IMG/VR virus record: IMGVR_UViG_3300045049_000339 | Span: 1 to 64,000 of that record | Direction: 5' to 3' (one strand) | Length of the DNA: 64,000 nt | Origin: a virus | Part shown: in pieces, positions 1 to 64,000 of the stretch | Position numbering within the stretch: the stretch's first letter is position 1 | Layout: each line of letters opens with the position of its first letter | Position numbers and translations under genes: made by a program | Notes under the pieces: model-generated | Seen by the model: only the letters and a program-made list of their open reading frames with translations | Database searches by the model: none | What the model was told of the DNA's origin: nothing

Positions 1-154
1 CGGCCAGCGGTCCGTCCACAGCTTCGTCCACAGCCTGTGGGGACTCTCCCTGGCCTGGGAAAATCTTGTTGACCATCCTTCGCATAAAACAGGTCACCAC
101 CCCTGGCATATACGTACCCCCCCCCCGCCAAAGGAGGGTGACCATGGTTCAAAA

Positions 155-604
155 CTATTGGCAAGATCGGCAAACTCGCCAACCTTCCCTGCGAATACGA
201 GTGTTCTCCGGAATAAATTCATGGCCACGATCACAGTGCGTCTTGCGCCTGTTCTCTGCGGGTGGACCGCCATCCGTGCCATGCCGAACACGGTCTTTGA
301 AGTTCTCCAGCCTGGTTCCGTACTCCAGATTGCCAAGCCGATTGTTTGTGGGATCACCGTCCAGGTGACGCGTTTCCATCCCAGGCGGCAGTGGACCGAC
401 AAATGTCTCCATCACCAGTCGATGAACCTGATACGTCCGATACTTACCATTTTTGACTAGGTTCACCAGCAAGTGCCCGTCCCGCTGTGTCCTGGGCTTC
501 ATCAACTTGCCCTTGGACTTGGCCGACCAGCTCCGCACGTTGCCCTGGTCGCTCACCTCGTACCGACCGTCATATCCCTCGATCGGGCGCCAGGTCTCAG
601 TCAC
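155..604 (-). CDS. NUMOD4 motif-containing HNH endonuclease
   Basis: N-terminal ETWRPIEGYDGRYEVSDQGNVRS (NUMOD4), VHRLV...RHLDGDPTNNRLGNLEY (HNH), C-terminal Cys/His zinc motif. Confidence 0.9.
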   Translation of the reverse strand: MTETWRPIEGYDGRYEVSDQGNVRSWSAKSKGKLMKPRTQRDGHLLVNLVKNGKYRTYQVHRLVMETFVGPLPPGMETRHLDGDPTNNRLGNLEYGTRLENFKDRVRHGTDGGPPAENRRKTHCDRGHEFIPENTRIRREGWRVCRSCQ

Positions 605-1106
605 CCTGTACGCCCTCCTGAGCCACGATCTGCGCCTTGCCGTGGATCAGGGCCACCTCCGCCTTCGCAAGCTCCCTGTGGGCCTTCAGGACGTCTTCTC
701 GCGCCCGCATGACGTGGGCCTGGAGTTGCTCGATCGTGAACCCTTCCCCGTTGACCGGCTGCACCACCTCTTCATGGGCGCTGCCCCACCGGATGTTGTC
801 GGCCCGGTTGTCCCACTGGTGGCCGTTGAGCCAAATCACCTTCTGGCCGGGCTTGGGCCTGCCGTGGAACATCACCGCCACCAGCTTCTCGACGCTGTGC
901 GGCCTGCTCTGCGGGTGCAGGACGTCCTTGAGCCAGACCTTCCGGCGCTTCGGACTCTGGCTGTCCGGCCCCTCCCCGCCACTGAGGATCTTGCCTGCAC
1001 GTCCAGTGTGCTGGGTGCGTACCCGCCCCAGTGAACTGACCTGGTACATGCTCTGCTGGCCGTACCGGTCGATGATCCAGCGCCACTCTTCCTGGGTCTT
1101 CTCCAT
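597..1106 (-). CDS. NUMOD4/HNH-like protein, degenerate HNH with C-terminal coiled coil
   Basis: EEWRWI...YQVSSLGRVR; the HNH-equivalent segment reads WLNGHQWDNRADNIRW, with the first His replaced; start moved to the ATG at 1106. Confidence 0.7.
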   Translation of the reverse strand: MEKTQEEWRWIIDRYGQQSMYQVSSLGRVRTQHTGRAGKILSGGEGPDSQSPKRRKVWLKDVLHPQSRPHSVEKLVAVMFHGRPKPGQKVIWLNGHQWDNRADNIRWGSAHEEVVQPVNGEGFTIEQLQAHVMRAREDVLKAHRELAKAEVALIHGKAQIVAQEGVQGD

Positions 1107-1521
1107 GGGTCGAACCGTAGCACACTTCAAAACTTGGTGTGTAAACAGTTGACTTCTTGTCAGTAGCTTCCAATAGACCTTTGACAGATTCATGATTTTG
1201 TACCACCACACAGAATATATCTCAGAACCTCATCCCCTCAGCTTCATGGCGTCAAACCTCCCACCAACTCTCGTCAACTACTCAACGTCCCAGGTCAGAG
1301 TGTCTTTATTGATCGTCTGCCACACGTCAACCTCACGTCAACAACACATCAATTCTTTTAGGTGGGTTGGTACAATACATCTTGATACACTGTACTAGCT
1401 CTCTGTATCAGTGATTCCTGTACCACTCCATACGACTATTCATGGTTCCCATACCAGCCACAGGCCGTGTGTCTCATTTACGTATGTACGACAAGCCGTC
1501 TTCCTTCTGCGACAGTACGAC

Positions 1522-1550
1522 TTGCATCCGCTGTACCGACTGACTACGAT
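1522..1550 (+). promoter_or_regulatory. sigma70/HrdB-like promoter, probably giving a leaderless mRNA
   Basis: TTGCAT-N17-TACGAT, ATG 7 nt downstream at 1558. Confidence 0.5.
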
Positions 1551-1557
1551 CAAGCAC

Positions 1558-2376
1558 ATGACCGAAACCCCTACGTACGACCTGGCCGCAGCACGTACCG
1601 TCCTGATCGACGGGCAGCGATGGGTATGTATTTCTGATATACTGTCCCTCCTCGGCGCGGACCCCTCCTCGCTCGACGTCCTCGACGTCCTGTCGTCACT
1701 CCCTGCTACGCACCGCCTCGTCCAGCCCGTGTACGCGCCGGACGGCTCCACCGAGCGGCTTCCGGTGGTCACGGAGAAGGCGCTGATCTCCTTCCTCCTC
1801 GCGTGCCCGCAGACGCCCGTGCAGACCTATGTCCGGGACACCCTCGCCGCTGGCTTCCGCGCGCACAGCGGAGCCGCCGCGTCCACTTCCGGCGCGACGC
1901 GCTGGGGTGAGCAGCCGTTCCGGGAGCTGGTGCGCGTGCACTCCCTGTCCATGTCGGAGTTCACCTCCCTGCTGAACAAGCACGTTCCCGCAGGTGACCG
2001 CCGTATTACGCAGGCGAGTGTCAGTGCTGTGGCGATGGGTCGGCAGCTTCCGAATCAGCGTCTGCTGAGCGCCATGGTGGCGGTGCTTCAGGCTCCCCCC
2101 TCGGAGCTGCTCACGCCCGACGCCCTGGCCGCGTATGAGCGCAAGGGCCTGCCGCGTGAGGTCCGGCTGAATCCGAAGAATCCGCCGCGTACGGCGCCCG
2201 AGCCTGTCATCCCTGTCGTCGACGAGTCCTTCGACATGGACGCGGAGGCGGCGAAGATGGACGCGGCGTTCGCGGAGCTGGGTTTCTCGGCGGGTTTCAC
2301 GGCGGTGACCGGCGCTGATGCGTCTCCGTCGGCTCCGTCCTCCTCGGAGCCCCCCGGCCAGGACAACGTCGAGTAA
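1558..2376 (+). CDS. BRO-N-like domain plus HTH DNA-binding protein (antirepressor-like)
   Basis: RTVLIDGQRWVCISDILSLLG...VVTEKAL resembles Bro-N; LSMSEFTSLL...ITQASVSAVAMG resembles an XRE HTH. Confidence 0.6.
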   Translation: MTETPTYDLAAARTVLIDGQRWVCISDILSLLGADPSSLDVLDVLSSLPATHRLVQPVYAPDGSTERLPVVTEKALISFLLACPQTPVQTYVRDTLAAGFRAHSGAAASTSGATRWGEQPFRELVRVHSLSMSEFTSLLNKHVPAGDRRITQASVSAVAMGRQLPNQRLLSAMVAVLQAPPSELLTPDALAAYERKGLPREVRLNPKNPPRTAPEPVIPVVDESFDMDAEAAKMDAAFAELGFSAGFTAVTGADASPSAPSSSEPPGQDNVE

Positions 2377-2419
2377 AACAAAGAGGGCGTGCACATCGTG
2401 CACGCCCTCTTTGTTTTTT
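2375..2419. terminator. bidirectional intrinsic terminator
   Basis: aaaacaaagagggcgtgcac-atc-gtgcacgccctctttgtttt inverted repeat between convergent genes. Confidence 0.85.
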
Positions 2420-2422
2420 GGT

Positions 2423-3322
2423 TTACTTTCCGAGTTCCGGCATGTTTCCGCGTTTGATGACGCCTCGGTCTTGTGCGAGTTTCAACTCCCTTGTCACAAG
2501 CTCCGGCCAGTGCCGCATGTTGAGTGAATATCCGTCCTCGGCGATGTCCTGGGCTCGAATGCAAAGATCGCGTGCGAGTCGATTGAGAATGCGAAGTTCC
2601 TTCTCGTCAAGGTAGTTTGCAGCAACTTTCAGTTCGTCTTTCCTGGGCCCACTTTTGCCTTTCCAGGTTTTGATTTGTCGCACTTGAATGATTTCTGTAG
2701 CGGTGAGTCCGGTAATGGCACGGTAGATGGTGTTGCGAATTCCGCCGAAGTAGAAGCTGTTTTTCTTGCTGTCTTTGTCGTAATCGACGGAGCCGTTGAC
2801 GATGGCGTCGGTAAAGGTGCGGTAGTCGACTTTCCCCATGGCGCGTACGCGCTGAAGTGGTGTGAGGTCCGTGTCGGCGGCCGTGACGCGTTGCTCGGTT
2901 GTGGCGGATGCTTCGACGTTCAGCAGATACGCGCGTACTTTCTCCGCGATGGGACTCTCGGTGAGGAGTTGTCCGACGTTCAAGATCGCGCGGCGTGGGA
3001 ACAGGGCCACGCTGCGGGCGCGTGGGCTGAAGAGATTTGCGACCTCTGGCGACGAGGTCGCAAACGCGCGGAAGTCGTCGCCCTTGAGGACGTGGTATCC
3101 GTTCTCCAGCAACTCGGTGCGGTTGCTGCCGACGACGGATTGGATGGTCTTCTCGCTGACCTCGTAGTACGCGGCGACCATCTTCGTGTCGGCGTGTACG
3201 CCGTCCGGCAGCAGCGCCAGCGCCTTGACCTTGTCCAGCACGTCGGTCTTCTCGACAGTGGAGGCGCGCATGTCCAGCGGGAGGGGGAGCTGTACGGCGG
3301 TGTTAGGCTTGCTCGTGTCCAT
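2423..3322 (-). CDS. DNA-binding protein with ORF6N-like N-terminus and RhuM-like C-terminus
   Basis: VLDKVKALALLPDG...VAAYYEV N-terminus; TGLTATEII...KTWKG...KDELKVAANYLDEKELRILNRL resembles the RhuM family; RBS GGAG before ATG 3322. Confidence 0.6.
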   Translation of the reverse strand: MDTSKPNTAVQLPLPLDMRASTVEKTDVLDKVKALALLPDGVHADTKMVAAYYEVSEKTIQSVVGSNRTELLENGYHVLKGDDFRAFATSSPEVANLFSPRARSVALFPRRAILNVGQLLTESPIAEKVRAYLLNVEASATTEQRVTAADTDLTPLQRVRAMGKVDYRTFTDAIVNGSVDYDKDSKKNSFYFGGIRNTIYRAITGLTATEIIQVRQIKTWKGKSGPRKDELKVAANYLDEKELRILNRLARDLCIRAQDIAEDGYSLNMRHWPELVTRELKLAQDRGVIKRGNMPELGK

Positions 3323-3457
3323 GATTGCTCCGTGATGAGTGGACCGTGCCCCCGGCAGCCTGACCGCTGTGCGGGGGTTTTGTGTGCAGTCTATACCTCT
3401 GTGACCAGCCCTCCCCCGAGTCCGACGACTAGTCTCATCCTTCCTACGCCCGGCGAC

Positions 3458-3486
3458 TTGACATAACGTCATGCCGGGCGTAGTGT
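3458..3486 (+). promoter_or_regulatory. HrdB-like promoter
   Basis: TTGACA-N17-TAGTGT. Confidence 0.75.
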
Positions 3487-3525
3487 GTTCCTCGAAGCAA
3501 GCGGCACACCAGGAAGAGGAATCCC

Positions 3526-3840
3526 ATGGCAACGTCGATCGTGATCGACAACCTGCCCGGCAAGGTCCGGGTCTGTGTCACCGACGCGACCGGCCGGTTC
3601 GACGTGGCGGAGTTCGAGCGGGGGCCGGGCGGAGCCGTCGTGGACCAGGGCTTCTGCGACTGGATCAACCGGCTCGACAAGCTGGTCTACGACAACAAGG
3701 TCCCGGCCGTCTCGGTCTACCCGGACCCGGCCGACTACGCCGCCCCAGTTCACACCGCTACGGAGGGTGACCGTCTCCTCCCCTCGACGCAGTCCCGTCC
3801 GTCCGGTTCCGGCGGCAACACGGATCGTATCCCGGACTGA
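3526..3840 (+). CDS. hypothetical protein
   Basis: RBS GAGGA, GC3-rich codons, lies downstream of a promoter. Confidence 0.7.
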   Translation: MATSIVIDNLPGKVRVCVTDATGRFDVAEFERGPGGAVVDQGFCDWINRLDKLVYDNKVPAVSVYPDPADYAAPVHTATEGDRLLPSTQSRPSGSGGNTDRIPD

Positions 3841-3981
3841 TACACAAATCCGGAACACGGTCCAGCACGGAAGCAACTTCAAGGATCTATCCAAAGGATA
3901 TGTACCGGCCGGTGCACGCTACGAACACAAAGGAGAGGCACCGGCCGTACACCAGCACCGATACAAGAAAGCGGTACACGC

Positions 3982-4356
3982 ATGGACGCCACGACAACCA
4001 ACGAAACCCCGGCCACTCCGGCCACCCCGACGGCCACCCCGACGGCCACCCCGACCGGTGCACAGTTCCGCCCGAACCCCGGCCGCAACCTCGGGAGCAG
4101 GGCCGCCGCGACGGCCGCCTCCTTCCAGGTCGCCCTCCTCAAGGCGTTCGAGAACACGCCGTGGTCCCAGCTCACGATGGTCCACGTCGCGCGGCTGGCG
4201 GGGATGTCCCCGGCGTCGGCGTACCAGTATTACGCCACCCTCGACGCGCTCCTGCTGGCGACGGCCCAGTCCCTGGCGGCCGATGACACGCCGCTGCCGA
4301 AGCACATGAAGCTGGTCGTCGACCTGCTGCGGTACGAGGCCGAGCAGGGCATGTAG
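3982..4356 (+). CDS. TetR-family HTH protein with TPA-repeat N-terminus
   Basis: PWSQLTMVHVARLAGMSPASAYQYYATLDALL matches the TetR HTH pattern. Confidence 0.75.
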   Translation: MDATTTNETPATPATPTATPTATPTGAQFRPNPGRNLGSRAAATAASFQVALLKAFENTPWSQLTMVHVARLAGMSPASAYQYYATLDALLLATAQSLAADDTPLPKHMKLVVDLLRYEAEQGM

Positions 4357-4425
4357 CCCTCCTCCGCCCACTCCCCCACCCCCTCGGTGCCGCATCTGGT
4401 TCACCCGTTTGCCCCGCGAACTGAG

Positions 4426-4454
4426 TTGACATCAGATGCGGCACCGAGTACAGT
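4426..4454 (+). promoter_or_regulatory. HrdB-like promoter
   Basis: TTGACA-N17-TACAGT. Confidence 0.75.
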
Positions 4455-4501
4455 AGTTATCACAAGGGCAGGCCGCCCGAAGGAACAGGAAGGAAAATAC
4501 C

Positions 4502-4939
4502 ATGGCGTACGAGCAGCCGGAGCGTTACTCCGAGGTGGAGATCACCCTTCGGGGCACGCTGGAGCACGTGGAGTACGACCTGATCCAGTTCACGAACGGC
4601 ACCCGGATCGAGGGGCTGGACGGGCCGAACGCCTCCCCGGCGATCGTGGACGTCAAGGTCATCACGCCCGGCCCGGCGCGTGGCGACCTGGGCATCTACA
4701 CCAATCGGCGCACCGGCAAGCGAGAGCTGGTGATGTTCCGCCAGCACGGCCACTACGACGCGGACTGGTACACCAAGGACGGCGTCTCGGTGGACCGCAA
4801 GGACATCGCGCCGGTCGACGCCGAGATGCTGACCGCCGTCCTCGCCCAGCTCCCGCCCGGCCCGCCCTCCAAGCTCATCGACACCGGCAAGGCTCGCTCT
4901 CCCCGCAACCGTGCCGCCGACACCCAGAAGGAGTTCTGA
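4502..4939 (+). CDS. hypothetical protein (P-x-x-GD module family)
   Basis: RBS, codon bias, module shared with neighbouring genes. Confidence 0.75.
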   Translation: MAYEQPERYSEVEITLRGTLEHVEYDLIQFTNGTRIEGLDGPNASPAIVDVKVITPGPARGDLGIYTNRRTGKRELVMFRQHGHYDADWYTKDGVSVDRKDIAPVDAEMLTAVLAQLPPGPPSKLIDTGKARSPRNRAADTQKEF

Positions 4940-4941
4940 TC

Positions 4942-5034
4942 ATGGCCGACACCAAGAACCCGAAGGTTCCCCCGCAGCGTCCCCCGTCCGACCCGCTGCC
5001 GCCGAACTCCCTGCCGAAGCAGCCGGGCAAGTAG
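4942..5034 (+). CDS. 30-aa proline-rich peptide
   Basis: AAGGAG RBS, MADTKNPKVPPQRPPSDPLPPNSLPKQPGK. Confidence 0.5.
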   Translation: MADTKNPKVPPQRPPSDPLPPNSLPKQPGK

Positions 5035-5159
5035 GCGCACGAACTACCTGGGGCTGTTCCTCGGAGCGGCCCCACCCGCACCCCTTCGCACCTCACCCGT
5101 ACCCCACCCGTACCCCGCCTCGAACATCAGTTTGACCACCAACCAGGAAAGAGGAAACC

Positions 5160-5654
5160 ATGTCCAAGGACTTGACCACGGCCGAGACCGAGCTGGAGTA
5201 CGACTACCTCGACACCTCGAAGATCGGTTCGTCCGACGTCTATCCCGGCGTTCCCGGCGACCTTCCCGAGGGCGCGGAGGTGACGGCCTCCTTCCGGGGC
5301 AAGGTGCTGTGGCGGGAATACGACCGGGACTCCTCGATGGAGCTGGAGCTGGAGTGCGGGACGCGTGTCGTCCTGTCCTGGCAGGTCACGAGCCCCGACT
5401 CCCTGGAGGACCCGGCGCCGGTCATCGTCGTCCACTCCTTCGGCTTCCGTCCGGGCGACGTCGCCGTCCGGTACGTGCAGGACCCCGAAAAGCCGAAGGG
5501 TTTCCGGGTTCTGGAGACGTTCTTCGCGACCACCGCCTCGACGTCCGCCCGTGAGGTGGACTGGCTCGGTAAGGACGGTGTCCTGACCGACGTGGACCCG
5601 GTCACGCTCACGCTGGTGGTCCGGGACGGCCTGCCGGTTCCGGCTCCCGAGTAG
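5160..5654 (+). CDS. hypothetical protein (P-x-x-GD module family)
   Basis: RBS GAGGA; FRPGDVA...LVVRDG. Confidence 0.75.
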   Translation: MSKDLTTAETELEYDYLDTSKIGSSDVYPGVPGDLPEGAEVTASFRGKVLWREYDRDSSMELELECGTRVVLSWQVTSPDSLEDPAPVIVVHSFGFRPGDVAVRYVQDPEKPKGFRVLETFFATTASTSAREVDWLGKDGVLTDVDPVTLTLVVRDGLPVPAPE

Positions 5655-5911
5655 TGAACCGGGGCGTGAACAACCCGCACGCCAGGTTCCGCTCTTCGCC
5701 GCTGGTGAAGTGGCTGGACCTGGCGTGCGGGCACACGATCAAGGTCGCGACGGAGCCCTTCAATCCGGGCGCGGTGTATGCGTGTACGTACAAGGCCGGT
5801 TGTGGTTATACCGTCGCATGGTTGCGTTACTACGAGGACAATCACGCGTACATGCATACCAATCCGTTGTATATCGACGAAGACGGCAACCGGAAGGATG
5901 TACCGCAATGA
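5654..5911 (+). CDS. hypothetical zinc-ribbon-like protein
   Basis: overlapping start; LACGH...CTYKAGC. Confidence 0.55.
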   Translation: MNRGVNNPHARFRSSPLVKWLDLACGHTIKVATEPFNPGAVYACTYKAGCGYTVAWLRYYEDNHAYMHTNPLYIDEDGNRKDVPQ

Positions 5912-6138
5912 CACATGTCACGTCTTTCGACGACTTCCAGCGCGGTGACCGCATCCGCTTCGTCACCTGGCGCCAATACGTCGGGGGCTTCCGGCACGGC
6001 ATGGTCTGGCGCACCGGCACCGTCCAGCTCGCCACCTCCCGCGCCCTCACCATCGCCTGCGACATCCCGAACCCGATCGGGCGCCGGGCGGTCATCAAGC
6101 GCGAGGAGTGGGAGCAGCGCTGCCCGGAGAAGTTGTAG
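5908..6138 (+). CDS. hypothetical protein
   Basis: ATGA overlap, codon bias. Confidence 0.6.
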   Translation: MTHVTSFDDFQRGDRIRFVTWRQYVGGFRHGMVWRTGTVQLATSRALTIACDIPNPIGRRAVIKREEWEQRCPEKL

Positions 6139-6212
6139 AACCCACCCATCCCCTCAACCCGTCCCCTCAACCCGTCCCCTCAAAAATTTTTCTGCCAACT
6201 TCCCACTCCCGC

Positions 6213-6242
6213 TTGATACATGCCGACGGTACATGCTACTGT
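6213..6242 (+). promoter_or_regulatory. HrdB-like promoter
   Basis: TTGATA-N18-TACTGT followed by an AGCAGGAACAAGGAAAG leader. Confidence 0.6.
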
Positions 6243-6296
6243 TCTTGTATCAGCAGGAACAAGGAAAGCAACAACAGCGAGAAGGCGGTACATACC

Positions 6297-6998
6297 ATGT
6301 ACAACCCGAGGGACCTCAACCTCAACGACAAGGTCCGGTTCACGGTCGAGGGCTACGTCTACAGCTCCGCGAACAACGGCCTGTCCCTCACGGCCGAGCC
6401 CACCGACGGCACCGCCAACGACCCGCGCTCCGTCGACCGGATGAACGTTGTCTGGCCCGCCTTCGACACCGCCCTCGCCCCGGACGTCACCGTGCTGGAG
6501 GCGACCTACGTCCCGAAGCCCGGTGACGTCGCCAGCTGGCGCACCGACGGCTGCATGGTCCCGACGACGGTGGTCTGGCTCTCGGTGAACGGCCAGGAAC
6601 CGGCGTGGTACATGACCGGCCACGGCACCATGATCCGGATGGACGCCGTGGACATCACCTCGGACCGCTTCCAGCTCCTGGTCACAGGCGGCAAGCCGGT
6701 CGAGCCCAAGCCCAAGCCCAAGCCCAAGCCCAAGCCCAAGCCCAAGCCCAAGCCCAAGCCCAAGCCCAAGCCCAAGCCGGAGAGCCCCTACACCCCGAAG
6801 CTGGGTGATACGGGCGTCTTCGTCACCGCGTCCGGCACGCGCGTCACGGTCATGTACCGCCTCAACGACGCCCACCCCCTCGACAAGCCGGACTGGTACC
6901 GGGCCAACGGTGTCGAGTCCGGCAGCACCACCCACCACGAGCCCAGTTTCCAGCTCGTCCTTCGTGACGGCGTCCTCCAGGAAGGGATCAACGTCTGA
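6297..6998 (+). CDS. hypothetical protein with two P-x-x-GD modules joined by a (PK)12 linker
   Basis: YVPKPGDVA and YTPKLGDTG modules flank the PK repeat. Confidence 0.75.
   Translation: MYNPRDLNLNDKVRFTVEGYVYSSANNGLSLTAEPTDGTANDPRSVDRMNVVWPAFDTALAPDVTVLEATYVPKPGDVASWRTDGCMVPTTVVWLSVNGQEPAWYMTGHGTMIRMDAVDITSDRFQLLVTGGKPVEPKPKPKPKPKPKPKPKPKPKPKPKPESPYTPKLGDTGVFVTASGTRVTVMYRLNDAHPLDKPDWYRANGVESGSTTHHEPSFQLVLRDGVLQEGINV
6705..6776 (+). repeat. (CCCAAG)12 perfect tandem repeat
   Basis: 72 bp read directly; encodes (PK)12. Confidence 0.95.
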
Positions 6999-7198
6999 TG
7001 TCCACGAACTACACCCCGCACAAGGGTGACAAGGGCCGGTTCACCGATTCCCAGGGCAACTGGGTGACGGTCACCTACACGGAGCACAACGGCCTCGGGA
7101 TGTGGATCTCGGAGAAGCAGAACGTGATCTCGTCGCTGGCCCATCTCATTCCCGGCTTCGAGCTGCTGAAGCTCGCCAAGCGGAAGGGTGCGAACTGA
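6998..7198 (+). CDS. hypothetical protein (P-x-x-GD module family)
   Basis: YTPHKGDKGRF; TGATG coupling. Confidence 0.7.
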   Translation: MSTNYTPHKGDKGRFTDSQGNWVTVTYTEHNGLGMWISEKQNVISSLAHLIPGFELLKLAKRKGAN

Positions 7199-7584
7199 TG
7201 ACGTACGCGCACGAACGGCTTCGCAGCGGTGACCGGGTCAAGGTCTCGTTCGAGGGCGAACTGATGGGCGTCGAGGACGGCGTCGGCGCTTCCGAGGGGC
7301 GGGTGTTCCTTCGGGTCAACGACGGGGACTCGGACATTCTGTTCGGGTACTACCCGCAGAACTCCGAGCCGAAGATCGAGATCACGGCCATGACCTATCA
7401 CCCCGGCGACGTGGCCATTGTTCACATCGGGGGCGGTGTGGAGCTGCTGATGTTCCGCGTCGATTCCAAGGCGGAGGGTGCGTACTGGATGCAGCCGACC
7501 GGCCGCAAGTGGTTCGACCACTTCGCGCCTGGTAACGTCCAGATCCTGCACCGGGCTGAGGCGCTGGTCAAGGAGGCTCCCTGA
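7198..7584 (+). CDS. hypothetical protein (P-x-x-GD module family)
   Basis: TYHPGDVA; TGATG coupling. Confidence 0.7.
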   Translation: MTYAHERLRSGDRVKVSFEGELMGVEDGVGASEGRVFLRVNDGDSDILFGYYPQNSEPKIEITAMTYHPGDVAIVHIGGGVELLMFRVDSKAEGAYWMQPTGRKWFDHFAPGNVQILHRAEALVKEAP

Positions 7585-7829
7585 TGGTGCACGCTCCATC
7601 GGTTTCCCGTGCGCTGAACAAGGCCGGGTGCCAGAACCAGTTCGTGTGCTACGCGTTCGAGGACCACTCCTTCGTGGCCGTCTGGGCGCCGAAGAGCGCG
7701 CCGGGGCTGGTGGAGGACTACAAGGCGGCGCTGACCCCCAAGTACCACGTGCAGCCCGATCCGAGGCACCCGAACTGCCTGCTGGTCTCCGATCACGACT
7801 CGCCCGACTGGGAACCGCGCGAGGACTAG
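7584..7829 (+). CDS. hypothetical protein
   Basis: TGATG coupling, RBS AAGGAGG. Confidence 0.7.
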   Translation: MVHAPSVSRALNKAGCQNQFVCYAFEDHSFVAVWAPKSAPGLVEDYKAALTPKYHVQPDPRHPNCLLVSDHDSPDWEPRED

Positions 7830-7840
7830 ACTCCCCGTCC

Positions 7841-7874
7841 AACAGCCCCCTGCCCTACCTGGCAGGGGGCTGTT
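7841..7874 (+). terminator. hairpin terminator
   Basis: aacagccccctgcc-ctacct-ggcagggggctgtt. Confidence 0.7.
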
Positions 7875-7879
7875 GCGTG

Positions 7880-7908
7880 TTGACCCAACTCCTCGACTCT
7901 GCTAGAGT
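7880..7908 (+). promoter_or_regulatory. HrdB-like promoter
   Basis: TTGACC-N17-TAGAGT followed by AGCAGGAACAGGAAAGGAA. Confidence 0.75.
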
Positions 7909-7946
7909 CTTCTCTGTCAGCAGGAACAGGAAAGGAACCGCATCCC

Positions 7947-8357
7947 ATGAGCGAGAGCAAGACGTTCATCAGCTTCCAGCCCGACCTGGTCGTGGACCAG
8001 GTCACCGAGGACGGACGGCCGCTGTACAAGCTCCCCTTCCCGGAGTCCTTCTTCCTCGACGGCCAGGTCACGACGGAGTTCTGGAAGCCGCACACGGCCA
8101 GCATCGTCGGCTTCACGGACGAGGTCGACGGCCCCCTGACGCTGCGCTTCGCCGAGCTGAGCCTGAAGTTCTCCACCGACCCGGAGGTCTTCCAGCAGGC
8201 CGTCGGCAAGTACATGGTCACCGCGAATGCCAGCGGACGTCTGTCCATCACCGTCTCGGTGATCCGTGACGTCACGGTCTACGCGCCGCCGAAGCCGGAC
8301 ATGGACGTGGTGGTCATCAACTCCACCCCGGCCCCTGACCCGGCCAAGGCCGCCTGA
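7947..8357 (+). CDS. hypothetical protein
   Basis: RBS, codon bias. Confidence 0.75.
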   Translation: MSESKTFISFQPDLVVDQVTEDGRPLYKLPFPESFFLDGQVTTEFWKPHTASIVGFTDEVDGPLTLRFAELSLKFSTDPEVFQQAVGKYMVTANASGRLSITVSVIRDVTVYAPPKPDMDVVVINSTPAPDPAKAA

Positions 8358-8629
8358 TGTCCTGGCTCCGGGACCGGCTGGCGAGCCGGTCCCGGCGCCG
8401 GGAGGCGATGGTCAAAGAGGTCATCTCCGAGGCGTACAGGGCCGTTGTTCTTCGGCGTGCGGTGCAGGAAGTCCGACGGGAGTACCTGCCGAAGCCGCCG
8501 TCCGGAAATCCGGATTACGACCATGGATACGGGGATGCGATTCTCGATATCACCCGGTTACTTGACCCGGACTTTCCGCCCAAGTACCTGCACATTCACC
8601 AAGACATTCAGAAAGAGAGCGATTCGTGA
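8357..8629 (+). CDS. hypothetical protein
   Basis: TGATG coupling. Confidence 0.6.
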   Translation: MSWLRDRLASRSRRREAMVKEVISEAYRAVVLRRAVQEVRREYLPKPPSGNPDYDHGYGDAILDITRLLDPDFPPKYLHIHQDIQKESDS

Positions 8630-9270
8630 GCGAAGAGAACGCCGGGACCGAGCTGTTCGATGGCCCCTTCGATTCCGACAAGGACGACCACCTCAAGGCC
8701 ATCCACCTCACCACGCTCAAGGTGCTGGAGATGGCGCTGGACCCCGACAACGAGAACGAGGACACGGCCGAGGCCAACGGCGAGGCGGCGTCCGACCTCA
8801 TGTCCTCGGTCGTGGTGAAGGGGCCGTGGGCGCTGTACACCTCCTGCCTGTCCCTGGCGCGTACCGCGCAGCGGTACGTGAGCGGGCAGATCGGTGAGGG
8901 TGACGGCACCCGCATGTGGGGCTTCATGGACATCGACGAGGACGGTGAGATCACCGACGGCTCCGACGCCGCCGAGAAGTTCGCCGCGCAGTTCCTCGTG
9001 GCGTACATGAACAACGACCCGCACCAGTGCCTGGCGCTGTACACGGTGCTGGCGGAGGGCGGTCCCGAGGTCGCCATGGACGGGCACATCGCGCTGATGG
9101 GCCAGGTGGTCACGCTGATGAGCCGGACCCTGTTCACGAAGGTGTCCGAGGGCGATCCTTTGTACGAGGAGCTGGTGGGCAAGCTGGGGCTGAACGACAA
9201 GGCTCCCGACGACGCCTCGGAGCTGGACGGCGACGCCGCCACGGAGAGCAAGGGCGAGGGCGAGGACTGA
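8626..9270 (+). CDS. hypothetical acidic protein, paralog A
   Basis: FAAQFLVAYMNND..CLAL motif shared with the next gene. Confidence 0.75.
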   Translation: MSEENAGTELFDGPFDSDKDDHLKAIHLTTLKVLEMALDPDNENEDTAEANGEAASDLMSSVVVKGPWALYTSCLSLARTAQRYVSGQIGEGDGTRMWGFMDIDEDGEITDGSDAAEKFAAQFLVAYMNNDPHQCLALYTVLAEGGPEVAMDGHIALMGQVVTLMSRTLFTKVSEGDPLYEELVGKLGLNDKAPDDASELDGDAATESKGEGED

Positions 9271-9779
9271 TGTTCAACGAGCTGTTCGACGACAATCCGT
9301 TCACGTTCAACATCGACGACCCCGAGCACCGCCGCGAGGTGGTCCGGATCACCCTCGACGCGCTGAGCGACACCAGCGAGCACAACATGGACGCCGCCGA
9401 GGAAAAGTGCCAGGAGGTGTTCGACCGGGGTCCGGATGCCGTGTACGTCTCGTGCATGGCCATCGCCGGAGCCAGCAAGAAATTCATCCTGCTGGCCCAG
9501 GGAATGGACGAGATGCCGCCGGGCGCTTTCACGGTCGTGCTGCCGCCGGTCAGGGAGTCCGAGGACGAGGACGACGTGCTGGCTCGCCGGTTCGCGGCGC
9601 AGTTCACGGCCGCGTACATGAACGACGACACCGCCACGTGCACGGCGCTGTTCGGGGCGGTCATGGCCACGGTCGACGCGCAGAAGGTCTGTGAGGCACA
9701 CGTCGCGCTGATGGAGCAGGCGCACCTCCTGATGCACAAGGCGCACGAGGCCAACCCGTTCAAGTTCTCCGCGAACTGA
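9270..9779 (+). CDS. hypothetical acidic protein, paralog B
   Basis: FAAQFTAAYMNDD..CTAL; TGATG coupling. Confidence 0.75.
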   Translation: MFNELFDDNPFTFNIDDPEHRREVVRITLDALSDTSEHNMDAAEEKCQEVFDRGPDAVYVSCMAIAGASKKFILLAQGMDEMPPGAFTVVLPPVRESEDEDDVLARRFAAQFTAAYMNDDTATCTALFGAVMATVDAQKVCEAHVALMEQAHLLMHKAHEANPFKFSAN

Positions 9780-9866
9780 GCCAACAACCGTCCGGCAACC
9801 ACTTGCCACCCCAACGATGGGGTGGTAAGCTGGTTTTCACCCAAGGAAGTTCTGAGAGGAAGCAAC

Positions 9867-10283
9867 ATGAGTGGCAAGGTCAACAAGCGGGGTTTCGCCG
9901 AGGAGATCGCCTTCGAGCACGGTCTGTCTGTGAACGAAGCGCTGTCCTTGATCGACACCTACAACAACACCCTCGTCCGGCTGCTGGTGACCGGCAAGAA
10001 CCGCGTCGGCGCCGACATCGACGGCGTCTCCATGACTGGTCTCGGCATCTTCGAGCGGGTCAAGCGCGCCGAGCGCTGGGCGCGCAACCCGCAGACCGGC
10101 GACCGGGTCAAGGTCGCCGCGATCACCGCCGTCCGGTTCCGTCCGGGGCAGGCGCTGGCCAAGATGGTCGCGGGCAAGATGGGTCTGCCGGTGGGCCGTG
10201 GCGCCGCCGCTAAGGCTCCGAAGTCCGTCCCCTCGAAGAAGGTCGCCGCCGCTTTGGCCGCTGCCTCCGAGAAGGACCAGTGA
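9867..10283 (+). CDS. hup: HU/IHF-family DNA-binding protein
   Basis: GLGIFERVKRAERWARNPQTGDRVKVAA..AVRFRPGQAL is the HU signature; Ala/Lys-rich tail. Confidence 0.9.
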   Translation: MSGKVNKRGFAEEIAFEHGLSVNEALSLIDTYNNTLVRLLVTGKNRVGADIDGVSMTGLGIFERVKRAERWARNPQTGDRVKVAAITAVRFRPGQALAKMVAGKMGLPVGRGAAAKAPKSVPSKKVAAALAAASEKDQ

Positions 10284-10591
10284 CCAAGGAACCGCTGGAG
10301 ATCGTCCTGGCCTCGGTCGCGTACCTGTGCTTCGGCGCGGCGTACGTGACCGAGAAGATGGTGTTCCCCTCGCGGGCCATCGTCTCGGAGCCGAACTGCG
10401 GCAAGGACCACGAGCACATTCCCGGTCCGCCGCGCTGGCTGCTGCACGTCGTGTACTGGTTCACCATGCTGTTCTGGTGGGGCTACGTACTCGGGGACAT
10501 CTTCAGTTGGGCCACGAACAAGCTGGTCTCGGCTATTTCCGGGAAAGACGAGAAGAGCGAAAAGGAAAAGGAGAACACGCCGGATGAGTAG
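10280..10591 (+). CDS. hypothetical membrane protein
   Basis: two hydrophobic segments, GTGA overlap. Confidence 0.6.
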   Translation: MTKEPLEIVLASVAYLCFGAAYVTEKMVFPSRAIVSEPNCGKDHEHIPGPPRWLLHVVYWFTMLFWWGYVLGDIFSWATNKLVSAISGKDEKSEKEKENTPDE

Positions 10592-10961
10592 CGCAGTGCA
10601 GGCCGAAGGGCAGCGGGCGCCGGAGATCGTCCCGATCGACCCGATGCGCGAGGGCGGTATCCGCCTGTGGCACGAGGTGGCGCGCAAGTCCGGCTCGGAC
10701 GAGTCCCGGATGGTCGGCGACCTCCTCGACGCGCTCGACCGGCAGCGGCAGATCATGCAGTCCCTGCGCACGGAGCTGTCCGTGCACGAACGGCGTGTCC
10801 GCGTCGGCCGGATCTCCACGCTCACCGGGCCGGAGGAGGAGATGCTGAAGTTCTGCATCGACGCCGGTTCCCAGGTCGTGAGCAACGCCCCGGAGTCCTT
10901 CTCCGAGGCCGACCACAAGGCGCTCACGTACCTGCGCGAGACGTTCGGCATCAGCGCGTGA
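10584..10961 (+). CDS. hypothetical protein
   Basis: RBS, codon bias. Confidence 0.65.
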   Translation: MSSAVQAEGQRAPEIVPIDPMREGGIRLWHEVARKSGSDESRMVGDLLDALDRQRQIMQSLRTELSVHERRVRVGRISTLTGPEEEMLKFCIDAGSQVVSNAPESFSEADHKALTYLRETFGISA

Positions 10962-11224
10962 ACAAGATGACCGAAGCCGAGGAACAGGTGATCCTCACGG
11001 CCGTCCAGTTCATCATGCGGGCGATGGCCTTCAGGGGCCGTTTCATGACCAAGGACGACTTCGTCGAGGTCTTCACCCGTGAGGAGCTGGTCGAGTTCAA
11101 GGACGCCCTTGACGCCGCCGACCGGATGGTCTCCGGTTCCGACGAGCTGGACGCCTACCTGCGGGGCGTCCTGGCGCAGTCCCGCCGGATGCTCAAAGAG
11201 ATCCTCGAAGACGGTAGTGGATGA
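10958..11224 (+). CDS. hypothetical protein
   Basis: GTGA overlap, codon bias. Confidence 0.6.
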   Translation: MNKMTEAEEQVILTAVQFIMRAMAFRGRFMTKDDFVEVFTREELVEFKDALDAADRMVSGSDELDAYLRGVLAQSRRMLKEILEDGSG

Positions 11225-11346
11225 ATGACCCCGGCCGGATCGTTCCCGCGCCGCTGCCGAGGAAGCCGGTGCCGGGTCCGTCGACATCGGACCTGTAGGA
11301 CCGTAAGCTGTAGTACACAAGAAACACCCGGAAAGAGGTAGGAAAA

Positions 11347-11820
11347 ATGTCGGTCGAACCCGGTCAGACGTTCATTGAGTGCGGCGTTCCGCTGGAGCAC
11401 CGCAGCCGCCGACGGATCAAGGTCAAGGCGGTCTTCCCGTATGGCTCTGACTGGGTTCCGGCCGGGATGGCGTTCATCACCACCCTGGAACAGACCAGCA
11501 ACGGGGAGCGGGAGATCCGGCTTCGCGCCGCCCAGATTTCCGACCTGCATGACAATCCCCTCAACCAGTACGGCGCTCCGCGCCGCTCCGGCTATCTGCT
11601 GGAGACGGCGTACCCGGAGTGGAAGCCGGTGTGGAACTACGGCGCGTACGAGCACGCGGTGCGAGCCGTCCCCTCGGATTCCTTCAAGGACATGGTCGAG
11701 GCCGCCTGTGGGGGCCGCTGGCGCGCTGCCACATACAAGCCGGACCAGAAGGATTACCCGCAGTGCCCGAGCTGTGTGGCGGCGCTGGAGAGCTTTCTCA
11801 GCAACGTGGAAACGCGGTGA
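11347..11820 (+). CDS. hypothetical protein with C-terminal zinc-binding motif
   Basis: EHAV...AACG...CPSC. Confidence 0.7.
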   Translation: MSVEPGQTFIECGVPLEHRSRRRIKVKAVFPYGSDWVPAGMAFITTLEQTSNGEREIRLRAAQISDLHDNPLNQYGAPRRSGYLLETAYPEWKPVWNYGAYEHAVRAVPSDSFKDMVEAACGGRWRAATYKPDQKDYPQCPSCVAALESFLSNVETR

Positions 11821-12092
11821 ACGACTTCCTGCCGGTGGAGATTCCCGGCGATGGAACGTGCACGTACAACGATTACACGGCGGGGGTGAACAAGATCCTC
11901 CTGCTCCAGCTCCAGCGCCCTGAGAAGACGCGCTGGCGCCGTGGTCAGACGTACATGAACTTGCTGTGGATGGCACGCCGGGACCTGTACGACCAGGTCA
12001 CCAATACCGGCCTCGACCCGTTTTATGTCGAGGAGCACGTTCCGGCATTCCTCGACTGGCTCGCCGCGAATTGGGGCGACCAGGATGAATGA
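11817..12092 (+). CDS. hypothetical protein
   Basis: RRGQTYMNLL...LDPFY pattern; GTGA overlap. Confidence 0.65.
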   Translation: MNDFLPVEIPGDGTCTYNDYTAGVNKILLLQLQRPEKTRWRRGQTYMNLLWMARRDLYDQVTNTGLDPFYVEEHVPAFLDWLAANWGDQDE

Positions 12093-12345
12093 CGCCGAAT
12101 ACTGGCGTGGAAAGGCCGAGCGCTATCGTCTCGCGTGGCTTTCCGCGAAGCGCGGACGGGCTGCCTGGTTCAAGCTCTACATCGAGCTGATCAACCACTA
12201 CAGCGACCGGCGTGGACTGCGGTACCTGAACCTGGCCCGTGAGCACTCCAAGACGATTCGGCGGCTGACCGAGGAATTGCGGGACTACCGCCTCGCCGCC
12301 TCGGAAGCGGAAGGCGAGAAGGCCCGTGATGCGCCATCTGGGTGA
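12085..12345 (+). CDS. hypothetical protein
   Basis: AERYRLAWLSAKRGR pattern, overlapping start. Confidence 0.6.
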   Translation: MNDAEYWRGKAERYRLAWLSAKRGRAAWFKLYIELINHYSDRRGLRYLNLAREHSKTIRRLTEELRDYRLAASEAEGEKARDAPSG

Positions 12346-12513
12346 ATTCCTCAAGCGGATCTTCGGACTCCAGATGTGCGGCCGGTGCGCACACCCGAAG
12401 ATCGTTCATGAGCGGAACAGGCTGCTTGACGAGATGGCCTGTTTGAGTTGTAAAATGGGTTCCAGCATCCACCCCTTCGAGGAGATGCTGAACAGATCGG
12501 AGAGGAACAGGAA

Positions 12514-13035
12514 ATGAACGAGAGCAGCGAGATCCACTACGTCACGGGTGACGCGACGCAACCGATCGGTGACGGCCCCAAGGTGATCGCGCACGTCTGC
12601 AACGACGTCGGCGCCTGGGGAGCCGGGTTCGTCCTCGCCCTGTCGGCGCGGGACCGGCGCCCGGAGGCGCAGTACCGGCGCCACGTCACCGGCGCCGACG
12701 ACTCGTCCCTGCTGGGCTACACCTACTTCGGCCCGTTTGACCCGTCGGGCCAGGAGGGGGAGAACACGGGTGTGGACGTGGCCAACATGGTCGCCCAGCG
12801 CGGCTTCAAGACGGTCCTGAACGACGTTCCGCTGGACTACAAGGCCCTGCGCGTCTGTCTGGACGGCGTCGGCTTCTACGCCGCCGAGAAGGGCGCCACG
12901 GTCCACATGCCCCGCATTGGCTGCGGCCTGGGTGGTGGCAAGTGGGAGACCGTCGAGGAGGCGATTCTCGCCATCCTGGTCGACGTCTACGGCCTCGACG
13001 TGTACGTGTACGACCTTCCGCAGGCGGCTTCCTGA
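12514..13035 (+). CDS. macrodomain protein (ADP-ribose hydrolase, TARG1/DarG/Poa1-like)
   Basis: IHYVTGDAT...IAHVCNDVGAWGAGF...HMPRIGCGLGGGKW. Confidence 0.9.
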   Translation: MNESSEIHYVTGDATQPIGDGPKVIAHVCNDVGAWGAGFVLALSARDRRPEAQYRRHVTGADDSSLLGYTYFGPFDPSGQEGENTGVDVANMVAQRGFKTVLNDVPLDYKALRVCLDGVGFYAAEKGATVHMPRIGCGLGGGKWETVEEAILAILVDVYGLDVYVYDLPQAAS

Positions 13036-13241
13036 TGCCCGCCGACAAGTGCGAGGTGTGCGGCGAGCCGATCCGTGCCTGGCAGCGCTGGGAGGAGTTC
13101 GACGTCGGCACGCTGATCGGCTCCACGCTCAAGGTCTGGGCGCACTCCAAGTGCGCCACGCTGAAGAACAGCACCGCCATTCACATGCGTTCCGGACACA
13201 AGCGCACCATGCTGTGCTCCGTTCTGGGGTGTGCGAACTAG
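13035..13241 (+). CDS. small zinc-finger-like protein
   Basis: CEVC...HSKC; TGATG coupling. Confidence 0.55.
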   Translation: MPADKCEVCGEPIRAWQRWEEFDVGTLIGSTLKVWAHSKCATLKNSTAIHMRSGHKRTMLCSVLGCAN

Positions 13242-13435
13242 TGAAGATCGTGCTGCTCACGTGTCGATTCTGCGACAAGGCTATTCTCCCCCTCGCGAAG
13301 ACGATCACGATGCGCAAGGAAGACGTCCGGATCGTCGTCCACCTCAAGTGCATGGACGACGCGGCAAGCAAGCGGTACGCCACTCCGCACAGGTGCAGCG
13401 TGGCGTGTGAGTTTCTTCCGTGCCCGTACCAGTGA
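13241..13435 (+). CDS. small zinc-finger-like protein
   Basis: CRFC...HLKC. Confidence 0.5.
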   Translation: MKIVLLTCRFCDKAILPLAKTITMRKEDVRIVVHLKCMDDAASKRYATPHRCSVACEFLPCPYQ

Positions 13436-13446
13436 AAGGAACAGGA

Positions 13447-13719
13447 ATGTCCAAGCTCAGCCCGCCCGACAAGCCGTGCCACGACTCGATCCACTGCGTC
13501 AACTGGAACTTCTGCCGCAAGTGCGCGCCGGACTACTCCCTCGCCGTGCTGGACGCGTACACCCGTAAGGGCCGCCGGACCTCCGGCGCCTACGAGGAGG
13601 CCATCGCCGAGGTCAACGGCCAGATCGCCGAGGCGCACCACGAGGCCGACGAGGCGGACGAGAAGTTCCAGACGGCCGTGCACGAACTGGCCGCGCACAG
13701 CAATCCTCCCGAGGGGTAG
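13447..13719 (+). CDS. hypothetical protein
   Basis: RBS; CHDSIHC...CRKC. Confidence 0.6.
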   Translation: MSKLSPPDKPCHDSIHCVNWNFCRKCAPDYSLAVLDAYTRKGRRTSGAYEEAIAEVNGQIAEAHHEADEADEKFQTAVHELAAHSNPPEG

Positions 13720-13721
13720 CC

Positions 13722-14300
13722 ATGGAGCCGGAGCGGAAATTCGCGTGGGGGACACATGAATCGGGCCTGAAGGTCCGTGGGATTCCGGAGGCGGAATTCC
13801 ATGTCCTGATCGGCTTGTGCAGTGGAATGTCCATCGAGGAGATCGCCAGCAGGATGATGGTGACCGTCCACACGGTTCGTTCGCACAAGTCCCGCCTTTT
13901 CGCCCGGCTGAATGCGCACACGGGTCACCAGGCGATCGTGTCGGCCTGGCGTCGGGACGTCCTGCACACCTGCCCGGTGTGCAGGCGTACCAAGGACGAC
14001 GATGCGCCCGTGGTGGAACTCGAAGAGATCAAGGTGCCTCCGAAGGCGCGCGAGGTCGATGGGCTCAAACTAACCAAGCGTCTGGGCCAGGTTCTCCGGA
14101 TGCTCGCCAGAGGCATGAGCAATCTGGAAATCGGGAAGGCTCTGGGAGTTTCCGAAATCACGATCAAGACGCACGTCCGGCTTCTCTTCGCCGCGCTGAG
14201 CCCTTTCGTCGAGGGCGGCGTGCACGACCGGGCGCACGCCGTGGCTGTTGCCTATGAGCTGGAACTGCTCAGGGTCGGGGACACGCCGGTTTCGTCGTAG
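13722..14300 (+). CDS. tandem LuxR-type HTH transcriptional regulator
   Basis: two LuxR HTHs: GMSIEEIASRM.VTVHTVRSH and LTKRLGQVLRMLARGMSNLEIGKALGVSEITIKTHV. Confidence 0.85.
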   Translation: MEPERKFAWGTHESGLKVRGIPEAEFHVLIGLCSGMSIEEIASRMMVTVHTVRSHKSRLFARLNAHTGHQAIVSAWRRDVLHTCPVCRRTKDDDAPVVELEEIKVPPKAREVDGLKLTKRLGQVLRMLARGMSNLEIGKALGVSEITIKTHVRLLFAALSPFVEGGVHDRAHAVAVAYELELLRVGDTPVSS

Positions 14301-14322
14301 GCAGGAAAGAGGTACGCAGGTT

Positions 14323-14874
14323 ATGTCCGACATGATCATCGAAGCTCCGTGGACCGAGGATCAGGTGGCCGCGCTGAACGCCTTCCAGGTGTCCGGCGTC
14401 ATGCACCCGTTCACCTGCGAGAATGATCACGAGCTGCACCAGACACTGATCGCGGAACGGGACGGCTGGCACTGCCCCGATCCGGAGTGTTCGTTCACGC
14501 AGAACTGGGCGCTGTCGGTGATGGCCGACCGGGAGCTGGTGCGTCGCACCAGGCACACCCAGGCCGTCATGTGGGGGCCTGCGGCGTACGCCAAGGACCC
14601 CATGGCGGACGAGAACAGGCGGCTCCGTGAGGAGCTGCGGGCCACCCAGGACGACCTCGCGGATACCCGTGCGCGGGTCGGCACCCTGGAGCAGCAGAAC
14701 CGGGCTCTGCGTATCGTTCTGTCGCGTGTCACCCAGATCCAGAAGGCTGGTCACTCCCCCTCGGTGCCGGACACCGCCGGGGAGTGCGACGCCTCGTGGG
14801 TGCTGCTGGACAGCAGCCGCCACGTCGAGGACAACTTCCTTCCCGAGGAAGATGAGTTGGACAACTGCGACTAA
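14323..14874 (+). CDS. hypothetical protein with zinc ribbon and coiled coil
   Basis: PWTEDQVAALNAFQ...HPFTC...GWHCP..C. Confidence 0.7.
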   Translation: MSDMIIEAPWTEDQVAALNAFQVSGVMHPFTCENDHELHQTLIAERDGWHCPDPECSFTQNWALSVMADRELVRRTRHTQAVMWGPAAYAKDPMADENRRLREELRATQDDLADTRARVGTLEQQNRALRIVLSRVTQIQKAGHSPSVPDTAGECDASWVLLDSSRHVEDNFLPEEDELDNCD

Positions 14875-14915
14875 CCGTGCTACCTTTAAGTCAGGAAGCA
14901 CGGGAGAGGAAGAAA

Positions 14916-15431
14916 TTGAGCAAGCGAGGTCCGCAGACCCCACGTGTTTGGTCCGACCGGTGGATTCGCGTCCAGGAGGACTACTGGCGCCCCAGGCGCT
15001 GGCAGCCGGTCCTGGACGACGATGGCAGCCCGGTCGTGGACGAGGAGGGCAACCAGGTCAGGGAGTACGACCTGGATCGGAGTGTCCCGGCCACGTACGA
15101 GCCGCCGCAGTCCATGTGGAAGCGGATCGCCCGGCACAACAAGGAACGTGCCCAGAAGGGCTATTCCGTCTACGACTGGTGGTCCTTCGATACCTTCGTG
15201 TGCGGCCTGATCGCCAACGCCTGCCGCGATTTCCGCCTGATCGGTCATGGCCATCCCGGCGACATGACCGAGGAGGAATGGAACGCCTATCTCCTCGAAA
15301 TCGAGGAGCCGCTGCGGGTGTGGGCCGAGGAGAAATTCGACCTGCACGGCGACGAGGAAATGGCGGCGTACAGGGCGGCGCAGGAAGCGATGGCCAAGTT
15401 CACCGCCCGCCTCGGTTACATGTGGGACTAG
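14916..15431 (+). CDS. hypothetical protein
   Basis: TTG start after GAGAGGA; codon bias; C-terminal MWD. Confidence 0.65.
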   Translation: MSKRGPQTPRVWSDRWIRVQEDYWRPRRWQPVLDDDGSPVVDEEGNQVREYDLDRSVPATYEPPQSMWKRIARHNKERAQKGYSVYDWWSFDTFVCGLIANACRDFRLIGHGHPGDMTEEEWNAYLLEIEEPLRVWAEEKFDLHGDEEMAAYRAAQEAMAKFTARLGYMWD

Positions 15432-15440
15432 GAGCAGCGC

Positions 15441-15626
15441 ATGGCGAGCAAGCAGGAGCAAGACTTCATCAAGGTCTCGAACAAGTCCGGTGGCCCCTGC
15501 CTGATGGGGCAGGATCACAACTTCAAGGTGATCTCCGCCTCGGACCCGTTCAGCAACGAGCTGTTCATCGAGATCGTCTGTCTCGGCTGCGGCGCGCGTA
15601 ACCGGGCGAAGAGGAAAGGCGAGTAA
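15441..15626 (+). CDS. small hypothetical protein
   Basis: RBS AGGAG; CLGC. Confidence 0.55.
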   Translation: MASKQEQDFIKVSNKSGGPCLMGQDHNFKVISASDPFSNELFIEIVCLGCGARNRAKRKGE

Positions 15627-15971
15627 CACGTACAGCCAACGCAACCACCTGACGTGCAATGGCTACGAGGCGATCGGAAACGTTTGTCAGTGCTGCTGCA
15701 ATGGCTGCCTGTACAACTGCGACGTGCACGATCCTGATCACGGCAATTGCGCGAAGCCCCGTCGGATCTGGTTTTCCGGCGGTATGGACATTCCGTGGTG
15801 GAAGCCGTTCATCCTCGGAAGCGACGAGTTCTGCAATCGGACCGTCGGTCTCAAGGTTCCAGGGGGAGCGATTCTTCTGAACCTGAATCCCAGAATGCGC
15901 ACCGAGACGTGCGACAACTGTCTGGACGAGACGCGTCCGGCTATTCCGCGTCTCCCATAGGAACTAGGAAA

Positions 15972-16346
15972 GTGGTACTCATAAACAAGAACCTCGTCCC
16001 GGCCGCCGCGCTGGCGGCGTCCATCCTGGGCCTCGCCGCGTGCGGCGCCGACGTCCGGCACGGCACCATCGTCGACATGAGCTTCTCGCCCGGCTACTTC
16101 ACGCACTACCAGAGCGCCAGATACGGGAGCAAGTGCGTCACGCGCGGCGGCTACGTCGGCACGGGAACCCAGCGCCGGTACGTGACGAGCCGGTCCTGCG
16201 CCCGTGTGGTAATCGGCTACAGCACGGTCACCTCGTACGTGCCGCCGGTCTACGCGCTGGAGCTGAAGGACGCCAAGGGCAACAAGGGCTGGGTCGACGT
16301 GACCCGTGACCAGTACAGCTCCGTCCACGATGGGATGCAGTGGTGA
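15972..16346 (+). CDS. putative lipoprotein
   Basis: hydrophobic signal ending in the lipobox LAAC-G. Confidence 0.65.
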   Translation: MVLINKNLVPAAALAASILGLAACGADVRHGTIVDMSFSPGYFTHYQSARYGSKCVTRGGYVGTGTQRRYVTSRSCARVVIGYSTVTSYVPPVYALELKDAKGNKGWVDVTRDQYSSVHDGMQW

Positions 16347-16708
16347 GTGCAACGGTCGAGCGTGAGTACGTCCGCGTCGAGGTCACGGCGCACCGCACGC
16401 CGGACCATCGTTCGCGCACGGAGGTGTTCGAGATCCACGTCAAGGACATCGGCTGCACCATGGGTGTGACGGTGATCTGGGAGCGGTTCTACCACCACTT
16501 CCGGCCCGGCACCGGCCACTACGACGTGGCTGTGGCCACTGCCAAGCGCATGATCTGCGAGGCGCTGGACAAGGCCGTCACCGACGGCGGGGGCATGACG
16601 ATCGCCGCGTTCAACTCCTGCTTCCGCGAGGTGATGGAGGCGGAGGAGCACTGCCGCCCCTGGGACGGCAAGCCGATCGAGACCAGCACGGACGTTGGCT
16701 TCGCGTGA
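16343..16708 (+). CDS. hypothetical protein
   Basis: GTGA overlap, codon bias. Confidence 0.65.
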   Translation: MSATVEREYVRVEVTAHRTPDHRSRTEVFEIHVKDIGCTMGVTVIWERFYHHFRPGTGHYDVAVATAKRMICEALDKAVTDGGGMTIAAFNSCFREVMEAEEHCRPWDGKPIETSTDVGFA

Positions 16709-16709
16709 T

Positions 16710-16762
16710 CAGAAGCGGGAGCGTGTCGCGCAGTTGACACACGCTCCCGCTTCTGTCATGCT
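16710..16762 (+). promoter_or_regulatory. promoter embedded in a 17-bp inverted repeat
   Basis: cagaagcgggagcgtgt...acacgctcccgcttctg overlaps TTGACA(16734)-N17-CATGCT. Confidence 0.65.
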
Positions 16763-16793
16763 GGTGGAACAAGGAACGAGAGAGGAAACGGCG

Positions 16794-17120
16794 ATGGAAA
16801 GCAAAGTCCTCAGTGACGTCCTGGAACGGGACATCGAGATCCATGACGGTCCGGACGTCTGGACGGACAGCGGCAAGAGTAAGATCCAGGCGCAGACGCT
16901 GTCCGTGCGCTGGCTGGACCTGGGCGTCGGCACCGAGGATGGTCGCTGGATGATCGCCTCGATCGACGTCCACGGCCAGATCCGGTCCAAGGTGACCGGC
17001 GGTCTCACCTCGAAGTCGGGACGGGCGTGCTACAACGACCCTGAGCAGAACTGCCCGAAGGAACTGCTTGCCGAGGCACGGAAGCACGCGCCCGGCCGCA
17101 TCTGGAACCTCCGAGACTAG
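16794..17120 (+). CDS. hypothetical protein
   Basis: RBS GAGGA. Confidence 0.7.
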   Translation: MESKVLSDVLERDIEIHDGPDVWTDSGKSKIQAQTLSVRWLDLGVGTEDGRWMIASIDVHGQIRSKVTGGLTSKSGRACYNDPEQNCPKELLAEARKHAPGRIWNLRD

Positions 17121-17129
17121 GAGCAGTAC

Positions 17130-17351
17130 GTGTGCGGAATGTGCCCCGACGTAATCGCGAGCTGCGATCAGATTGAATGCGGCGCGCGGTCGCCGATCGA
17201 CGAGAACGGGAAGCGGCGATCCCGGTGGATGCATCACTTCACCTACGGCACGATTCCGTGTAGGCATGTGCTGGAACGACACGGCGCCAAGTGCGCCATT
17301 CGAAACGGCGACGACTGCGACTGCTTCAATGACGGAAAGGAAGACGAGTGA
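17130..17351 (+). CDS. Cys-rich small protein
   Basis: RBS AGGAG; several Cys. Confidence 0.5.
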   Translation: MCGMCPDVIASCDQIECGARSPIDENGKRRSRWMHHFTYGTIPCRHVLERHGAKCAIRNGDDCDCFNDGKEDE

Positions 17352-17671
17352 ACGACGAGACCCCGAAGCACTTCACTGGCCAGCCGATGGCCGAGTCCTG
17401 CGAGACGACTGATTTCTTCGAGGGCGAAACGATCTACCGGGAGCAGGCCAGGAACCGGCCCCAGCTCGCCGACGCCCTCAAGGGCCAGTTCTGGTGCGCG
17501 GCATCGTTCGTGCACCCCTCGACCGGCATTCTGACGGCGACCGGCGTGTACCGCAGCGCCGACAACCGTCCGTGGAACCCCTACCCCGTCCACTTCGTGC
17601 TGACGAATTGGAAGGACGGCTGGGACGAGATCGGAAAGGGGAAGCCCGGCTATGGCTCGGAAGCAGTCTGA
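17348..17671 (+). CDS. hypothetical protein
   Basis: GTGA overlap, codon bias. Confidence 0.65.
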   Translation: MNDETPKHFTGQPMAESCETTDFFEGETIYREQARNRPQLADALKGQFWCAASFVHPSTGILTATGVYRSADNRPWNPYPVHFVLTNWKDGWDEIGKGKPGYGSEAV

Positions 17672-18044
17672 GCTGACTCAGCAGAAGAATGTCGCCGCCC
17701 GTGTTCTCCCGAACATGGAAGCCAACCTGGACTTCCTCGACATGGGCGAGTGGGCCAGCGGCGAGGTCGGTCCCGACGACGATCCGGCCGCCTGCGGCAC
17801 CGCGCTGTGCGCGGCCGGATGGACGGCCCACGAGCTGGGCTGGACCGTTTACGCGGACGGCTCTGCCCACCACCCCACTCAGGGCTGGGACGAGGTCTTT
17901 GGCGTCGCCATGGACGCCCTGTGCCTGAGCAACCGTGAGGCTGGCCTGTTGTTCTACAGCTCGCCAAAGACGGCCATCCGGGTGTTCCGTGAGATGGCCG
18001 CCGGGAACGAAATCTCCGAGGAGATGATCCGCCGTGCTGACTGA
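17652..18044 (+). CDS. hypothetical protein (CGTxxCxAGW family)
   Basis: ACGTALCAAGWTA motif. Confidence 0.7.
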   Translation: MARKQSELTQQKNVAARVLPNMEANLDFLDMGEWASGEVGPDDDPAACGTALCAAGWTAHELGWTVYADGSAHHPTQGWDEVFGVAMDALCLSNREAGLLFYSSPKTAIRVFREMAAGNEISEEMIRRAD

Positions 18045-18501
18045 TTCCATCGGCGCGGAACTGTCCGTGGGCGATGTGATCGGCACGGTGACCGGCGGCC
18101 AGAACGCCATGGTCATCACGGGCAAGATCACCACCATTCACGATGTCAAGATCACCGTCGAGGTGATGTCGGCGAAGTTCGTGGGCAATCCGATCAGCGC
18201 GTGGGTGAGCAAACTCCCGCAGGTCGGCCAGAGCAAGCAGCTCAACGCCTACCGCGTGTTCCGCCTCGGTCCGTGCGTGCACGATCAGGCCGTGGACGTG
18301 GTGGAACTCAGGTGGACGGACCTGTACTTCGAGACGTGGCGCGACGGCTCGGTGCGCGTCAAGATGACGCACAAGCCGACCGGCCTGACCGGCGAGGGCG
18401 ACGACCCGGAGAGCACGCTGGAGGCCAAGGCCGTGGCGCTCAAAGACCTGACCCAGAAGGTGGCGGAGCATGAGCGCAAAGAGCGCGAAAAGGGACACTA
18501 A
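18034..18501 (+). CDS. protein with C-terminal RF-1-like domain lacking GGQ
   Basis: DLYFETWR...VRVKMTHKPTGL...S..EAKAVALKDL aligns by eye to release factor domain 3. Confidence 0.55.
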   Translation: MLTDSIGAELSVGDVIGTVTGGQNAMVITGKITTIHDVKITVEVMSAKFVGNPISAWVSKLPQVGQSKQLNAYRVFRLGPCVHDQAVDVVELRWTDLYFETWRDGSVRVKMTHKPTGLTGEGDDPESTLEAKAVALKDLTQKVAEHERKEREKGH

Positions 18502-18898
18502 GCCCGGCGGCGTCGGCTGCATCGTCACCGACGAGCACGGCTGCTACCTCATGGGCATCCGCACGGGCAAGGACAAGGACGCCGGGAAGTGGGCGCTTCC
18601 CGGCGGCAAGATCGACAAGGGCGAGACGCCCGAGGAGGCCGCTGTTCGGGAGCTGTACGAGGAGACCGGCGTACGGGCTCGTGTGACCCGTGTCGGCCCG
18701 ATCGTGGCCATTCCAGAGCGTGCCTGGCGGCATGTGGCGGTTTTCCTGGAAATGGACCCTCCCGGCCAGGTTCCGCACGACACCGCTGAACTGATCGGCG
18801 TCGGTTTCACGCCGATGTACTCGGTGGTGCGGGAAAACCTGTTCACGCCGTCCCAGGTCATCCTGGAAGCCATCGAGAAAGAGGGAAAGGCAGTTTGA
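18470..18898 (+). CDS. Nudix hydrolase
   Basis: Nudix box GGKIDKGETPEEAAVRELYEETG. Confidence 0.92.
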   Translation: MSAKSAKRDTKPGGVGCIVTDEHGCYLMGIRTGKDKDAGKWALPGGKIDKGETPEEAAVRELYEETGVRARVTRVGPIVAIPERAWRHVAVFLEMDPPGQVPHDTAELIGVGFTPMYSVVRENLFTPSQVILEAIEKEGKAV

Positions 18899-19179
18899 TT
18901 GCGAACTTCTGCTTCAAGTGCGACAAGGAGCTGGAGGTTGTTTTCGGCGGCAAAATGAGCGAGAACGACCCGCAGTGCTCCGGCGCGCTGATGTTCGAGG
19001 CGCGGGGGAATTACGGGTCGACCATTTTCGACCCGATCGGCCGTGAGATCAGCTTGCTGATCAATATCTGCGACGCGTGTGTGACGGCCGGGAAGGACCG
19101 GGTGCTGTTCACGACCGTTGACCGGCCGCTGCCCGTCGTCTCGTACGAACCCTGGGACCCAGAAAAAGACTACCAGTAG
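18895..19179 (+). CDS. zinc-binding hypothetical protein
   Basis: CFKC...GNYGSTIFDP...ICDAC. Confidence 0.65.
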   Translation: MIANFCFKCDKELEVVFGGKMSENDPQCSGALMFEARGNYGSTIFDPIGREISLLINICDACVTAGKDRVLFTTVDRPLPVVSYEPWDPEKDYQ

Positions 19180-19240
19180 CGTGTCCATGACAACGTAGGA
19201 ATGCCAGGAAAACCTGGCGCGAAAAAATTGGGAGCCCAAG

Positions 19241-19579
19241 GTGAAAACGGTCCTCGACCGGCAAATCGAAGATTCCGTGCTCAAGATGTGCCTCTGCCTT
19301 GGGGCCATCATCGGGGATCTGGGCGTCACCTACATCACGTGCTACGGCGCCGTCTTCGACTCGATGGCGATCCTGATCTCCGTGTCATGGACGGCCATGC
19401 TGCTCACCGCGCTGCTGTATCAGGCGTTCCGGTACACGGACCTGCGCCTGCTGCGCTTCGAGAGGCAGCCCATGCCAGCGCGTGAGATGATCAGCCAGCA
19501 GCCCGATCCGGAAACGGACTGGGAAGTCGATGACATCGTGATCACCTCTGTCTTCGACGAGGACGAAGATCAGCAGTGA
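19241..19579 (+). CDS. hypothetical membrane protein
   Basis: two TM-like segments. Confidence 0.6.
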   Translation: MKTVLDRQIEDSVLKMCLCLGAIIGDLGVTYITCYGAVFDSMAILISVSWTAMLLTALLYQAFRYTDLRLLRFERQPMPAREMISQQPDPETDWEVDDIVITSVFDEDEDQQ

Positions 19580-19593
19580 AGGAACTCGCAGGT

Positions 19594-19657
19594 CAGCAGG
19601 CCCGTACAACACGTACGGGCCTGTTGCTTGACCTGAGTGTTTGAGAAGTGATACAGT
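19594..19657 (+). promoter_or_regulatory. terminator hairpin followed by an HrdB-like promoter
   Basis: cagcaggcccgtac-aacac-gtacgggcctgttg, then TTGACC-N18-TACAGT. Confidence 0.65.
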
Positions 19658-19699
19658 TTCTCTTGTCAGCAGGAACGAAGGAAACGTAAGGAGGTCGTC

Positions 19700-19936
19700 A
19701 TGGCCAAGCACAACCACCGTGAGATGGACCGCATCGAACGACTTGCGCTCTCAAAGGGGTTCATCGTCCGACGAACCGCGAACCAGCACCTTCGGATCAT
19801 CAACCCGAAGATCAAGCCGGGACCAGGTGTACGGAATTCGGCCATGTGGTCGTCCGCACACTCCGACGGCCGGTCCGGGCAGAACAGCCGGGCCGAACTG
19901 AAGGCCATCGGGCTCGTCCTCCCCGTCAACCTGTGA
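19700..19936 (+). CDS. HicA-like small basic protein
   Basis: LALSKGFIVRRTANQHLRIINP...SDGRSGQNSRAELKAIG fits the phage HicA-like pattern. Confidence 0.55.
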   Translation: MAKHNHREMDRIERLALSKGFIVRRTANQHLRIINPKIKPGPGVRNSAMWSSAHSDGRSGQNSRAELKAIGLVLPVNL

Positions 19937-19957
19937 CGCAAGGAAAGAGGAATAGGA

Positions 19958-20266
19958 ATGCGCAACACGCGGGACATGACCGCAGAAGAGATTGCGACCG
20001 AACTGGTTCGCCTCGCCCACCACCGTCCCAGCAGCGGCAACCTGAACAAGCTCAACTTCGCCCTCGATCAGTTCAAGGGCAAGGGCTCCCAGAGGCTGGA
20101 CAGCCACCTCGCAGAGTTCGACGAGAACACCGGGGAGTACATCCGCCGGGTCCAGCGCGGCTACGCGGGCACCGTCCAGTGGTGCAACCTGCGGGAGCTG
20201 GCCGAGAAGATCGCCCCTGCGCTGGAGATCCTCGGTGCTGTCCTTGAGAAGGAGAACGCGCAGTGA
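19958..20266 (+). CDS. hypothetical protein
   Basis: RBS, codon bias. Confidence 0.65.
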   Translation: MRNTRDMTAEEIATELVRLAHHRPSSGNLNKLNFALDQFKGKGSQRLDSHLAEFDENTGEYIRRVQRGYAGTVQWCNLRELAEKIAPALEILGAVLEKENAQ

Positions 20267-20796
20267 GCACCGTCGCCCGCAAGGAACGCTGGCGCGAGGC
20301 CCGGCGCAGCGCCCGGCACTGGTCCCTGATCGCCTTGATCATCCTCAGCCCGATCAACGCCGTGGCCGAGTGGTTCCGCCACCTCCCGTGGTTCGTGGAC
20401 TATCCGATGCTGGTGCTTCAGGGGGCATTCCTCCTCGGCATGATCATGCACCCTCGTGAGCTGTGCGAGAAGTGCATCTCGATGATGCCGCTGGACCCGG
20501 AGAAGGACGTCAAGCGCGAGAAGCCGATGCTGCGGCTGCATCACTCGTGGAAGGTGCGTCTGACGATCTTGCTCGGCTCGATTCTCCTCGATGTGTTCAC
20601 CAAGGCTCACTCCCTCGTGGACAACCTGAACAACTCGTTGTTCGACGTGTGGATGGCCTTCGTGCTCTTCTCCCTGCTGCGCCACTCGCGTCTGGAGCCC
20701 TGGTGCCCCTGGTGCAAGAGCGACGGCGACGGCGGGGGCGAGGTCGAGGAGGTCCCTGACCCCACCGACGACCACAGCAAGCCCATCCCGGTCTGA
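20263..20796 (+). CDS. hypothetical membrane protein
   Basis: 4 hydrophobic segments, LCEKC and HSRLEPWCPWC motifs. Confidence 0.7.
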   Translation: MSTVARKERWREARRSARHWSLIALIILSPINAVAEWFRHLPWFVDYPMLVLQGAFLLGMIMHPRELCEKCISMMPLDPEKDVKREKPMLRLHHSWKVRLTILLGSILLDVFTKAHSLVDNLNNSLFDVWMAFVLFSLLRHSRLEPWCPWCKSDGDGGGEVEEVPDPTDDHSKPIPV

Positions 20797-20846
20797 TCCC
20801 ACCCGAGGGGCGTCCGCGTGGCGCCCCTCGCCCAGGGAGGTGTCGC

Positions 20847-21095
20847 ATGGAGTTCTTCGATGCACCCGTCCTGTGCCAGCGCTGCGGGGGTGCTGGCACC
20901 ATCGACCACGGCACCACCTTATGTCCCGCTTGCCGGGGCGAGGGCACAACCACCGAGAAACGACCGATCCCCGTGGAAAATTGCCCAGCCTGTAATGGCT
21001 CCGGGTACGAAGTAGTGACCGTCGAATTGGAAAGCGGCCACTATGAACACCGAACCGATCCGTGCACCAACTGTGAGAAAGGAACAGGAAAATGA
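20847..21095 (+). CDS. DnaJ-type CxxCxGxG zinc-finger protein
   Basis: CQRCGGAG, CPACRGEG, CPACNGSG, CTNCEKGTG. Confidence 0.75.
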   Translation: MEFFDAPVLCQRCGGAGTIDHGTTLCPACRGEGTTTEKRPIPVENCPACNGSGYEVVTVELESGHYEHRTDPCTNCEKGTGK

Positions 21096-21442
21096 GTGCC
21101 GTCGAGGATCTTCTCCTCTGGGCCGACAGCGGTTTCTGCCTCGGAGCGATTTTCACGCTTCGCAAGATGAACCGGGAGATCGCCAGGCTGAAGAAGCTCG
21201 GAATCAAGCCGAAGGAGGAGCCGCAGGTCTGTTCGTGCACCCACTACGCGTCGTTCCACGACGAGAAGGGCTGCCACGACGTGGTCAAGCGGTACATCGG
21301 CCGCGACAAGAAGACCGGCGACAAGATCATGCGGCACGACCCCTGCGCCTGCGTGCGCTACGTCGGCCCCGGCTCCGTGTACGACCCCGGTCTGGAGCAG
21401 GACATCGCCCGTGCCGCGCGGAACGTGGGGGACCACACGTGA
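21092..21442 (+). CDS. hypothetical protein
   Basis: CSCTH...H...C...CAC..YVGP. Confidence 0.7.
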   Translation: MSAVEDLLLWADSGFCLGAIFTLRKMNREIARLKKLGIKPKEEPQVCSCTHYASFHDEKGCHDVVKRYIGRDKKTGDKIMRHDPCACVRYVGPGSVYDPGLEQDIARAARNVGDHT

Positions 21443-21759
21443 ACGCCACCGAACTCGACATCGACTACGGCATCCTGGGCCTTCTGATGGTCGTAGAGCT
21501 TATCTACATCGTTCGCGATCCGTTCAATCGCGAGAAGATCCTGCGGGCCAATCTGTGGAACGCGGTGCTGAATGTGATCTGCGGCATTCTCGCCCTCGCC
21601 ACGCACACACTGCCCGCTGCTTATCTTCACGGCGGCCTCGCCGCGCTGTGCCTGTTCATCTGGTGGCACGGCGGTGGTGGCAAGAACACCAAGCGCCGCC
21701 TGAAGAAGCTCAAGGAGAAGTTCGTGGGCAATCGGCGCACTGCGCCGCAGACCGCGTAA
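21439..21759 (+). CDS. hypothetical membrane protein
   Basis: 3 TM segments, WWHGGGG..TKRRLKKL tail. Confidence 0.65.
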   Translation: MNATELDIDYGILGLLMVVELIYIVRDPFNREKILRANLWNAVLNVICGILALATHTLPAAYLHGGLAALCLFIWWHGGGGKNTKRRLKKLKEKFVGNRRTAPQTA

Positions 21760-21765
21760 GGGGAA

Positions 21766-22086
21766 ATGGAATTGGCTGCTTCCGACAACAAGGCCGCCGC
21801 TGCGTCGAGGATGCTCAAGAACGACAACCATCCGCGCTCGAATTGTCCGCTGTGGCGACGGCTCACCAATCCGCAGGACTTCAGCACTGGCTACATCGTC
21901 CGTACGGACTGGACGGGCACCGTCACGGTCATCCACAACGTCAACAAGGACGATGCCGCGAAGATGGGGCCGGGCGGGACCGAGGCGCACATCAACGCCG
22001 CGCTGGTCCGGTACGCCAACACCATCTCGCGCATGTACCACTTGACCCGGCAGGGAAACTTCCTGATCGTCGGGGACCGTCGATAA
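21766..22086 (+). CDS. hypothetical protein
   Basis: RBS AAGGGG. Confidence 0.6.
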   Translation: MELAASDNKAAAASRMLKNDNHPRSNCPLWRRLTNPQDFSTGYIVRTDWTGTVTVIHNVNKDDAAKMGPGGTEAHINAALVRYANTISRMYHLTRQGNFLIVGDRR

Positions 22087-22126
22087 CGAGGGCGGAAAGA
22101 CCCTCACAATCCGAGAGGAAAGGAAA

Positions 22127-23323
22127 ATGGCCACCCATCACACACTGGAAATGCCCACCATCCAGTTGCCCAAGGTGAAGGTGAAGGATTCCGGGTCGTG
22201 GTGGGTGGCCTTCCGTGCCGCCCTCGTCACCGCGACCGCTTCGATCTTCCTGCACTTGTGGGTGCTGCTGGTCCTCGCGCCGCCCGGCTCGCCGGGCCTG
22301 TGGGCGCGCGTCATGTCCTGGGACGCCGACCTGTACCGGCAGGTGGCCCAGAACGGCTACCCCAGCGGCCTCACGCACGACCCGGTCACCGGGAAGCTTC
22401 AAGGCAGCAACCTGGCCTTCTCGCCGCTCTACCCGCTGCTGGAGCGCTTCGTCCACCTCTTCGGAGCCTCGTGGACGGGCGCCGCCATGGCGGTGTCCTG
22501 GGTCTCCATGGTGGCCTGCCTCGCCCTGGTGCACCGCCTCGCCACCGACCTGTATGGACCGGCCGCAGCCGTCCCGGCCATGGTCCTGGTGGGCTGCGTC
22601 CAGCCCATGGCGCTGGTCTTCGCCCTCGGGTATCCCGACGGCGGCCTGTTCCTCACGATCGGCCTGGGAGCGATCCTTTGTGCACGATCGAAGAAGTGGC
22701 TCTGGGCCGGAGCGCTGGCCGCGCTGGCAGGGATCACCCGGCCGACCGGTGTGGCCGTCACGGTCACCGTCGCCGCGCTGGCCTGGGTTGCGTGGCGTGA
22801 TTCGAGCAAGAACGACCGGCACTACTCGATCGCCGGATCGCTGCTGGGCTGCGTCGGCACCCCTGGTTACCTGCTGTGGGTGGCGCTGCGCACCGGCCAC
22901 CTGACCGCCTGGTTCGCCGTCCAGCAGGCCGGTTGGGGCACGCACTGGGACTGGGGCGTCAGCTTCTGGCAGTTCCTGACCGGCAGCGCTCTGCATGCGA
23001 ATGGCATCGACCCGATGGTGGACATCGTCACGGCGCTGGGAGTGTTCGTGTACACGGCGTTCACCGTCTGGTCGGCGCGCAAGAGCGAGATCGGGGTGCT
23101 GGCCGCGTGGCCTGCCGTAGTGCTGATCATGACGGTTGGCCAGAGCAACTACACCTGCGTCAAGCTCCGCTTGCTGCTGGCCGCCGCGCTGTGCTTCCTT
23201 CCGTTGGCGAAGCGTCTCACCGCCTGGTCACCGCTGGCCCGTTGGACGCTGCTGGTGTCGTTGACGCTGCTCAGCGCGTGGTGGGGCTGGGCCATGCTGA
23301 ACGTCTGGCACTGGGCTCTGTGA
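22127..23323 (+). CDS. GT-C fold membrane glycosyltransferase (PIG-V/mannosyltransferase-like)
   Basis: SWDADLYRQVAQNGYP...NLAFSPLYPLL...AGITRPTG...Q.AGW; about 10 TM segments. Confidence 0.8.
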   Translation: MATHHTLEMPTIQLPKVKVKDSGSWWVAFRAALVTATASIFLHLWVLLVLAPPGSPGLWARVMSWDADLYRQVAQNGYPSGLTHDPVTGKLQGSNLAFSPLYPLLERFVHLFGASWTGAAMAVSWVSMVACLALVHRLATDLYGPAAAVPAMVLVGCVQPMALVFALGYPDGGLFLTIGLGAILCARSKKWLWAGALAALAGITRPTGVAVTVTVAALAWVAWRDSSKNDRHYSIAGSLLGCVGTPGYLLWVALRTGHLTAWFAVQQAGWGTHWDWGVSFWQFLTGSALHANGIDPMVDIVTALGVFVYTAFTVWSARKSEIGVLAAWPAVVLIMTVGQSNYTCVKLRLLLAAALCFLPLAKRLTAWSPLARWTLLVSLTLLSAWWGWAMLNVWHWAL

Positions 23324-23341
23324 GTCATCGGGCGTAGGGAA

Positions 23342-23370
23342 TTGACACACCCTTCGGGGTGTGTCAGTCT
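23342..23370 (+). promoter_or_regulatory. promoter containing a palindrome
   Basis: TTGACA-N17-CAGTCT; tgacacaccc-ttcg-gggtgtgtca spans the -35 box and spacer. Confidence 0.6.
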
Positions 23371-23412
23371 TAGAACACAAGGAACGAGGAACCGGAATCG
23401 AAGGAGAAAGTC

Positions 23413-24171
23413 ATGGCCGCGAACCTGAAAGCCGCCGCGAAGAAGCTGGCCGCCGCGAAGGCGACCACCAAGGCGCCGGTCAAGGAAGCGAAGATCACGC
23501 GGACGAAGGCCGCCGCGAAGAAGGCCCCGGCGAAGAAGTCGCCCGCCAAGACGGCTCCGGCCAGTCCCGCCAAGACGTCCCGTCGGACGTACACGATGAG
23601 CACCCGCCTGGCCACCGGCCACGTCCGCCGGAACCTGGCCCGGTACCGTCGTGACCCGCTGACCCCGGAGTGGGTCGGCTGGAACCTCGACGACGAGGCG
23701 CTGTTCGCCCGTGAGGTCAAGAACTACCTGGTCGACAAGACCACCCTGTCCACCTCCACGCTGGACGCGGCCGACTACTCCGTGCTGCTGGAGGAGTACC
23801 GCAACCTGGCACAGTGGAAGCCCAAGCGTCCCAAGGCGACGGTCCGCAAGCCGGGCGCCGCAGTGAAGGCGGCCTCGTCCGCCATGGAGAAGATGAACGT
23901 GCGCATCGAGATCACCGACGAGCCCGCCGTCCCCGCCCCGCGTCGCAAGGACGTCCCCGTCCGCGTGGAGGTCTCCGTGCCGCCGCTGACCCGCGTCAGC
24001 CTGCGGGTGGACGACGAGGCGCCGAGCCGGGAGAACCGGCGCGTCCCGGAGAACTGGCGGCACCTCGCCGAGCACGCCAACTTCCACGGCGACGAGAACC
24101 ACCCCAACGCCAAGGCTGCGCAGAAGTGGTGGGCGGAGCACTGCGCCAAGCGCATGCGCGGCGAGGTCTGA
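23413..24171 (+). CDS. protein with histone H1-like Ala/Lys-rich N-terminus
   Basis: KAAAKKAPAKKSPAK repeats. Confidence 0.7.
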   Translation: MAANLKAAAKKLAAAKATTKAPVKEAKITRTKAAAKKAPAKKSPAKTAPASPAKTSRRTYTMSTRLATGHVRRNLARYRRDPLTPEWVGWNLDDEALFAREVKNYLVDKTTLSTSTLDAADYSVLLEEYRNLAQWKPKRPKATVRKPGAAVKAASSAMEKMNVRIEITDEPAVPAPRRKDVPVRVEVSVPPLTRVSLRVDDEAPSRENRRVPENWRHLAEHANFHGDENHPNAKAAQKWWAEHCAKRMRGEV

Positions 24172-24425
24172 TGTCCGGCGGCATGATCCGCAGGCGCCAG
24201 GCTGACCACCACAAGGTGGCGGACTGGTGCCGGGAGTGGCCGGGGGAGTGGGTGCTGGTCAACACCTACGCCGCTTTGTACGTCGCCAGGTCCACGTGCG
24301 CGCTCATCCGGGGCGACCGGACTCAGCCCAGTATCACCGCGTACCAACCGGCCGGTGACTTCGAATCCAAGTACGAGATGCGCGAAGAGGGCTGGGCCGT
24401 CTTCGCCATGTACAACCCACAGTAG
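24171..24425 (+). CDS. hypothetical protein
   Basis: REWPGEWVLV...AYQPAGDFE; TGATG coupling. Confidence 0.65.
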   Translation: MSGGMIRRRQADHHKVADWCREWPGEWVLVNTYAALYVARSTCALIRGDRTQPSITAYQPAGDFESKYEMREEGWAVFAMYNPQ

Positions 24426-24434
24426 GAGAAGAAC

Positions 24435-24668
24435 ATGGGCAAGAGCGCCGACCTTAACGATCTCAACGAGCGCGCCACGTACAACCACACGCCGTCCGTC
24501 GTGGCTGCCACGGCCAGGCTGATGAAGGCCACCAGTATGAACCGGACCGACGTGGTCAACCAGGCCATCCTTCGGGACGACTTCCTGCGGCAGGAGCAGG
24601 CCAAGGGGCTGGAGCTGTGCCTGCGCGACCCGAAGACGGGCGTCGTGGAGCGCATCCACCTGATCTGA
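24435..24668 (+). CDS. ribbon-helix-helix-like protein
   Basis: ERATYN...L...T.MNRTDVVNQAI. Confidence 0.55.
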   Translation: MGKSADLNDLNERATYNHTPSVVAATARLMKATSMNRTDVVNQAILRDDFLRQEQAKGLELCLRDPKTGVVERIHLI

Positions 24669-24740
24669 CCTCTTCCGCTGGCCGACGTGTCGACGTATGA
24701 TTCCTGTGACAGGAACCGCAGGAAGTGAAGGACAGTTGCC

Positions 24741-24848
24741 ATGGGTGACATCGGCCGTGAGCATGAGACCGTGACGTTCGAGCCTCTTCCGGAGGAGGCT
24801 CCCGTCGAGGCCCCCGCCCCGTCCGAGCCGGTCGAGGTGCCTGCCTGA
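24741..24848 (+). CDS. 35-aa acidic Pro/Glu-rich peptide
   Basis: GAAGGA RBS; MGDIGREHETVTFEPLPEEAPVEAPAPSEPVEVPA; TGATG-coupled to the next gene. Confidence 0.65.
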   Translation: MGDIGREHETVTFEPLPEEAPVEAPAPSEPVEVPA

Positions 24849-25846
24849 TGGTCAACGGGTTTGGAACCAACTACGAGCCCAAGGACCGCAAGCTGATCCC
24901 TGGGAAGCTCATCGCCTTCCGCAAGTTCCGCTTCAAGCCGCGCCCGGCATTCGAGTTCGACTCGGTCGGTGCGGAGTGGAACGGGTTCATTGCGGGCGTT
25001 GAGCCGTGGAGTCTGATGCCACCGATCCGGTGGCAGAAGATGGGCTACATGCTGGCCAGCTACGGCAAGGCGTACGCCGAGATGTACTTCGGCGCCAATG
25101 AGTGGAAGCCGTGCCTGACGGCAGCCGGATACGGAAACGTCGTGTACGGACCGGGTGAGCACGAAGCGGTGTGTTCGTCCTCGTTCTTCCACAAGAAGGA
25201 CGAGTGGGACTACCACACGGCGCCCAAGGATGACTGCACCTGTGGCTTCTGGGCGTACTACACGCCTGACCAGATCGACACCGGCTGCGGCAACGACTGG
25301 ATGGCCACGGCCGCCGTCGAGGTCTGGGGCGACATCGTCCTCGGTGAGAAGGGCGTTCGTGCGCAGAAGATGAAGATCGTCGGCCTCCTGGTTCCACGGG
25401 AGGTGGTGGCGGCCGACAACATCGACATTGTGCAGGCGTGGCACAAGGTCGTAGGCGAACTGAAAGTTCCGCAGTATTGGAACCGGGCGGAGTTCCTCGA
25501 ATTCCACCCGAAGCAGGACGTGTCCGAACTGCTGCCGAAGCGTCCGCCAGCTCCGGAGTATCCGTACACCCACGAGTTTCAGTCCTTCTCCAGCACGTAC
25601 AACCGCTGGCTGAATATGCAGCAGTTCACGAAGCAGTTCTCGGTGAATGGCAATCCAGCGCTGTATGGGACGCCGGTCACCGCGTACACGTACACGCCGT
25701 ATGTGCCGTCCGTCGTCGAGTTCTGCTGCGTCTGCAAGTACAGGGTGGAGGGACGGACTCAGAAGGACGTGGACCGGATGATGGCCGTACACACCATCAC
25801 CGACCACTTCAAAGACGCTACGACTACTTCGACCACGAACCCTTGA
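24848..25846 (+). CDS. hypothetical protein (CxCGFWA / WG.IV.GE.G.RA family)
   Basis: HTAPKDDCTCGFWAY, VWGDIVLGEKGVRAQK. Confidence 0.75.
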   Translation: MVNGFGTNYEPKDRKLIPGKLIAFRKFRFKPRPAFEFDSVGAEWNGFIAGVEPWSLMPPIRWQKMGYMLASYGKAYAEMYFGANEWKPCLTAAGYGNVVYGPGEHEAVCSSSFFHKKDEWDYHTAPKDDCTCGFWAYYTPDQIDTGCGNDWMATAAVEVWGDIVLGEKGVRAQKMKIVGLLVPREVVAADNIDIVQAWHKVVGELKVPQYWNRAEFLEFHPKQDVSELLPKRPPAPEYPYTHEFQSFSSTYNRWLNMQQFTKQFSVNGNPALYGTPVTAYTYTPYVPSVVEFCCVCKYRVEGRTQKDVDRMMAVHTITDHFKDATTTSTTNP

Positions 25847-25902
25847 TCTCTCCCGGCACCCGTGCGTTAAGCTGAGCAAACAGCGCCGCACCGGAGGGCC
25901 GT

Positions 25903-26172
25903 ATGCCTTACTCGATCCCCCAGGTCGACCCGGACTTCGTTACCTTGCTGATGCAGCAGGACGATCCGGACATGGTGAACAAGGCCATCGTTTTGTACAC
26001 GATCGGGATCATTCAAGGAATATCGTGCATGCTGCGAGACCACTCCATGGCTCTCCTGCTGCAAGGCCGTTCCGAGGAATACGTGGACGGATGGATCGAC
26101 ATCGCCGACATGCTCGATCTCGATCCTCCGCCTCGTGAGTCACACACCGCACCGGAGAAGAAAGAGGGCTAA
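25903..26172 (+). CDS. hypothetical protein
   Basis: RBS GGAGG. Confidence 0.6.
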   Translation: MPYSIPQVDPDFVTLLMQQDDPDMVNKAIVLYTIGIIQGISCMLRDHSMALLLQGRSEEYVDGWIDIADMLDLDPPPRESHTAPEKKEG

Positions 26173-26409
26173 GTGAGGCTCACCAAGACGCTCTATGACG
26201 CGCTCCGCGAGGAGATGCGCACCGTGCTCACCGGCCGTGTACGCGGCCGTGACCCGCTCAAGGTGCACAAGCAGCAGATGCGGATCTGCCGCCTCGACAT
26301 GGCCTACATGAGGCAGAAGGACTGGACCGAGGAATGGGATGACTACACGGCGGACGAGATGCTCCGCGTGATGGAAATCCTGGACTCCGTCCAGAAGCAG
26401 AACAAGTAA
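26173..26409 (+). CDS. hypothetical protein
   Basis: RBS, codon bias. Confidence 0.65.
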   Translation: MRLTKTLYDALREEMRTVLTGRVRGRDPLKVHKQQMRICRLDMAYMRQKDWTEEWDDYTADEMLRVMEILDSVQKQNK

Positions 26410-26428
26410 AGGGAGAGGAGGAACGGTA

Positions 26429-26740
26429 ATGGGGAAATTCATCGTCGATTACAGCGCGCTGTATTCGTGTTTGGAGCATTTGCGCACGAAGCGTTCGCTG
26501 TCCTGGCGCCAGCTCGCCACCGAACTCGACGTGCCGCCGGGGACGTTCACGCGTCTGAGCAAGAACAAGGGCGTCTCTGTCGAGACGTTCGCGACGCTGG
26601 TGAACTGGCTGGGCATGGACGAGTCCATCAGGCCGTTCCTCCTGCACACCGGGCAGGATCTGCACACCGGGCAGGATCTGCGCACCAGCCAGGAGATCGC
26701 CTCGGAGGCGTTGGAGAAGTTCGCCGAGCCCGTGGAGTAG
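26429..26740 (+). CDS. XRE-like HTH protein
   Basis: LSWRQLATELDVPPGTFTRL; internal LHTGQD 18-bp repeat. Confidence 0.75.
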   Translation: MGKFIVDYSALYSCLEHLRTKRSLSWRQLATELDVPPGTFTRLSKNKGVSVETFATLVNWLGMDESIRPFLLHTGQDLHTGQDLRTSQEIASEALEKFAEPVE

Positions 26741-26746
26741 TCGCGT

Positions 26747-27091
26747 ATGGGGACCAAGCTCTGGGAAACCAACCGTGAGGCGCTTCTCGCGGAGCTGAAG
26801 TACGCATACGAAGAGGGCGGCCTGACCATCAAGGAACTGGCCGTCCTCTACGGCGTGTCGTACTCCACCATGCACTTCCGGCTCACCGCCGCAGGCGTGA
26901 ACATGCGCCCCCGCAACGACCAACCGGCCATCGGTGCGCCGCAGGTGGCCGTCATCTCCATCCCGTGCTCCCGGTGCGGCGCGGCTGCTGGCACGCCGTG
27001 CGTGAACGTCTACCGTAACCGCATCAACGACTTCCACGTTGCTCGAAGACGCGCTGCTGCGGGCGGGGTTGACAACGCGTGTGAGACGTGA
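26747..27091 (+). CDS. HTH plus zinc-finger protein
   Basis: YEEGGLTIKELAVLYGVSYSTMHFRL..AGV; CSRCGAAAGTPC...H..R. Confidence 0.75.
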   Translation: MGTKLWETNREALLAELKYAYEEGGLTIKELAVLYGVSYSTMHFRLTAAGVNMRPRNDQPAIGAPQVAVISIPCSRCGAAAGTPCVNVYRNRINDFHVARRRAAAGGVDNACET

Positions 27092-27148
27092 AACAGTATG
27101 TCTCAGGAACGAGGGACCGGAAAGGTCCAAGAGAATCAGGGAGTACAT

Positions 27149-27598
27149 GTGCCTCGACACGTAGGCGCGACGCTGAAGGCGTCTGGCATCAGCCACACTC
27201 TCCGCTCCATGGGGAACGCCCGTAGCGAGAGGATTGCGCCGAAGAACCGCAAGGACACCCGCAGGACGGCCGGGTTCAAGGTCTTCACCTTCGCGGAGGA
27301 TGTCGTCCAGATCAAGTACGACCTGGGCAACCGGCACGGCCTCACCGACGAGGCGGAACGGGTGCAGGAGGTCAGGAAGCACCTCGACAGGTACAAGACC
27401 GAGCTGACGGACCGGTTCGACGTCTCCTGGGGCGGCACGGGTGTCGACGCTTACCTCCTGGTGCGGGAATACCCGGACCAGAAGGTTGGCGAGATCCTGC
27501 GCCGGGCCGCTGACGGCCTCACTGCCCTCGGCGACCACCATGGCTCCAAGCAGCTCAAGCAGTGGGCTGACCTGGCCGACAAGGGCGAGGACTGGTAG
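27149..27598 (+). CDS. hypothetical protein
   Basis: downstream of TTGACA(27069)-N17-AACAGT; RBS GGGAG. Confidence 0.65.
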   Translation: MPRHVGATLKASGISHTLRSMGNARSERIAPKNRKDTRRTAGFKVFTFAEDVVQIKYDLGNRHGLTDEAERVQEVRKHLDRYKTELTDRFDVSWGGTGVDAYLLVREYPDQKVGEILRRAADGLTALGDHHGSKQLKQWADLADKGEDW

Positions 27599-27650
27599 AA
27601 CTCACGGCCCCGGCCAGGGGCCGTGTACTACGAGGAACAGGAAGAGTGAA

Positions 27651-27962
27651 ATGCTTCGAGTCACCGGCTTCGACAGCCGATTCTCCGGCAGGTTCCCGAC
27701 CGGCTACATCATGTTCTCCGACCGTACGCGAATCACCTACAGTTCGCTTCTCGGTCCGGACACCGCCCGGCCGGGCACCACGCGTGACGAGTGGGGCCTG
27801 AACCCGGACTGGGAGGACCAGGGCGTGAGCGAGGTGCACCTGCGCCTGGCCCGTGCCTACGTCGACCAGCACCTGGTCCGGCCCGCCGTCGCCGTCCCGC
27901 AGTACCGGGCGGAGCAGGCGGCGCGTGAGGCCCAGCGCACCGCCATCAAGAGCAACGCGTAA
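27651..27962 (+). CDS. hypothetical protein
   Basis: GAGGAACAGGAAGA leader, codon bias. Confidence 0.65.
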   Translation: MLRVTGFDSRFSGRFPTGYIMFSDRTRITYSSLLGPDTARPGTTRDEWGLNPDWEDQGVSEVHLRLARAYVDQHLVRPAVAVPQYRAEQAAREAQRTAIKSNA

Positions 27963-28094
27963 CACTGCAAGGATGCGGCATCAACCGACACGCCTGCCCG
28001 GACGACGGCACTTTTCGTGCGCACGAGCAAGCAGGGTGACTCTGGTATTGGCCATCGGCGAGCCGCCGTCCTGGTGGGAGACGCAAAACCCCAC

Positions 28095-28176
28095 CCCCCT
28101 GCCGCTTGGTGGCGAGAGCGCCAGACCCCGAAGCCATCGGGGTGGGAAAGCGTCGGTTCGAGTCCGTCCAGGGGTA
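28095..28176 (+). ncRNA. degenerate tRNA-like element
   Basis: cccctg/cagggg acceptor-like stem, T arm gtcgg-TTCGAGT-ccgtc, stem ccccg-aagccat-cgggg, no normal D arm. Confidence 0.45.
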
Positions 28177-28245
28177 CTTGACACAACGCCGGAGAGGTGG
28201 TTGACTCTCTCCCAGGAACAACGACGAGGAAAGAGAGAACCAGTC

Positions 28246-28704
28246 ATGACAAAGACTCAGACTTCCCGCAAGGCCAAGGGCCGCACGGTCGAGGTCGACG
28301 AGCACGGTCTCATCGGCTTCGGCATGGCGACGGGCAAGTCCCTGCTGGCCATCCCGTTCTCCGACATGGCTCCGGCTCCGGTCATCGAGGCACCAGCTCC
28401 GGCTCCGGTCGAGGCTCCGGCCCCCGAGGTCATCGTCGTCGACCAGGCCGCCGTCGAGGCGGCGCTGGGCGCCTGGTACGAGGCCAACGAGGCGAAGAAG
28501 TCCGCCGACAAGATCGTCCGCAGGGAGCGGAAGGTTTTCGACGGTCTCCCGGCCCGCGTCTACGGCAAGTGGCGTCTCCTGTGGAAGCCGACCGCCCGTG
28601 AGGTGCCCGACATGGACGCCATCAAGGCGATCTTCGAGGCGCACGGTCTGGGCGAGGTCCCGATGAAGCCGTGTGCCGACTCCCCCCAGGTCACCTTGGC
28701 CTGA
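28246..28704 (+). CDS. hypothetical protein
   Basis: RBS, codon bias, PAP linker. Confidence 0.7.
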   Translation: MTKTQTSRKAKGRTVEVDEHGLIGFGMATGKSLLAIPFSDMAPAPVIEAPAPAPVEAPAPEVIVVDQAAVEAALGAWYEANEAKKSADKIVRRERKVFDGLPARVYGKWRLLWKPTAREVPDMDAIKAIFEAHGLGEVPMKPCADSPQVTLA

Positions 28705-28784
28705 CACAGATTTCCCCTGGGGCGCAGTGCTTGGCGCCCCAGGGGAACCGTAGGATAGAGCAGAGGAAAGGAACACGAACGCAC

Positions 28785-29777
28785 ATGAGTAACGAACAGC
28801 TCGAATTCTCCACGGAAGTGCCTGACGCCTTCCGGGCGAAGGTCGAGAAGGTCACGCCCGCGCAGGCGGCGTGGATGCTGCGGTTCAACACCAAGAACCG
28901 CAAGGTCAATGACCGCCGCGTGGAGGAGCTGGCCCGGCTGATGCTGGCCGGGGACTTCAAAATGAACGGCGAGGCCGTCAAGCTGTCCTGGGGCGTCCGC
29001 CCTCTGCACGACAGCCACGGCGAGCCGATGAAGGACCCGACGACGGGCGAGCCGCTGCTGGCGCCGATCCTGCTGGACGGCCAGCACCGCCTGGAAGCTC
29101 TCGTGCTGGCCGCGAAGACCAACCCGGACATCACGGTCGACATGCTGGTCATCCGTGGCGTGGACCCGGAAACCCAGTCCACCATGGACACCGGCCAGAA
29201 GCGCACCGTCGGCAACGTCTTCCAGATGAGCGGCGAGAAGGAGGCCAACGTCCTCGCCTCGATGCTCGGCAACATCTGGAAGTGGGACGCGGGTGACAGG
29301 AAGTTCGCCACGCACCCCAAGGCCACGACGGTCGAGCTGGAGAGGATGCTCGCCGACCCGGTCGAGGGGAAGAAGCTCCGGCGTTCGCTGGAGGTCGGCC
29401 TTCAGACCGGCCGTGGCTTCAACAGCCTCAGCAAGTCGGCGCTGGCCATCGCGCACTACATCCTGTCGCGCGTCGATGCGAAGATGGAGTACGTCCCGTA
29501 CTTCTTCCACCTCATCGCGACCGGCGAGAACCTGTCCAAGGGCAACCCTGTCCTGGCGCTGCGTGAGCGTGCTCGCCGCAACCGCGAGGGCAACCAGCGG
29601 CAGTACATGACGATGAGCCGCCAGGTCGGTCTCATCATCCGCGCCTGGAACAACTGCGTGAAGGGCGAGGCCGTGTCCACCCTGCTCCAGTCGGCCACCG
29701 AGCCGGTCCCGGAGCCGGTGCGTCCCAACGGTGACGTTCCGTTCCTGACGGACGCGAACTTCATCGCCGAGGACTAG
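28785..29777 (+). CDS. ParB/Srx-like (DGQHR) domain protein
   Basis: NTKNRKV...NGEAV...LLDGQHRLEAL...TMDTGQKRT. Confidence 0.8.
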   Translation: MSNEQLEFSTEVPDAFRAKVEKVTPAQAAWMLRFNTKNRKVNDRRVEELARLMLAGDFKMNGEAVKLSWGVRPLHDSHGEPMKDPTTGEPLLAPILLDGQHRLEALVLAAKTNPDITVDMLVIRGVDPETQSTMDTGQKRTVGNVFQMSGEKEANVLASMLGNIWKWDAGDRKFATHPKATTVELERMLADPVEGKKLRRSLEVGLQTGRGFNSLSKSALAIAHYILSRVDAKMEYVPYFFHLIATGENLSKGNPVLALRERARRNREGNQRQYMTMSRQVGLIIRAWNNCVKGEAVSTLLQSATEPVPEPVRPNGDVPFLTDANFIAED

Positions 29778-29835
29778 CTTGACCAACTCCTCTTCCTGCC
29801 TGTATGCTTGAAGCAGGAAGAGGGACGGAGGGACC

Positions 29836-30345
29836 ATGGAACAACCGCTGTTCACGGCGCTTGCGACATGGGCCTCGACTTCCCGTCGCAGTCTTGCCCG
29901 GCAGGGCTGGACGGTGTTGCTGGAGGAGTCCGAGGAGGACGATCGTCTGGTGGTGGAGCTTGAGAACGACTTCCACCTTGGGCGGTTCGTCCTCCAGGAC
30001 ATCGGCCTCGTCGAGATAGGCGTTCTCGACAAGGCCACCGGAGATATCCGGCGTGGGGAGTGCGAGGTCTACACCGAAGGCCAGCTCGAAGACGCCGTCA
30101 CTCAGTTCCTTGGGTGGCTGGGTCAGGAAAACGGCCGGGTGGAACGGGTCGAGCAAGTCGCGTGTCCGCACAACAAGATCATCTACGACAGCAGGCCGGA
30201 GGCCATCGCCGTCGTCAAGGCGATCACTAGCAGGACCCGGATGCCCGGCTCCATCACTGAATACCAGTGCCATTTGTGTCACAAGTGGCACATTGGCGGT
30301 AGACAGGGTAGAGTGAGCATCAGGCGAAGGAGCTTTCCTCGCTAA
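29836..30345 (+). CDS. hypothetical protein with C-terminal zinc finger
   Basis: CPHNK..Y....A...YQCHLCHKWHI; promoter TTGACC(29779)-N18-TATGCT. Confidence 0.7.
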   Translation: MEQPLFTALATWASTSRRSLARQGWTVLLEESEEDDRLVVELENDFHLGRFVLQDIGLVEIGVLDKATGDIRRGECEVYTEGQLEDAVTQFLGWLGQENGRVERVEQVACPHNKIIYDSRPEAIAVVKAITSRTRMPGSITEYQCHLCHKWHIGGRQGRVSIRRRSFPR

Positions 30346-30351
30346 GAACTT

Positions 30352-30532
30352 GGGCCTGGCTGGTCGAGTCCCCTCGCGGAGGGTTCGGAAGACCTCTTGC
30401 GATTCGCTTCCGTGTTGGCGCACGGATTAGCCAAGCGAACATTCCGAGGCAAGCGGAGTGGGGGCAGACGCCTCCGGCCACGGAAGCTGTCCTGCTGCTA
30501 CAGGACAACGGGTTCGAATCCCGTCAGGTCCA
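30352..30532 (+). ncRNA. 181-nt tRNA-ended structured RNA with Ala identity (G3-U70, A73)
   Basis: GGGCCTG/CAGGTCC-A acceptor, perfect T arm acggg-TTCGAAT-cccgt, interior of at least 5 hairpins. Confidence 0.7.
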
Positions 30533-30578
30533 CTGGCTGCACCATCCGGTGCGGCTGAGGAAAAAGATAAGGAAAAGC

Positions 30579-32156
30579 ATGTCGAAGGACGAGATCAACA
30601 AGCTCGAAGCGCTCATGGACGACGGTAGCGACAAGGCGGTCGCCCGAGCGCTGGAGGCGGCCACCGCCAACGGCCTCTCCGCCCAGCAGAACGCTATCTC
30701 CGGTGAGGTGGCCAGCGACGTCGCCACCCTGGTCCTGCTGTCCGCCCTGGGCGGCAACAAGGTCCGCAAGGAGGACAGCCTCAAGTTCGAGGGCAACTCC
30801 TTCATCGTCCCGGCGGTCTACCAGAACGACATCCCCCGCGCCATCAAGTTCCTGGAGGAGTACCAGGAGACGCAGCAGGCGCCGGTCGAGATCACCCGCG
30901 TCTTCGACTACCGCTACCACGACGTGGCCCACGCGGTGCACCTGGCGCTGAAGGAGGTCTGGGGCTACACCGGCAAGGGCGTCGCCATCAAGACCATGTT
31001 CGGCGACATCGAGCCCGCCTTCCTTGACGTCAAGACCGGCGTCACCACGACCGTGCAGGTGCCCTTCAACCGGCTGTCCTTCCTGCCGCTGCACGGGCAC
31101 ATCGACATCGGCTACACCCGGCACGCCACCAAGGGCTACCTGGGCAAGATCGACATCAAGGCGCCGCGCTACTTGCGGGACGCGGTCGAGGGCTTCTACA
31201 AGGTCGTGGAGAAGAACCTCCGCGAGGCGTCGATCTACCGGGGCAAGGCGTTCCTGCTGACCCCGAACAACGAGATCGAGTTCCTCGACCTGTCCAAGTT
31301 CAAGCGCGAGGACGTGGTCTACAGCGGGGAGGCGCTGGCGCACATCGAGGCCAACCTGTGGGTCGTGCTGCGCAACATGCAGCTCATGCGGGACACCGGC
31401 CAGTCGATCAAGCGGGCCATCCTGCTGGAGGGCCCGTTCGGCACCGGCAAGTCGATGACCGGCTACCTCACGGCGCTGGAGGCCGTCGCCAACGACGTCA
31501 CCTTCATCTTCGTCAAGCCCGGCGCCGACCTCAACGAGGCCATGCAGACGGCCCAGCTCTACGCCCCGGCCGTCGTCTTCTTCGAGGACATCGACGTCCT
31601 CCAGAGCGACGACCCGGAGGAGGTCTCCACGCTGCTGGACACCTTCGACGGCCTCGGTGGCAAGGGCAAGGAGATCATCGCCGTCCTCACCACCAACAAC
31701 AAGGACAAGATCCACAAGGGCATGCTCCGTCCGGGGCGGCTGGACTCGGTGATCCACATCGGGGCGCCGGACCTGGCGGGCGTGCAGAAGCTGGTCGAGG
31801 TCAAGCTTCGCCAGACCGGCGTCAAGCTGGTGGACATCGACTGGGAGGCCGTGTACGAGGTCTGCAAGGACTTCATGCCCGCCTTCGTCGGTGAGGCCGC
31901 CGGTCGCGCCTTCCGGTACGCCATGGTGCGCCAGGGCGGCAAGCCGACCGAGCTGACCACGGACGACCTCGTCAACGCCTGCAAGGGCCTGCGTGACCAG
32001 CACGACCTCATGCTGGGCGCCCACGAGGTCCAGCCGCCGGAGACCCTGACCACGGCCATGGAGAAGATGGTCCAGAGCGTTCTGGAGCGCTCCTACGCGG
32101 TCGACGGCGACGGCGACAAGAACTGGAGCTTCTCCGGCTTCCGGGTCGAGAGCTAA
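30579..32156 (+). CDS. AAA+ ATPase (classical clade)
   Basis: Walker A GPFGTGKS, Walker B VVFFEDID, SRH LTTN...MLRPGRLD. Confidence 0.92.
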   Translation: MSKDEINKLEALMDDGSDKAVARALEAATANGLSAQQNAISGEVASDVATLVLLSALGGNKVRKEDSLKFEGNSFIVPAVYQNDIPRAIKFLEEYQETQQAPVEITRVFDYRYHDVAHAVHLALKEVWGYTGKGVAIKTMFGDIEPAFLDVKTGVTTTVQVPFNRLSFLPLHGHIDIGYTRHATKGYLGKIDIKAPRYLRDAVEGFYKVVEKNLREASIYRGKAFLLTPNNEIEFLDLSKFKREDVVYSGEALAHIEANLWVVLRNMQLMRDTGQSIKRAILLEGPFGTGKSMTGYLTALEAVANDVTFIFVKPGADLNEAMQTAQLYAPAVVFFEDIDVLQSDDPEEVSTLLDTFDGLGGKGKEIIAVLTTNNKDKIHKGMLRPGRLDSVIHIGAPDLAGVQKLVEVKLRQTGVKLVDIDWEAVYEVCKDFMPAFVGEAAGRAFRYAMVRQGGKPTELTTDDLVNACKGLRDQHDLMLGAHEVQPPETLTTAMEKMVQSVLERSYAVDGDGDKNWSFSGFRVES

Positions 32157-32239
32157 CCAGACCAGCAGGGCGGGCGGGCACACGGGGACTCGCCCGCCCT
32201 GCTACATTTACCAGGAAAAGGAAAGAAAGGGCACGAATC

Positions 32240-32422
32240 ATGGGCGAGAAATTGCAGCCACGTGGCGGAGCGGAAAAGCGGACGGCCGAAGAGGTGGCCC
32301 GCCTGACCGAGGTGAAGTGCGGGGCCGAAGTATCCGACACGGGATATGGCCTGCGGGCACGAGGGATCGACCGCTCCAACCGCGAGACCGAGCTGAAGCG
32401 CATCGAGAACAGGTGGCGTTGA
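32240..32422 (+). CDS. small hypothetical protein
   Basis: purine-rich leader, overlap with the next gene. Confidence 0.5.
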   Translation: MGEKLQPRGGAEKRTAEEVARLTEVKCGAEVSDTGYGLRARGIDRSNRETELKRIENRWR

Positions 32423-32928
32423 AAGTGACCACAGGCCGTGGATTCATCCTCGGGACCGGCAGCCGGTACGCGCCGCAGTGGCTCCAGGAGGAGGTCTGCA
32501 AGCGCCTCTTCGAGCTGTCGGAGACGGCCCGTACCAAGTACGGCGTCCGGCACCTCACGATCGTCCACGGCGGCGCTCAGGGCGTCGACAGGGTCATGAT
32601 GGAATGGACCCAGCGGGACCGTCTGTGGACGATCGTGGACAAGCCCTTCAAGGCCGACTGGGACGCAGCCTGCATCACGGATCGGTGCAACCACGGTCCT
32701 CGCCGGGTGCGGGACAACGGCACGGATTACTGCCAGGCACAGGGTTCGTACCGCAACGGAACGATGGTCGAATACCTGGCCAAGATGCGCGCGGAAGGCC
32801 ACTGGACGGACGCGGCGGCCTTCTTTGAAAACCCCCGCTCTGCTGGGACCATGGACTGCGTCAAGCAGGCCGAGGCCGCAGGGTTCGAGGTGAAGAAGTA
32901 TGGACGCTTCCCAGGGCGGAAAGAGTAA
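32413..32928 (+). CDS. SLOG-superfamily (DUF2493/YspA-like) protein
   Basis: ILGTGSR...IVHGGAQGVD...ADWD...RNGTMV...SAGTMDC. Confidence 0.8.
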   Translation: MALKVTTGRGFILGTGSRYAPQWLQEEVCKRLFELSETARTKYGVRHLTIVHGGAQGVDRVMMEWTQRDRLWTIVDKPFKADWDAACITDRCNHGPRRVRDNGTDYCQAQGSYRNGTMVEYLAKMRAEGHWTDAAAFFENPRSAGTMDCVKQAEAAGFEVKKYGRFPGRKE

Positions 32929-33106
32929 GAAGCAAGCCAAGCGGGTCAACGGACGCTGCTCCGTCTGCGGACGTCGAGTGCGGATGAATTTCGATAAAAC
33001 CGTCCGGGACCATTTCAGGGACAACCTGAATACCGAGAATCTCTGTCTCGGTTCCAATAAGCCTCCGACGCAGGAGCTGCGCCGGGAACGGGTAACCAGA
33101 AGGTAG
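32900..33106 (+). CDS. small zinc-binding protein
   Basis: GRCSVCGR...H...CLGS. Confidence 0.55.
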   Translation: MDASQGGKSKKQAKRVNGRCSVCGRRVRMNFDKTVRDHFRDNLNTENLCLGSNKPPTQELRRERVTRR

Positions 33107-33115
33107 GAACTAGGA

Positions 33116-33424
33116 ATGTTTGGTGACTTTTTCGGTGACGGCGACGACATTGTCGAGGAGATCATCGAGGAGGCCGTCGTGATGGACGTCCTCATGAGCT
33201 GCGGGAGCTGCTACAACACCTGCACCTGCGGCTACGGCCGCGCGCCGATGCGCCAGCCGCTCCGCGCCCAGTCGATGCAGCCCCGCCTCGCGGCGTGTGG
33301 CCGGGGCTGCTACCACGGCCAGTGCTCCTGCGCCGGGTACGACCCCTTCGGCAATCTGCTAGAGGCGATGATCGTCGAGGAGATCGTCGAGGACATGTTC
33401 GACGGCGGTAGCGACTTCTTCTGA
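33116..33424 (+). CDS. Cys-rich acidic hypothetical protein
   Basis: duplicated IVEEI and C-x2/3-CY-x-C-x-C segments. Confidence 0.6.
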   Translation: MFGDFFGDGDDIVEEIIEEAVVMDVLMSCGSCYNTCTCGYGRAPMRQPLRAQSMQPRLAACGRGCYHGQCSCAGYDPFGNLLEAMIVEEIVEDMFDGGSDFF

Positions 33425-33496
33425 CGGATCGTCGGATTGTCAGTGCCGGGTGACAGGATGGAATTCCTGCACCCGGCTCCACCAGGAAAGGCACAC

Positions 33497-34615
33497 ATGG
33501 CCACCATCGCGTTTCTGAGCCGCGACGAGATTGCCGCGCAGTTCAGCAACTACCTCGTCAACCACGTGATCCTCGTGCTGGACGCGTCGGTTTCGATGCG
33601 CCCGCACACGCAGGCCCTGATCAAGGCCGTCAGTGCACAGATCAAGCACATGTCGATCGAGACCGGCGAGACCAAGCTCAACCAGGAAACCCGCGTTGCG
33701 GTCTACACCTTCGGCGACACGGCCCACTGCATCGTCCCTGAGCGTGACGTGCACCGCCTCCCGTCGATCGACGAGGTCTACCGCATCGACGGCAACACCG
33801 CGCTGGTGGACGCCGTCACGCTCGCGCTGGACGACGCCGCGCTGGTCAGTCAGAAGTACGGCAACCACGCCTTCCTCGTCCTGGTCCTCACCGACGGCGA
33901 GGAGAACGTCTCCTCCGGCGCGAACGTGCTCGCCTTCCCGGACCGCATGAAGAACCTCCCGGACAACGTCACCGTGGCCTGTCTGGTGCCGGGCCGGGAC
34001 ACCCGCTTCTACCGTGCTCGCAGCTCGGTCGACGAGGCCGTGCGGTGGGGCTTTCCGCGCGACAATGTCGCCGAGTGGGACGTGCGCGACGTGGAGACGG
34101 CCGCACGCACCATGACGACGGCCACCACCAGCTACTTCCAGGCCCGCGCCACCGGCCTGCGTTCGACCACGAACCTGTTCTCCATGGGCGCGGACACGAT
34201 CAACGCCACCACCGTCAAGCAGAACCTGGTGCCGCTCTCCCCCGACGACTACACGCTGGTCCCGGTGACGCCGCCGAAGAAGGACTATGAGAACGGCGAC
34301 TACTGGTGGATCAAGGACTTCGCTGAGTTCTGCGGTCACAAGTACATCGCCGGACACACGGGCTACTACCAGTTCGTGTACGTGAAGGGGAAGAAGGCGT
34401 CCGAGGTCGTTTCCCCGACGAAGAAGATCATCGTCGTGGAGAAGTCCACCGGCCTCGCCTACGGCGGTCCGGCTGCCCGCCAGATCCTGGGGCTGCCCGA
34501 CAACGCGTCGATGCGTATCAAGTTCGACCACAACCCGGACTACGACATCTACATTCTTTCGTCCGCGAACAACCGCCACCTGATCCCCGGCACCAAGCTG
34601 CTCCTGCTGAAGTAA
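33497..34615 (+). CDS. von Willebrand factor A domain protein
   Basis: ILVLDASVSM, GNTALVDA, LVLTDGEEN; C-terminal YILSSANNRHLIPGT. Confidence 0.85.
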   Translation: MATIAFLSRDEIAAQFSNYLVNHVILVLDASVSMRPHTQALIKAVSAQIKHMSIETGETKLNQETRVAVYTFGDTAHCIVPERDVHRLPSIDEVYRIDGNTALVDAVTLALDDAALVSQKYGNHAFLVLVLTDGEENVSSGANVLAFPDRMKNLPDNVTVACLVPGRDTRFYRARSSVDEAVRWGFPRDNVAEWDVRDVETAARTMTTATTSYFQARATGLRSTTNLFSMGADTINATTVKQNLVPLSPDDYTLVPVTPPKKDYENGDYWWIKDFAEFCGHKYIAGHTGYYQFVYVKGKKASEVVSPTKKIIVVEKSTGLAYGGPAARQILGLPDNASMRIKFDHNPDYDIYILSSANNRHLIPGTKLLLLK

Positions 34616-34626
34616 GGAATAGGTAG

Positions 34627-34935
34627 TTGGAGGACGAAGCGCATTACTGGCTGTACGACAAGGACTTCTACTGGTTCGCACGCGGATGTGGCGTCAACGA
34701 CGACTACGCCCGTTGGTTCGCGAACTGGTACCGGGGAATGAAAATGCCCGCCCATACCGGTGCCTTGGAGTGTGCGCGCACTCTGCGGCTGATCCGGATG
34801 GAGAAGAAGTACCCGAAGCGACGGCACAGGAAGACGCCGTACCAGATGAAGCGCTTCGTCCTCCGCAACCGCAGGGCATTTACTCGCGCCCTTGCCAAAC
34901 AGGTGCAGGATAATAGGAAGAAGGAAAATGGATGA
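34627..34935 (+). CDS. hypothetical basic protein
   Basis: ORF with RBS-like leader. Confidence 0.5.
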   Translation: MEDEAHYWLYDKDFYWFARGCGVNDDYARWFANWYRGMKMPAHTGALECARTLRLIRMEKKYPKRRHRKTPYQMKRFVLRNRRAFTRALAKQVQDNRKKENG

Positions 34936-35159
34936 ACAATCGGCGTGCACGCCAGGCGAAAATCCTGGCCCGCAGGGCAGAGCGGCGCAGCCGCAATGCC
35001 GTCAAGTGGCACATCCGGCTGGTGATGCGTCCTCCCTATTACGGCCAGCGCTGTCACACGTGCCGGGACGTGCCGCCGCAGCCCGGCGAGGTCATGGAAG
35101 AGGACTGGCGCAAGTGGGCCGGTTTCCGTGACGCAATCGAGAGGACTGGCAATGAGTAA
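34932..35159 (+). CDS. hypothetical protein
   Basis: ATGA overlap; CHTC. Confidence 0.55.
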   Translation: MNNRRARQAKILARRAERRSRNAVKWHIRLVMRPPYYGQRCHTCRDVPPQPGEVMEEDWRKWAGFRDAIERTGNE

Positions 35160-35376
35160 CGAGACGTACGTCATTCACGTCGTCGACATTCTCGACCAGA
35201 TGGATGACGAGCATTTCGCTATCGCGGACCTGAGCCTTAGCAATTCCATCGGAAGAGTCAACGACGAGGAGGACAGTCCGCTGACGGCGGTCGTTCTCCT
35301 GCTGGATCTCGTTCGTAAGCTTGACGGGGACCACGTTCTCGTTCTGCGGAGAAAGGAAGAGGAAAGCAATGACTAG
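35152..35376 (+). CDS. hypothetical acidic protein
   Basis: RBS GAGGA. Confidence 0.55.
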   Translation: MSNETYVIHVVDILDQMDDEHFAIADLSLSNSIGRVNDEEDSPLTAVVLLLDLVRKLDGDHVLVLRRKEEESND

Positions 35377-36064
35377 GCACATTCTGCTGGAGGGAATCGT
35401 CGGTTCGACCGCGTACGGTTTCGCGACGGCGACCTCCGATATCGACCGGCTCGGAATGTTCGCCGTTCCGACCGTGGAATTCCTGGGACTGGGACGCGTG
35501 CAGGAGTCGGTGGTCCGCACCAATCCGGATCGCACCCTGCACGAGGCGCTCAAGTGGTGCCGTCTCGCAATGCGGTGCAATCCGACCGCTTCAGAGCTGG
35601 TGTGGCTGCCGGACGATCTCTATGAGATTCGCACCGAGCTGGGCGAGCAGCTCATCATGATCCGCGACGCCTTCCTGTCGGCCAAGTACGTCCGCGACGC
35701 TTATCTCGGTTACGCCTCTCAGCAGCTCCGCAAGCTGGAGCTGACCCAGATCAAGATGGACAACCACGAGTCGCCGGAGGTGGTGACCGACCGGCGTCAC
35801 AAGCACGCCCGTCACCTGGTCCGGCTGGTTCAGCAGGGCATCGGTCTGCATACGACCGGTTTTCTGGAGGTGCGCCTGGCCGACCCGCAGCGCGTCATCG
35901 ACGTGGGTGCCGCCGTGGTGGCCGACCCGGAGGCGGGAAAGCGCCTGATCTACCGCGCGGAGAAGGTGTTCGACGCGCCCGGCGTGCTGCCCCAGGAGCC
36001 GGACACGGACGCCATCGAGGGCTGGCTGCTGGACGTCCGACGGACTTTCATGGGCTCCCTGTAG
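35369..36064 (+). CDS. RlaP/YcgL-like pol-beta nucleotidyltransferase (RNA repair-associated family)
   Basis: GSTAYGFATATSDIDRLG...HEALKW..LA..CNPT..E...YLGYA..Q...KHARHLVRL. Confidence 0.85.
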   Translation: MTRHILLEGIVGSTAYGFATATSDIDRLGMFAVPTVEFLGLGRVQESVVRTNPDRTLHEALKWCRLAMRCNPTASELVWLPDDLYEIRTELGEQLIMIRDAFLSAKYVRDAYLGYASQQLRKLELTQIKMDNHESPEVVTDRRHKHARHLVRLVQQGIGLHTTGFLEVRLADPQRVIDVGAAVVADPEAGKRLIYRAEKVFDAPGVLPQEPDTDAIEGWLLDVRRTFMGSL

Positions 36065-36118
36065 ACAGCGCCTTGGAGGTGTGTTAGAGTTCAAACACAC
36101 CGAGGAACGGAGAAGGAA

Positions 36119-36343
36119 ATGAGTGACACCCCCACGCCGCCTCCAGCGCGTGTGGACCACTTCCCGGCGCTGGACGAGGACTTGATGTCCGCGCTCCACA
36201 CCGTACTGGACGACGCGATGGACGAGATCCACCACAACACGCACGGCTGGGCCGACGACCAGGTGGCCGCCATCATCGAGCTGAACGGAATGATGTGGGA
36301 GTCCGCTAAGGCCAAGAAGCTCTGGTGGGCGAGGAACATCTGA
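36119..36343 (+). CDS. hypothetical protein
   Basis: promoter TAGACA(36062)-N17-TAGAGT; RBS. Confidence 0.65.
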   Translation: MSDTPTPPPARVDHFPALDEDLMSALHTVLDDAMDEIHHNTHGWADDQVAAIIELNGMMWESAKAKKLWWARNI

Positions 36344-36537
36344 TGGCCGCCAACATCGCCGGACAGGGCAAGTGCCCGCAGTGCAAGGGCTGGTGGGCCA
36401 TCATCGACGCCCAGAACAAGGGCGTGATGAAGATGCGCAGGCACTGGGCGCACCGCCTCGAAGACATGGGTGACCGGGGCGCCTGCAAGGGCAGCGCGCA
36501 GGAGCCCACCGAGTACGTCCTGAAGGAACAGCAGTAG
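36343..36537 (+). CDS. small zinc-binding protein
   Basis: GKCPQC...H...CKGS. Confidence 0.6.
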   Translation: MAANIAGQGKCPQCKGWWAIIDAQNKGVMKMRRHWAHRLEDMGDRGACKGSAQEPTEYVLKEQQ

Positions 36538-36635
36538 AATCCCATCGCGACCACCGAGGGATCGCACCGGGCGCCGCGTGACGAGCGCGGCGCCCAACAA
36601 TTCGAGCACCGACAACGTAAGGAACAGGAAAGCAA

Positions 36636-37391
36636 ATGTCGTACGGAAAGCGCGTCGCCACCTTCGATCAGTTCCAGCTCATCTTGCGGGAGAGCGCCGA
36701 GAAGGGCTTCGAGAACGCCCCGAAGCCCGAGCAGATCAGCGGTCTCATGGAGGGCGTCACCGTCATCCTCTCCATCGAGGAGATGAGCGCGGACTACCTC
36801 AAGCACATCGCCTCCGGCGCCCCGTACACCCCGCACCACCGGGTGCGCGCGACCATCTTGTTCGACTACGGCACCTACCTGGTCGACGTGCTGGACGAGA
36901 CGCTGTTCGCCCTGCCCACCCTCGACGAGTGGCAGGCCAGCCTCCCGGTGATCACGCTGCCCGCCGAGGTGATCGACGAGATCATGGCCGAGGAGGACGC
37001 GGAGAAGGCCGCCTCCGAGCGCAAGGCGACGCTGGAGCGCATCCGCTCCGGCTTCCCCGAGGGCGCGCTGGAGGGTGCGGACGCCGTCGCCGAGATCCGT
37101 GCCATGCGCGACGAGGATAACAAGATCACCTTCGGCGAGGAGGACGCGCCGGAATACCTCGACGGCAAGGACGACAAGCCGGAGGACGGCGGCTCCGGCG
37201 TCACCGCGCCCGTCCCGGACCCGGAGCCCGCGCCGACCACCAGCGCGGCCAAGGAACCCGCCAAGCGCCCCGCGCGGCGCCGTCAGCCCAAGTCCCTTGG
37301 GGCTGGCAAGGGTGCCCCGGCCGACCTGAGCACCCGTGAGGGATTCGAGGGTCTGGGGGAGCCTGTTCCGTCGGAGACCCCCGTCGGGTAG
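36636..37391 (+). CDS. hypothetical acidic protein
   Basis: AAGGAACAGGAAAG leader, codon bias. Confidence 0.75.
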   Translation: MSYGKRVATFDQFQLILRESAEKGFENAPKPEQISGLMEGVTVILSIEEMSADYLKHIASGAPYTPHHRVRATILFDYGTYLVDVLDETLFALPTLDEWQASLPVITLPAEVIDEIMAEEDAEKAASERKATLERIRSGFPEGALEGADAVAEIRAMRDEDNKITFGEEDAPEYLDGKDDKPEDGGSGVTAPVPDPEPAPTTSAAKEPAKRPARRRQPKSLGAGKGAPADLSTREGFEGLGEPVPSETPVG

Positions 37392-37599
37392 AGTGATCGA
37401 GGAGAAGCGAACGGACCCTGCCGCGATAGCTCCCGGCAGGGTCTGTTTCTGTCTCCGAGGGCCGCACCTGAGAAGTTGATCTTGGCTGGATAACGGCCTA
37501 GGGTGGGGCTGCACCAAGGAACTTGCGCCATAGAGCGCTCTGCCGGAGGGAGTCCCCACATGTGCCCCTTGACCCTTCGGTGCCACTGCCGGGGCGCGC

Positions 37600-40221
37600 A
37601 TGAGCACGGGTGACGTCTTCTCGCAGTCTCCGACTGTCGTCAATGGCCTCACCCCGTACAGCGCCGCTCTGTGGTACTACAAGCGCGGTCTTCATCCGGT
37701 CCCCTGGTACTCGCGCGGTGGTAAGAAAATCCTTGCTTTCAGTAAGGACGACCACTTCGATTACGCGTCGTACACCTCCGATCCCTCCCTCATGGAACGC
37801 GTCCTCGACGAGTGGGCGTTCCGGGGTGACTGGCAGGTCGGTCTCGCACTGAACGAGAACGGCGGCGTCTTCGCCGTCGATGTGGACAGCCGCGACCAGA
37901 TGGCCGCCTGGGAGGCCGAGCACGGCCCGATCCAGGGCGACACGTGGACGCAGACGACCGGCCGTGACGGAGGCGGGGAGCACCGGCTCTTCCGGCTCGA
38001 AGGACGCGGTGCCGTCTGGCCTAAGCAGGGGTCATTTGACCGTTCGCACCCGAACCTTGAGTTCCGGTCAAATGGTTTCATTGGCGTGTCCCCGTCCATT
38101 CACCCGAGCGGGCGCCGATACCAGTGGACGTCGGACTCGCCGGTCGAGATCGCCGGGACCGACTGGGACCTCGCCGCGATGATTTCGGCGCGTTCGGTGC
38201 GCAAGGACCGGTCGATTTCGTCCGGCTCAACGCGCGCGGCCATTCAGGCGGACGGAACAAGTGCGTACACGTCCGACGTGGACGAGATGCTGCTGACCGG
38301 CGTGCCGGTCGGCATGTCCCAGCACGCGGCACTCCGTGATCTTGTCTGGGACATGGTCAGTCGTGGCATGTCCGATGTCATGATCAAGGTCATGTGGGAC
38401 ACGGTCGTCTCGCGCACCCGTCTCACCCGGCCAGATCAGCCGTGGACCGAGGCGCACTTCGCCAGCCACCTGTCCAGCGCCCGTGAGAAGCTCGGTGGAG
38501 GCATCGACCCGGAGCTGATGAAGTGGGCCGTGCAGGTCCACAACGAGCCCGTACCGGAGCCGGTGCAGCCACGTGTCAGCACGACCCCGGAGGCGCCGTC
38601 ACCCGAGGTCGTGGACAAGCCTGGCAAGACGGGCGAAGCAGATCCGCTCCGGCCGATCACGTACGCCGAATTGAAGGGCTACGGAGCACATCAGGCCGGT
38701 ATGGGCGAGCTTTTCGCCGACCGTTTCCACAAGGTCTTCAAGTGGTCGAATGACGAGAACGCTTACTACACATGGTTCTCGTACGACGGAAAGCCTATCA
38801 CGCATTGGCGCCGTGAGACATACAACGCAATGGCGCCGCAGTTCATGCACCTCGTGCAGAAGCTCGGAAAGATCATCTGGGAGTGCGTCAAGGACTACCT
38901 GATGGATCTTGACGAGGGCACGGCCGACGGAAAGGAGCGGGCCAAGGCCGCCCGCGCCTATCTCCTTCCTTTCCAGAAGTCCGATTCAATTCGTGGCATT
39001 ACCAAAATCATTGCCGCCGATCCACGTCTTGCTGCTTCGCCCACGGACTTCACTCCGAAGCCGAATATCCTCAATTTCGCCAATGGCACATTCGATGTGA
39101 AGACCGGCAAGCTGTACCCACACCGACGTGAAGACATGAACACGGCACTGATCAACCGTGAACTCGACCTTTCGCTCGCCGAAAAGGATCTGAGCATCGG
39201 TGCCCCGCTTTTCGATGGAATGCTCTGGCGCATGTGCGCGGACGAGGGTGAGGTTGACCCCGGCACGCACGCACTTCGTGTACAGGCGGTGCAGCGCTGG
39301 CTCGGGTACCAGCTCCACGGCTCCAATCCGGAGAAGCGCCTGGCAGTTTTCGAGGGTGCCACCTGCATCGGCAAGAACCAGGTTGTCGAGGCCGTCGGCG
39401 AGCTGCTGGCCGATTACGCCTACACCTCGTGTCCGCCGTCGCTGCTGGTGCGCTCCCGCCAGGACCGGCACAGCTCGGTCGAGGCGTCCCTGTCCGGCAA
39501 GCGCCTCGTCATCGTCAACGAGCTGACCAAGGGGCAGGTGCTGGACGAGGGGCAGGTGCTGCGCCTGGTCAACCCCGAGGGCGCACGCGTCGACCTGCGC
39601 AAGATGCGCGAGAACGCCGTCTCCACGGAGATCACCTGGAAGCTCACGGTGACCACCAATGCGATGCCGCGCACCGACACCACGGACCAGGTGCTTGAGC
39701 GTCTGGCGTTCTTCCCGCTGTCCAAGATCCCGGTCCCGAAGGAGGACCGTGACCCCGGTCTGAAGGCGGCCATCCTCGCGGCGGAATCCGACGTCATCCT
39801 GGCCCACGTCGTCACCTGGTGGCGTGAGTGGTGGACGGCGCACGAGTCCGGCAACCACAACGCGCTCGCCCTGCCGGACGAGTCCGCCGCGACGCTGGCC
39901 GAATTCGTCGAGGACAACCTGACGCCGCTTCACGAATTCGTCGAGGAGATGTGCGTCATCGAGCAGGGTGCATTCACCGACGCCCGTGAAATCTGGCGCC
40001 GTGCCGTCGGATACTGGGAGGACCAGCACAAGGACAAGCGGCTGGAATACTCCGGCGGCCGGAAAGAGCTGTACAAGATCCTGGACGGAACCAAGGGTGT
40101 GACCCGTCGCACCCGAGGGAATCGTAAGGACCTGATCGGATTCGAGAACATCCGGGTACGACCGCTGTACGGTGAAGCGGACAAGGCCCTCCAGTCCTGG
40201 GCGGAAGGCGTCGGACGTTGA
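37600..40221 (+). CDS. bifunctional primase/polymerase fused to a D5-like SF3 helicase
   Basis: Prim-Pol VFAVDVD...TQTTG..GGEHRLF...PSIHPSGRRYQW; D5_N LNFANGTFDVKTGKL; Walker A GATCIGKN, Walker B LVIVNE, TTN. Confidence 0.9.
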   Translation: MSTGDVFSQSPTVVNGLTPYSAALWYYKRGLHPVPWYSRGGKKILAFSKDDHFDYASYTSDPSLMERVLDEWAFRGDWQVGLALNENGGVFAVDVDSRDQMAAWEAEHGPIQGDTWTQTTGRDGGGEHRLFRLEGRGAVWPKQGSFDRSHPNLEFRSNGFIGVSPSIHPSGRRYQWTSDSPVEIAGTDWDLAAMISARSVRKDRSISSGSTRAAIQADGTSAYTSDVDEMLLTGVPVGMSQHAALRDLVWDMVSRGMSDVMIKVMWDTVVSRTRLTRPDQPWTEAHFASHLSSAREKLGGGIDPELMKWAVQVHNEPVPEPVQPRVSTTPEAPSPEVVDKPGKTGEADPLRPITYAELKGYGAHQAGMGELFADRFHKVFKWSNDENAYYTWFSYDGKPITHWRRETYNAMAPQFMHLVQKLGKIIWECVKDYLMDLDEGTADGKERAKAARAYLLPFQKSDSIRGITKIIAADPRLAASPTDFTPKPNILNFANGTFDVKTGKLYPHRREDMNTALINRELDLSLAEKDLSIGAPLFDGMLWRMCADEGEVDPGTHALRVQAVQRWLGYQLHGSNPEKRLAVFEGATCIGKNQVVEAVGELLADYAYTSCPPSLLVRSRQDRHSSVEASLSGKRLVIVNELTKGQVLDEGQVLRLVNPEGARVDLRKMRENAVSTEITWKLTVTTNAMPRTDTTDQVLERLAFFPLSKIPVPKEDRDPGLKAAILAAESDVILAHVVTWWREWWTAHESGNHNALALPDESAATLAEFVEDNLTPLHEFVEEMCVIEQGAFTDAREIWRRAVGYWEDQHKDKRLEYSGGRKELYKILDGTKGVTRRTRGNRKDLIGFENIRVRPLYGEADKALQSWAEGVGR

Positions 40222-40297
40222 CGCCCCTGTTGATCAGGGTCCTGAGCTGGTAGAATCCGTTACTGCACCAGGAACGGCATATTCCAAAGGAGAATTC

Positions 40298-40876
40298 GTG
40301 GAAGCGAACCCCACTGCCTCGCCGCCGAGCATTCCCATGACTGTCCACCAACTGCGGGACGCGGCCGGGCAGCCGCAGAAGCGGTTCACCGGAGCCAAGT
40401 TGGCCCACACCTCGACCGGCGAGCACCGCAATCTCCCCCGGTGGCTGACGCTCGACCTGTTCCTCAAGCAGGACGGGACGTACATCCTGCACCGGATCGG
40501 GTACAGCGTCGTCTACCACTCCGTGGAGGGGCCGTGCGAGGGGGGCGAGAAGATGACGTATGCCACGCTGGCTGATATCACCGACGAGGGCGAGCCGTGC
40601 ACCAAGTGCCACCCCATACCGTTCAAGGCACTCATGGCGGCCGTGGAGTCGGGACACTCGGACGCGAATTCCAAGTCGGTTGCGCTGGAGCACAACTACT
40701 ACAAGGTGCTTGAAATTCCCGACGTTCCCACGCTCATCAGTGAGCTGGAGTTCGTGCCGAAGAACTCCCGCACGGGCGAGCGTGTGATCAGCCGCCCCGG
40801 CCAGGAGTTGCTGCTGCGCGCCGCCGACCTCGACCCCCGCATCTCGGCTGTCTTCGAAGCGGTCAAGGACATCTGA
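40298..40876 (+). CDS. hypothetical protein
   Basis: RBS AAGGAG; RWLTLDLF...Y.LHRIGYSVVYH...C...CTKCHP. Confidence 0.7.
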   Translation: MEANPTASPPSIPMTVHQLRDAAGQPQKRFTGAKLAHTSTGEHRNLPRWLTLDLFLKQDGTYILHRIGYSVVYHSVEGPCEGGEKMTYATLADITDEGEPCTKCHPIPFKALMAAVESGHSDANSKSVALEHNYYKVLEIPDVPTLISELEFVPKNSRTGERVISRPGQELLLRAADLDPRISAVFEAVKDI

Positions 40877-40883
40877 GTCAAGT

Positions 40884-40912
40884 TTGACACGCCGTGTGAG
40901 GAGTCGTACAGT
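40884..40912 (+). promoter_or_regulatory. HrdB-like promoter
   Basis: TTGACA-N17-TACAGT followed by AGCAGGAACCAGGAAAGGA. Confidence 0.75.
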
Positions 40913-40950
40913 GGACTCGTAAGCAGGAACCAGGAAAGGACTACATCACC

Positions 40951-42195
40951 ATGCCTTCCGTGCGTGACACCGCACGCATCCGGGACATCAGCGGCCGGTC
41001 CATTGAGTTGGACGTGCCCAACGTTGATGACCCCGAGATGCTGATGGAAGCTGCCAAGCTGGTCTGGGAGCGTCTCATCAACGTCAACATCACCCCCAAC
41101 TGCCTGGAGCGCGTGCGCAACGGGCAGCCTGGGAGGATCTGGCGTGGGCGTATCCAGGCGGACAACTTCTTCAAGCTGTGGCCCCGCCTCGCCGACCGTG
41201 TCCTGGTCTCGAAGGCCGAGGGCGACCGCCTGACCGGCGCCATCATCGAGTACCTCACCGAGTGCCGCATGCTGCGCTGCGAGGAGCGGACGGGCAAGTA
41301 CCACACCGCCGTCTGGTGGGTCGCCGATCACTGGCAGCCGATGACCGTCACCAACGTGGCGGATGTCTCCGCCGTGGAGGAGCCGGAGCCGGAGACCGTG
41401 GAGGAGCCGGAGACCGTGGAGGAGCCGGAGCCGTCACAGGACGGCGAGTACAAGTGCCGCGCTTGCGACGACCGGTTCGACCTCGCCTCCGGGCGGGGCG
41501 GCCACGAGTACCGCAGCCACCGTATGGTGGTCGGCCACGACGGCAAGGTCTACCAGTACGACGCCGCCGACTACACGGCCAAGTACATGGGCGACGGCGT
41601 CATGCGCGTGCTGGAGAAGGCGGAGAAGCCGCTGAGCTTCAACGCCCTCGCCGGAGGCTGCTACGAGTACGATCCGCGTCTGGGCAAGCCCCACGTGCGC
41701 CGCATCCTGTCGGAACTGGTCGCGGCGGGCGCCGTGAAGGAGATCAGGAAGGGTGTGCACACGTTGTACGAGCTGGACAAGGGCGTCGTCCAGGTCGAGC
41801 TGGCACCCAAGGACGGCTTCTTCGTGAACGCCGTCACCACGCTGGCCAGCCCCGAGGAGGCGCCGGTCAAGGCGTCGGGCGACCTGCCCGCCACCGTGGC
41901 CTACGCCGAGCACGTGATCGCTTCGGCGCTGGGCGGCCTGCTGGCCGTGCAGGAGAGCCTTCGGACCATGCCCCAGCAGATCGACGAGCTGCGGGACCTG
42001 CTCGCCGAGAAGGACAAGCTCATCGAGACGCTGCGGGCCAAGCTGATCCACAAGGCCGCCAGCAACCCCGAGGCCGAGGCCAAGTTGGCGAAAGCGCTGG
42101 AGAAGCTGGAGAAGGTCGAGGCCGAGCGCGACAAGTACAAGGCCGACGTGCTGGCGTTCCGCAGGGCTTTGTCGGGGATCATTCAGAACGACTGA
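40951..42195 (+). CDS. C2H2 zinc finger / winged-helix / coiled-coil protein
   Basis: YKCRACDDRF......GHEYRSH; wHTH-like VRRILSELVAAGAV; C-terminal heptads. Confidence 0.7.
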   Translation: MPSVRDTARIRDISGRSIELDVPNVDDPEMLMEAAKLVWERLINVNITPNCLERVRNGQPGRIWRGRIQADNFFKLWPRLADRVLVSKAEGDRLTGAIIEYLTECRMLRCEERTGKYHTAVWWVADHWQPMTVTNVADVSAVEEPEPETVEEPETVEEPEPSQDGEYKCRACDDRFDLASGRGGHEYRSHRMVVGHDGKVYQYDAADYTAKYMGDGVMRVLEKAEKPLSFNALAGGCYEYDPRLGKPHVRRILSELVAAGAVKEIRKGVHTLYELDKGVVQVELAPKDGFFVNAVTTLASPEEAPVKASGDLPATVAYAEHVIASALGGLLAVQESLRTMPQQIDELRDLLAEKDKLIETLRAKLIHKAASNPEAEAKLAKALEKLEKVEAERDKYKADVLAFRRALSGIIQND

Positions 42196-42208
42196 CAGGT
42201 CAGCACAC

Positions 42209-42244
42209 AAAGGACCGGGGTAGCGCTAGCTGCCCCGGTCCTTT
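42209..42244 (+). terminator. intrinsic terminator
   Basis: aaaggaccggggtagc-gcta-gctgccccggtccttt. Confidence 0.65.
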
Positions 42245-42280
42245 AGCATGGAGGGACGCACCAGGAAGTAAGGGGAACAC

Positions 42281-44065
42281 GTGCCGTCCCTCGACCATGT
42301 CGACCTGCGCCTTGTTGACTCCGTACACGAAGCGATGGAATTCAAGCGTTTCCTGGGGAAGCGTCGTCCAAAGAATTTCCTAGGGCTCGATACTGAATCA
42401 AGTGGCTTGAAAGCGTATCTCCCTGGGGAAAAGCTCCGACTCATTCAGATCGGTGACGAACAGTCCGGCTGGGTCATCCCCTGGGAGCAGTGGGGCGGCG
42501 TCGCGCTGGAGGCGCTGGAGGAGTGGGACGGCGAGTGGGGGCTGCACAACTGCCCGCACGACGCCCAGTGGCTGGCCGTCCACGCCGGTTTCGAGCTGCC
42601 CTGGGACCGGGTACACGACACGATGGTTCAGGTGGCCCTCAAGGACCCTCTGCGGCCGAAGGGCCTGAAGCCCGTCTCCGAGTCCATCCTGGGCAAGCGT
42701 GCGTTGGCCGGTGAGAGGCTGCTGAAGCAGGGCATGCAGGAACAGGGCTGGACCTGGGCCACGGTGCCGTTCTCCTTCATGCCGTACGTGGTCTACTCCG
42801 CCATCGACCCCATCCTCGTCAACTTCATCGACGAGGAGTACCGGCCGTGGGTGGACCGGTACGCTGGCGCTGCATACGACCTGGAACGCGGCGCCCAAAG
42901 AGTTTGTACGCGAATGATGCAGCGCGGAATGATGCTGGACGTTCCGTACGTGAACGAAGCACGGGGAAAGCTGGAGGACTACAGCCAGAAAGCACGCGTC
43001 TGGCTCAAATCCACCCACGGCATCACGTCCCCGAATTCGGGAGGACAGCTCCGCCGCGCCCTGGAAAAGGAAGGGCAGGAGATCCTGTTCTTCACCAAGG
43101 GCGGCACGCCGCAGTTCGACAAGAACGCGCTGACCTTCTACAAGATCGAGGGGCAGACCGAGGCGGTCAAGCAGATCGCCGACTGCGTCCTGAAAATCCG
43201 GCACGCCGAGAAAATCATCAGTTCGTACCTCGACAACTTCCTCAAGTTCCGTGACGCGAACGACATCATCCACAGCAATATCAACACTCTTGCTGCTCGA
43301 ACTGGTCGGATGAGCGTGACGGACCCGGCGCTGCAAACACTGCACCGAAACGACGTGATCGTGCGTGGGTCACTCATTCCCCGTCCCGGCCACGCGTTCA
43401 TCACCTGCGACCTGAATCAGGTCGAGGCGCGCATGGCGGCGCATTTCACCGAGGACAAGGGACTCATTGAGTCTTTTCTGCGTGCCGAGACGGACGGCTC
43501 TGATTTCTTCTGCGAGCTGGGCGGCCTGATCTTCGGAGAGCCCATCTCGAAGAAAGACCCTCGCCGCAACATGGTGAAGACCATCGTCTACCGCACCAAT
43601 TACGGGGGCGGCGAGAATATCGAGGCGATGGCTTTGACGGCCGAGGTGCCCTACGCGCAGATGGCGCTCGCCAAGGCCGGGTTCGACAGCTCCTTCCCCG
43701 GCGTGGAGGCCGAGCTGAAGCGCACCGAGGAACTGGCCAAGTCCCGCACTCCTCCGCACCTGTTCAGCCCGTACGGACGCCGGTTCCTGCTGGACCCCGG
43801 CCACGAGTACACACAGGGCTTCAACGCCCGTATCCAGGGCCACGCCGCCGAATACTTCAAGCGGTGCCTGCTGGACATCGACGCGGCGGGACTGGGCGAC
43901 GCGATGGTGATGGTCGTCCACGACGAGGTCATTGCCGAGGTGCCGCTGGAACAGGCGGAAGAGGCCAAGAAAATCATCGAGGACTGCATGACCGACAGGC
44001 ATTCATATAAAGTTCCTATTACTGCTGATGCATCAATTCTCACTGAGCGATGGAAGAAAACGTGA
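42281..44065 (+). CDS. polA: family A DNA polymerase with 3'-5' exonuclease
   Basis: ExoI LDTESSGL, ExoII HNCPHD, RTGRMS..DPALQ, motif A CDLNQVEAR, motif B R..VKTIVY..NYG, motif C VHDEV. Confidence 0.95.
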   Translation: MPSLDHVDLRLVDSVHEAMEFKRFLGKRRPKNFLGLDTESSGLKAYLPGEKLRLIQIGDEQSGWVIPWEQWGGVALEALEEWDGEWGLHNCPHDAQWLAVHAGFELPWDRVHDTMVQVALKDPLRPKGLKPVSESILGKRALAGERLLKQGMQEQGWTWATVPFSFMPYVVYSAIDPILVNFIDEEYRPWVDRYAGAAYDLERGAQRVCTRMMQRGMMLDVPYVNEARGKLEDYSQKARVWLKSTHGITSPNSGGQLRRALEKEGQEILFFTKGGTPQFDKNALTFYKIEGQTEAVKQIADCVLKIRHAEKIISSYLDNFLKFRDANDIIHSNINTLAARTGRMSVTDPALQTLHRNDVIVRGSLIPRPGHAFITCDLNQVEARMAAHFTEDKGLIESFLRAETDGSDFFCELGGLIFGEPISKKDPRRNMVKTIVYRTNYGGGENIEAMALTAEVPYAQMALAKAGFDSSFPGVEAELKRTEELAKSRTPPHLFSPYGRRFLLDPGHEYTQGFNARIQGHAAEYFKRCLLDIDAAGLGDAMVMVVHDEVIAEVPLEQAEEAKKIIEDCMTDRHSYKVPITADASILTERWKKT

Positions 44066-44496
44066 GGGACATTAAGGCATACCACCGGAATCACGTAAAG
44101 CTGCACAAACAACGTGGCCGAGCTGCCGACCATGTCTGCGTAGAATGTGGCAACCCAGCGCGAGAATGGGCGCAGACTCACGGAACGGATGGGACCGATC
44201 CGTGGGGGCACTACAACCCCATGTGCAAGCCGTGCCACCTGACATACGACAGGCCAGTTAAAGCTGCAAAGATCGCAGAAGTGCATACGGGACGTAGAAA
44301 CTCTCCAGAGATTCGATCCCGTATGTCCGAGGCACAAAAGAAGCGCTTTGCAAAAAGTCCTGTTACTGAGGAGACAAAAAAGAAAACCTCCGCAGCTCTC
44401 AAGGGCAGAAAGGTGTCAGCTGAGACTCGCGCCAAGTTGTCGGAGATCCAGAAGGCACGGTGGGAGCGCTGGCGTAAGGAAAGAGAGAAGACGTGA
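44050..44496 (+). CDS. free-standing HNH-like endonuclease with NUMOD3-like repeats
   Basis: CVEC...EWA...Y.PMCKPCH..YD; repeats SPEIRSRMSEAQK and SAETRAKLSE; lower GC. Confidence 0.75.
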   Translation: MEENVRDIKAYHRNHVKLHKQRGRAADHVCVECGNPAREWAQTHGTDGTDPWGHYNPMCKPCHLTYDRPVKAAKIAEVHTGRRNSPEIRSRMSEAQKKRFAKSPVTEETKKKTSAALKGRKVSAETRAKLSEIQKARWERWRKEREKT

Positions 44497-44945
44497 ACGA
44501 ACTTCCGCACGCTGTCATGTGGCTGGACCCAGGACTCACCACCGGGTGGGCGCTCCTGGCCGCTGGAATGTTCTCCAGTGGCCAGGAGGACTTCGCACAC
44601 ATGGGAATGCTCCTGGAAGCCCTTGCTGAGCAGCACGGAGAGAAGCTGGCGATCGGCTGGGAGCAGTACATCGTCACGCCGGGTGGTGGCGTCACCGGCA
44701 CGGCCAACCCACCGATCGAAACGATCGGCATGGCCAAGTGGATCGCGCAGTGGCACGAGTGTCAGGTGCTCAAAGAGGTGCCGTCCTCGTTCCGGATCGT
44801 CGCCCAGCCGCACATGCTGAAAAAGCTCGGTTGGTACAAGCCCGGCCAGGATCACGCGAATCAGGCAACCCGTCATCTGATGGCGTGGATGCTTCGCGAG
44901 AAGCTGATGCCGATGGAGTTGTACACCGCACTGTTCGTGGGCTGA
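44493..44945 (+). CDS. RuvC-like Holliday junction resolvase
   Basis: WLDPGLTTGWA...IGWEQY...IG...HANQATRH. Confidence 0.75.
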   Translation: MNELPHAVMWLDPGLTTGWALLAAGMFSSGQEDFAHMGMLLEALAEQHGEKLAIGWEQYIVTPGGGVTGTANPPIETIGMAKWIAQWHECQVLKEVPSSFRIVAQPHMLKKLGWYKPGQDHANQATRHLMAWMLREKLMPMELYTALFVG

Positions 44946-44975
44946 CTTGTCAGACCCTTGTGGAAGAGTGAACGC

Positions 44976-46727
44976 ATGGCACTCGCGGAACTGAACCAGG
45001 ACAAGGAACGCATCGACGTCCACGCCTCGTACGTGGAGAACGATCTCATCTCGCAGCTCCCCGGCGCACGGTTCGACCGTGTCGCCAAGAGCTGGCACGC
45101 GCCCATCTCCTGGGCCACATGCATCGTTCTGCGATCACTGTTCGGGGACAACCTTGAGGTCGGCCCGAAGCTCCACGCATGGACGTGGGAGGAGTACCGG
45201 AACCGGATCAACCCAGCCACTTCGATCCGCGACGCGCTGGAGGATTCCGCCGACTTCCCGGAGCTGGACAAGGTGGAGGACGGCGCCCTGCTGCGCCTGT
45301 ACCCGTACCAGCGCGTGGACGTCCGCTTCATGTCCATCAACAAGCGCGCCCTGCTGGCGCAGCCGCCGGGACTGGGAAAGTCCGCCGTGACAGTTCGTAC
45401 ACTTCAGGTCATGCACGCGATGGGCGAGGCCGTCTTTCCCGCGCTCATCGTGTGCCCCAATTCCCTGAAGTACACGACGTGGGCGAAGGAGTTCGGCCGC
45501 TGGGCTCCGGAACTGGCCGTCACCGTCGTGGACGGTTCCGCCACGAAGAGGCGCAAGCAGCTCGCCGAAGACTCCGATGTCTTCGTGATGAACTGGGAAG
45601 CGCTGAAGCTCCATTCCTTCCTTGAGCAGTACGGCACGACGCCGCTCACGGCCAAGGAGAAGGAAGTCAAGGAGCTGAACGAGATGGGGCTGTGGACGGT
45701 CGTGTTCGACGAGGTCCATCGGATGCGTGACCCGCGTTCCCAGCAGACCCGTGCCGCCTGGGCACTGGCCCATGAAGCCGCCAATGCCTTCGGGTTGACC
45801 GGTACGCCGATCGGCAACAACATCGGCGACCTGTGGTCGATCATGCACGCCATTGAGCCGAAGTGGTTCCCGCGCCGGACCAAGTTCCTCGACCGGTACG
45901 CTGTCACCAAGCTCAACTACTTCGGCGGCCACGAGATCCTGGGGATCAATCCGCACACGAAGAAAGAACTCTTCCAGATCACGGACCCGCTGATGCGACG
46001 GGTTCCGAAATCAGCAGCATTGCCTCAACTCCCTCCGAAACTCCCGGTGCAGTACCGGGAGACGCCGATGGCAGCGAAGCAGGCCAAGGCATACAAGGAG
46101 ATGGAGGAGACGATGGTGGCCAGGCTGAATGAGATCCTGATCGCCCCCTCGCCGCTGTCCGCGCTCACCCGTCTCTTGCAGTTCGCGTCCGCCTCTGCGG
46201 AGATCGACGAGAAGGGGCAGGTCAAATTGTCAGTCCCTTCTCCTAAGATCGACGACATGGTGGAACTGCTGGAGGAGATGGGGGACGAACCATTGGTTGT
46301 CGCCGCCGTTTCACGGCAGTTGATCGAACTGGCAGCGGAACGACTCGACAAGCTGAAGATTCCGTACGGGCTCATCACCGGAGCACAGGGATCAGCGCTT
46401 CGTGCACAAGCTGTCGACGACTTCCAGGACGGGAAGACGCGGGTCATGCTGATGACAATCGGCGCTGGCGCCGAGGGCATTACTCTAACTCGCGCTGACA
46501 CCATGCTTTTTATGCAAAGGGACTGGTCAGAAATCAAAAATGCCCAGAGCGAAGACAGGGTCCACAGGATCGGGTCTGAGATTCATGGGTGTGTACGTAT
46601 CATTGATCAGATCGCTCCCGGTACGGTCGAGAGCCGGAAGATCGAACTTCTCAAGGTGAAGCAGGGGCGCATGGAAGAGCTGGTGCGGGACGGCGAGTCA
46701 CTGGCGAAGCTGCTGGGGATGCGATGA
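44976..46727 (+). CDS. SNF2-family helicase
   Basis: PYQ, PPGLGKS, VCPNS, FDEVH, LTGTP, GAEGITLT, QSEDRVHRIG. Confidence 0.93.
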   Translation: MALAELNQDKERIDVHASYVENDLISQLPGARFDRVAKSWHAPISWATCIVLRSLFGDNLEVGPKLHAWTWEEYRNRINPATSIRDALEDSADFPELDKVEDGALLRLYPYQRVDVRFMSINKRALLAQPPGLGKSAVTVRTLQVMHAMGEAVFPALIVCPNSLKYTTWAKEFGRWAPELAVTVVDGSATKRRKQLAEDSDVFVMNWEALKLHSFLEQYGTTPLTAKEKEVKELNEMGLWTVVFDEVHRMRDPRSQQTRAAWALAHEAANAFGLTGTPIGNNIGDLWSIMHAIEPKWFPRRTKFLDRYAVTKLNYFGGHEILGINPHTKKELFQITDPLMRRVPKSAALPQLPPKLPVQYRETPMAAKQAKAYKEMEETMVARLNEILIAPSPLSALTRLLQFASASAEIDEKGQVKLSVPSPKIDDMVELLEEMGDEPLVVAAVSRQLIELAAERLDKLKIPYGLITGAQGSALRAQAVDDFQDGKTRVMLMTIGAGAEGITLTRADTMLFMQRDWSEIKNAQSEDRVHRIGSEIHGCVRIIDQIAPGTVESRKIELLKVKQGRMEELVRDGESLAKLLGMR

Positions 46728-47686
46728 GTGATCTCGTGCTGTCGAACTCAACTATCCGCACCTGGAAGTCATGTAAGCGGCAATACTGGTTGAGACACTA
46801 CCGTGAGCTTGCCGTTCCGCACCGTCGGCACAACCCGACCTCGGTGGCGGAGCTGGGCACCCGTGTGCACACGATTCTTGAGGCTCTGTACGGGTATGAG
46901 ATCCCGTTCGAGGTCTCCATCCCGGTGATCTACGACGCCGCGAAGGAGGAGTACCCGGACTACGCGCTCCAGCTCGAAGCGGAGCAGGAGCTTGTCGAGA
47001 TCATGGTGAACGGCTGGCTGGACTGGGCTGCGGAGCAGGGCATCGACAACGCCTTTGACGTGGTCGCGACCGAGAAAACCGTGCAGTATCAGATGGAGAT
47101 CGGGGGTGGACGAACGGTCACCCTGATGGGTAAGCTAGACCAGCAGGTGCGGCGGAAGTTCGACGACGCACTGATGTTCCGGGACTGGAAGACGTGCGGC
47201 ACTTTTTCCAAGGCGGACGACCTCATCCGCGACGAACAGTTCCGCTTCTACTCGATGCTCTGGTCGCTCATCGCGCCTGAGGGTGAACGCGTCGGCGGCG
47301 GTTTGTATACACAGATCCGTCGTTCAAATCAGTCGGCCCGCTCCAAGGGGCCGTACTACCAGCAGATCGCCGTGTCTTACAACAAGGACGACCTCCGGTC
47401 CATGTGGTACCGGACCTGGGAAGTGGCGAATGAGATCGACCGCTTTCACCGCCGCATGGACGCTGGGGAGAGTCACCTCCAGGTGGCCTACCCCAATCCG
47501 TCGATGTCCTGTTCCTGGTCGTGCCCTTTCGTGAATGTCTGCCACATGGCCGATGACGGGTCACGGTTCGAGGACGCACTGTCCAACTTGTTTGAAACTA
47601 AAGATCCTTACGCGTACTACGGCTCAGAGCAGATCAATTTGGTCAAGGAAGCTGTGGGAACTAAGGACGAGGGTCAAAGTGCCTAA
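46724..47686 (+). CDS. PD-(D/E)XK (RecB/Cas4-like) exonuclease
   Basis: LSNSTIRTWKSCKRQY, GTRVHTILE, GKLD...DWKT, Q..FY, C.WSCPF..VC. Confidence 0.88.
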   Translation: MSDLVLSNSTIRTWKSCKRQYWLRHYRELAVPHRRHNPTSVAELGTRVHTILEALYGYEIPFEVSIPVIYDAAKEEYPDYALQLEAEQELVEIMVNGWLDWAAEQGIDNAFDVVATEKTVQYQMEIGGGRTVTLMGKLDQQVRRKFDDALMFRDWKTCGTFSKADDLIRDEQFRFYSMLWSLIAPEGERVGGGLYTQIRRSNQSARSKGPYYQQIAVSYNKDDLRSMWYRTWEVANEIDRFHRRMDAGESHLQVAYPNPSMSCSWSCPFVNVCHMADDGSRFEDALSNLFETKDPYAYYGSEQINLVKEAVGTKDEGQSA

Positions 47687-48149
47687 GTGTGTAGAAGGAT
47701 GTGTCTGCAAGAAACACGTCCAGCGTATTCGTACGAAGCATGCTCTGGACTGCGATTGTTCACGCTGCTACGACACGCGGCACAAGCGCGTTTTCCATCG
47801 ACGAGGAAGCGCGAAAGCTCAGATGTGCATTGAGTGTGGTGTCACCGCTCAGGAATGGGCGCACACCCACGGCTCAGATCCGAACCTGCCGGACAACTAT
47901 CGCCCGATGTGCCGTAAGTGTCATCGGAAATACGACGGCTGGGGCGAGATGATCAGCAAGGCCAAAACGGCTTACTGGGCAACCATCCCGCCAGAAGAAC
48001 GAAATAGAGATCCCGAGACGCGCAGGAAGAACTCGGAAGCGCAGAAGGCCCGCTGGGCTGCAATGTCGCCGGAGCGCCGGAAGTCCGTGATTGAGAATGC
48101 GGCGGAAGGACAGAGGCGACGAAACAGAAGTATGAGGGGAGCGGAATGA
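47679..48149 (+). CDS. HNH-like endonuclease, paralog of 44050..44496
   Basis: RGSAK...CIEC...EWAHTHG...Y.PMCRKCHRKYD; PETRRKNSEAQKARW. Confidence 0.75.
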   Translation: MPKCVEGCVCKKHVQRIRTKHALDCDCSRCYDTRHKRVFHRRGSAKAQMCIECGVTAQEWAHTHGSDPNLPDNYRPMCRKCHRKYDGWGEMISKAKTAYWATIPPEERNRDPETRRKNSEAQKARWAAMSPERRKSVIENAAEGQRRRNRSMRGAE

Positions 48150-48901
48150 GCACAGAGCACCTTGGCCTATCGGTGATCGTGCACGGACCGGCGAAGAGCG
48201 GGAAGTCGTTCCTCGCCGACACGATGCCCGGCCCGCGTCTGGTTCTGGATGCGGAGATGGGGAGCCGCTTTACCCCCAGTAAGAAAAAAGTCTGGGAACC
48301 GGCAAAGGAGGCTCCCCCGGTCGCGGATGGAACGTGGGACACGTGCATCGTGTACGTCCGTGATTACCGTGCTGTCCTCAAGGCGTACGAGTGGCTTGAC
48401 AGTGGAAAGCATCCGTTCAAGTCCGTTGCCTTGGACTCGATTTCGGAAATTCAGCAGAGGGCTGTAGATGCCCTTGCCGGTATTCAGCAGCCCACACAGC
48501 AGGACTGGGGAACCCTGCTGCGCCAGGTTTCGGACCTGGTGCGCCGGTTCCGTGATCTGACTACAAACCCCACTCGTCCGCTGGACGCCGTGGTGTTCAT
48601 CGCCATGACGCGCCAGGGCCGTGAGGGCGACGCCACCTGGCGCCCGCATGTGCAGGGATCGCTGGCCACGGTTCTGCCTTATTTCACTGATCTGGTCGGC
48701 TACCTGTGTGTGGCGCCGCAGCCGGACGGCACCTCCGTGCGCCGCCTGTTCACCGGCCCCGTGCCCGGCTTCGAGACGGGTGAGCGCGTCGGCGGACGCC
48801 TGGGCGATTTCACGGACAACCCGAACATCACCGAAATGCTGGCCCGCGTACGGGGTTGCAGCGTTGAGGAAGTCACCGGAACGAAGGAGAGCGCGAAGTG
48901 A
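48146..48901 (+). CDS. AAA_24 / Sak4-like recombination ATPase
   Basis: IVHGPAKSGKS, LVLDAE.G, SVALDSISE, DLVGYL. Confidence 0.85.
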   Translation: MSTEHLGLSVIVHGPAKSGKSFLADTMPGPRLVLDAEMGSRFTPSKKKVWEPAKEAPPVADGTWDTCIVYVRDYRAVLKAYEWLDSGKHPFKSVALDSISEIQQRAVDALAGIQQPTQQDWGTLLRQVSDLVRRFRDLTTNPTRPLDAVVFIAMTRQGREGDATWRPHVQGSLATVLPYFTDLVGYLCVAPQPDGTSVRRLFTGPVPGFETGERVGGRLGDFTDNPNITEMLARVRGCSVEEVTGTKESAK

Positions 48902-49488
48902 CGACCCTGCCCTGGGACGAGATGATCAACAACTCCAAGGACGACGGGAAGCAGCGCGTCCCGGACGGCACCTACGAGTGCATCGTGAAGTCCACGGAGG
49001 TCGGCCAGACGGCCAACGGCTACAAGCGGATCAACACCCGCTTCATCGTGGACGAGGGTCCGTACAAGGGCTCCAGCGTCTTCAACAACTTCATCATCAC
49101 CCCGGACAAGCCCGGCGGCATGGACCTGTTCTTCCGCAACATGGGCGCGCTGGGCCTGACCAAGGACGTCCTGGCGGCCAGCAAGCCGTCGCTGGAGGCC
49201 CTGGCCGAGATGATGAAGGACCGACGCGCGGAGCTGACCGTGGGCACGCGCGTGTTCAACGGTAAGGAGTACGACGACGTCAAGCAGATGAAGCCGCTGG
49301 GCAACCCCGGAGGCGGCTTCTCCTTCGGTGGCGACACGATCCTGCCGCCGGTCGCCGTGAACCGACCGTCCACGCCGGTCCCCTCTGCCCTGCCGCCGGT
49401 CCCGACCGTCACGGACGCCATGCCGACCGTCATGCCGGTGCCCCCGGCGTCGGACGAGAACGGCCTGCCGCCGGAGCCTCCGTTCTGA
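48898..49488 (+). CDS. DUF669-like single-stranded DNA-binding protein
   Basis: VPDGTYEC...I..GPYKG..VFNNF; Pro-rich tail ending PPF; follows the Sak4-like gene. Confidence 0.8.
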   Translation: MTTLPWDEMINNSKDDGKQRVPDGTYECIVKSTEVGQTANGYKRINTRFIVDEGPYKGSSVFNNFIITPDKPGGMDLFFRNMGALGLTKDVLAASKPSLEALAEMMKDRRAELTVGTRVFNGKEYDDVKQMKPLGNPGGGFSFGGDTILPPVAVNRPSTPVPSALPPVPTVTDAMPTVMPVPPASDENGLPPEPPF

Positions 49489-49548
49489 TAGCTTGATGGA
49501 GCTGGCCCGGTTTCGGCATCGCCGACGGAGTGGCCGGGCCAGCACCCA

Positions 49549-49622
49549 CGGGACGTAGCTCAGCTTGGTAGAGCTTCCGCTTTGGGAGCGGAAGGCCGCA
49601 CGTTCGAATCGTGTCGTCCCGA
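49549..49622 (+). tRNA. tRNA-Pro(TGG)
   Basis: cgggacg/cgtcccg acceptor, anticodon arm tccgc-TTTGGGA-gcgga, T loop TTCGAAT. Confidence 0.93.
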
Positions 49623-49624
49623 CG

Positions 49625-49738
49625 GCCGGTACCTGCGGAAACCCTTACTCCGCCTGGGTGCGGGAGGCCAACTCCGATGATCCGCGTGGCGGCTCTCTCG
49701 GTGCAAGATCCCGCACGCTCGTAGTAGGCGAGCCCGGC
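49625..49738 (+). ncRNA. unidentified multibranch structured RNA
   Basis: gccgg/ccggc closes gcgga/tccgc, gtgcggga/tcccgcac and gctcg/cgagc helices between tRNA genes. Confidence 0.4.
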
Positions 49739-49744
49739 ATTCTC

Positions 49745-49862
49745 GGACGGAGTGGATGCGTCGGCCGGTTCGAGTCCGGTCATCCCCAGGGATGGGGGTC
49801 TGGCTGCGGCCAGCAAATAGGGCGACGGCCCGCGCAGAGGGGTTCGACTCCCCTCCCGTCCA
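49745..49862 (+). ncRNA. tRNA-ended RNA with two T-loop arms
   Basis: GGACGG/CCGTCC-A ends; ggccgg-TTCGAGT-ccggtc and agggg-TTCGACT-cccct. Confidence 0.55.
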
Positions 49863-49919
49863 CGGTCCCCACGAGTGATACCGGCCGCTGCGTAGGCCGG
49901 AGCCTCGTGGGGGCTTCCC

Positions 49920-50002
49920 GCGTCTGTGGTGCAATGGCTGACACGCGCCGCTCAAAACGGCGTCCACGCAGGTGGGTGTGGGTTCGAGTCCCACCAGGCG
50001 CA
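49920..50002 (+). tRNA. tRNA-Leu(CAA)
   Basis: gcgtctg/caggcgc, cgccg-CTCAAAA-cggcg, long variable arm. Confidence 0.92.
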
Positions 50003-50007
50003 CGGAG

Positions 50008-50036
50008 TTGACACAAGTCCCCGGCAGGGGTAGTGT
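50008..50036 (+). promoter_or_regulatory. HrdB-like promoter
   Basis: TTGACA-N17-TAGTGT. Confidence 0.75.
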
Positions 50037-50099
50037 TCTTCTCGTCAGCCCGCAAGGGCAGCAGGAACAGGAACGCAGTCCCCTAGGAAAGTAGGACCC

Positions 50100-50816
50100 A
50101 TGAGCGAGGGTACGAACAGCGCCACCGAGACCGTGGCGGACAAGCCGGTCGAGATCGACTACGAGGCGTTCGCCGAGGAGTACAAGAAGCGCTCCAAGGT
50201 GCTGGCCGAGGAGCGCGACGAGGCCAACCGTGCCGCCATGAGCGAGTACAGCAAGGTCCAGAGCGCTGCGGACGAGGAGCGCCGGAAGGCCCGCCAGGAG
50301 GCCGACCGGGTCTACAACGCCGCCGTCAACGGGGAGGCCGAGAAGCTCAAGGCGGCGGAGGAGGCGATCGACGCCGCCCACAAGGAGAAGCACAAGGCGC
50401 TCCTGGCGGAGCTGCTGGGCGGTGCCGCCTCCCCGGCGTCGATGGTGATGGCCTGGACCGTGTCCAAGGGCCACTACCGCAACTACCGGTACGACTACAT
50501 CGAGCCGATCGTCGAGTACCTGCGGGCGACCCCCGAGGCGACCCTGGCCGACCTGGTCAAGTTCGGCCGTGTGACGCGCCGCTGGTGCACGGACTACACC
50601 AACTACATCGAGAAGGCCCTGCGCGACGGCGTCAACATCACGGGCGCCTCCGAGCAGGAGATCGCGGCCTTCCGGGCGATCCGTGCCGCTGAGCTGTCCG
50701 AGTCCTACGGGACGCGGCGCTCCAACATCGTCAAGGGCCTCAAGAACCTGCTGGAGGTGACCGGCGTGGGCACCGCGATGCTGGACGCCTTCCCCAAGGA
50801 CTTGATCGAGTCCTGA
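50100..50816 (+). CDS. hypothetical coiled-coil protein
   Basis: RBS, strong codon bias. Confidence 0.75.
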   Translation: MSEGTNSATETVADKPVEIDYEAFAEEYKKRSKVLAEERDEANRAAMSEYSKVQSAADEERRKARQEADRVYNAAVNGEAEKLKAAEEAIDAAHKEKHKALLAELLGGAASPASMVMAWTVSKGHYRNYRYDYIEPIVEYLRATPEATLADLVKFGRVTRRWCTDYTNYIEKALRDGVNITGASEQEIAAFRAIRAAELSESYGTRRSNIVKGLKNLLEVTGVGTAMLDAFPKDLIES

Positions 50817-50886
50817 CGCAAGACACCGGACCGGCGTCTGGGGGCGCCGGTCCGGCACGCAGTATGATACTGTGGGATCAACACGT

Positions 50887-50960
50887 AGCAGCGTGGAGCA
50901 GCTCGGTAGCTCGCTAGGCTCATAACCTAGAAGTCGCAGGTTCAAATCCTGTCGCTGCCA
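50887..50960 (+). tRNA. tRNA-Met(CAT), initiator-like
   Basis: 1:72 mismatch (A-C), GAGCAGCTCGGTAGCTC D arm, ctagg-CTCATAA-cctag. Confidence 0.9.
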
Positions 50961-50962
50961 CT

Positions 50963-51006
50963 AAGGTCCCGTACTTGCCGCCAAAGCGAGACGGGACCTT
51001 TGTTTT
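50963..51006 (+). terminator. intrinsic terminator
   Basis: aaggtcccgt...acgggacctt followed by tgtttt. Confidence 0.65.
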
Positions 51007-51010
51007 ACCC

Positions 51011-51039
51011 TTGACACACCATGCACTATCCACTAGGCT
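51011..51039 (+). promoter_or_regulatory. HrdB-like promoter
   Basis: TTGACA-N17-TAGGCT. Confidence 0.75.
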
Positions 51040-51070
51040 GGCACATAGGAATAAGGAAAGGATTGCTGCC

Positions 51071-51649
51071 ATGAGCGGGGCAGAGATCGTCTCCCTGGGG
51101 GAGACCCGTCGTAGAAAGAACCCCTTCGCGGGACTGGGCCGTCATCGTCGCACGCCCGAAGCGTGGGCGCAGATGGTGCTCGACAACCAGATCCTGGAGG
51201 CCCGTGCCAGGCGGGCCGAGGAGGCGCTGGAGCGCTCCAACAACCGCATCGAGGAGCTGGACACGGTCATCAGCCTCATGCGTGAGGACATGACCTCCCT
51301 GCGTGCCGAGGTGAAGCAGGTGCGCGCCCTCATGGCCGCCGCGCCGGACCAGGAGAAGGTCACCATCCTGCCGCCTCCCTCGGACCCCGAGGAGACGCAG
51401 CCGATCTCCCAGGCGGAGCTGTTCGCCGACAAGGACCCGATGGCCGCGATGCGGCCGAAGATCCGCGTGGGCACCATCAACGGCCCGGCCACCCCCAGTG
51501 CCCCGTCCGCCGCGACGCAGCTCATCTCCCGGATCACGGCGCCCCCGCCGGACTCGGAGATGGTCAAGCACGTCGCCGTGACGCAGCCGATCCCCCTGTT
51601 CGACTCACCGATGGCGCGCGGCGCGCGGGTGCAGCGCAACACCGCCTGA
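51071..51649 (+). CDS. hypothetical coiled-coil protein
   Basis: RBS, heptad region, Pro-rich tail. Confidence 0.7.
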   Translation: MSGAEIVSLGETRRRKNPFAGLGRHRRTPEAWAQMVLDNQILEARARRAEEALERSNNRIEELDTVISLMREDMTSLRAEVKQVRALMAAAPDQEKVTILPPPSDPEETQPISQAELFADKDPMAAMRPKIRVGTINGPATPSAPSAATQLISRITAPPPDSEMVKHVAVTQPIPLFDSPMARGARVQRNTA

Positions 51650-51682
51650 CCTGCGCAGATGTGATACCATAGAGGAAGGCAG

Positions 51683-52144
51683 GTGCGGAAAATGAACGAT
51701 CTGATCAACGCCTACTACTTCGACTTCCAGGGCACTCTCGTTGACGTGCGCGGAATCCGTCACCTCTTGGAGACCACCCCCAAGCGGTACGACTCGTTCC
51801 ACTACGCCACGGCAAGCTGCCCGCCGATCTCGTGGGTGGCGTCCGAGGCCCGCAGGGCGCATGAAGAGGGCTTCGCGGTGCTCCTGGGCACCGGTATGAC
51901 CGAGCGCTTCCGGCCCCTGGTGAACTTCTGGCTGGCCAGCCACGAGGTGCATGTGGACGACCTCCAGATGCGCCCCGACGATGACTTCTGCAAGGACTTC
52001 ATCCTGAAGAACCGCATGCTGAGGCGGTGGCAGAACACTCACCGCTTCGTTCACGCGTACGACGACAACCCGGCCGTGATCGAGCACGTCTGGGCAGCAG
52101 CGAATATCCCGCACACGACCGTGCCGGGATGGGGAGAAGGATAG
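51683..52144 (+). CDS. HAD-family phosphatase (PNKP 3'-phosphatase-like), variant motif I
   Basis: YFDFQGTLVDV...GTG..E...LQMRPDDD...D...K...AYDDNPAVI..W. Confidence 0.75.
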   Translation: MRKMNDLINAYYFDFQGTLVDVRGIRHLLETTPKRYDSFHYATASCPPISWVASEARRAHEEGFAVLLGTGMTERFRPLVNFWLASHEVHVDDLQMRPDDDFCKDFILKNRMLRRWQNTHRFVHAYDDNPAVIEHVWAAANIPHTTVPGWGEG

Positions 52145-52146
52145 AT

Positions 52147-52371
52147 ATGACTGACCTGGGCACCGCCGACCGTGACTATGTCTGCGGACCCGACTGCAAG
52201 GCCCTCCGTGCGGTGAAAACCGCCCCGGTGACGGAGGAGAACGAGGAGAGCAAGGCGCCCTGGTGGGAGATGGCTCTGGTCATCATCCTGGGTACCGTCG
52301 TCGTGGCCTTCGCCACGGTCGGTGCTCTGGACGTCGGCATTCGTGCGGCGCTCGACTACTGGCACTTCTGA
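52147..52371 (+). CDS. small membrane protein
   Basis: one TM segment. Confidence 0.55.
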   Translation: MTDLGTADRDYVCGPDCKALRAVKTAPVTEENEESKAPWWEMALVIILGTVVVAFATVGALDVGIRAALDYWHF

Positions 52372-52423
52372 CGAGGTTGTGCTAGTCTAGGAACACGAGG
52401 AAAGAGGAAAGGAAGTCGACGCA

Positions 52424-52726
52424 ATGTCGAAGATCACCAACGGCGACGTTGGCAAAGAGGCTGCCGTGCGGGGTATCAGCCTCGAAGGGCACCGGTTCGA
52501 GGGTTACGGCGAAGTCCAGGGCGTGCGCAGCGACATGTTCGGTGACATCGTCGAGGTCAAGGTCAACGGTCAGGTCCAGCACTTCCGGCAGAACAACGTC
52601 GCCAGAGTCCGTGAGGACTCCGCCCCGAGCGGCGTGACCGGCGGCCAGCCCGGCGGGTGTGCGGTCATCCCGATGCTGCTGGTTGCTGCCGGTGCGGTCG
52701 GCGCCAAGTACGGCGTCGGTACGTAG
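52424..52726 (+). CDS. hypothetical protein with C-terminal hydrophobic segment
   Basis: AGGAA-repeat leader; GGCAVIPMLLVAAG. Confidence 0.65.
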   Translation: MSKITNGDVGKEAAVRGISLEGHRFEGYGEVQGVRSDMFGDIVEVKVNGQVQHFRQNNVARVREDSAPSGVTGGQPGGCAVIPMLLVAAGAVGAKYGVGT

Positions 52727-52776
52727 CTCAACTTGCTGGGCTACTCCGCTTCGGTGGAGTAGCCTGGCATCTCCGA

Positions 52777-52854
52777 GGCACGGGCGCTGAGACGCAAGGC
52801 GGTCTGTAAAATCGCCGTCGAAAGACTAGCTGGGTTTGATTCCCTGACGTGCCA
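52777..52854 (+). tRNA. tRNA-Tyr(GTA), atypical
   Basis: ggcacg/cgtgcc-A, ggcggt-CTGTAAA-atcgcc, variable arm gtc-gaaa-gac; aberrant D arm, T loop TTTGATT. Confidence 0.65.
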
Positions 52855-53140
52855 CGAGTGGTCAGGTACACAGGCACTACTAAGAGGCGTGTCGCTGTCT
52901 GTTTCGGAACGGCATTGATCGCCTGACCACCATTGACAACTCCATACCCCTCGACCCCCGTTCTCCCACCGTCGTGCAGGAATCGCTCCCCCCACGACGG
53001 GACGCAACGGCCGCCGCACCGGCCGAAGGTAGAGAACGGGCACGGTTCCACCCTTGCTCCTGCGCGGTCCTCGCAGCGCGCAGTGACTTGAGGGAGTCTC
53101 CAGGTGACCTAGCACCGGGATGTAGCAAGGGTGGAACCAC

Positions 53141-53213
53141 GGATCTGTAGCTCAGTTGGTAGAGCAGCCGACTTTTAATCGGCGGGTCGCCGGTTCAAGC
53201 CCGGCCGGGTCCA
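53141..53213 (+). tRNA. tRNA-Lys(TTT)
   Basis: canonical cloverleaf, gccga-CTTTTAA-tcggc. Confidence 0.94.
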
Positions 53214-53306
53214 CGCGCCGGTGCCTCTGGCACCAGGAAGAGCGGTTGCCCACCGTGCGCAAAGGGTAGCTCCTTCACCGTCCCCCATGCCGGTGGAGGA
53301 GCACAA

Positions 53307-53379
53307 GGGGCCTTAGCTCAGACGGAAGAGCGTGCGCCTGAAAAGCGCGAGGTCGTTGGTTCGACTCCAACAGGTCCCA
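53307..53379 (+). tRNA. tRNA-Phe(GAA)
   Basis: ggggcct/aggtccc, tgcgc-CTGAAAA-gcgcg. Confidence 0.92.
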
Positions 53380-53453
53380 CGGTGTTCCCGGTCGTTCCCA
53401 AGGCCGCCGGGAACCCCTGCCTTCGACGGAACTCCAGGACCGGAGAAGGTGGA

Positions 53454-53527
53454 CGGCGCGTAGCTCAGCCTGGTAGAGCACTGGTCTGATAAACCAGCGG
53501 TCGATGGTTCAAATCCATCCGCGTCGA
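53454..53527 (+). tRNA. tRNA-Ile(GAT)
   Basis: cggcgcg/cgcgtcg, ctggt-CTGATAA-accag. Confidence 0.92.
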
Positions 53528-53583
53528 CTAGACAGACACTCCCAAGTCTGCTACAGTAAGTAGCAGTTGAGGAAAGAGGAAGC

Positions 53584-54336
53584 ATGAAGCTCCACCAGCT
53601 CATTGCGAAGCAGGGCAAGGTCGCCGCACGCGTGACCAACGCCGCCAGCGTCATCCACAAGGCGTCGCAGAAGCCCGCTCTGTTCACGGGCGTCAGCATC
53701 ACCTACGAGCCGCTGGCCACCAACGAGAACGACGTCTCCGCGCAGAAGCCGCCGGAGGGCAACTCCGTCCAGCTCTACGCGACCAAGGAGCTGGGCAAGC
53801 TCCGCGAGCTGCTCACCGAGTTGTACGACGTCAACGCGACGCGCGACTGGTCGAACATGGTCGCCCGTGGCACCGTCAAGGTCGGTGACAAGGTCATCCT
53901 CTCGGACGTGCCGGTCCCGTTCCTGCTGTTCCTCAAGCTGGAGCTGAACCGCCTCCGCACCGAGTTCTCCGCCATCCCGGTCCTGGACCCCTCCAAGGAC
54001 TGGAAGGTGGACACGGAGAACGGCGGCTACAAGACCGAGACCACCTGGCAGCACAGCACCCGGCGCGTCAAGAAGGTGCTGGAGCGCTCCCCGGCCACGG
54101 ACAAGCACCAGGCCGTGACGGAGGTCTACGAGGAGGAAGTGCCGGTCGCGAGGAAGGAGACCACCAACTTCTCCGGCGCCCTGAGCCGCGTGGACCGCGA
54201 TGCCCTGATCCGCCAGGTCGACCTGCTCTTCGACGCCGTCACCGAGGCGGTCGAGGAGGCCAACACGGTCGAGGTCGTGGACATGTCCGTCGGCAAGCCC
54301 ATCTTCGACTTCCTTCTGGCCCCGCTGACCCGCTAG
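53584..54336 (+). CDS. conserved hypothetical helical protein (recalled as DUF7873-like, unverified)
   Basis: MKLHQLIA...QKPALFTGVSITYEP...D.NATRDW.N..A...VPVPFLLFL...ATDKHQA...FSGAL...A.EEAN; promoter TAGACA(53529)-N17-TACAGT. Confidence 0.8.
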   Translation: MKLHQLIAKQGKVAARVTNAASVIHKASQKPALFTGVSITYEPLATNENDVSAQKPPEGNSVQLYATKELGKLRELLTELYDVNATRDWSNMVARGTVKVGDKVILSDVPVPFLLFLKLELNRLRTEFSAIPVLDPSKDWKVDTENGGYKTETTWQHSTRRVKKVLERSPATDKHQAVTEVYEEEVPVARKETTNFSGALSRVDRDALIRQVDLLFDAVTEAVEEANTVEVVDMSVGKPIFDFLLAPLTR

Positions 54337-54461
54337 GGTCTCAAGAACTGGTGCTCCGGGTGCACGGGTCCTAGTAAGACGGATCGGCCCTTGTTTGTCC
54401 AGCGGTGGGGTTCACTGACCGCCTGGAGCACCTCCACAGACTCCCGGTTGAGCGACCGGGT

Positions 54462-54713
54462 CTGCACCCGCAGGGTGCGGAAAGCTAACAACTGAATATC
54501 AACATCAGCCGCCGTCGCAACGGTGGCATCAAGCTGAAGCTCTCGCTCAAGCTGAAGCGTCTCGGCAAGGCGTTGATCGAAGTGCGCTGTCCCATCAGGA
54601 GACGTCGGTTCGAATCCGACTCAGGGGACTACGATCCCTGGTGGTGTAGTGGAAGCATTGCCTGGTTTCTCAAATCAAGGCAGCGCCCACCGTGCAACGT
54701 CAGACCGCAGAAT
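54462..54713 (+). ncRNA. YrlA-like permuted tRNA-mimic RNA with hexamer-repeat 5' extension
   Basis: T arm (54604-54620), closed acceptor hairpin (54621-54641), D arm, all enclosed by atcagg/cctggt, gcgctgtc/ggcagcgc and ggcgttg/caacgtc. Confidence 0.75.
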
Positions 54714-54716
54714 GAC

Positions 54717-54790
54717 ATTGGAATAGCGCAGCTTGGCAGCGCGTCAGTCTCTGGTACTGAAGATCGTCGGTTCAAATCCGACTTCCAAAA
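54717..54790 (+). tRNA. tRNA-Gln(CTG)
   Basis: ttggaa/ttccaa, tcagt-CTCTGGT-actga, T arm gtcgg-TTCAAAT-ccgac; 1:72 A-A mismatch. Confidence 0.8.
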
Positions 54791-54834
54791 ACATTCTATG
54801 GGTGGTCCCCGGAGGTTACCGGGGGCCACCTCCC

Positions 54835-54908
54835 GGTTGCGTAGCTCAGATGGATAGAGCGCCCGCCTTCTAAGCGGGAGGTCGCAGGTTCAAGTCCTGC
54901 CGCTTCCA
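54835..54908 (+). tRNA. tRNA-Arg(TCT)
   Basis: cccgc-CTTCTAA-gcggg; acceptor ggttgcg/cgcttcc has two U-U mismatches. Confidence 0.85.
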
Positions 54909-54935
54909 CGCAAGACATCCTACTAGGAGAAGATC

Positions 54936-55037
54936 ATGTTGAAGAAGTTCATCGTCGCCCTGCGTACCGTTTGTGGGTACTGTGGCTACAACACCAGCTC
55001 CTCGACCTGCCCGAACTGCGGCAACCCGGTCGGCTGA
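54936..55037 (+). CDS. 33-aa zinc-ribbon peptide
   Basis: AGGAG RBS; MLKKFIVALRTVCGYCGYNTSSSTCPNCGNPVG. Confidence 0.65.
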   Translation: MLKKFIVALRTVCGYCGYNTSSSTCPNCGNPVG

Positions 55038-55208
55038 TCACAGATGAACACCGCTGGTATAGCCTACGCGAAGATCGTTCTGTACAGGGCGGATGGAGGC
55101 GGAAACGGAGACGTCGTCGTCTGGTGTATCAAACACAGCGGGCCGAAAACTCAGTGCGGCTGCCCGTGATAGGCTGAAGCCGGTTCTTACACCGTGCAGG
55201 GCATCACG

Positions 55209-55240
55209 AAGACCCCGTCAGCATTGCTGACGGGGTTTTT
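55209..55240 (+). terminator. intrinsic terminator
   Basis: aagaccccgtcagc-att-gctgacggggtttttc. Confidence 0.8.
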
Positions 55241-55256
55241 CGTGCTAGTATTCAGT

Positions 55257-55592
55257 ATGAGTACGAACGAGGAACTTGAGCGGGACGTGGCATGGCTGGA
55301 GACCTGGGTCGAGCAGCACCCGGAGACCCGCGCGGCCAAGCGCATCGAGGCCGTCCTGACCGCCATCAAGGCCGCCACGGACGACGCTCTGCCGGTCGAG
55401 GAGGGCGTCCCGGTCAAGGACACCGCCGCGAAGTACAAGCACCTCGCAGACCTCGTCCAGAGCTGGATTCCGGCCGGGTCCATCTGGGAGAAGCAGCACA
55501 ACACCGAAGAGCTGGTTGCCAATTACATCTGGCACCTGTACCACAGTCACACCCTCGGATGCCCGGAGTGTTTTGGTGGACGAACCAACTGA
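55257..55592 (+). CDS. hypothetical protein
   Basis: codon bias; probably leaderless. Confidence 0.65.
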   Translation: MSTNEELERDVAWLETWVEQHPETRAAKRIEAVLTAIKAATDDALPVEEGVPVKDTAAKYKHLADLVQSWIPAGSIWEKQHNTEELVANYIWHLYHSHTLGCPECFGGRTN

Positions 55593-55974
55593 CGCCTACG
55601 CCTTCGATGAGCTGGACGCCTACAAGCTCCGCGTCAAACAGCTCAAGGGTTCTCTGTCGCGCTGGCTGCTGCGTTCCATCACCTTCCGCCTGCGGCCGGT
55701 CTTCCCGACGGCCACGCGCGTTCACGTGGTGCTCTACCCGGACAACGTCTACCGCATCTGGGCCGTGAGCGAGGGCAAGCGATGGCTGGCCGTCTGCGAG
55801 AAGGACGTCGCGCCGACGTGGACGTCCATCAATCTGGACAATGACGTGAACCTGTTGATCCATCTGGGATGGAGCCCCAGGATCAATACCTACACACGCG
55901 AAGACGGAATCGAGGTGCATTCCGTGCAGCTCGAAGCCGCAGCCACCAGGAGAAAGAGGCAGAACAATGGATGA
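55576..55974 (+). CDS. hypothetical protein
   Basis: overlapping start, RBS GGAG. Confidence 0.6.
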   Translation: MDEPTDAYAFDELDAYKLRVKQLKGSLSRWLLRSITFRLRPVFPTATRVHVVLYPDNVYRIWAVSEGKRWLAVCEKDVAPTWTSINLDNDVNLLIHLGWSPRINTYTREDGIEVHSVQLEAAATRRKRQNNG

Positions 55975-56194
55975 CCTCAAGCCGGTCACCTGGATGAAGT
56001 TGAAGCACCGTCAGCTCAAGACGGTCGGCCGCAACAAGACGAATGGCGGTTCGTCCACCAAGCGCGTGAAGCGTTCCGCCAGCATCAAGCACGAGCAGCC
56101 GGTCACCGGCATGGAGCGTGTGATGGTGCTCGACTTCAAGGACGGCCGCAAGGGCAAGATTTCCTGGCAGGTTCGGGAGAAAAGCGGTAAGTAA
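55967..56194 (+). CDS. hypothetical basic protein
   Basis: RBS GAGG. Confidence 0.6.
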   Translation: MDDLKPVTWMKLKHRQLKTVGRNKTNGGSSTKRVKRSASIKHEQPVTGMERVMVLDFKDGRKGKISWQVREKSGK

Positions 56195-56246
56195 ACGAAG
56201 TGCTTGACGCTTCACTTTTCCGACCCATTACATCTATATTGGGTTC

Positions 56247-56912
56247 GTGAACGATCGACCAGACCCAGGCGGGGTCCGGGCCAACCTGTTCCAGGCAACC
56301 CGGACCTCGTGGCGTTTGTCCGAGCATCTCGAATCCCTTATTACTGAGCGTGTTTCACCTCCCCCCGGCCCCAGCGGTGGTCACCGCAAGCCGGGCTCCA
56401 AGGCACCCTGGAATTCAGCCGCCGCAGAACTCGTCTTCGATCTCCGCTTCCTGGCACGGCAACTCGAAGAAGACCTGCGTGTACGTGTGACTGGCGGCCA
56501 CATTCAGCGCGGCATTAGTGACCGCAATACCCAGCTCTCGTTGTGGGCGCTGGCCGACCTCGCCGTCATGGCGGCCGATTCCGACGTGGCCGTCACCCTC
56601 GTGCGCCTCGGTGGCTGGCTGGAGCGTGCACGCCCCGTCGTCGGCGAGACCGAGCCCCTGCGCCGCGTGCCACGCGTGCAGGGCTACGTGGAGCCTCGCT
56701 GCCCGTGGTGCGGCTACTGCACTCTGCGCTGCAAGCTCAACGCTGGAATCCTCTTCTGTATCAACCCTTCGTGCACCGACCACGAAGGCAGGCGCCCCCT
56801 CGGTGTCATCGAGGTGGACATGGCTCTCCGTGACGTCGTACTCCGCTGGCAGGACGACACCTACGGAATCCCTCAGCACACGATTGAAGCCGTCTATGCG
56901 GGGGCAGCATGA
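56247..56912 (+). CDS. zinc-ribbon-containing putative regulator
   Basis: KPGSKAPWN...RCPWCG...LFCINPSC.D. Confidence 0.7.
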   Translation: MNDRPDPGGVRANLFQATRTSWRLSEHLESLITERVSPPPGPSGGHRKPGSKAPWNSAAAELVFDLRFLARQLEEDLRVRVTGGHIQRGISDRNTQLSLWALADLAVMAADSDVAVTLVRLGGWLERARPVVGETEPLRRVPRVQGYVEPRCPWCGYCTLRCKLNAGILFCINPSCTDHEGRRPLGVIEVDMALRDVVLRWQDDTYGIPQHTIEAVYAGAA

Positions 56913-57181
56913 GCCGTGGATGGACCTCGAAGGAACTGAAAGCCGTCGGTGACGACGACACGCTCTGGACAGCGGCGGAAGCCGCCGTGCTGCTGGGGCC
57001 ACCGGACCTGAATGTCGCAGAGGTCCGGCGCCTTGTCAGCCTGTTCGGCATCGACCCGGTCGGCAAGCGCCGCACCGCCGGTCAGGGACAGCCCGGACGG
57101 GCCGCCCGCGTGTACCGCGCCTCTGATTTGATTGAGGCGTACGACAAACTCAGCAAGGGCGTAGGGAAGGGCAACCAGTGA
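56909..57181 (+). CDS. HTH-like protein
   Basis: WTAAEAA.LL...VRRLV...P.GKR...RVYRASDL. Confidence 0.65.
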   Translation: MSRGWTSKELKAVGDDDTLWTAAEAAVLLGPPDLNVAEVRRLVSLFGIDPVGKRRTAGQGQPGRAARVYRASDLIEAYDKLSKGVGKGNQ

Positions 57182-57531
57182 AACCGACCATTGGCCGGGT
57201 CGTGCACTACCGCAGTCACGGCAGTGCGGACGGCACGTACAAGCCGGAGTGCCGCGCGGCCATCATCACGGCCGTCAAGGGCCACCACGAAGAGCACGAC
57301 CGCCGCATCTGGGTCGTCGACCTCACCGTGTTCAACCCCGAGGGGTTCTTCCTCAAGGACAACGCGCGCCAGGACGAGGGGCACGAGACGCCGGGAGATC
57401 CGGACTGCGAGTACGACGGGCGCCACGACGAGCAGCCGTTCCGGTACTGCGCCTGCGGCTGGCGTGAGGCCGCCATGCACGGAGGGACTTGGCACTGGGT
57501 TGAACGCGAACCCGAAACCGGAGACGAGTAG
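57178..57531 (+). CDS. hypothetical phage protein
   Basis: MKPTIGRVVHY...RAAIITAV...LTVFNP.G...GTWHW pattern. Confidence 0.7.
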   Translation: MKPTIGRVVHYRSHGSADGTYKPECRAAIITAVKGHHEEHDRRIWVVDLTVFNPEGFFLKDNARQDEGHETPGDPDCEYDGRHDEQPFRYCACGWREAAMHGGTWHWVEREPETGDE

Positions 57532-57983
57532 TGCTAACCCTAGTCCTTTCAGACTGGAGTAGTCGCCCTTGTAGTACGGCTCCAAGTGCCACACCAAGGC
57601 GGCCTCGCGGGCGCGTCAAGATCAAAGGCAAGGAGATGACCGCAGCACGTGCAGCCTGGGTCAGCAAGATTGGACCTGTGCCGCCAGGGCTGTGTGTATG
57701 TCATCGGTGCGACAATCCGTCGTGTTGGGAGATCACGCATCTCTTCCTTGGTACAAATGCGGAGAACCTCGCCGATATGGCGCAAAAAGGCCGTAGTACC
57801 TGGGGCGTGAAAAACAACACCACAAAACTCACGCCACGGCAGGTCAACGAGATCCGCGCTGCGCTGCGTAGTGGGGTCGCTCAGCGAGACCTTGCCACTG
57901 TTTACGGTGTTTGCAAGTCGACCATCGGCTACATCGGTCGCGGTGAGACGTGGCAGAAGCTACCCGAGGATGAGGAGCCATGA
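57531..57983 (+). CDS. HNH endonuclease
   Basis: VCHRCDNPSC....HLFLGTNAENLADM..KGR plus C-terminal HTH; start uncertain. Confidence 0.8.
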   Translation: MLTLVLSDWSSRPCSTAPSATPRRPRGRVKIKGKEMTAARAAWVSKIGPVPPGLCVCHRCDNPSCWEITHLFLGTNAENLADMAQKGRSTWGVKNNTTKLTPRQVNEIRAALRSGVAQRDLATVYGVCKSTIGYIGRGETWQKLPEDEEP

Positions 57984-58201
57984 GTTCCAAGGCCGCCCCG
58001 CACGACCTCGCCGACCGGCCGTTCCTCGGAACGCCCCGTGTACCGCCGTTCGTCATGCTGTGTCACGTCTCGGCCAGCACGTGCGGCCGGTACTGGCTGG
58101 CCAACACGGTCGAACAGTACAACGTGTACCTTGCGGAGAGGGACGCTCACCACGTCCTCTGCTCCGTTGCACGCAAGCCCGATCTGATCCTGCCTTCCTA
58201 G
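57980..58201 (+). CDS. hypothetical protein
   Basis: ATGA overlap, RBS GAGGAG. Confidence 0.6.
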   Translation: MSSKAAPHDLADRPFLGTPRVPPFVMLCHVSASTCGRYWLANTVEQYNVYLAERDAHHVLCSVARKPDLILPS

Positions 58202-58209
58202 GGGAGACC

Positions 58210-58632
58210 ATGAGCATTGCCAAGGCCATATCCGCTTTCCTGCACCGAGCCAAGGACGACGCGGCAGCCACCGAGGCTGAGCTGAAGAACGTCCTGAAGG
58301 CGATCGAGCCCGAGGTCACCGCGCTCAAGAACGCCGTGGTCGACGAGATCAAGGATGAGCTGCCCGCCGTCGTCAAGGACGTCGAGGACGCCGTCAAGGG
58401 TGTCATCGCCTCGCACAGCCCGGCCTTCACCGAGGCGTTGACCACCCTGCACGCCCGGTTCGACGCCCTCGACGCCAAGCTCGCCGACCTCAAGGCGGCC
58501 AACGCCGCCGCGACCGCTGCGGCGACTCCTCCGTACGCGGCCAAGCGTGCGGCGAAGAAGACGACGGCTGCCCCGGCGGCCACGAACGCGCAGGTCAGCA
58601 CGGATGCTCCGGCCACGGAGAAGTCCTCGTAG
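58210..58632 (+). CDS. hypothetical helical protein with Ala/Lys tail
   Basis: RBS GGAG, codon bias. Confidence 0.7.
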   Translation: MSIAKAISAFLHRAKDDAAATEAELKNVLKAIEPEVTALKNAVVDEIKDELPAVVKDVEDAVKGVIASHSPAFTEALTTLHARFDALDAKLADLKAANAAATAAATPPYAAKRAAKKTTAAPAATNAQVSTDAPATEKSS

Positions 58633-58639
58633 TAATTGC

Positions 58640-58668
58640 TTGCGCACCGCCGTCGGTGCGCGTAGTGT
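58640..58668 (+). promoter_or_regulatory. promoter of the Y-RNA/TROVE operon, with palindromic spacer
   Basis: TTGCGC-N17-TAGTGT; gcgcaccg-ccgt-cggtgcgc. Confidence 0.6.
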
Positions 58669-58670
58669 TC

Positions 58671-58832
58671 TGGGTGTCGGAGGAACCGGGGTAAGGAACA
58701 CGGTTACTTCATTTGACTGGATATCAAAAGGTTGTGGGTTCGAGTCCCACCGGCTCCACTTGTGGGGCTGTAGCTCAATCGGTAGAGAAAACGTGCCCGA
58801 GTTCACTTTGATATCGGTTCCCTCGACACCCA
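58671..58832 (+). ncRNA. Y-RNA-like unit 1 (permuted cloverleaf, loop CTGGATA)
   Basis: terminal stem, GGGGTA, CGGTTACTTC, anticodon arm, T arm, closed acceptor, D arm, TTTGATATC. Confidence 0.85.
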
Positions 58833-58839
58833 CAGACTT

Positions 58840-58995
58840 CCTGTCAGGGGTACAGGCAACGGCTACTTCGCTTCGAAATGCGGGTATCTGTGCAAACAGA
58901 GTGCGGGTTCGAATCCCGTCCGGCTCTTCGCTGAGTCGGTAGACGAATTGGCAAAGTCACCTACGTATCCGATGCCGACTTAGACATCTGACAGG
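58840..58995 (+). ncRNA. Y-RNA-like unit 2 (class II permuted cloverleaf, loop TTCGAAAT)
   Basis: cctgtcag/ctgacagg, GGGGTA, CGGCTACTTC, variable arm tctgt-gcaa-acaga, T arm, acceptor hairpin, D arm. Confidence 0.85.
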
Positions 58996-59007
58996 GCTAA
59001 CTTCATA

Positions 59008-59149
59008 TCTGTCCGGGGTACAGGCTGCGGTTACTTCACCTGTTAAGTGAGAGGTCGCAGGTTCGAATCCTGTCGTGGGGTGATAAGCCCCATGTAGCTC
59101 AGTTTGGGAGAGCGCTAACGTTCCCGCTGCCGCTTCGATATCGGACAGA
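59008..59149 (+). ncRNA. Y-RNA-like unit 3 (permuted tRNA-Asn-like, loop CTGTTAA)
   Basis: tctgtccg/cggacaga, GGGGTA, CGGTTACTTC, ttcac-CTGTTAA-gtgag, T arm, cgtgggg/ccccatg, gctc/gagc D arm. Confidence 0.88.
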
Positions 59150-59164
59150 ACACACAAACTTCAT

Positions 59165-59305
59165 AGCTGCCTGGGGTAAAGACAACGGTTACTTCCATGC
59201 GGAGGAGGTAGCGCAGGTTCGAATCCTGCCGGGGGCCTACGGGCTCCTGTCGTCTAGCGGCCCAGGACGCCTACGTTTCCGTTATCGCTTTGATATCAGG
59301 CAGCT
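59165..59305 (+). ncRNA. Y-RNA-like unit 4 (permuted cloverleaf, loop ATGCGGA)
   Basis: agctgcctg/caggcagct, same conserved boxes, Glu-type D arm tcgtctagcggcccaggac. Confidence 0.85.
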
Positions 59306-59306
59306 T

Positions 59307-59400
59307 GCAGAACCCATCACCGGGGTACTGCTCACGGTTACTTCACCCTTCAAAGATGAAAAAACACCGTGAGCGCTCTGAAATCGGTGGTGGGTTCTGC
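59307..59400 (+). ncRNA. Y-RNA-like unit 5 (minimal, single stem-loop CTTCAAA)
   Basis: gcagaacccatcaccg/cggtggtgggttctgc, GGGGTA, CGGTTACTTC, CTGAAATC; no T, D or acceptor arm. Confidence 0.8.
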
Positions 59401-59443
59401 TTAATGGCAAGCCCAGTGCCATCAGGAAAAGGAGGAACAGACG

Positions 59444-61126
59444 ATGGCCAAGTTTAACCAGAAGACCCGTACCTGGGAGAACCAGGGAGGTTCGGCCTTT
59501 CCCGCCGCAGGAACGAAGCGGCAGACCACCACGACCACGAACCACACCGGCCGTGCCGTGTGGAACCTGGACGACAAGACCAACCTGTTCTTCCGCGCCA
59601 CGTCCGCCTTCGCCGGTCAGGACACGTACTACGAGAAAGGCGCCAAGCGCGACGCCGAGGCCATCGCCTTGGTCCGAAAGCTCGCTATCGGCGACTGGGA
59701 CTGGACGGCGAAGTTCCTCGTCTGGCTGCGCGCCGAGGGCAACATGCGCACCGCGCCGGTCATGCTGGCTGTCGAGGCAGTTCGTGCACGCCTGGAGAAG
59801 AAGCTGCACCCGGCTGCCGGTGAGATGTCTCACCGTGCGCTCATCGCGGCTGTTCTCCAGCGCGCGGATGAGCCGGGCGAGATGCTCGCCTACTACGAGA
59901 ACGTCGTCGGCCGCACCATGCCGAAGGCGATCAAGCGTGGTATCGGTGACGCGGCCAAGCGCATGTACAACGAGCGCAACTTCCTGCGGTACGACAGTTC
60001 GTCCAAGGCCATCCGTTTCGGCGGCGTCGCCGAGATGGCTCAGATGCCGAAGACGCACGGCTGGCAGTCCGACCTGATCACCTACGCCATTGGTGAGCAG
60101 CACCACCGTGAGCAGGACATCCCTGACACGTTGGCGGCACTTCGTGCACGCAATGAGCTGAACAAGATGGACGCCAGCGACCGTCACGTTTTCGCGAAGA
60201 GCGCACTGGGCGGCCACATCATCAACCGCACCAAGCTGGACCTGGCCATGGCCGGGCAGTGGGAGTGGTTCATGAGTTGGCTCGGTGATGCGAAGGGTGC
60301 CAAGGCCATCACGACGAAGGAGAAGTGGACGTTCGCCGCCCAGCGCATGGGCATCATGGCGGTCGTCCGCAACCTCCGGAACTTCGACGAGGCCGGTCTC
60401 AAGACGGGCGACAGCATCGTCACCGAGATCAGTGGTCGGCTCACGAACGAGGAGCAGATCGCGAAGTCCCGCATGTTCCCGTTCCGGTTCTTCACGGCGC
60501 ACTTGCAGCTCAAGTCCGTCACGTGGGCGGCCGGTCTGGAGGTGGCGCTTCAGCACTCGCTCCAGAACCTTCCGGAGCTGCCGGGCCGGACGCTGATCCT
60601 CGTCGACACCTCGGGGTCGATGCAGCAGAAGCTCTCGGCCAAGTCCGAGATGTCCTACGCCCAGGCCGCCGCACTGTTCGGCTGTGCCCTGAAGATCAAG
60701 AACCCGGACGGGGTCAACCTGTGGGGGTTCGCCGACGGGCAGTTCGAGGCGCAGGCCACCACGGGTCACAGCGTTCTGCGCTGTGCCGAGGAGTTCTGCC
60801 GCCAGAACGGCCTGGTCGGTCACGGAACGCAGATGGAGGCGGCCGTCCGTGCCACGTACGCGGGGCACGACCGAGTCATCATCATCTCCGACATGCAGGC
60901 GTTCCCGACCGGCGGTTACAGCCGGTACGGGTACAGCTACATGACCGGTGACGTCGCTGGGGCTGTTCCGGCGCACATCCCGGTATACGGTTTCAACCTG
61001 GCCAGCGGCTCCACCACACCGCTGGGCAAGGGCAACCGGCACAGCCTTGGTGGCCTCTCGGATGTGACGTTCAAGCTGATCCCTCAGCTTGAGAAGGTCG
61101 GCCGGGGTTCGTGGCCCTGGGAGTAA
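59444..61126 (+). CDS. rsr: Ro60/TROVE domain ribonucleoprotein with C-terminal vWA domain
   Basis: QDTYYE, LRAEGNMRTAP, QRADEPGEMLAYY, PKAIKRGI.DA, MAVVRNLRNFDEAG, KSRMFPFRF, TLILVDTSGSM, IIISDMQ; RBS AGGAGG. Confidence 0.95.
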   Translation: MAKFNQKTRTWENQGGSAFPAAGTKRQTTTTTNHTGRAVWNLDDKTNLFFRATSAFAGQDTYYEKGAKRDAEAIALVRKLAIGDWDWTAKFLVWLRAEGNMRTAPVMLAVEAVRARLEKKLHPAAGEMSHRALIAAVLQRADEPGEMLAYYENVVGRTMPKAIKRGIGDAAKRMYNERNFLRYDSSSKAIRFGGVAEMAQMPKTHGWQSDLITYAIGEQHHREQDIPDTLAALRARNELNKMDASDRHVFAKSALGGHIINRTKLDLAMAGQWEWFMSWLGDAKGAKAITTKEKWTFAAQRMGIMAVVRNLRNFDEAGLKTGDSIVTEISGRLTNEEQIAKSRMFPFRFFTAHLQLKSVTWAAGLEVALQHSLQNLPELPGRTLILVDTSGSMQQKLSAKSEMSYAQAAALFGCALKIKNPDGVNLWGFADGQFEAQATTGHSVLRCAEEFCRQNGLVGHGTQMEAAVRATYAGHDRVIIISDMQAFPTGGYSRYGYSYMTGDVAGAVPAHIPVYGFNLASGSTTPLGKGNRHSLGGLSDVTFKLIPQLEKVGRGSWPWE

Positions 61127-61140
61127 TCCCAGAAACACGA

Positions 61141-61176
61141 AAAGAGCCCCCGCCTCGAAAGAGGCGGGGGCTCTTT
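61141..61176. terminator. bidirectional terminator
   Basis: aaagagcccccgcctc-gaaa-gaggcgggggctcttt between convergent operons. Confidence 0.88.
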
Positions 61177-61185
61177 GTGCACGAA

Positions 61186-62043
61186 TTACTTGGCTGCGTC
61201 CAGCGCGTGACCCATGGCCTGGAGAATGGCTGGGACCAGGACCGGAGTGAGCTGCGCGGCGATGGCGGCCACCTGCGCGTCGGTCAGCTTCGGCGCGGCG
61301 ACGGCGCCGACGGCCACCTTGATGGCGTCCACCTCCGTCTTCAGCGCCGCCAGCGCGGCAGCGCTCGCCTTGGCGTCGTTGGCGATGTTCTGGACGGTCT
61401 GGTGCACGTCCGGCGAGTCGCCCGGACCCTTGTAGGCCCAGACATCAAGTGGAGTAGGCAAGTCAGTTCCTCCAGAAGAGTTGGAATTCGGGTACTGACC
61501 GAAGTCAGCCGTCTCGGAGTAGTCGACGTCGGCGTTGCCTCCGAAGAGGGTGTTCGCCTCCTGGTGAATGGTGGCGTGGGAATCCCACACGCCGCCGCTC
61601 CATGCGACGGTCTGCCACAGGTACTTGTACCCGGCGGCAGCGGCTCCGGCAATGACGTGCAGGCCGCCATACACGCCGACGTGGCCCTGTCCGAGGACGT
61701 TGGCGGCGCCAGCGAAATACTGCTCCACGCTGGCCCAGTCGGTGTCGGTGTCGACAGCGAAATGGATGACAGCGGTGGCGGGAAGACCGACTGCGGCGCG
61801 CTGTTCGCTGGCCGTACGGGCGTCCGCCTGACCGGCCGCGTAACCGGCCAGGGCGCGTGTCGTGGTGGTCTCCCACACGCCGACGATGGCGAGCCCGGCG
61901 GCGATGTACTCCGCGACGAGAGCGTGCGTCAGGTTCTTGCTGGGGTCCTCGGAGTAGTACCCGGCCGCCCAGTGCGCACCGGCCGCCTTGGCTTCAGCGG
62001 CCGTGGGCTTGGTCCAGGCGAAGTCAATTCCCATCACCGGCAT
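61186..62043 (-). CDS. endolysin, DUF1906/GH25-like glycoside hydrolase
   Basis: GIDFAW...YYS..PSKNLT...VWET...IHFAVDTD...GVYGG...WQTVAWSGG...DVD. Confidence 0.85.
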   Translation of the reverse strand: MPVMGIDFAWTKPTAAEAKAAGAHWAAGYYSEDPSKNLTHALVAEYIAAGLAIVGVWETTTTRALAGYAAGQADARTASEQRAAVGLPATAVIHFAVDTDTDWASVEQYFAGAANVLGQGHVGVYGGLHVIAGAAAAGYKYLWQTVAWSGGVWDSHATIHQEANTLFGGNADVDYSETADFGQYPNSNSSGGTDLPTPLDVWAYKGPGDSPDVHQTVQNIANDAKASAAALAALKTEVDAIKVAVGAVAAPKLTDAQVAAIAAQLTPVLVPAILQAMGHALDAAK

Positions 62044-62209
62044 TCGGCTCCCCTTTCACGATGTCCAGTATCGCAGCGTGGTGTTTCTCGTGGAGGCGTT
62101 TGATGTGGCGGTGATACCACCAGCCGAACAGACCGGCAACCGGTGCCCACAGCAGATCGGCCAGGATGTTCGGCCAAACCTGCGACCATGTATTCGACAG
62201 CCAGCTCAT
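62024..62209 (-). CDS. small membrane protein (lysis cassette)
   Basis: one TM segment VWPNILADLLWAPVAGLFGWW, directly upstream of the lysin. Confidence 0.6.
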   Translation of the reverse strand: MSWLSNTWSQVWPNILADLLWAPVAGLFGWWYHRHIKRLHEKHHAAILDIVKGEPNAGDGN

Positions 62210-62665
62210 TCAGGTACCTGCGTCAGAGATGAGCTTTCGGACGTACTTCGACGCCTCGAAATCAGAGGCGGAGGCGACATGCACACCACCTGGACCTCGA
62301 TGATGGGCGACGCAGAGTACCATGAGATTAGCTGGGCTCTCGACCCAGGCTCCCACTTTATCCTGGCTGGAGATGCCAGGGTAGTCCACTTCGAGCCATG
62401 CAAGGTCGACGCCGTTCTGAAGGCTGAACTCGACGTGGGCGTGGTGAAGCTCCAGGGGTTTGTCAAGGGAGCACTCAGAGAAATCGCCACGGTGCTTCCC
62501 AATGGCGCACTGCCACTTCTCTGGGTCCTTCTTCCACTCGCGGTGCAAATGGGAAAAATCAGCGTAGTGCGGATCGTCTTCGCGTGCTGGGTGTGGTGGG
62601 TAGTGCACGTCGTAGTGACTCGTGTGCGCCTGAACGTGAGCTGCAACAATCTTGTCGTCTGTCAT
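62210..62665 (-). CDS. His-rich HNH-like protein
   Basis: C.I...LELHHAHVEFS...ESPANLMVLCVAHHRG..GVH. Confidence 0.65.
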   Translation of the reverse strand: MTDDKIVAAHVQAHTSHYDVHYPPHPAREDDPHYADFSHLHREWKKDPEKWQCAIGKHRGDFSECSLDKPLELHHAHVEFSLQNGVDLAWLEVDYPGISSQDKVGAWVESPANLMVLCVAHHRGPGGVHVASASDFEASKYVRKLISDAGT

Positions 62666-62672
62666 TTCTCCC

Positions 62673-62987
62673 CTATTTTCCGACGTGAACCGGGTCCAGC
62701 CATGCCAAGAGTGTGATAACGATTACGATGATGGAGAGAATGGTCGGCCAAACGAACCGCTTCCATTCCTTGTTGTCGTTCTCGGCTTCTTTTTGTGTGG
62801 TGATATGTGCTTCGATAACCGTGATTCGGTTGCTCTCTGCTTCCACGCGCCGGATCAGCTCGGTGACCTCAGTTCGGTCAGCTTTGGCGTCCAGCTTCCC
62901 TTCGAGTCGTCCAAGTGATCCACGGATGTCGCTCAGCAACTCCTTAACGCTGTAGGTGATCGAGGCCATGTCATCGCTGTCTGGCAT
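62673..62987 (-). CDS. coiled-coil protein with C-terminal TM segment (holin/XhlA-like candidate)
   Basis: heptads, then WKRFVWPTILSIIVIVITLLAW; RBS GGGAG. Confidence 0.6.
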   Translation of the reverse strand: MPDSDDMASITYSVKELLSDIRGSLGRLEGKLDAKADRTEVTELIRRVEAESNRITVIEAHITTQKEAENDNKEWKRFVWPTILSIIVIVITLLAWLDPVHVGK

Positions 62988-63091
62988 ATATGCTCCCAAG
63001 GGCTTGAAGACGGCGACCGGCACGTGCCCGTCACTTTTGATCGTACCAATTGAAGCATCATTCATGATCATCAGACCTTGCACTCATGAAA

Positions 63092-63120
63092 GCCCTGCAC
63101 CGGGCTTTCCGGTGCAGGGT
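63092..63120 (-). terminator. intrinsic terminator
   Basis: gccctgcaccgg-gcttt-ccggtgcagggt with a short T run on the - strand. Confidence 0.6.
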
Positions 63121-63137
63121 CATTCTTGCAGCCCGAG

Positions 63138-64000
63138 CTAGTTCAACTGCGTAACCCCGACCGGTGGCCAGGACGTGCCGGTCTGGTAATTGATCTGAGC
63201 GATGCTGGTCAATGCCTCCACATTCTCCGGCGCCATGATCATGTAGCAGTCGGAAATGTAGATCAGATTGGTAGGGCCAGGAGATCCACCCTCGGTGGGC
63301 ACGAGAGAGGCATAAGCGGCCGTGGCTGGCGGCGTAACCCAGTTGCTGACCTGAGTCCAGGTATTAGCCACGAGAGTGATGGTGTTGGACGTCGTGGAGA
63401 TGTACGCGCCCGAACTGTCCGCCCAGTTCACCGACAGGGAGAAGCTGGACGTACCGGTTGGAGAGTAGAACCAGCCCGTAGCCAGGTACCACGCCTCACT
63501 ACCGTATGTGGTCTGCTGCGCTGGAAACTGCTCCGAGGACACATATGCCTGTGTGAAGCCGCCTGTGGGCGTCAGCAGGCCGGAGAACGCGAAGCCGCCG
63601 TGCGTCTGGGCGCTGGACTGCGTGATCGTCCCGTTGGTGGCCGTCCATGGGCTCACACCCGAAGTGAACGTCGGATTCTTGTTCAGCGCGTTGTTCGGCT
63701 GCATCGTCACTTCGATGATGCCGGTCTGAATGCCGTTGTTGCCGTACGCCAGCGTCGACCACTTCTGGTAAACAGTGCTCTGCACACCACCCAGAAGGTC
63801 TTCAACAGTGTGAATGATCGGGTTGGTCAGCGTCGTGTCGTACACGGTCAAGGGGACCGAGACACCGCTGAAAAACGTCGACCACGTATTCTGATGGCGC
63901 AGGGAGTTCTTCGCGTCCGGATAGACGCCGAAGTTCAGACCGATTCCGACGTAATCGGAGTTGCTGGCGTTCTGCGTTTCCTGAATGACCACCCAGTACG
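63138..64000 (-). CDS. minor tail protein C-terminus with carbohydrate-binding-like module (5' end outside the window)
   Basis: NALNKNPTFTSGVSPW...HGG..SGLLT...ANTWTQV...PPATAAYA...YISD; Thr/Ser-rich; position upstream of the lysis cassette. Confidence 0.7.
   Translation of the reverse strand, partial: YWVVIQETQNASNSDYVGIGLNFGVYPDAKNSLRHQNTWSTFFSGVSVPLTVYDTTLTNPIIHTVEDLLGGVQSTVYQKWSTLAYGNNGIQTGIIEVTMQPNNALNKNPTFTSGVSPWTATNGTITQSSAQTHGGFAFSGLLTPTGGFTQAYVSSEQFPAQQTTYGSEAWYLATGWFYSPTGTSSFSLSVNWADSSGAYISTTSNTITLVANTWTQVSNWVTPPATAAYASLVPTEGGSPGPTNLIYISDCYMIMAPENVEALTSIAQINYQTGTSWPPVGVTQLN

Follow-up and report, generated by a model that had tools for sequence, protein, structure and literature searches.

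The window analysed (64,000 nucleotides, positions 1 to 64,000 of the viral record IMGVR_UViG_3300045049_000339) carries, between positions 58671 and 59400, an array of five Y RNA units, four YrlA-type and one minimal, located directly upstream of a phage Ro60/TROVE gene (Table 1). The frame of the units is repeated five times with a spacing of 149-168 nt, and inverted repeats close the units. The array ends 44 nt before the TROVE ORF, whose product shares 61% identity with that of a related locus, L001, and 35-45% with actinobacterial and actinophage 'Ro-like RNA binding proteins'; mycobacteriophage Ro genes were absent among the tblastn matches listed. No terminator-like sites were found between the units, and a GC-rich hairpin with T runs on both sides follows the Ro60 gene. 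Taken as a whole, the stretch is probably best explained as one operon, with five Y RNA genes followed by the phage Ro60 gene and a terminator. Regarding the surroundings of other Ro genes, the Pfam context of the flanking genes was uninformative at eight bacterial Ro loci, and a loose DNA pattern scan of viral contigs returned chance matches only.

Table 1. Features of the Y RNA array and of the adjacent Ro60 gene, in window coordinates
Feature	Position	Strand	Evidence or remark
Unit 1, YrlA-type	58671..58832	+	Inverted repeat I1, repeat families D1-D7; Rfam YrlA 28.1 bits, sub-threshold
Unit 1 hairpin H, tttga-CTGGATA-tcaaa, 5-bp stem, 7-nt loop	58712..58728	+	Read directly
Unit 2, YrlA-type, class II-like body	58840..58996	+	Repeat families; constrained fold shows all arms
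Unit 2 hairpin H, ttcgc-TTCGAAAT-gcggg, 5-bp stem, 8-nt loop	58867..58884	+	Read directly
Unit 2 second hairpin, tctgt-gcaa-acaga, variable-arm position	58887..58900	+	Read directly; constrained fold; ARAGORN
Unit 3, YrlA-type	59008..59149	+	Best Rfam YrlA local match, 35.2 bits, E 9e-6
Unit 3 hairpin H, ttcac-CTGTTAA-gtgag, 5-bp stem	59035..59051	+	Read directly
Unit 4, YrlA-type	59165..59304	+	Repeat families, fold, ARAGORN
Unit 4 hairpin H, cttcc-ATGCGGA-ggagg, 5-bp stem	59192..59208	+	Read directly
Unit 5, minimal, YrlB-like	59307..59400	+	Inverted repeat I2; fold z-score -6.6
Unit 5 hairpin, ttcacc-CTTCAAA-gatgaa, 6-bp stem	59342..59360	+	One C.A mismatch; weakest of the five
Ro60/Rsr ortholog, TROVE + vWA-like, 560 aa	59444..61126	+	Pfam TROVE E 6e-11
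16-bp GC-rich hairpin, T runs on both sides	61141..61176		Likely bidirectional terminator closing the operon

Architecture of the units and the Ro-docking scaffold

Unit 1 comprises, from 5' to 3', an 18-nt closing stem, a GGGGTA box, a TTAC-TTC box, hairpin H, the V loop AGGTT, a T arm, a loop-closed 7-bp acceptor stem, a D arm, an ACGT box and a TTTGATATC box. Taking hairpin H as an anticodon arm, the tRNA-like part of units 1-4 begins with this arm, which is followed by the V loop, the T arm, the loop-closed acceptor stem and, last, the D arm. Unit 5 retains a 16-nt closing stem and all the scaffold boxes, and is devoid of T, acceptor and D arms. All five hairpins, which an earlier reading made from the DNA letters alone (hereafter the sequence-only reading) had placed in the array, are present when the sequence is read directly.

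The YrlA RNAs of actinobacteria and mycobacteriophages (Rfam RF02553) share with these units their position directly upstream of Ro60/Rsr, often with several copies per locus, the 5' docking box, the YUAY box, the permuted succession of T arm, loop-closed acceptor stem and D arm, and a fourth stem-loop upstream of the T arm. With four tRNA-like units and a minimal one, the array lies at the top of the observed range of one to five tRNA-like units per locus. Local alignments to the Rfam YrlA model cover exactly the T, acceptor and D arms in units 1-4, with scores of 35.2, 28.1, 20.4 and 16.7 bits, all of them below the gathering threshold of 69 bits; this model cannot accommodate the extra hairpin, which ends up aligned to the strands of the Ro helix. 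The Rfam tRNA model aligns hairpin H of unit 1 as an anticodon arm.

A hairpin at this place had been described before. For many YrlA RNAs, Chen et al. (2014, PMC4201824) reported an additional stem-loop 5' of the T arm, the "less-conserved V stem-loop", within a V region that opens with a conserved YUAY, and described YrlA as a mimic of the D and T arms and the acceptor stem. In the array, TTAC (units 1, 3, 4 and 5) or CTAC (unit 2) is found immediately 5' of the hairpin, in agreement with YUAY. The published 5' motif, GNCGAA(N0-1)G, a proposed Ro60 contact site, is absent from the units, which have GGGGTAAGG, GGGGTACAGG, GGGGTAAAG or GGGGTACTG in its place; the docking box reads GGGGTA(A/C)(A/T)G here, versus the published GNCGAA(N)G, and the docking site of the relatives reads GGTGCG(A/C)AGG or GGTGTACAGG. 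Judged by its sequence, the docking box of the units is a diverged variant of the published YrlA motif.

At the junction, a gap of 0 nt between helix and hairpin together with a linker of 5-7 nt between D stem and helix is found in more than 62 of 120 units, and in box variants with TTC the partner strand carries GA where GT is otherwise present. An alternative junction helix, formed between GTTA in the box and TAAC 3' of the D arm, was rejected, as it is lost when the box varies, and closure by AC/GT is preferred. This arrangement suggests, with somewhat better than even confidence, that the cloverleaf is interrupted between tRNA positions 26 and 27 by the Ro helix, which thereby creates a five-way junction. 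The YrlA of Salmonella Typhimurium (6CU1; Wang et al. 2018, doi 10.1101/312249) shares the closed acceptor stem, the L shape of a tRNA mimic and a Ro-binding helix that departs from the anticodon side. It has no anticodon loop, as its anticodon stem runs on into the Ro helix in a four-way junction, whereas the units of the array keep a closed anticodon hairpin with the Ro helix beside it in a putative five-way junction. The sequence-only reading had stated that described YrlA RNAs have no anticodon arm, which is correct for Salmonella YrlA and overlooks the 'V' stem-loop already on record since Chen et al. (2014).

Plain MFE folds of single units give z-scores of -0.4 to -1.5 and recover the cloverleaf in part; single-unit folding is thus uninformative, and a comparative analysis is needed. 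For re-permutation, the acceptor-5'/D portion (positions 1-26) was joined to the hairpin/V/T/acceptor-3' portion (27-73) and the product was scored with ARAGORN; the sequence-only reading had proposed such a re-permutation, with tRNAscan-SE as the scoring program. The four tRNA-like units are all called as tRNAs: unit 1 as tRNA-Ser(gga), unit 3 as tRNA-Asn(gtt), unit 4 as tRNA-Arg(gcg) and unit 2 ambiguously as Ser or Phe. In the cloverleaf of unit 2, the 8-nt loop holds a 4-base anticodon, cgaa, the variable arm is long and the D stem has 3 bp. Among related re-permuted units, 102 of 120 obtain a tRNA call. These results bear out two earlier claims, namely that units 1-4 each represent an entire cloverleaf, open where the D arm meets the anticodon arm, and that unit 2 combines a class II variable arm, visible as its second hairpin, with an 8-nt loop. 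On balance, units 1-4 are likely to consist of a Ro60-docking helix that carries a complete permuted cloverleaf.

Unit 1 is miscalled as a tRNA-SeC at positions 58682-58759 (Rfam tRNA, 31.2 bits). The true tRNAs in the whole 107.7-kb phage record are eight (Pro-tgg, Leu-caa, Met-cat, Lys-ttt, Phe-gaa, Ile-gat, Gln-ctg and Arg-tct), and not the nine counted previously, the ninth being this miscall. The associated claim that the triplets of the units are absent from the phage tRNA set stands, since none is common to the units and the eight tRNAs of the whole record.

Conservation of the hairpin across Ro60 loci

The comparative set comprises 218 tRNA-like units from 118 Ro60 loci of actinobacteria and phages, and its counts are raw and uncorrected for kinship. 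In the commonest layout, a 5-bp stem with a 7-nt loop is found 5 nt ahead of the T stem; correspondingly, the most frequent distance between the TAC box and the T stem in the 218 units of the 118 Ro loci is 22 nt (5+7+5+5). In a fixed 5-7-5 register, at least four of the five positions are paired in 81 of 124 related units, versus 12.5% in shuffles. Within those 81 units, the raw counts are 71 for Y32, 79 for U33, 79 for R37 and 78 for A38, so that each of the last three is conserved at about 96-98%, while positions 34-36 vary. The spacer between hairpin and T stem is also tRNA-like (AGGTC or TGGTC). Across 67 unselected units, the hairpin helix is 86% paired and stem positions 30:40 and 31:39 covary, with changes on both sides in two pairs; slid-partner controls for the whole structure, over 10 pairs, give 34-57%. 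The hairpin feature of these Y RNAs is general and exceeds chance. The sequence-only reading had made its interpretation depend on loop size and U33 in homologs, and the comparison did not go against it.

Within the array, the loop of unit 1 (CTGGATA) contains U33 and has U at position 37, and that of unit 2 has eight nucleotides, so the fully canonical loops in this phage are those of units 3 and 4 only. The L001 ortholog of the unit 1 hairpin has an identical stem with the loop ATGATAA, and the L001 counterpart of unit 5 contains a nested hairpin whose loop, TTCTGGT, is the genuine tRNA-Gln(CUG) loop.

These observations make it rather probable that the TTAC-TTC box is followed by a homologue of the tRNA anticodon arm, and that this hairpin is the same element as the 'V' stem-loop of Chen et al. 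(2014). What distinguishes it from the published description of YrlA is that the stem-loop labelled V shows here the geometry and the loop rules of an anticodon arm. The reading of the hairpin as an anticodon arm, the five-way junction and the position of the Ro helix at 26/27 appear to be new in the literature searched.

The V label of the published model (Chen et al. 2014, PMC4201824) points in another direction, according to which the hairpin would be the equivalent of a variable arm, a spacer with no anticodon role, the Ro-proximal helix would be the anticodon stem, and the loop features would be inherited baggage. The circular order, with the Ro helix after the D arm and the hairpin before the T arm, is that of class II tRNAs, the Ro-side helix stacks as an anticodon stem in the solved Salmonella YrlA, and about one third of the units have non-7-nt loops or other layouts. 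However, the consensus V loop between hairpin and T stem measures 4-5 nt, versus 1-2 nt for a class II arm, and the gap between D stem and Ro helix measures 5-7 nt, versus 1 nt in tRNA. Furthermore, variable arms follow no U33/R37/A38 rule, yet these positions are strongly conserved here, unit 2 contains a separate variable-arm hairpin in addition to hairpin H, and the loops include some that are identical to genuine anticodon loops, as described below. Equivalence to a variable arm is consequently considered unlikely, and the anticodon-arm reading is preferred.

Comparison of the units with genuine tRNAs

The five commonest loops of the comparative set are the exact anticodon loops of Asn, Ser(GCU), Glu(CUC), Asp and Lys(CUU). 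The loop of unit 3, CTGTTAA, is identical to the genuine tRNA-Asn anticodon loop, as had been recognised from the letters, and in other loci, a Xanthomonas phage included, five or more different stems carry it. In unit 2, the loop TTCGAAAT corresponds to the genuine tRNA-Ser(CGA) loop of a reference actinomycete genome, TTCGAAA, plus one base. The units of one locus carry different triplets in 12 of 13 multi-unit loci. Counting distinct loops, 12-13 of 46 match genuine tRNA loops, compared with a permutation null that averages 6.5-8.6 and reaches at most 13-15, and the match is therefore only modestly above this null.

The re-permuted bodies were compared with 73 genuine tRNAs of one actinomycete genome and the phage. 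Triplet and body isotype agree in 9 of 82 units only, which rules against every unit copying one isotype in body and anticodon together and restricts clean mimicry of one tRNA by one unit to some types (Asn, Gln and Glu). Individual bodies do resemble specific tRNAs: the D arm, V loop and T arm of unit 4 show a close likeness to actinobacterial tRNA-Glu, and the V loop behind its hairpin H, TAGC, has 4 nt as in that tRNA; the V loop and T arm of unit 1 are close to tRNA-Lys, and the bodies of L003 and L230 to tRNA-Gln. Such resemblances, together with the difference in triplets between this phage and its 61%-Ro relative L001, would fit anticodon-like loops that are a neutral relic of recent tRNA gene copies, for instance tandem duplicates, in which the hairpin has not decayed. 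Against this, the loop frame (7 nt, U33, R37 and A38) is kept across Ro proteins that are 35-45% identical, in actinobacterial and Xanthomonas phages, and the stems covary, which indicates purifying selection rather than decay and makes a neutral relic improbable.

At the discriminator position of genuine bacterial tRNAs, purines predominate; position 73 is a pyrimidine in 91 of 120 units. It is T, T and C in units 2, 3 and 4, and unit 1 encodes A73-C74. The acceptor stems have 7 bp and are closed by a loop of 4-7 nt, G+1 is present in 83 of 120 units, and an eighth pair closing the acceptor stem is possible in 96 of 120. YrlA RNAs are bound by Rsr and modified by tRNA enzymes, and the YrlA of M. 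smegmatis is cut by RNase P and CCA-tailed in vivo, its halves staying Rsr-bound as two pieces; a ligated product has not been reported.

The RNase P cut and CCA addition would be compatible with units that are aminoacylated or engage EF-Tu or the ribosome, or with a CCA tail that merely protects against exonucleases. Aminoacylation of YrlA was raised as a possibility by Chen et al. (2014, PMC4201824), the 7-bp acceptor stems, the frequent G+1 and the A73-C74 of unit 1 fit it, and a complete anticodon arm would give the cut product a full tRNA shape. The prevalence of pyrimidines at position 73 and the possible eighth acceptor pair argue against any of these fates, as do the Ser anticodons on bodies with no long variable arm, the common mismatch between triplet and body, and the absence of a CCA enzyme encoded by the phage; on this evidence we give them little credence.

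Permuted tRNA genes that produce working tRNAs are known from Cyanidioschyzon merolae, where the 3' half precedes the 5' half, a short linker joins the acceptor strands, and a circular intermediate is processed by the eukaryotic/archaeal splicing machinery. A comparable maturation had been proposed for the units, by excision of the Ro-helix insert and ligation of the ends, yielding working tRNAs (e.g. a tRNA-Asn from unit 3) that would complement the phage set. ARAGORN passes all four re-permuted units, and no triplet duplicates the eight phage tRNAs. Nevertheless, the units differ from the C. merolae genes in their conserved Ro-docking helix at the break, in their tRNA-unlike discriminator (T or C in all but unit 1) and in that no ligase is encoded: neither RtcB nor RNA_ligase nor a CCA-adding enzyme was found in the 99%-complete phage record, and bacteria are not known to possess a pathway for removing an insert at 26/27. 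The persistence of M. smegmatis YrlA as Ro-bound halves, the conservation of the docking scaffold and the location of the units beside Ro60 in 118 loci also speak against maturation into tRNAs, as do the 8-nt loop of unit 2, the U37 of unit 1 and the Ser(GGA) triplet of unit 1 on a class I body. Given in addition the 9/82 agreement between triplet and body, the proposal is not supported, and maturation into working tRNAs is regarded as very improbable.

Candidate roles of the tRNA-like module

Phages counteract anticodon nucleases by several means, such as the T4 enzymes Pnk and Rnl1, which repair tRNA-Lys cut by PrrC, and phage tRNAs that replace or shield the targeted host tRNAs. The array shares with these strategies the presence of phage-borne tRNA-shaped RNAs in or beside a tRNA gene cluster, and a gene for a PNKP-like phosphatase lies nearby. 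The known strategies rely on chargeable tRNAs or repair enzymes, whereas the array would provide Ro60-tethered mimics, in a phage that encodes no ligase. In the mechanism that we propose, the array would be transcribed as a single precursor and cut into separate Y RNAs, each of which would dock on Ro60 via its scaffold, while the tRNA-shaped module would display a U-turn anticodon loop to a factor, of the host or of the phage, whose normal targets are the anticodon loops of tRNAs. In the preferred version, the units would act as competitive mimics, decoys or sentinels for tRNA-targeting enzymes, with a different tRNA imitated by each unit. Such a Ro-tethered tRNA mimic or decoy is plausible. 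The sequence-only reading had put forward a panel of anticodon decoys against PrrC/RloC/VapC-type nucleases or tRNA-sensing defences, which would fit the data and echoes the suggestion by Hughes (2020) that Salmonella YrlA is a competitive inhibitor of an anticodon nuclease.

More tentatively, and more likely wrong than right, the Ro60-tethered Y RNAs of actinobacteria and many phages might constitute panels of anticodon stem-loop mimics, in which each unit would imitate one tRNA species, most often Asn. The triplet would then determine which tRNA-targeting nucleases or anticodon-loop enzymes are absorbed, sensed or redirected, the multi-unit arrays of phages would serve as counter-defence, and Ro60 would deliver the bound or cut partners to decay or repair.

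On a practical level, gene finders miscall such units as tRNAs, as tRNA-SeC in this phage and apparently also in at least one deposited phage genome. The role of the tRNA-like domain of bacterial Y RNAs has been a standing question since 2014. If the hairpin is a true mimic of an anticodon arm, the module would be a mimic of a whole tRNA and not only of its elbow and acceptor, a view supported by the U-turn loop rules, by the loops identical to those of real tRNAs and by the different triplets within one locus. The candidate partners would in that case narrow to the readers of anticodon loops, which include anticodon nucleases, loop-modifying enzymes, synthetases and the ribosome. The retention of a complete anticodon-like hairpin, which is widespread, suggests that these Y RNAs imitate particular tRNAs.

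The Y RNA array and its Ro60 gene

The 64-kb window forms the start of a 107.7-kb virus record that is 99% complete. Within it, a frame of conserved boxes (GGGGTA, CGG-TTAC-TTC, ACGT and TTTGATATC) occurs five times at spacings of 149-168 nt, and each of the five copies (units 1-5) is closed by its own inverted repeat. The last unit is followed after 44 nt by an ORF of 560 aa that combines a TROVE domain with a vWA-like tail. A 16-bp GC-rich hairpin with T runs lies 3' of this ORF, and no terminator-like sites were found between the units of the array. The encoded Ro60 shares 61% identity with a protein of a related viral contig (L001), and 35-45% with proteins from many actinomycetes and from phages of Streptomyces, Gordonia and Arthrobacter that go by the name 'Ro-like RNA binding proteins'. 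With the Rfam YrlA model, units 1-4 give only local matches below the threshold (35.2, 28.1, 20.4 and 16.7 bits versus 69), which span the T arm, the loop-closed acceptor stem and the D arm. Unit 5 presents the scaffold without the T, acceptor and D arms, and folds as a long rod (z = -6.6). Judged from its sequence, the five-fold frame, the downstream TROVE ORF and the YrlA-like arms therefore identify this locus as a Y RNA array that leads into a phage Ro60 gene. Such loci have been on record since Chen et al. 2014, and the phage one represents a variant form of that YrlA/Ro60 system.

The inter-unit spacers share a conserved motif, ACAACTTCATA (first spacer, ACAGACTTCC). Many related loci have it in the corresponding place, with CACAACTT(C/G)ATA as the version of actinobacterial Ro loci. 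Cleavage of a precursor into single Y RNAs may take place at this motif.

Features of the locus, of the window and of related loci
Feature	Position	Remarks
Y RNA array	58671-59400	units 1-5
Inter-unit spacers	58833-58845, 58997-59010, 59150-59166	conserved motif
Unit 1 misread as tRNA	58682-58759	ARAGORN, tRNA-SeC(tca); Rfam tRNA, 31.2 bits
HNH endonuclease with helix-turn-helix tail	57531-57980	Pfam HNH_3, E 1e-9; two genes upstream of the array
Permuted tRNA-like domain	near 54601-54665	3' of the DUF7873 gene; T arm, loop-closed acceptor stem, Gln-like D arm; no Ro scaffold boxes
DUF7873 protein gene	53584-54333	Pfam E 1.5e-67; then a non-coding stretch of repeated short motifs (to 54700)
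PNKP-like ORF, 153 aa	51683-52141	HAD_PNKP (PNKP phosphatase) just below the Pfam cut-off, 26.7 versus 27.6 bits; no kinase or ligase partner found in the phage
Two T-arm-like hairpins	49740-49900	GGTTCGAGTCC, GGTTCGACTCC; tRNA-Pro/tRNA-Leu interval; a loop-closed GC-rich stem comes after the first; no tRNA call from ARAGORN or Rfam
Isolated T-arm-like hairpins	28140-28180, 30495-30540	GGTTCGAGTCC, GGTTCGAATCC; complementary flanks; distant from the tRNA cluster
Streptomyces phage GiJojo, gene 29	1269-1343 (fetched locus L320)	annotated tRNA-Arg(cct) directly upstream of the Ro-like gene; overlaps a Y RNA-like unit whose scaffold boxes are those of the array and whose T/acceptor/D module is permuted
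Xanthomonas phage MET23-P3 unit	35113-35203 (L321)	unannotated; CTGTTAA loop; a Ro-like 'hypothetical protein' is encoded ~190 nt downstream
Microbacterium phage FuzzBuster unit	49097-49184 (L322)	unannotated; CTGTTAA loop
Second unit type, bacterial examples	1201 (L123), 1221 (L125), 1224 (L131)	T arm CGAGGTTCGAnTCCTTG

The hairpin after the TTAC-TTC box

All five hairpins that the sequence-only reading had claimed are present at their positions when the sequence is read directly, that of unit 5 being weak (one C.A mismatch). Once units 1-4 were cut at the Ro-docking helix (Ro helix) and rejoined as positions 1-26 then 27-73, the in silico re-permutation that this reading had called for, ARAGORN drew a complete cloverleaf in all four cases. 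These are Ser(gga) for unit 1, Asn(gtt) for unit 3, Arg(gcg) for unit 4 and, for unit 2, a form with the four-base anticodon cgaa in an 8-nt loop, a 3-bp D stem and a long variable arm. Y RNA units are also miscalled as tRNAs by gene finders: the reading had counted nine phage tRNAs sharing no triplet with the units, and there is indeed no triplet in common, but the genuine tRNAs in the whole phage are only eight, the ninth being unit 1.

Relatives of the phage Ro60 were surveyed in 80 bacterial and 64 viral loci, with 1.5 kb upstream of each, using our own scripts anchored on the T loop; a unit had to show a T arm, then a closed 7-bp acceptor stem, then a D arm. In all, 118 loci yielded 218 distinct units, one to five in each. 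The spacing between TAC box and T stem has a sharp peak at 22 nt (5+7+5+5). In a fixed 5-7-5 register, at least four of five positions are paired in 81 of the 124 units with distances of 20-23 nt, versus 12.5% of shuffles; some units failing this register combine these 7-nt loops with a 6-bp stem, so that the true share of hairpins is higher than this count. Without phylogenetic correction, the 81 paired units have a pyrimidine at position 32 in 71, U33 in 79, a purine at 37 in 79 and A38 in 78, while positions 34-36 are unrestricted and take all values. A second alignment, of 67 units picked by length alone and ignoring pairing, shows the hairpin 86% paired, with both-sided changes at its two inner pairs (24 and 15 sequences, respectively); when the partner strand of the whole structure (10 pairs) is slid, pairing falls to 34-57%. 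ARAGORN accepts 102 of 120 re-permuted related units. The hairpin is real and general, and the 7-nt loop frame and U33, whose variation in homologs would have spoken against the original proposal, are kept. A neutral relic is hard to square with the covarying stems and with U33, R37 and A38 conserved at 96-98%. Many bacterial Ro loci also contain a second type of unit, in which a TACTT box leads directly into the T arm, with neither hairpin nor D arm; this is probably the T-arm-bearing YrlB reported for M. smegmatis.

The TTAC or CTAC of the present units is the conserved YUAY that begins the 'V' stem-loop of YrlA RNAs, described as mimics of the D arm, T arm and acceptor stem (Chen et al. 2014), and Salmonella YrlA is reported to have no anticodon loop (Wang et al. 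2018, doi 10.1101/312249); the hairpin is therefore already known, and it is its reading that is at issue. The interpretation as a cloverleaf with an anticodon arm is sound, although the element had already been drawn under another name. Circular order taken by itself would also allow the names 'anticodon stem' for the Ro helix and 'V arm' for the hairpin. The loop follows the rules of anticodon loops (7 nt, Y32-U33, R37-A38), which are absent from variable arms. The spacer from hairpin to T stem is 4-5 nt long and shows the consensus usual for V loops (AGGTC, TGGTC); a class II arm is separated from the T stem by one or two nt. Unit 2 has a separate hairpin at the true variable-arm position. 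In junction folding of 120 units with the tRNA arms fixed, the Ro-proximal helix in more than 62 both closes by AC/GT flush on the hairpin (0 nt) and connects to the D stem through 5-7 nt of consensus RCYWAC; of the four units with TTC as their box, three have GA instead of GT on the opposite strand, a compensatory change. Loop rules, V-loop spacer, the separate hairpin of unit 2 and junction geometry favour the origin and shape of an anticodon arm. All four native tRNA linkers are intact (acceptor-D, 2 nt; hairpin-T, 4-5 nt; T-acceptor, 0 nt; position 26); the Ro helix appears as an insert at 26/27, predicted to make a five-way junction, in contrast to the four-way junction of the solved Salmonella YrlA RNA.

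Hairpin loops that match genuine tRNA loops

Compared with all tRNAs from one complete actinomycete genome carrying such a locus, the five commonest hairpin loops match genuine anticodon loops at all seven bases: CTGTTAA (Asn, 15 units), CTGCTAA (Ser-GCU, 9), CTCTCAA (Glu-CUC, 6), CTGTCAA (Asp, 5) and CTCTTAA (Lys-CUU, 5). When distinct loops are counted, the excess of genuine-loop matches above the permutation null is modest. The Asn loop occurs on at least five covarying stems (ttcac/gtgag, ttcga/tcgag, ttcgc/gcgag, ttcca/tgggg and ttccg/cgggg), and recurs in MET23-P3 and FuzzBuster, whose units carry it on a 4-5-bp stem together with the V loop AGGTC, a T arm, a closed acceptor stem and a D arm; FuzzBuster is absent from the listed phages that have a Ro-like gene.

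Triplets differ between the units of one locus in 12 of 13 loci. In the present array, the loop of unit 3 is the exact Asn loop, that of unit 2 is the Ser-CGA loop plus one base and that of unit 4 is one base off the Arg-GCG loop. The bodies show other affinities, as the D arm, V loop and T arm of unit 4 are close to tRNA-Glu, and the V loop and T arm of unit 1, under a non-Lys loop, are identical to a tRNA-Lys over 22 nt; the triplet agrees with the nearest body isotype in only 9 of 82 units. Unit triplets also differ in L001, including that of a clear unit 1 ortholog: the pair averages 88% column identity across the alignment of the unit, yet 4 of 7 loop positions differ.

Possible modes of action

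For the family, it is established that Rsr is bound by YrlA RNAs, that tRNA enzymes modify them and that they arise by processing of one precursor. At the phage locus, a single transcript would be processed into five Y RNAs, each docking on the phage Ro60 with its whole-tRNA mimic exposed. M. smegmatis YrlA is cut by RNase P and CCA-tailed, and is bound to Rsr throughout as two halves. The proposal that the units are circularly permuted genes yielding functional tRNAs is unlikely and was not borne out, given the pyrimidine at the discriminator position in 91 of 120 units, class I bodies under Ser anticodons, the 8-nt loop of unit 2 and U37 of unit 1, the lack of an evident excision route or phage ligase, and an experimental precedent that is a two-piece, Ro-bound RNA. 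That such a two-piece, CCA-tailed RNA is charged or protected seems improbable.

Even between very distant Ro proteins the U-turn loop frame is kept, and those loops that recur copy real ones exactly; because a frame kept by selection carries such copies, we think that whatever reads the loop is a reader of anticodon loops. Among the possible readers, we tentatively favour tRNA-targeting enzymes, against which the units might act as competitive mimic, decoy or sentinel. This reasonable idea, already put forward in the sequence-only reading, extends a suggestion made for Salmonella YrlA (Hughes et al. 2020). Tethering of a loop-modifying enzyme or of a synthetase would be equally possible. The neighbourhood, with eight tRNAs, a PNKP-like phosphatase and other tRNA-shaped RNAs, fits the decoy idea loosely; no ligase was found in the phage. 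Recognising the hairpin as an anticodon arm offers a definite starting point for work on what the tRNA-like domain does.
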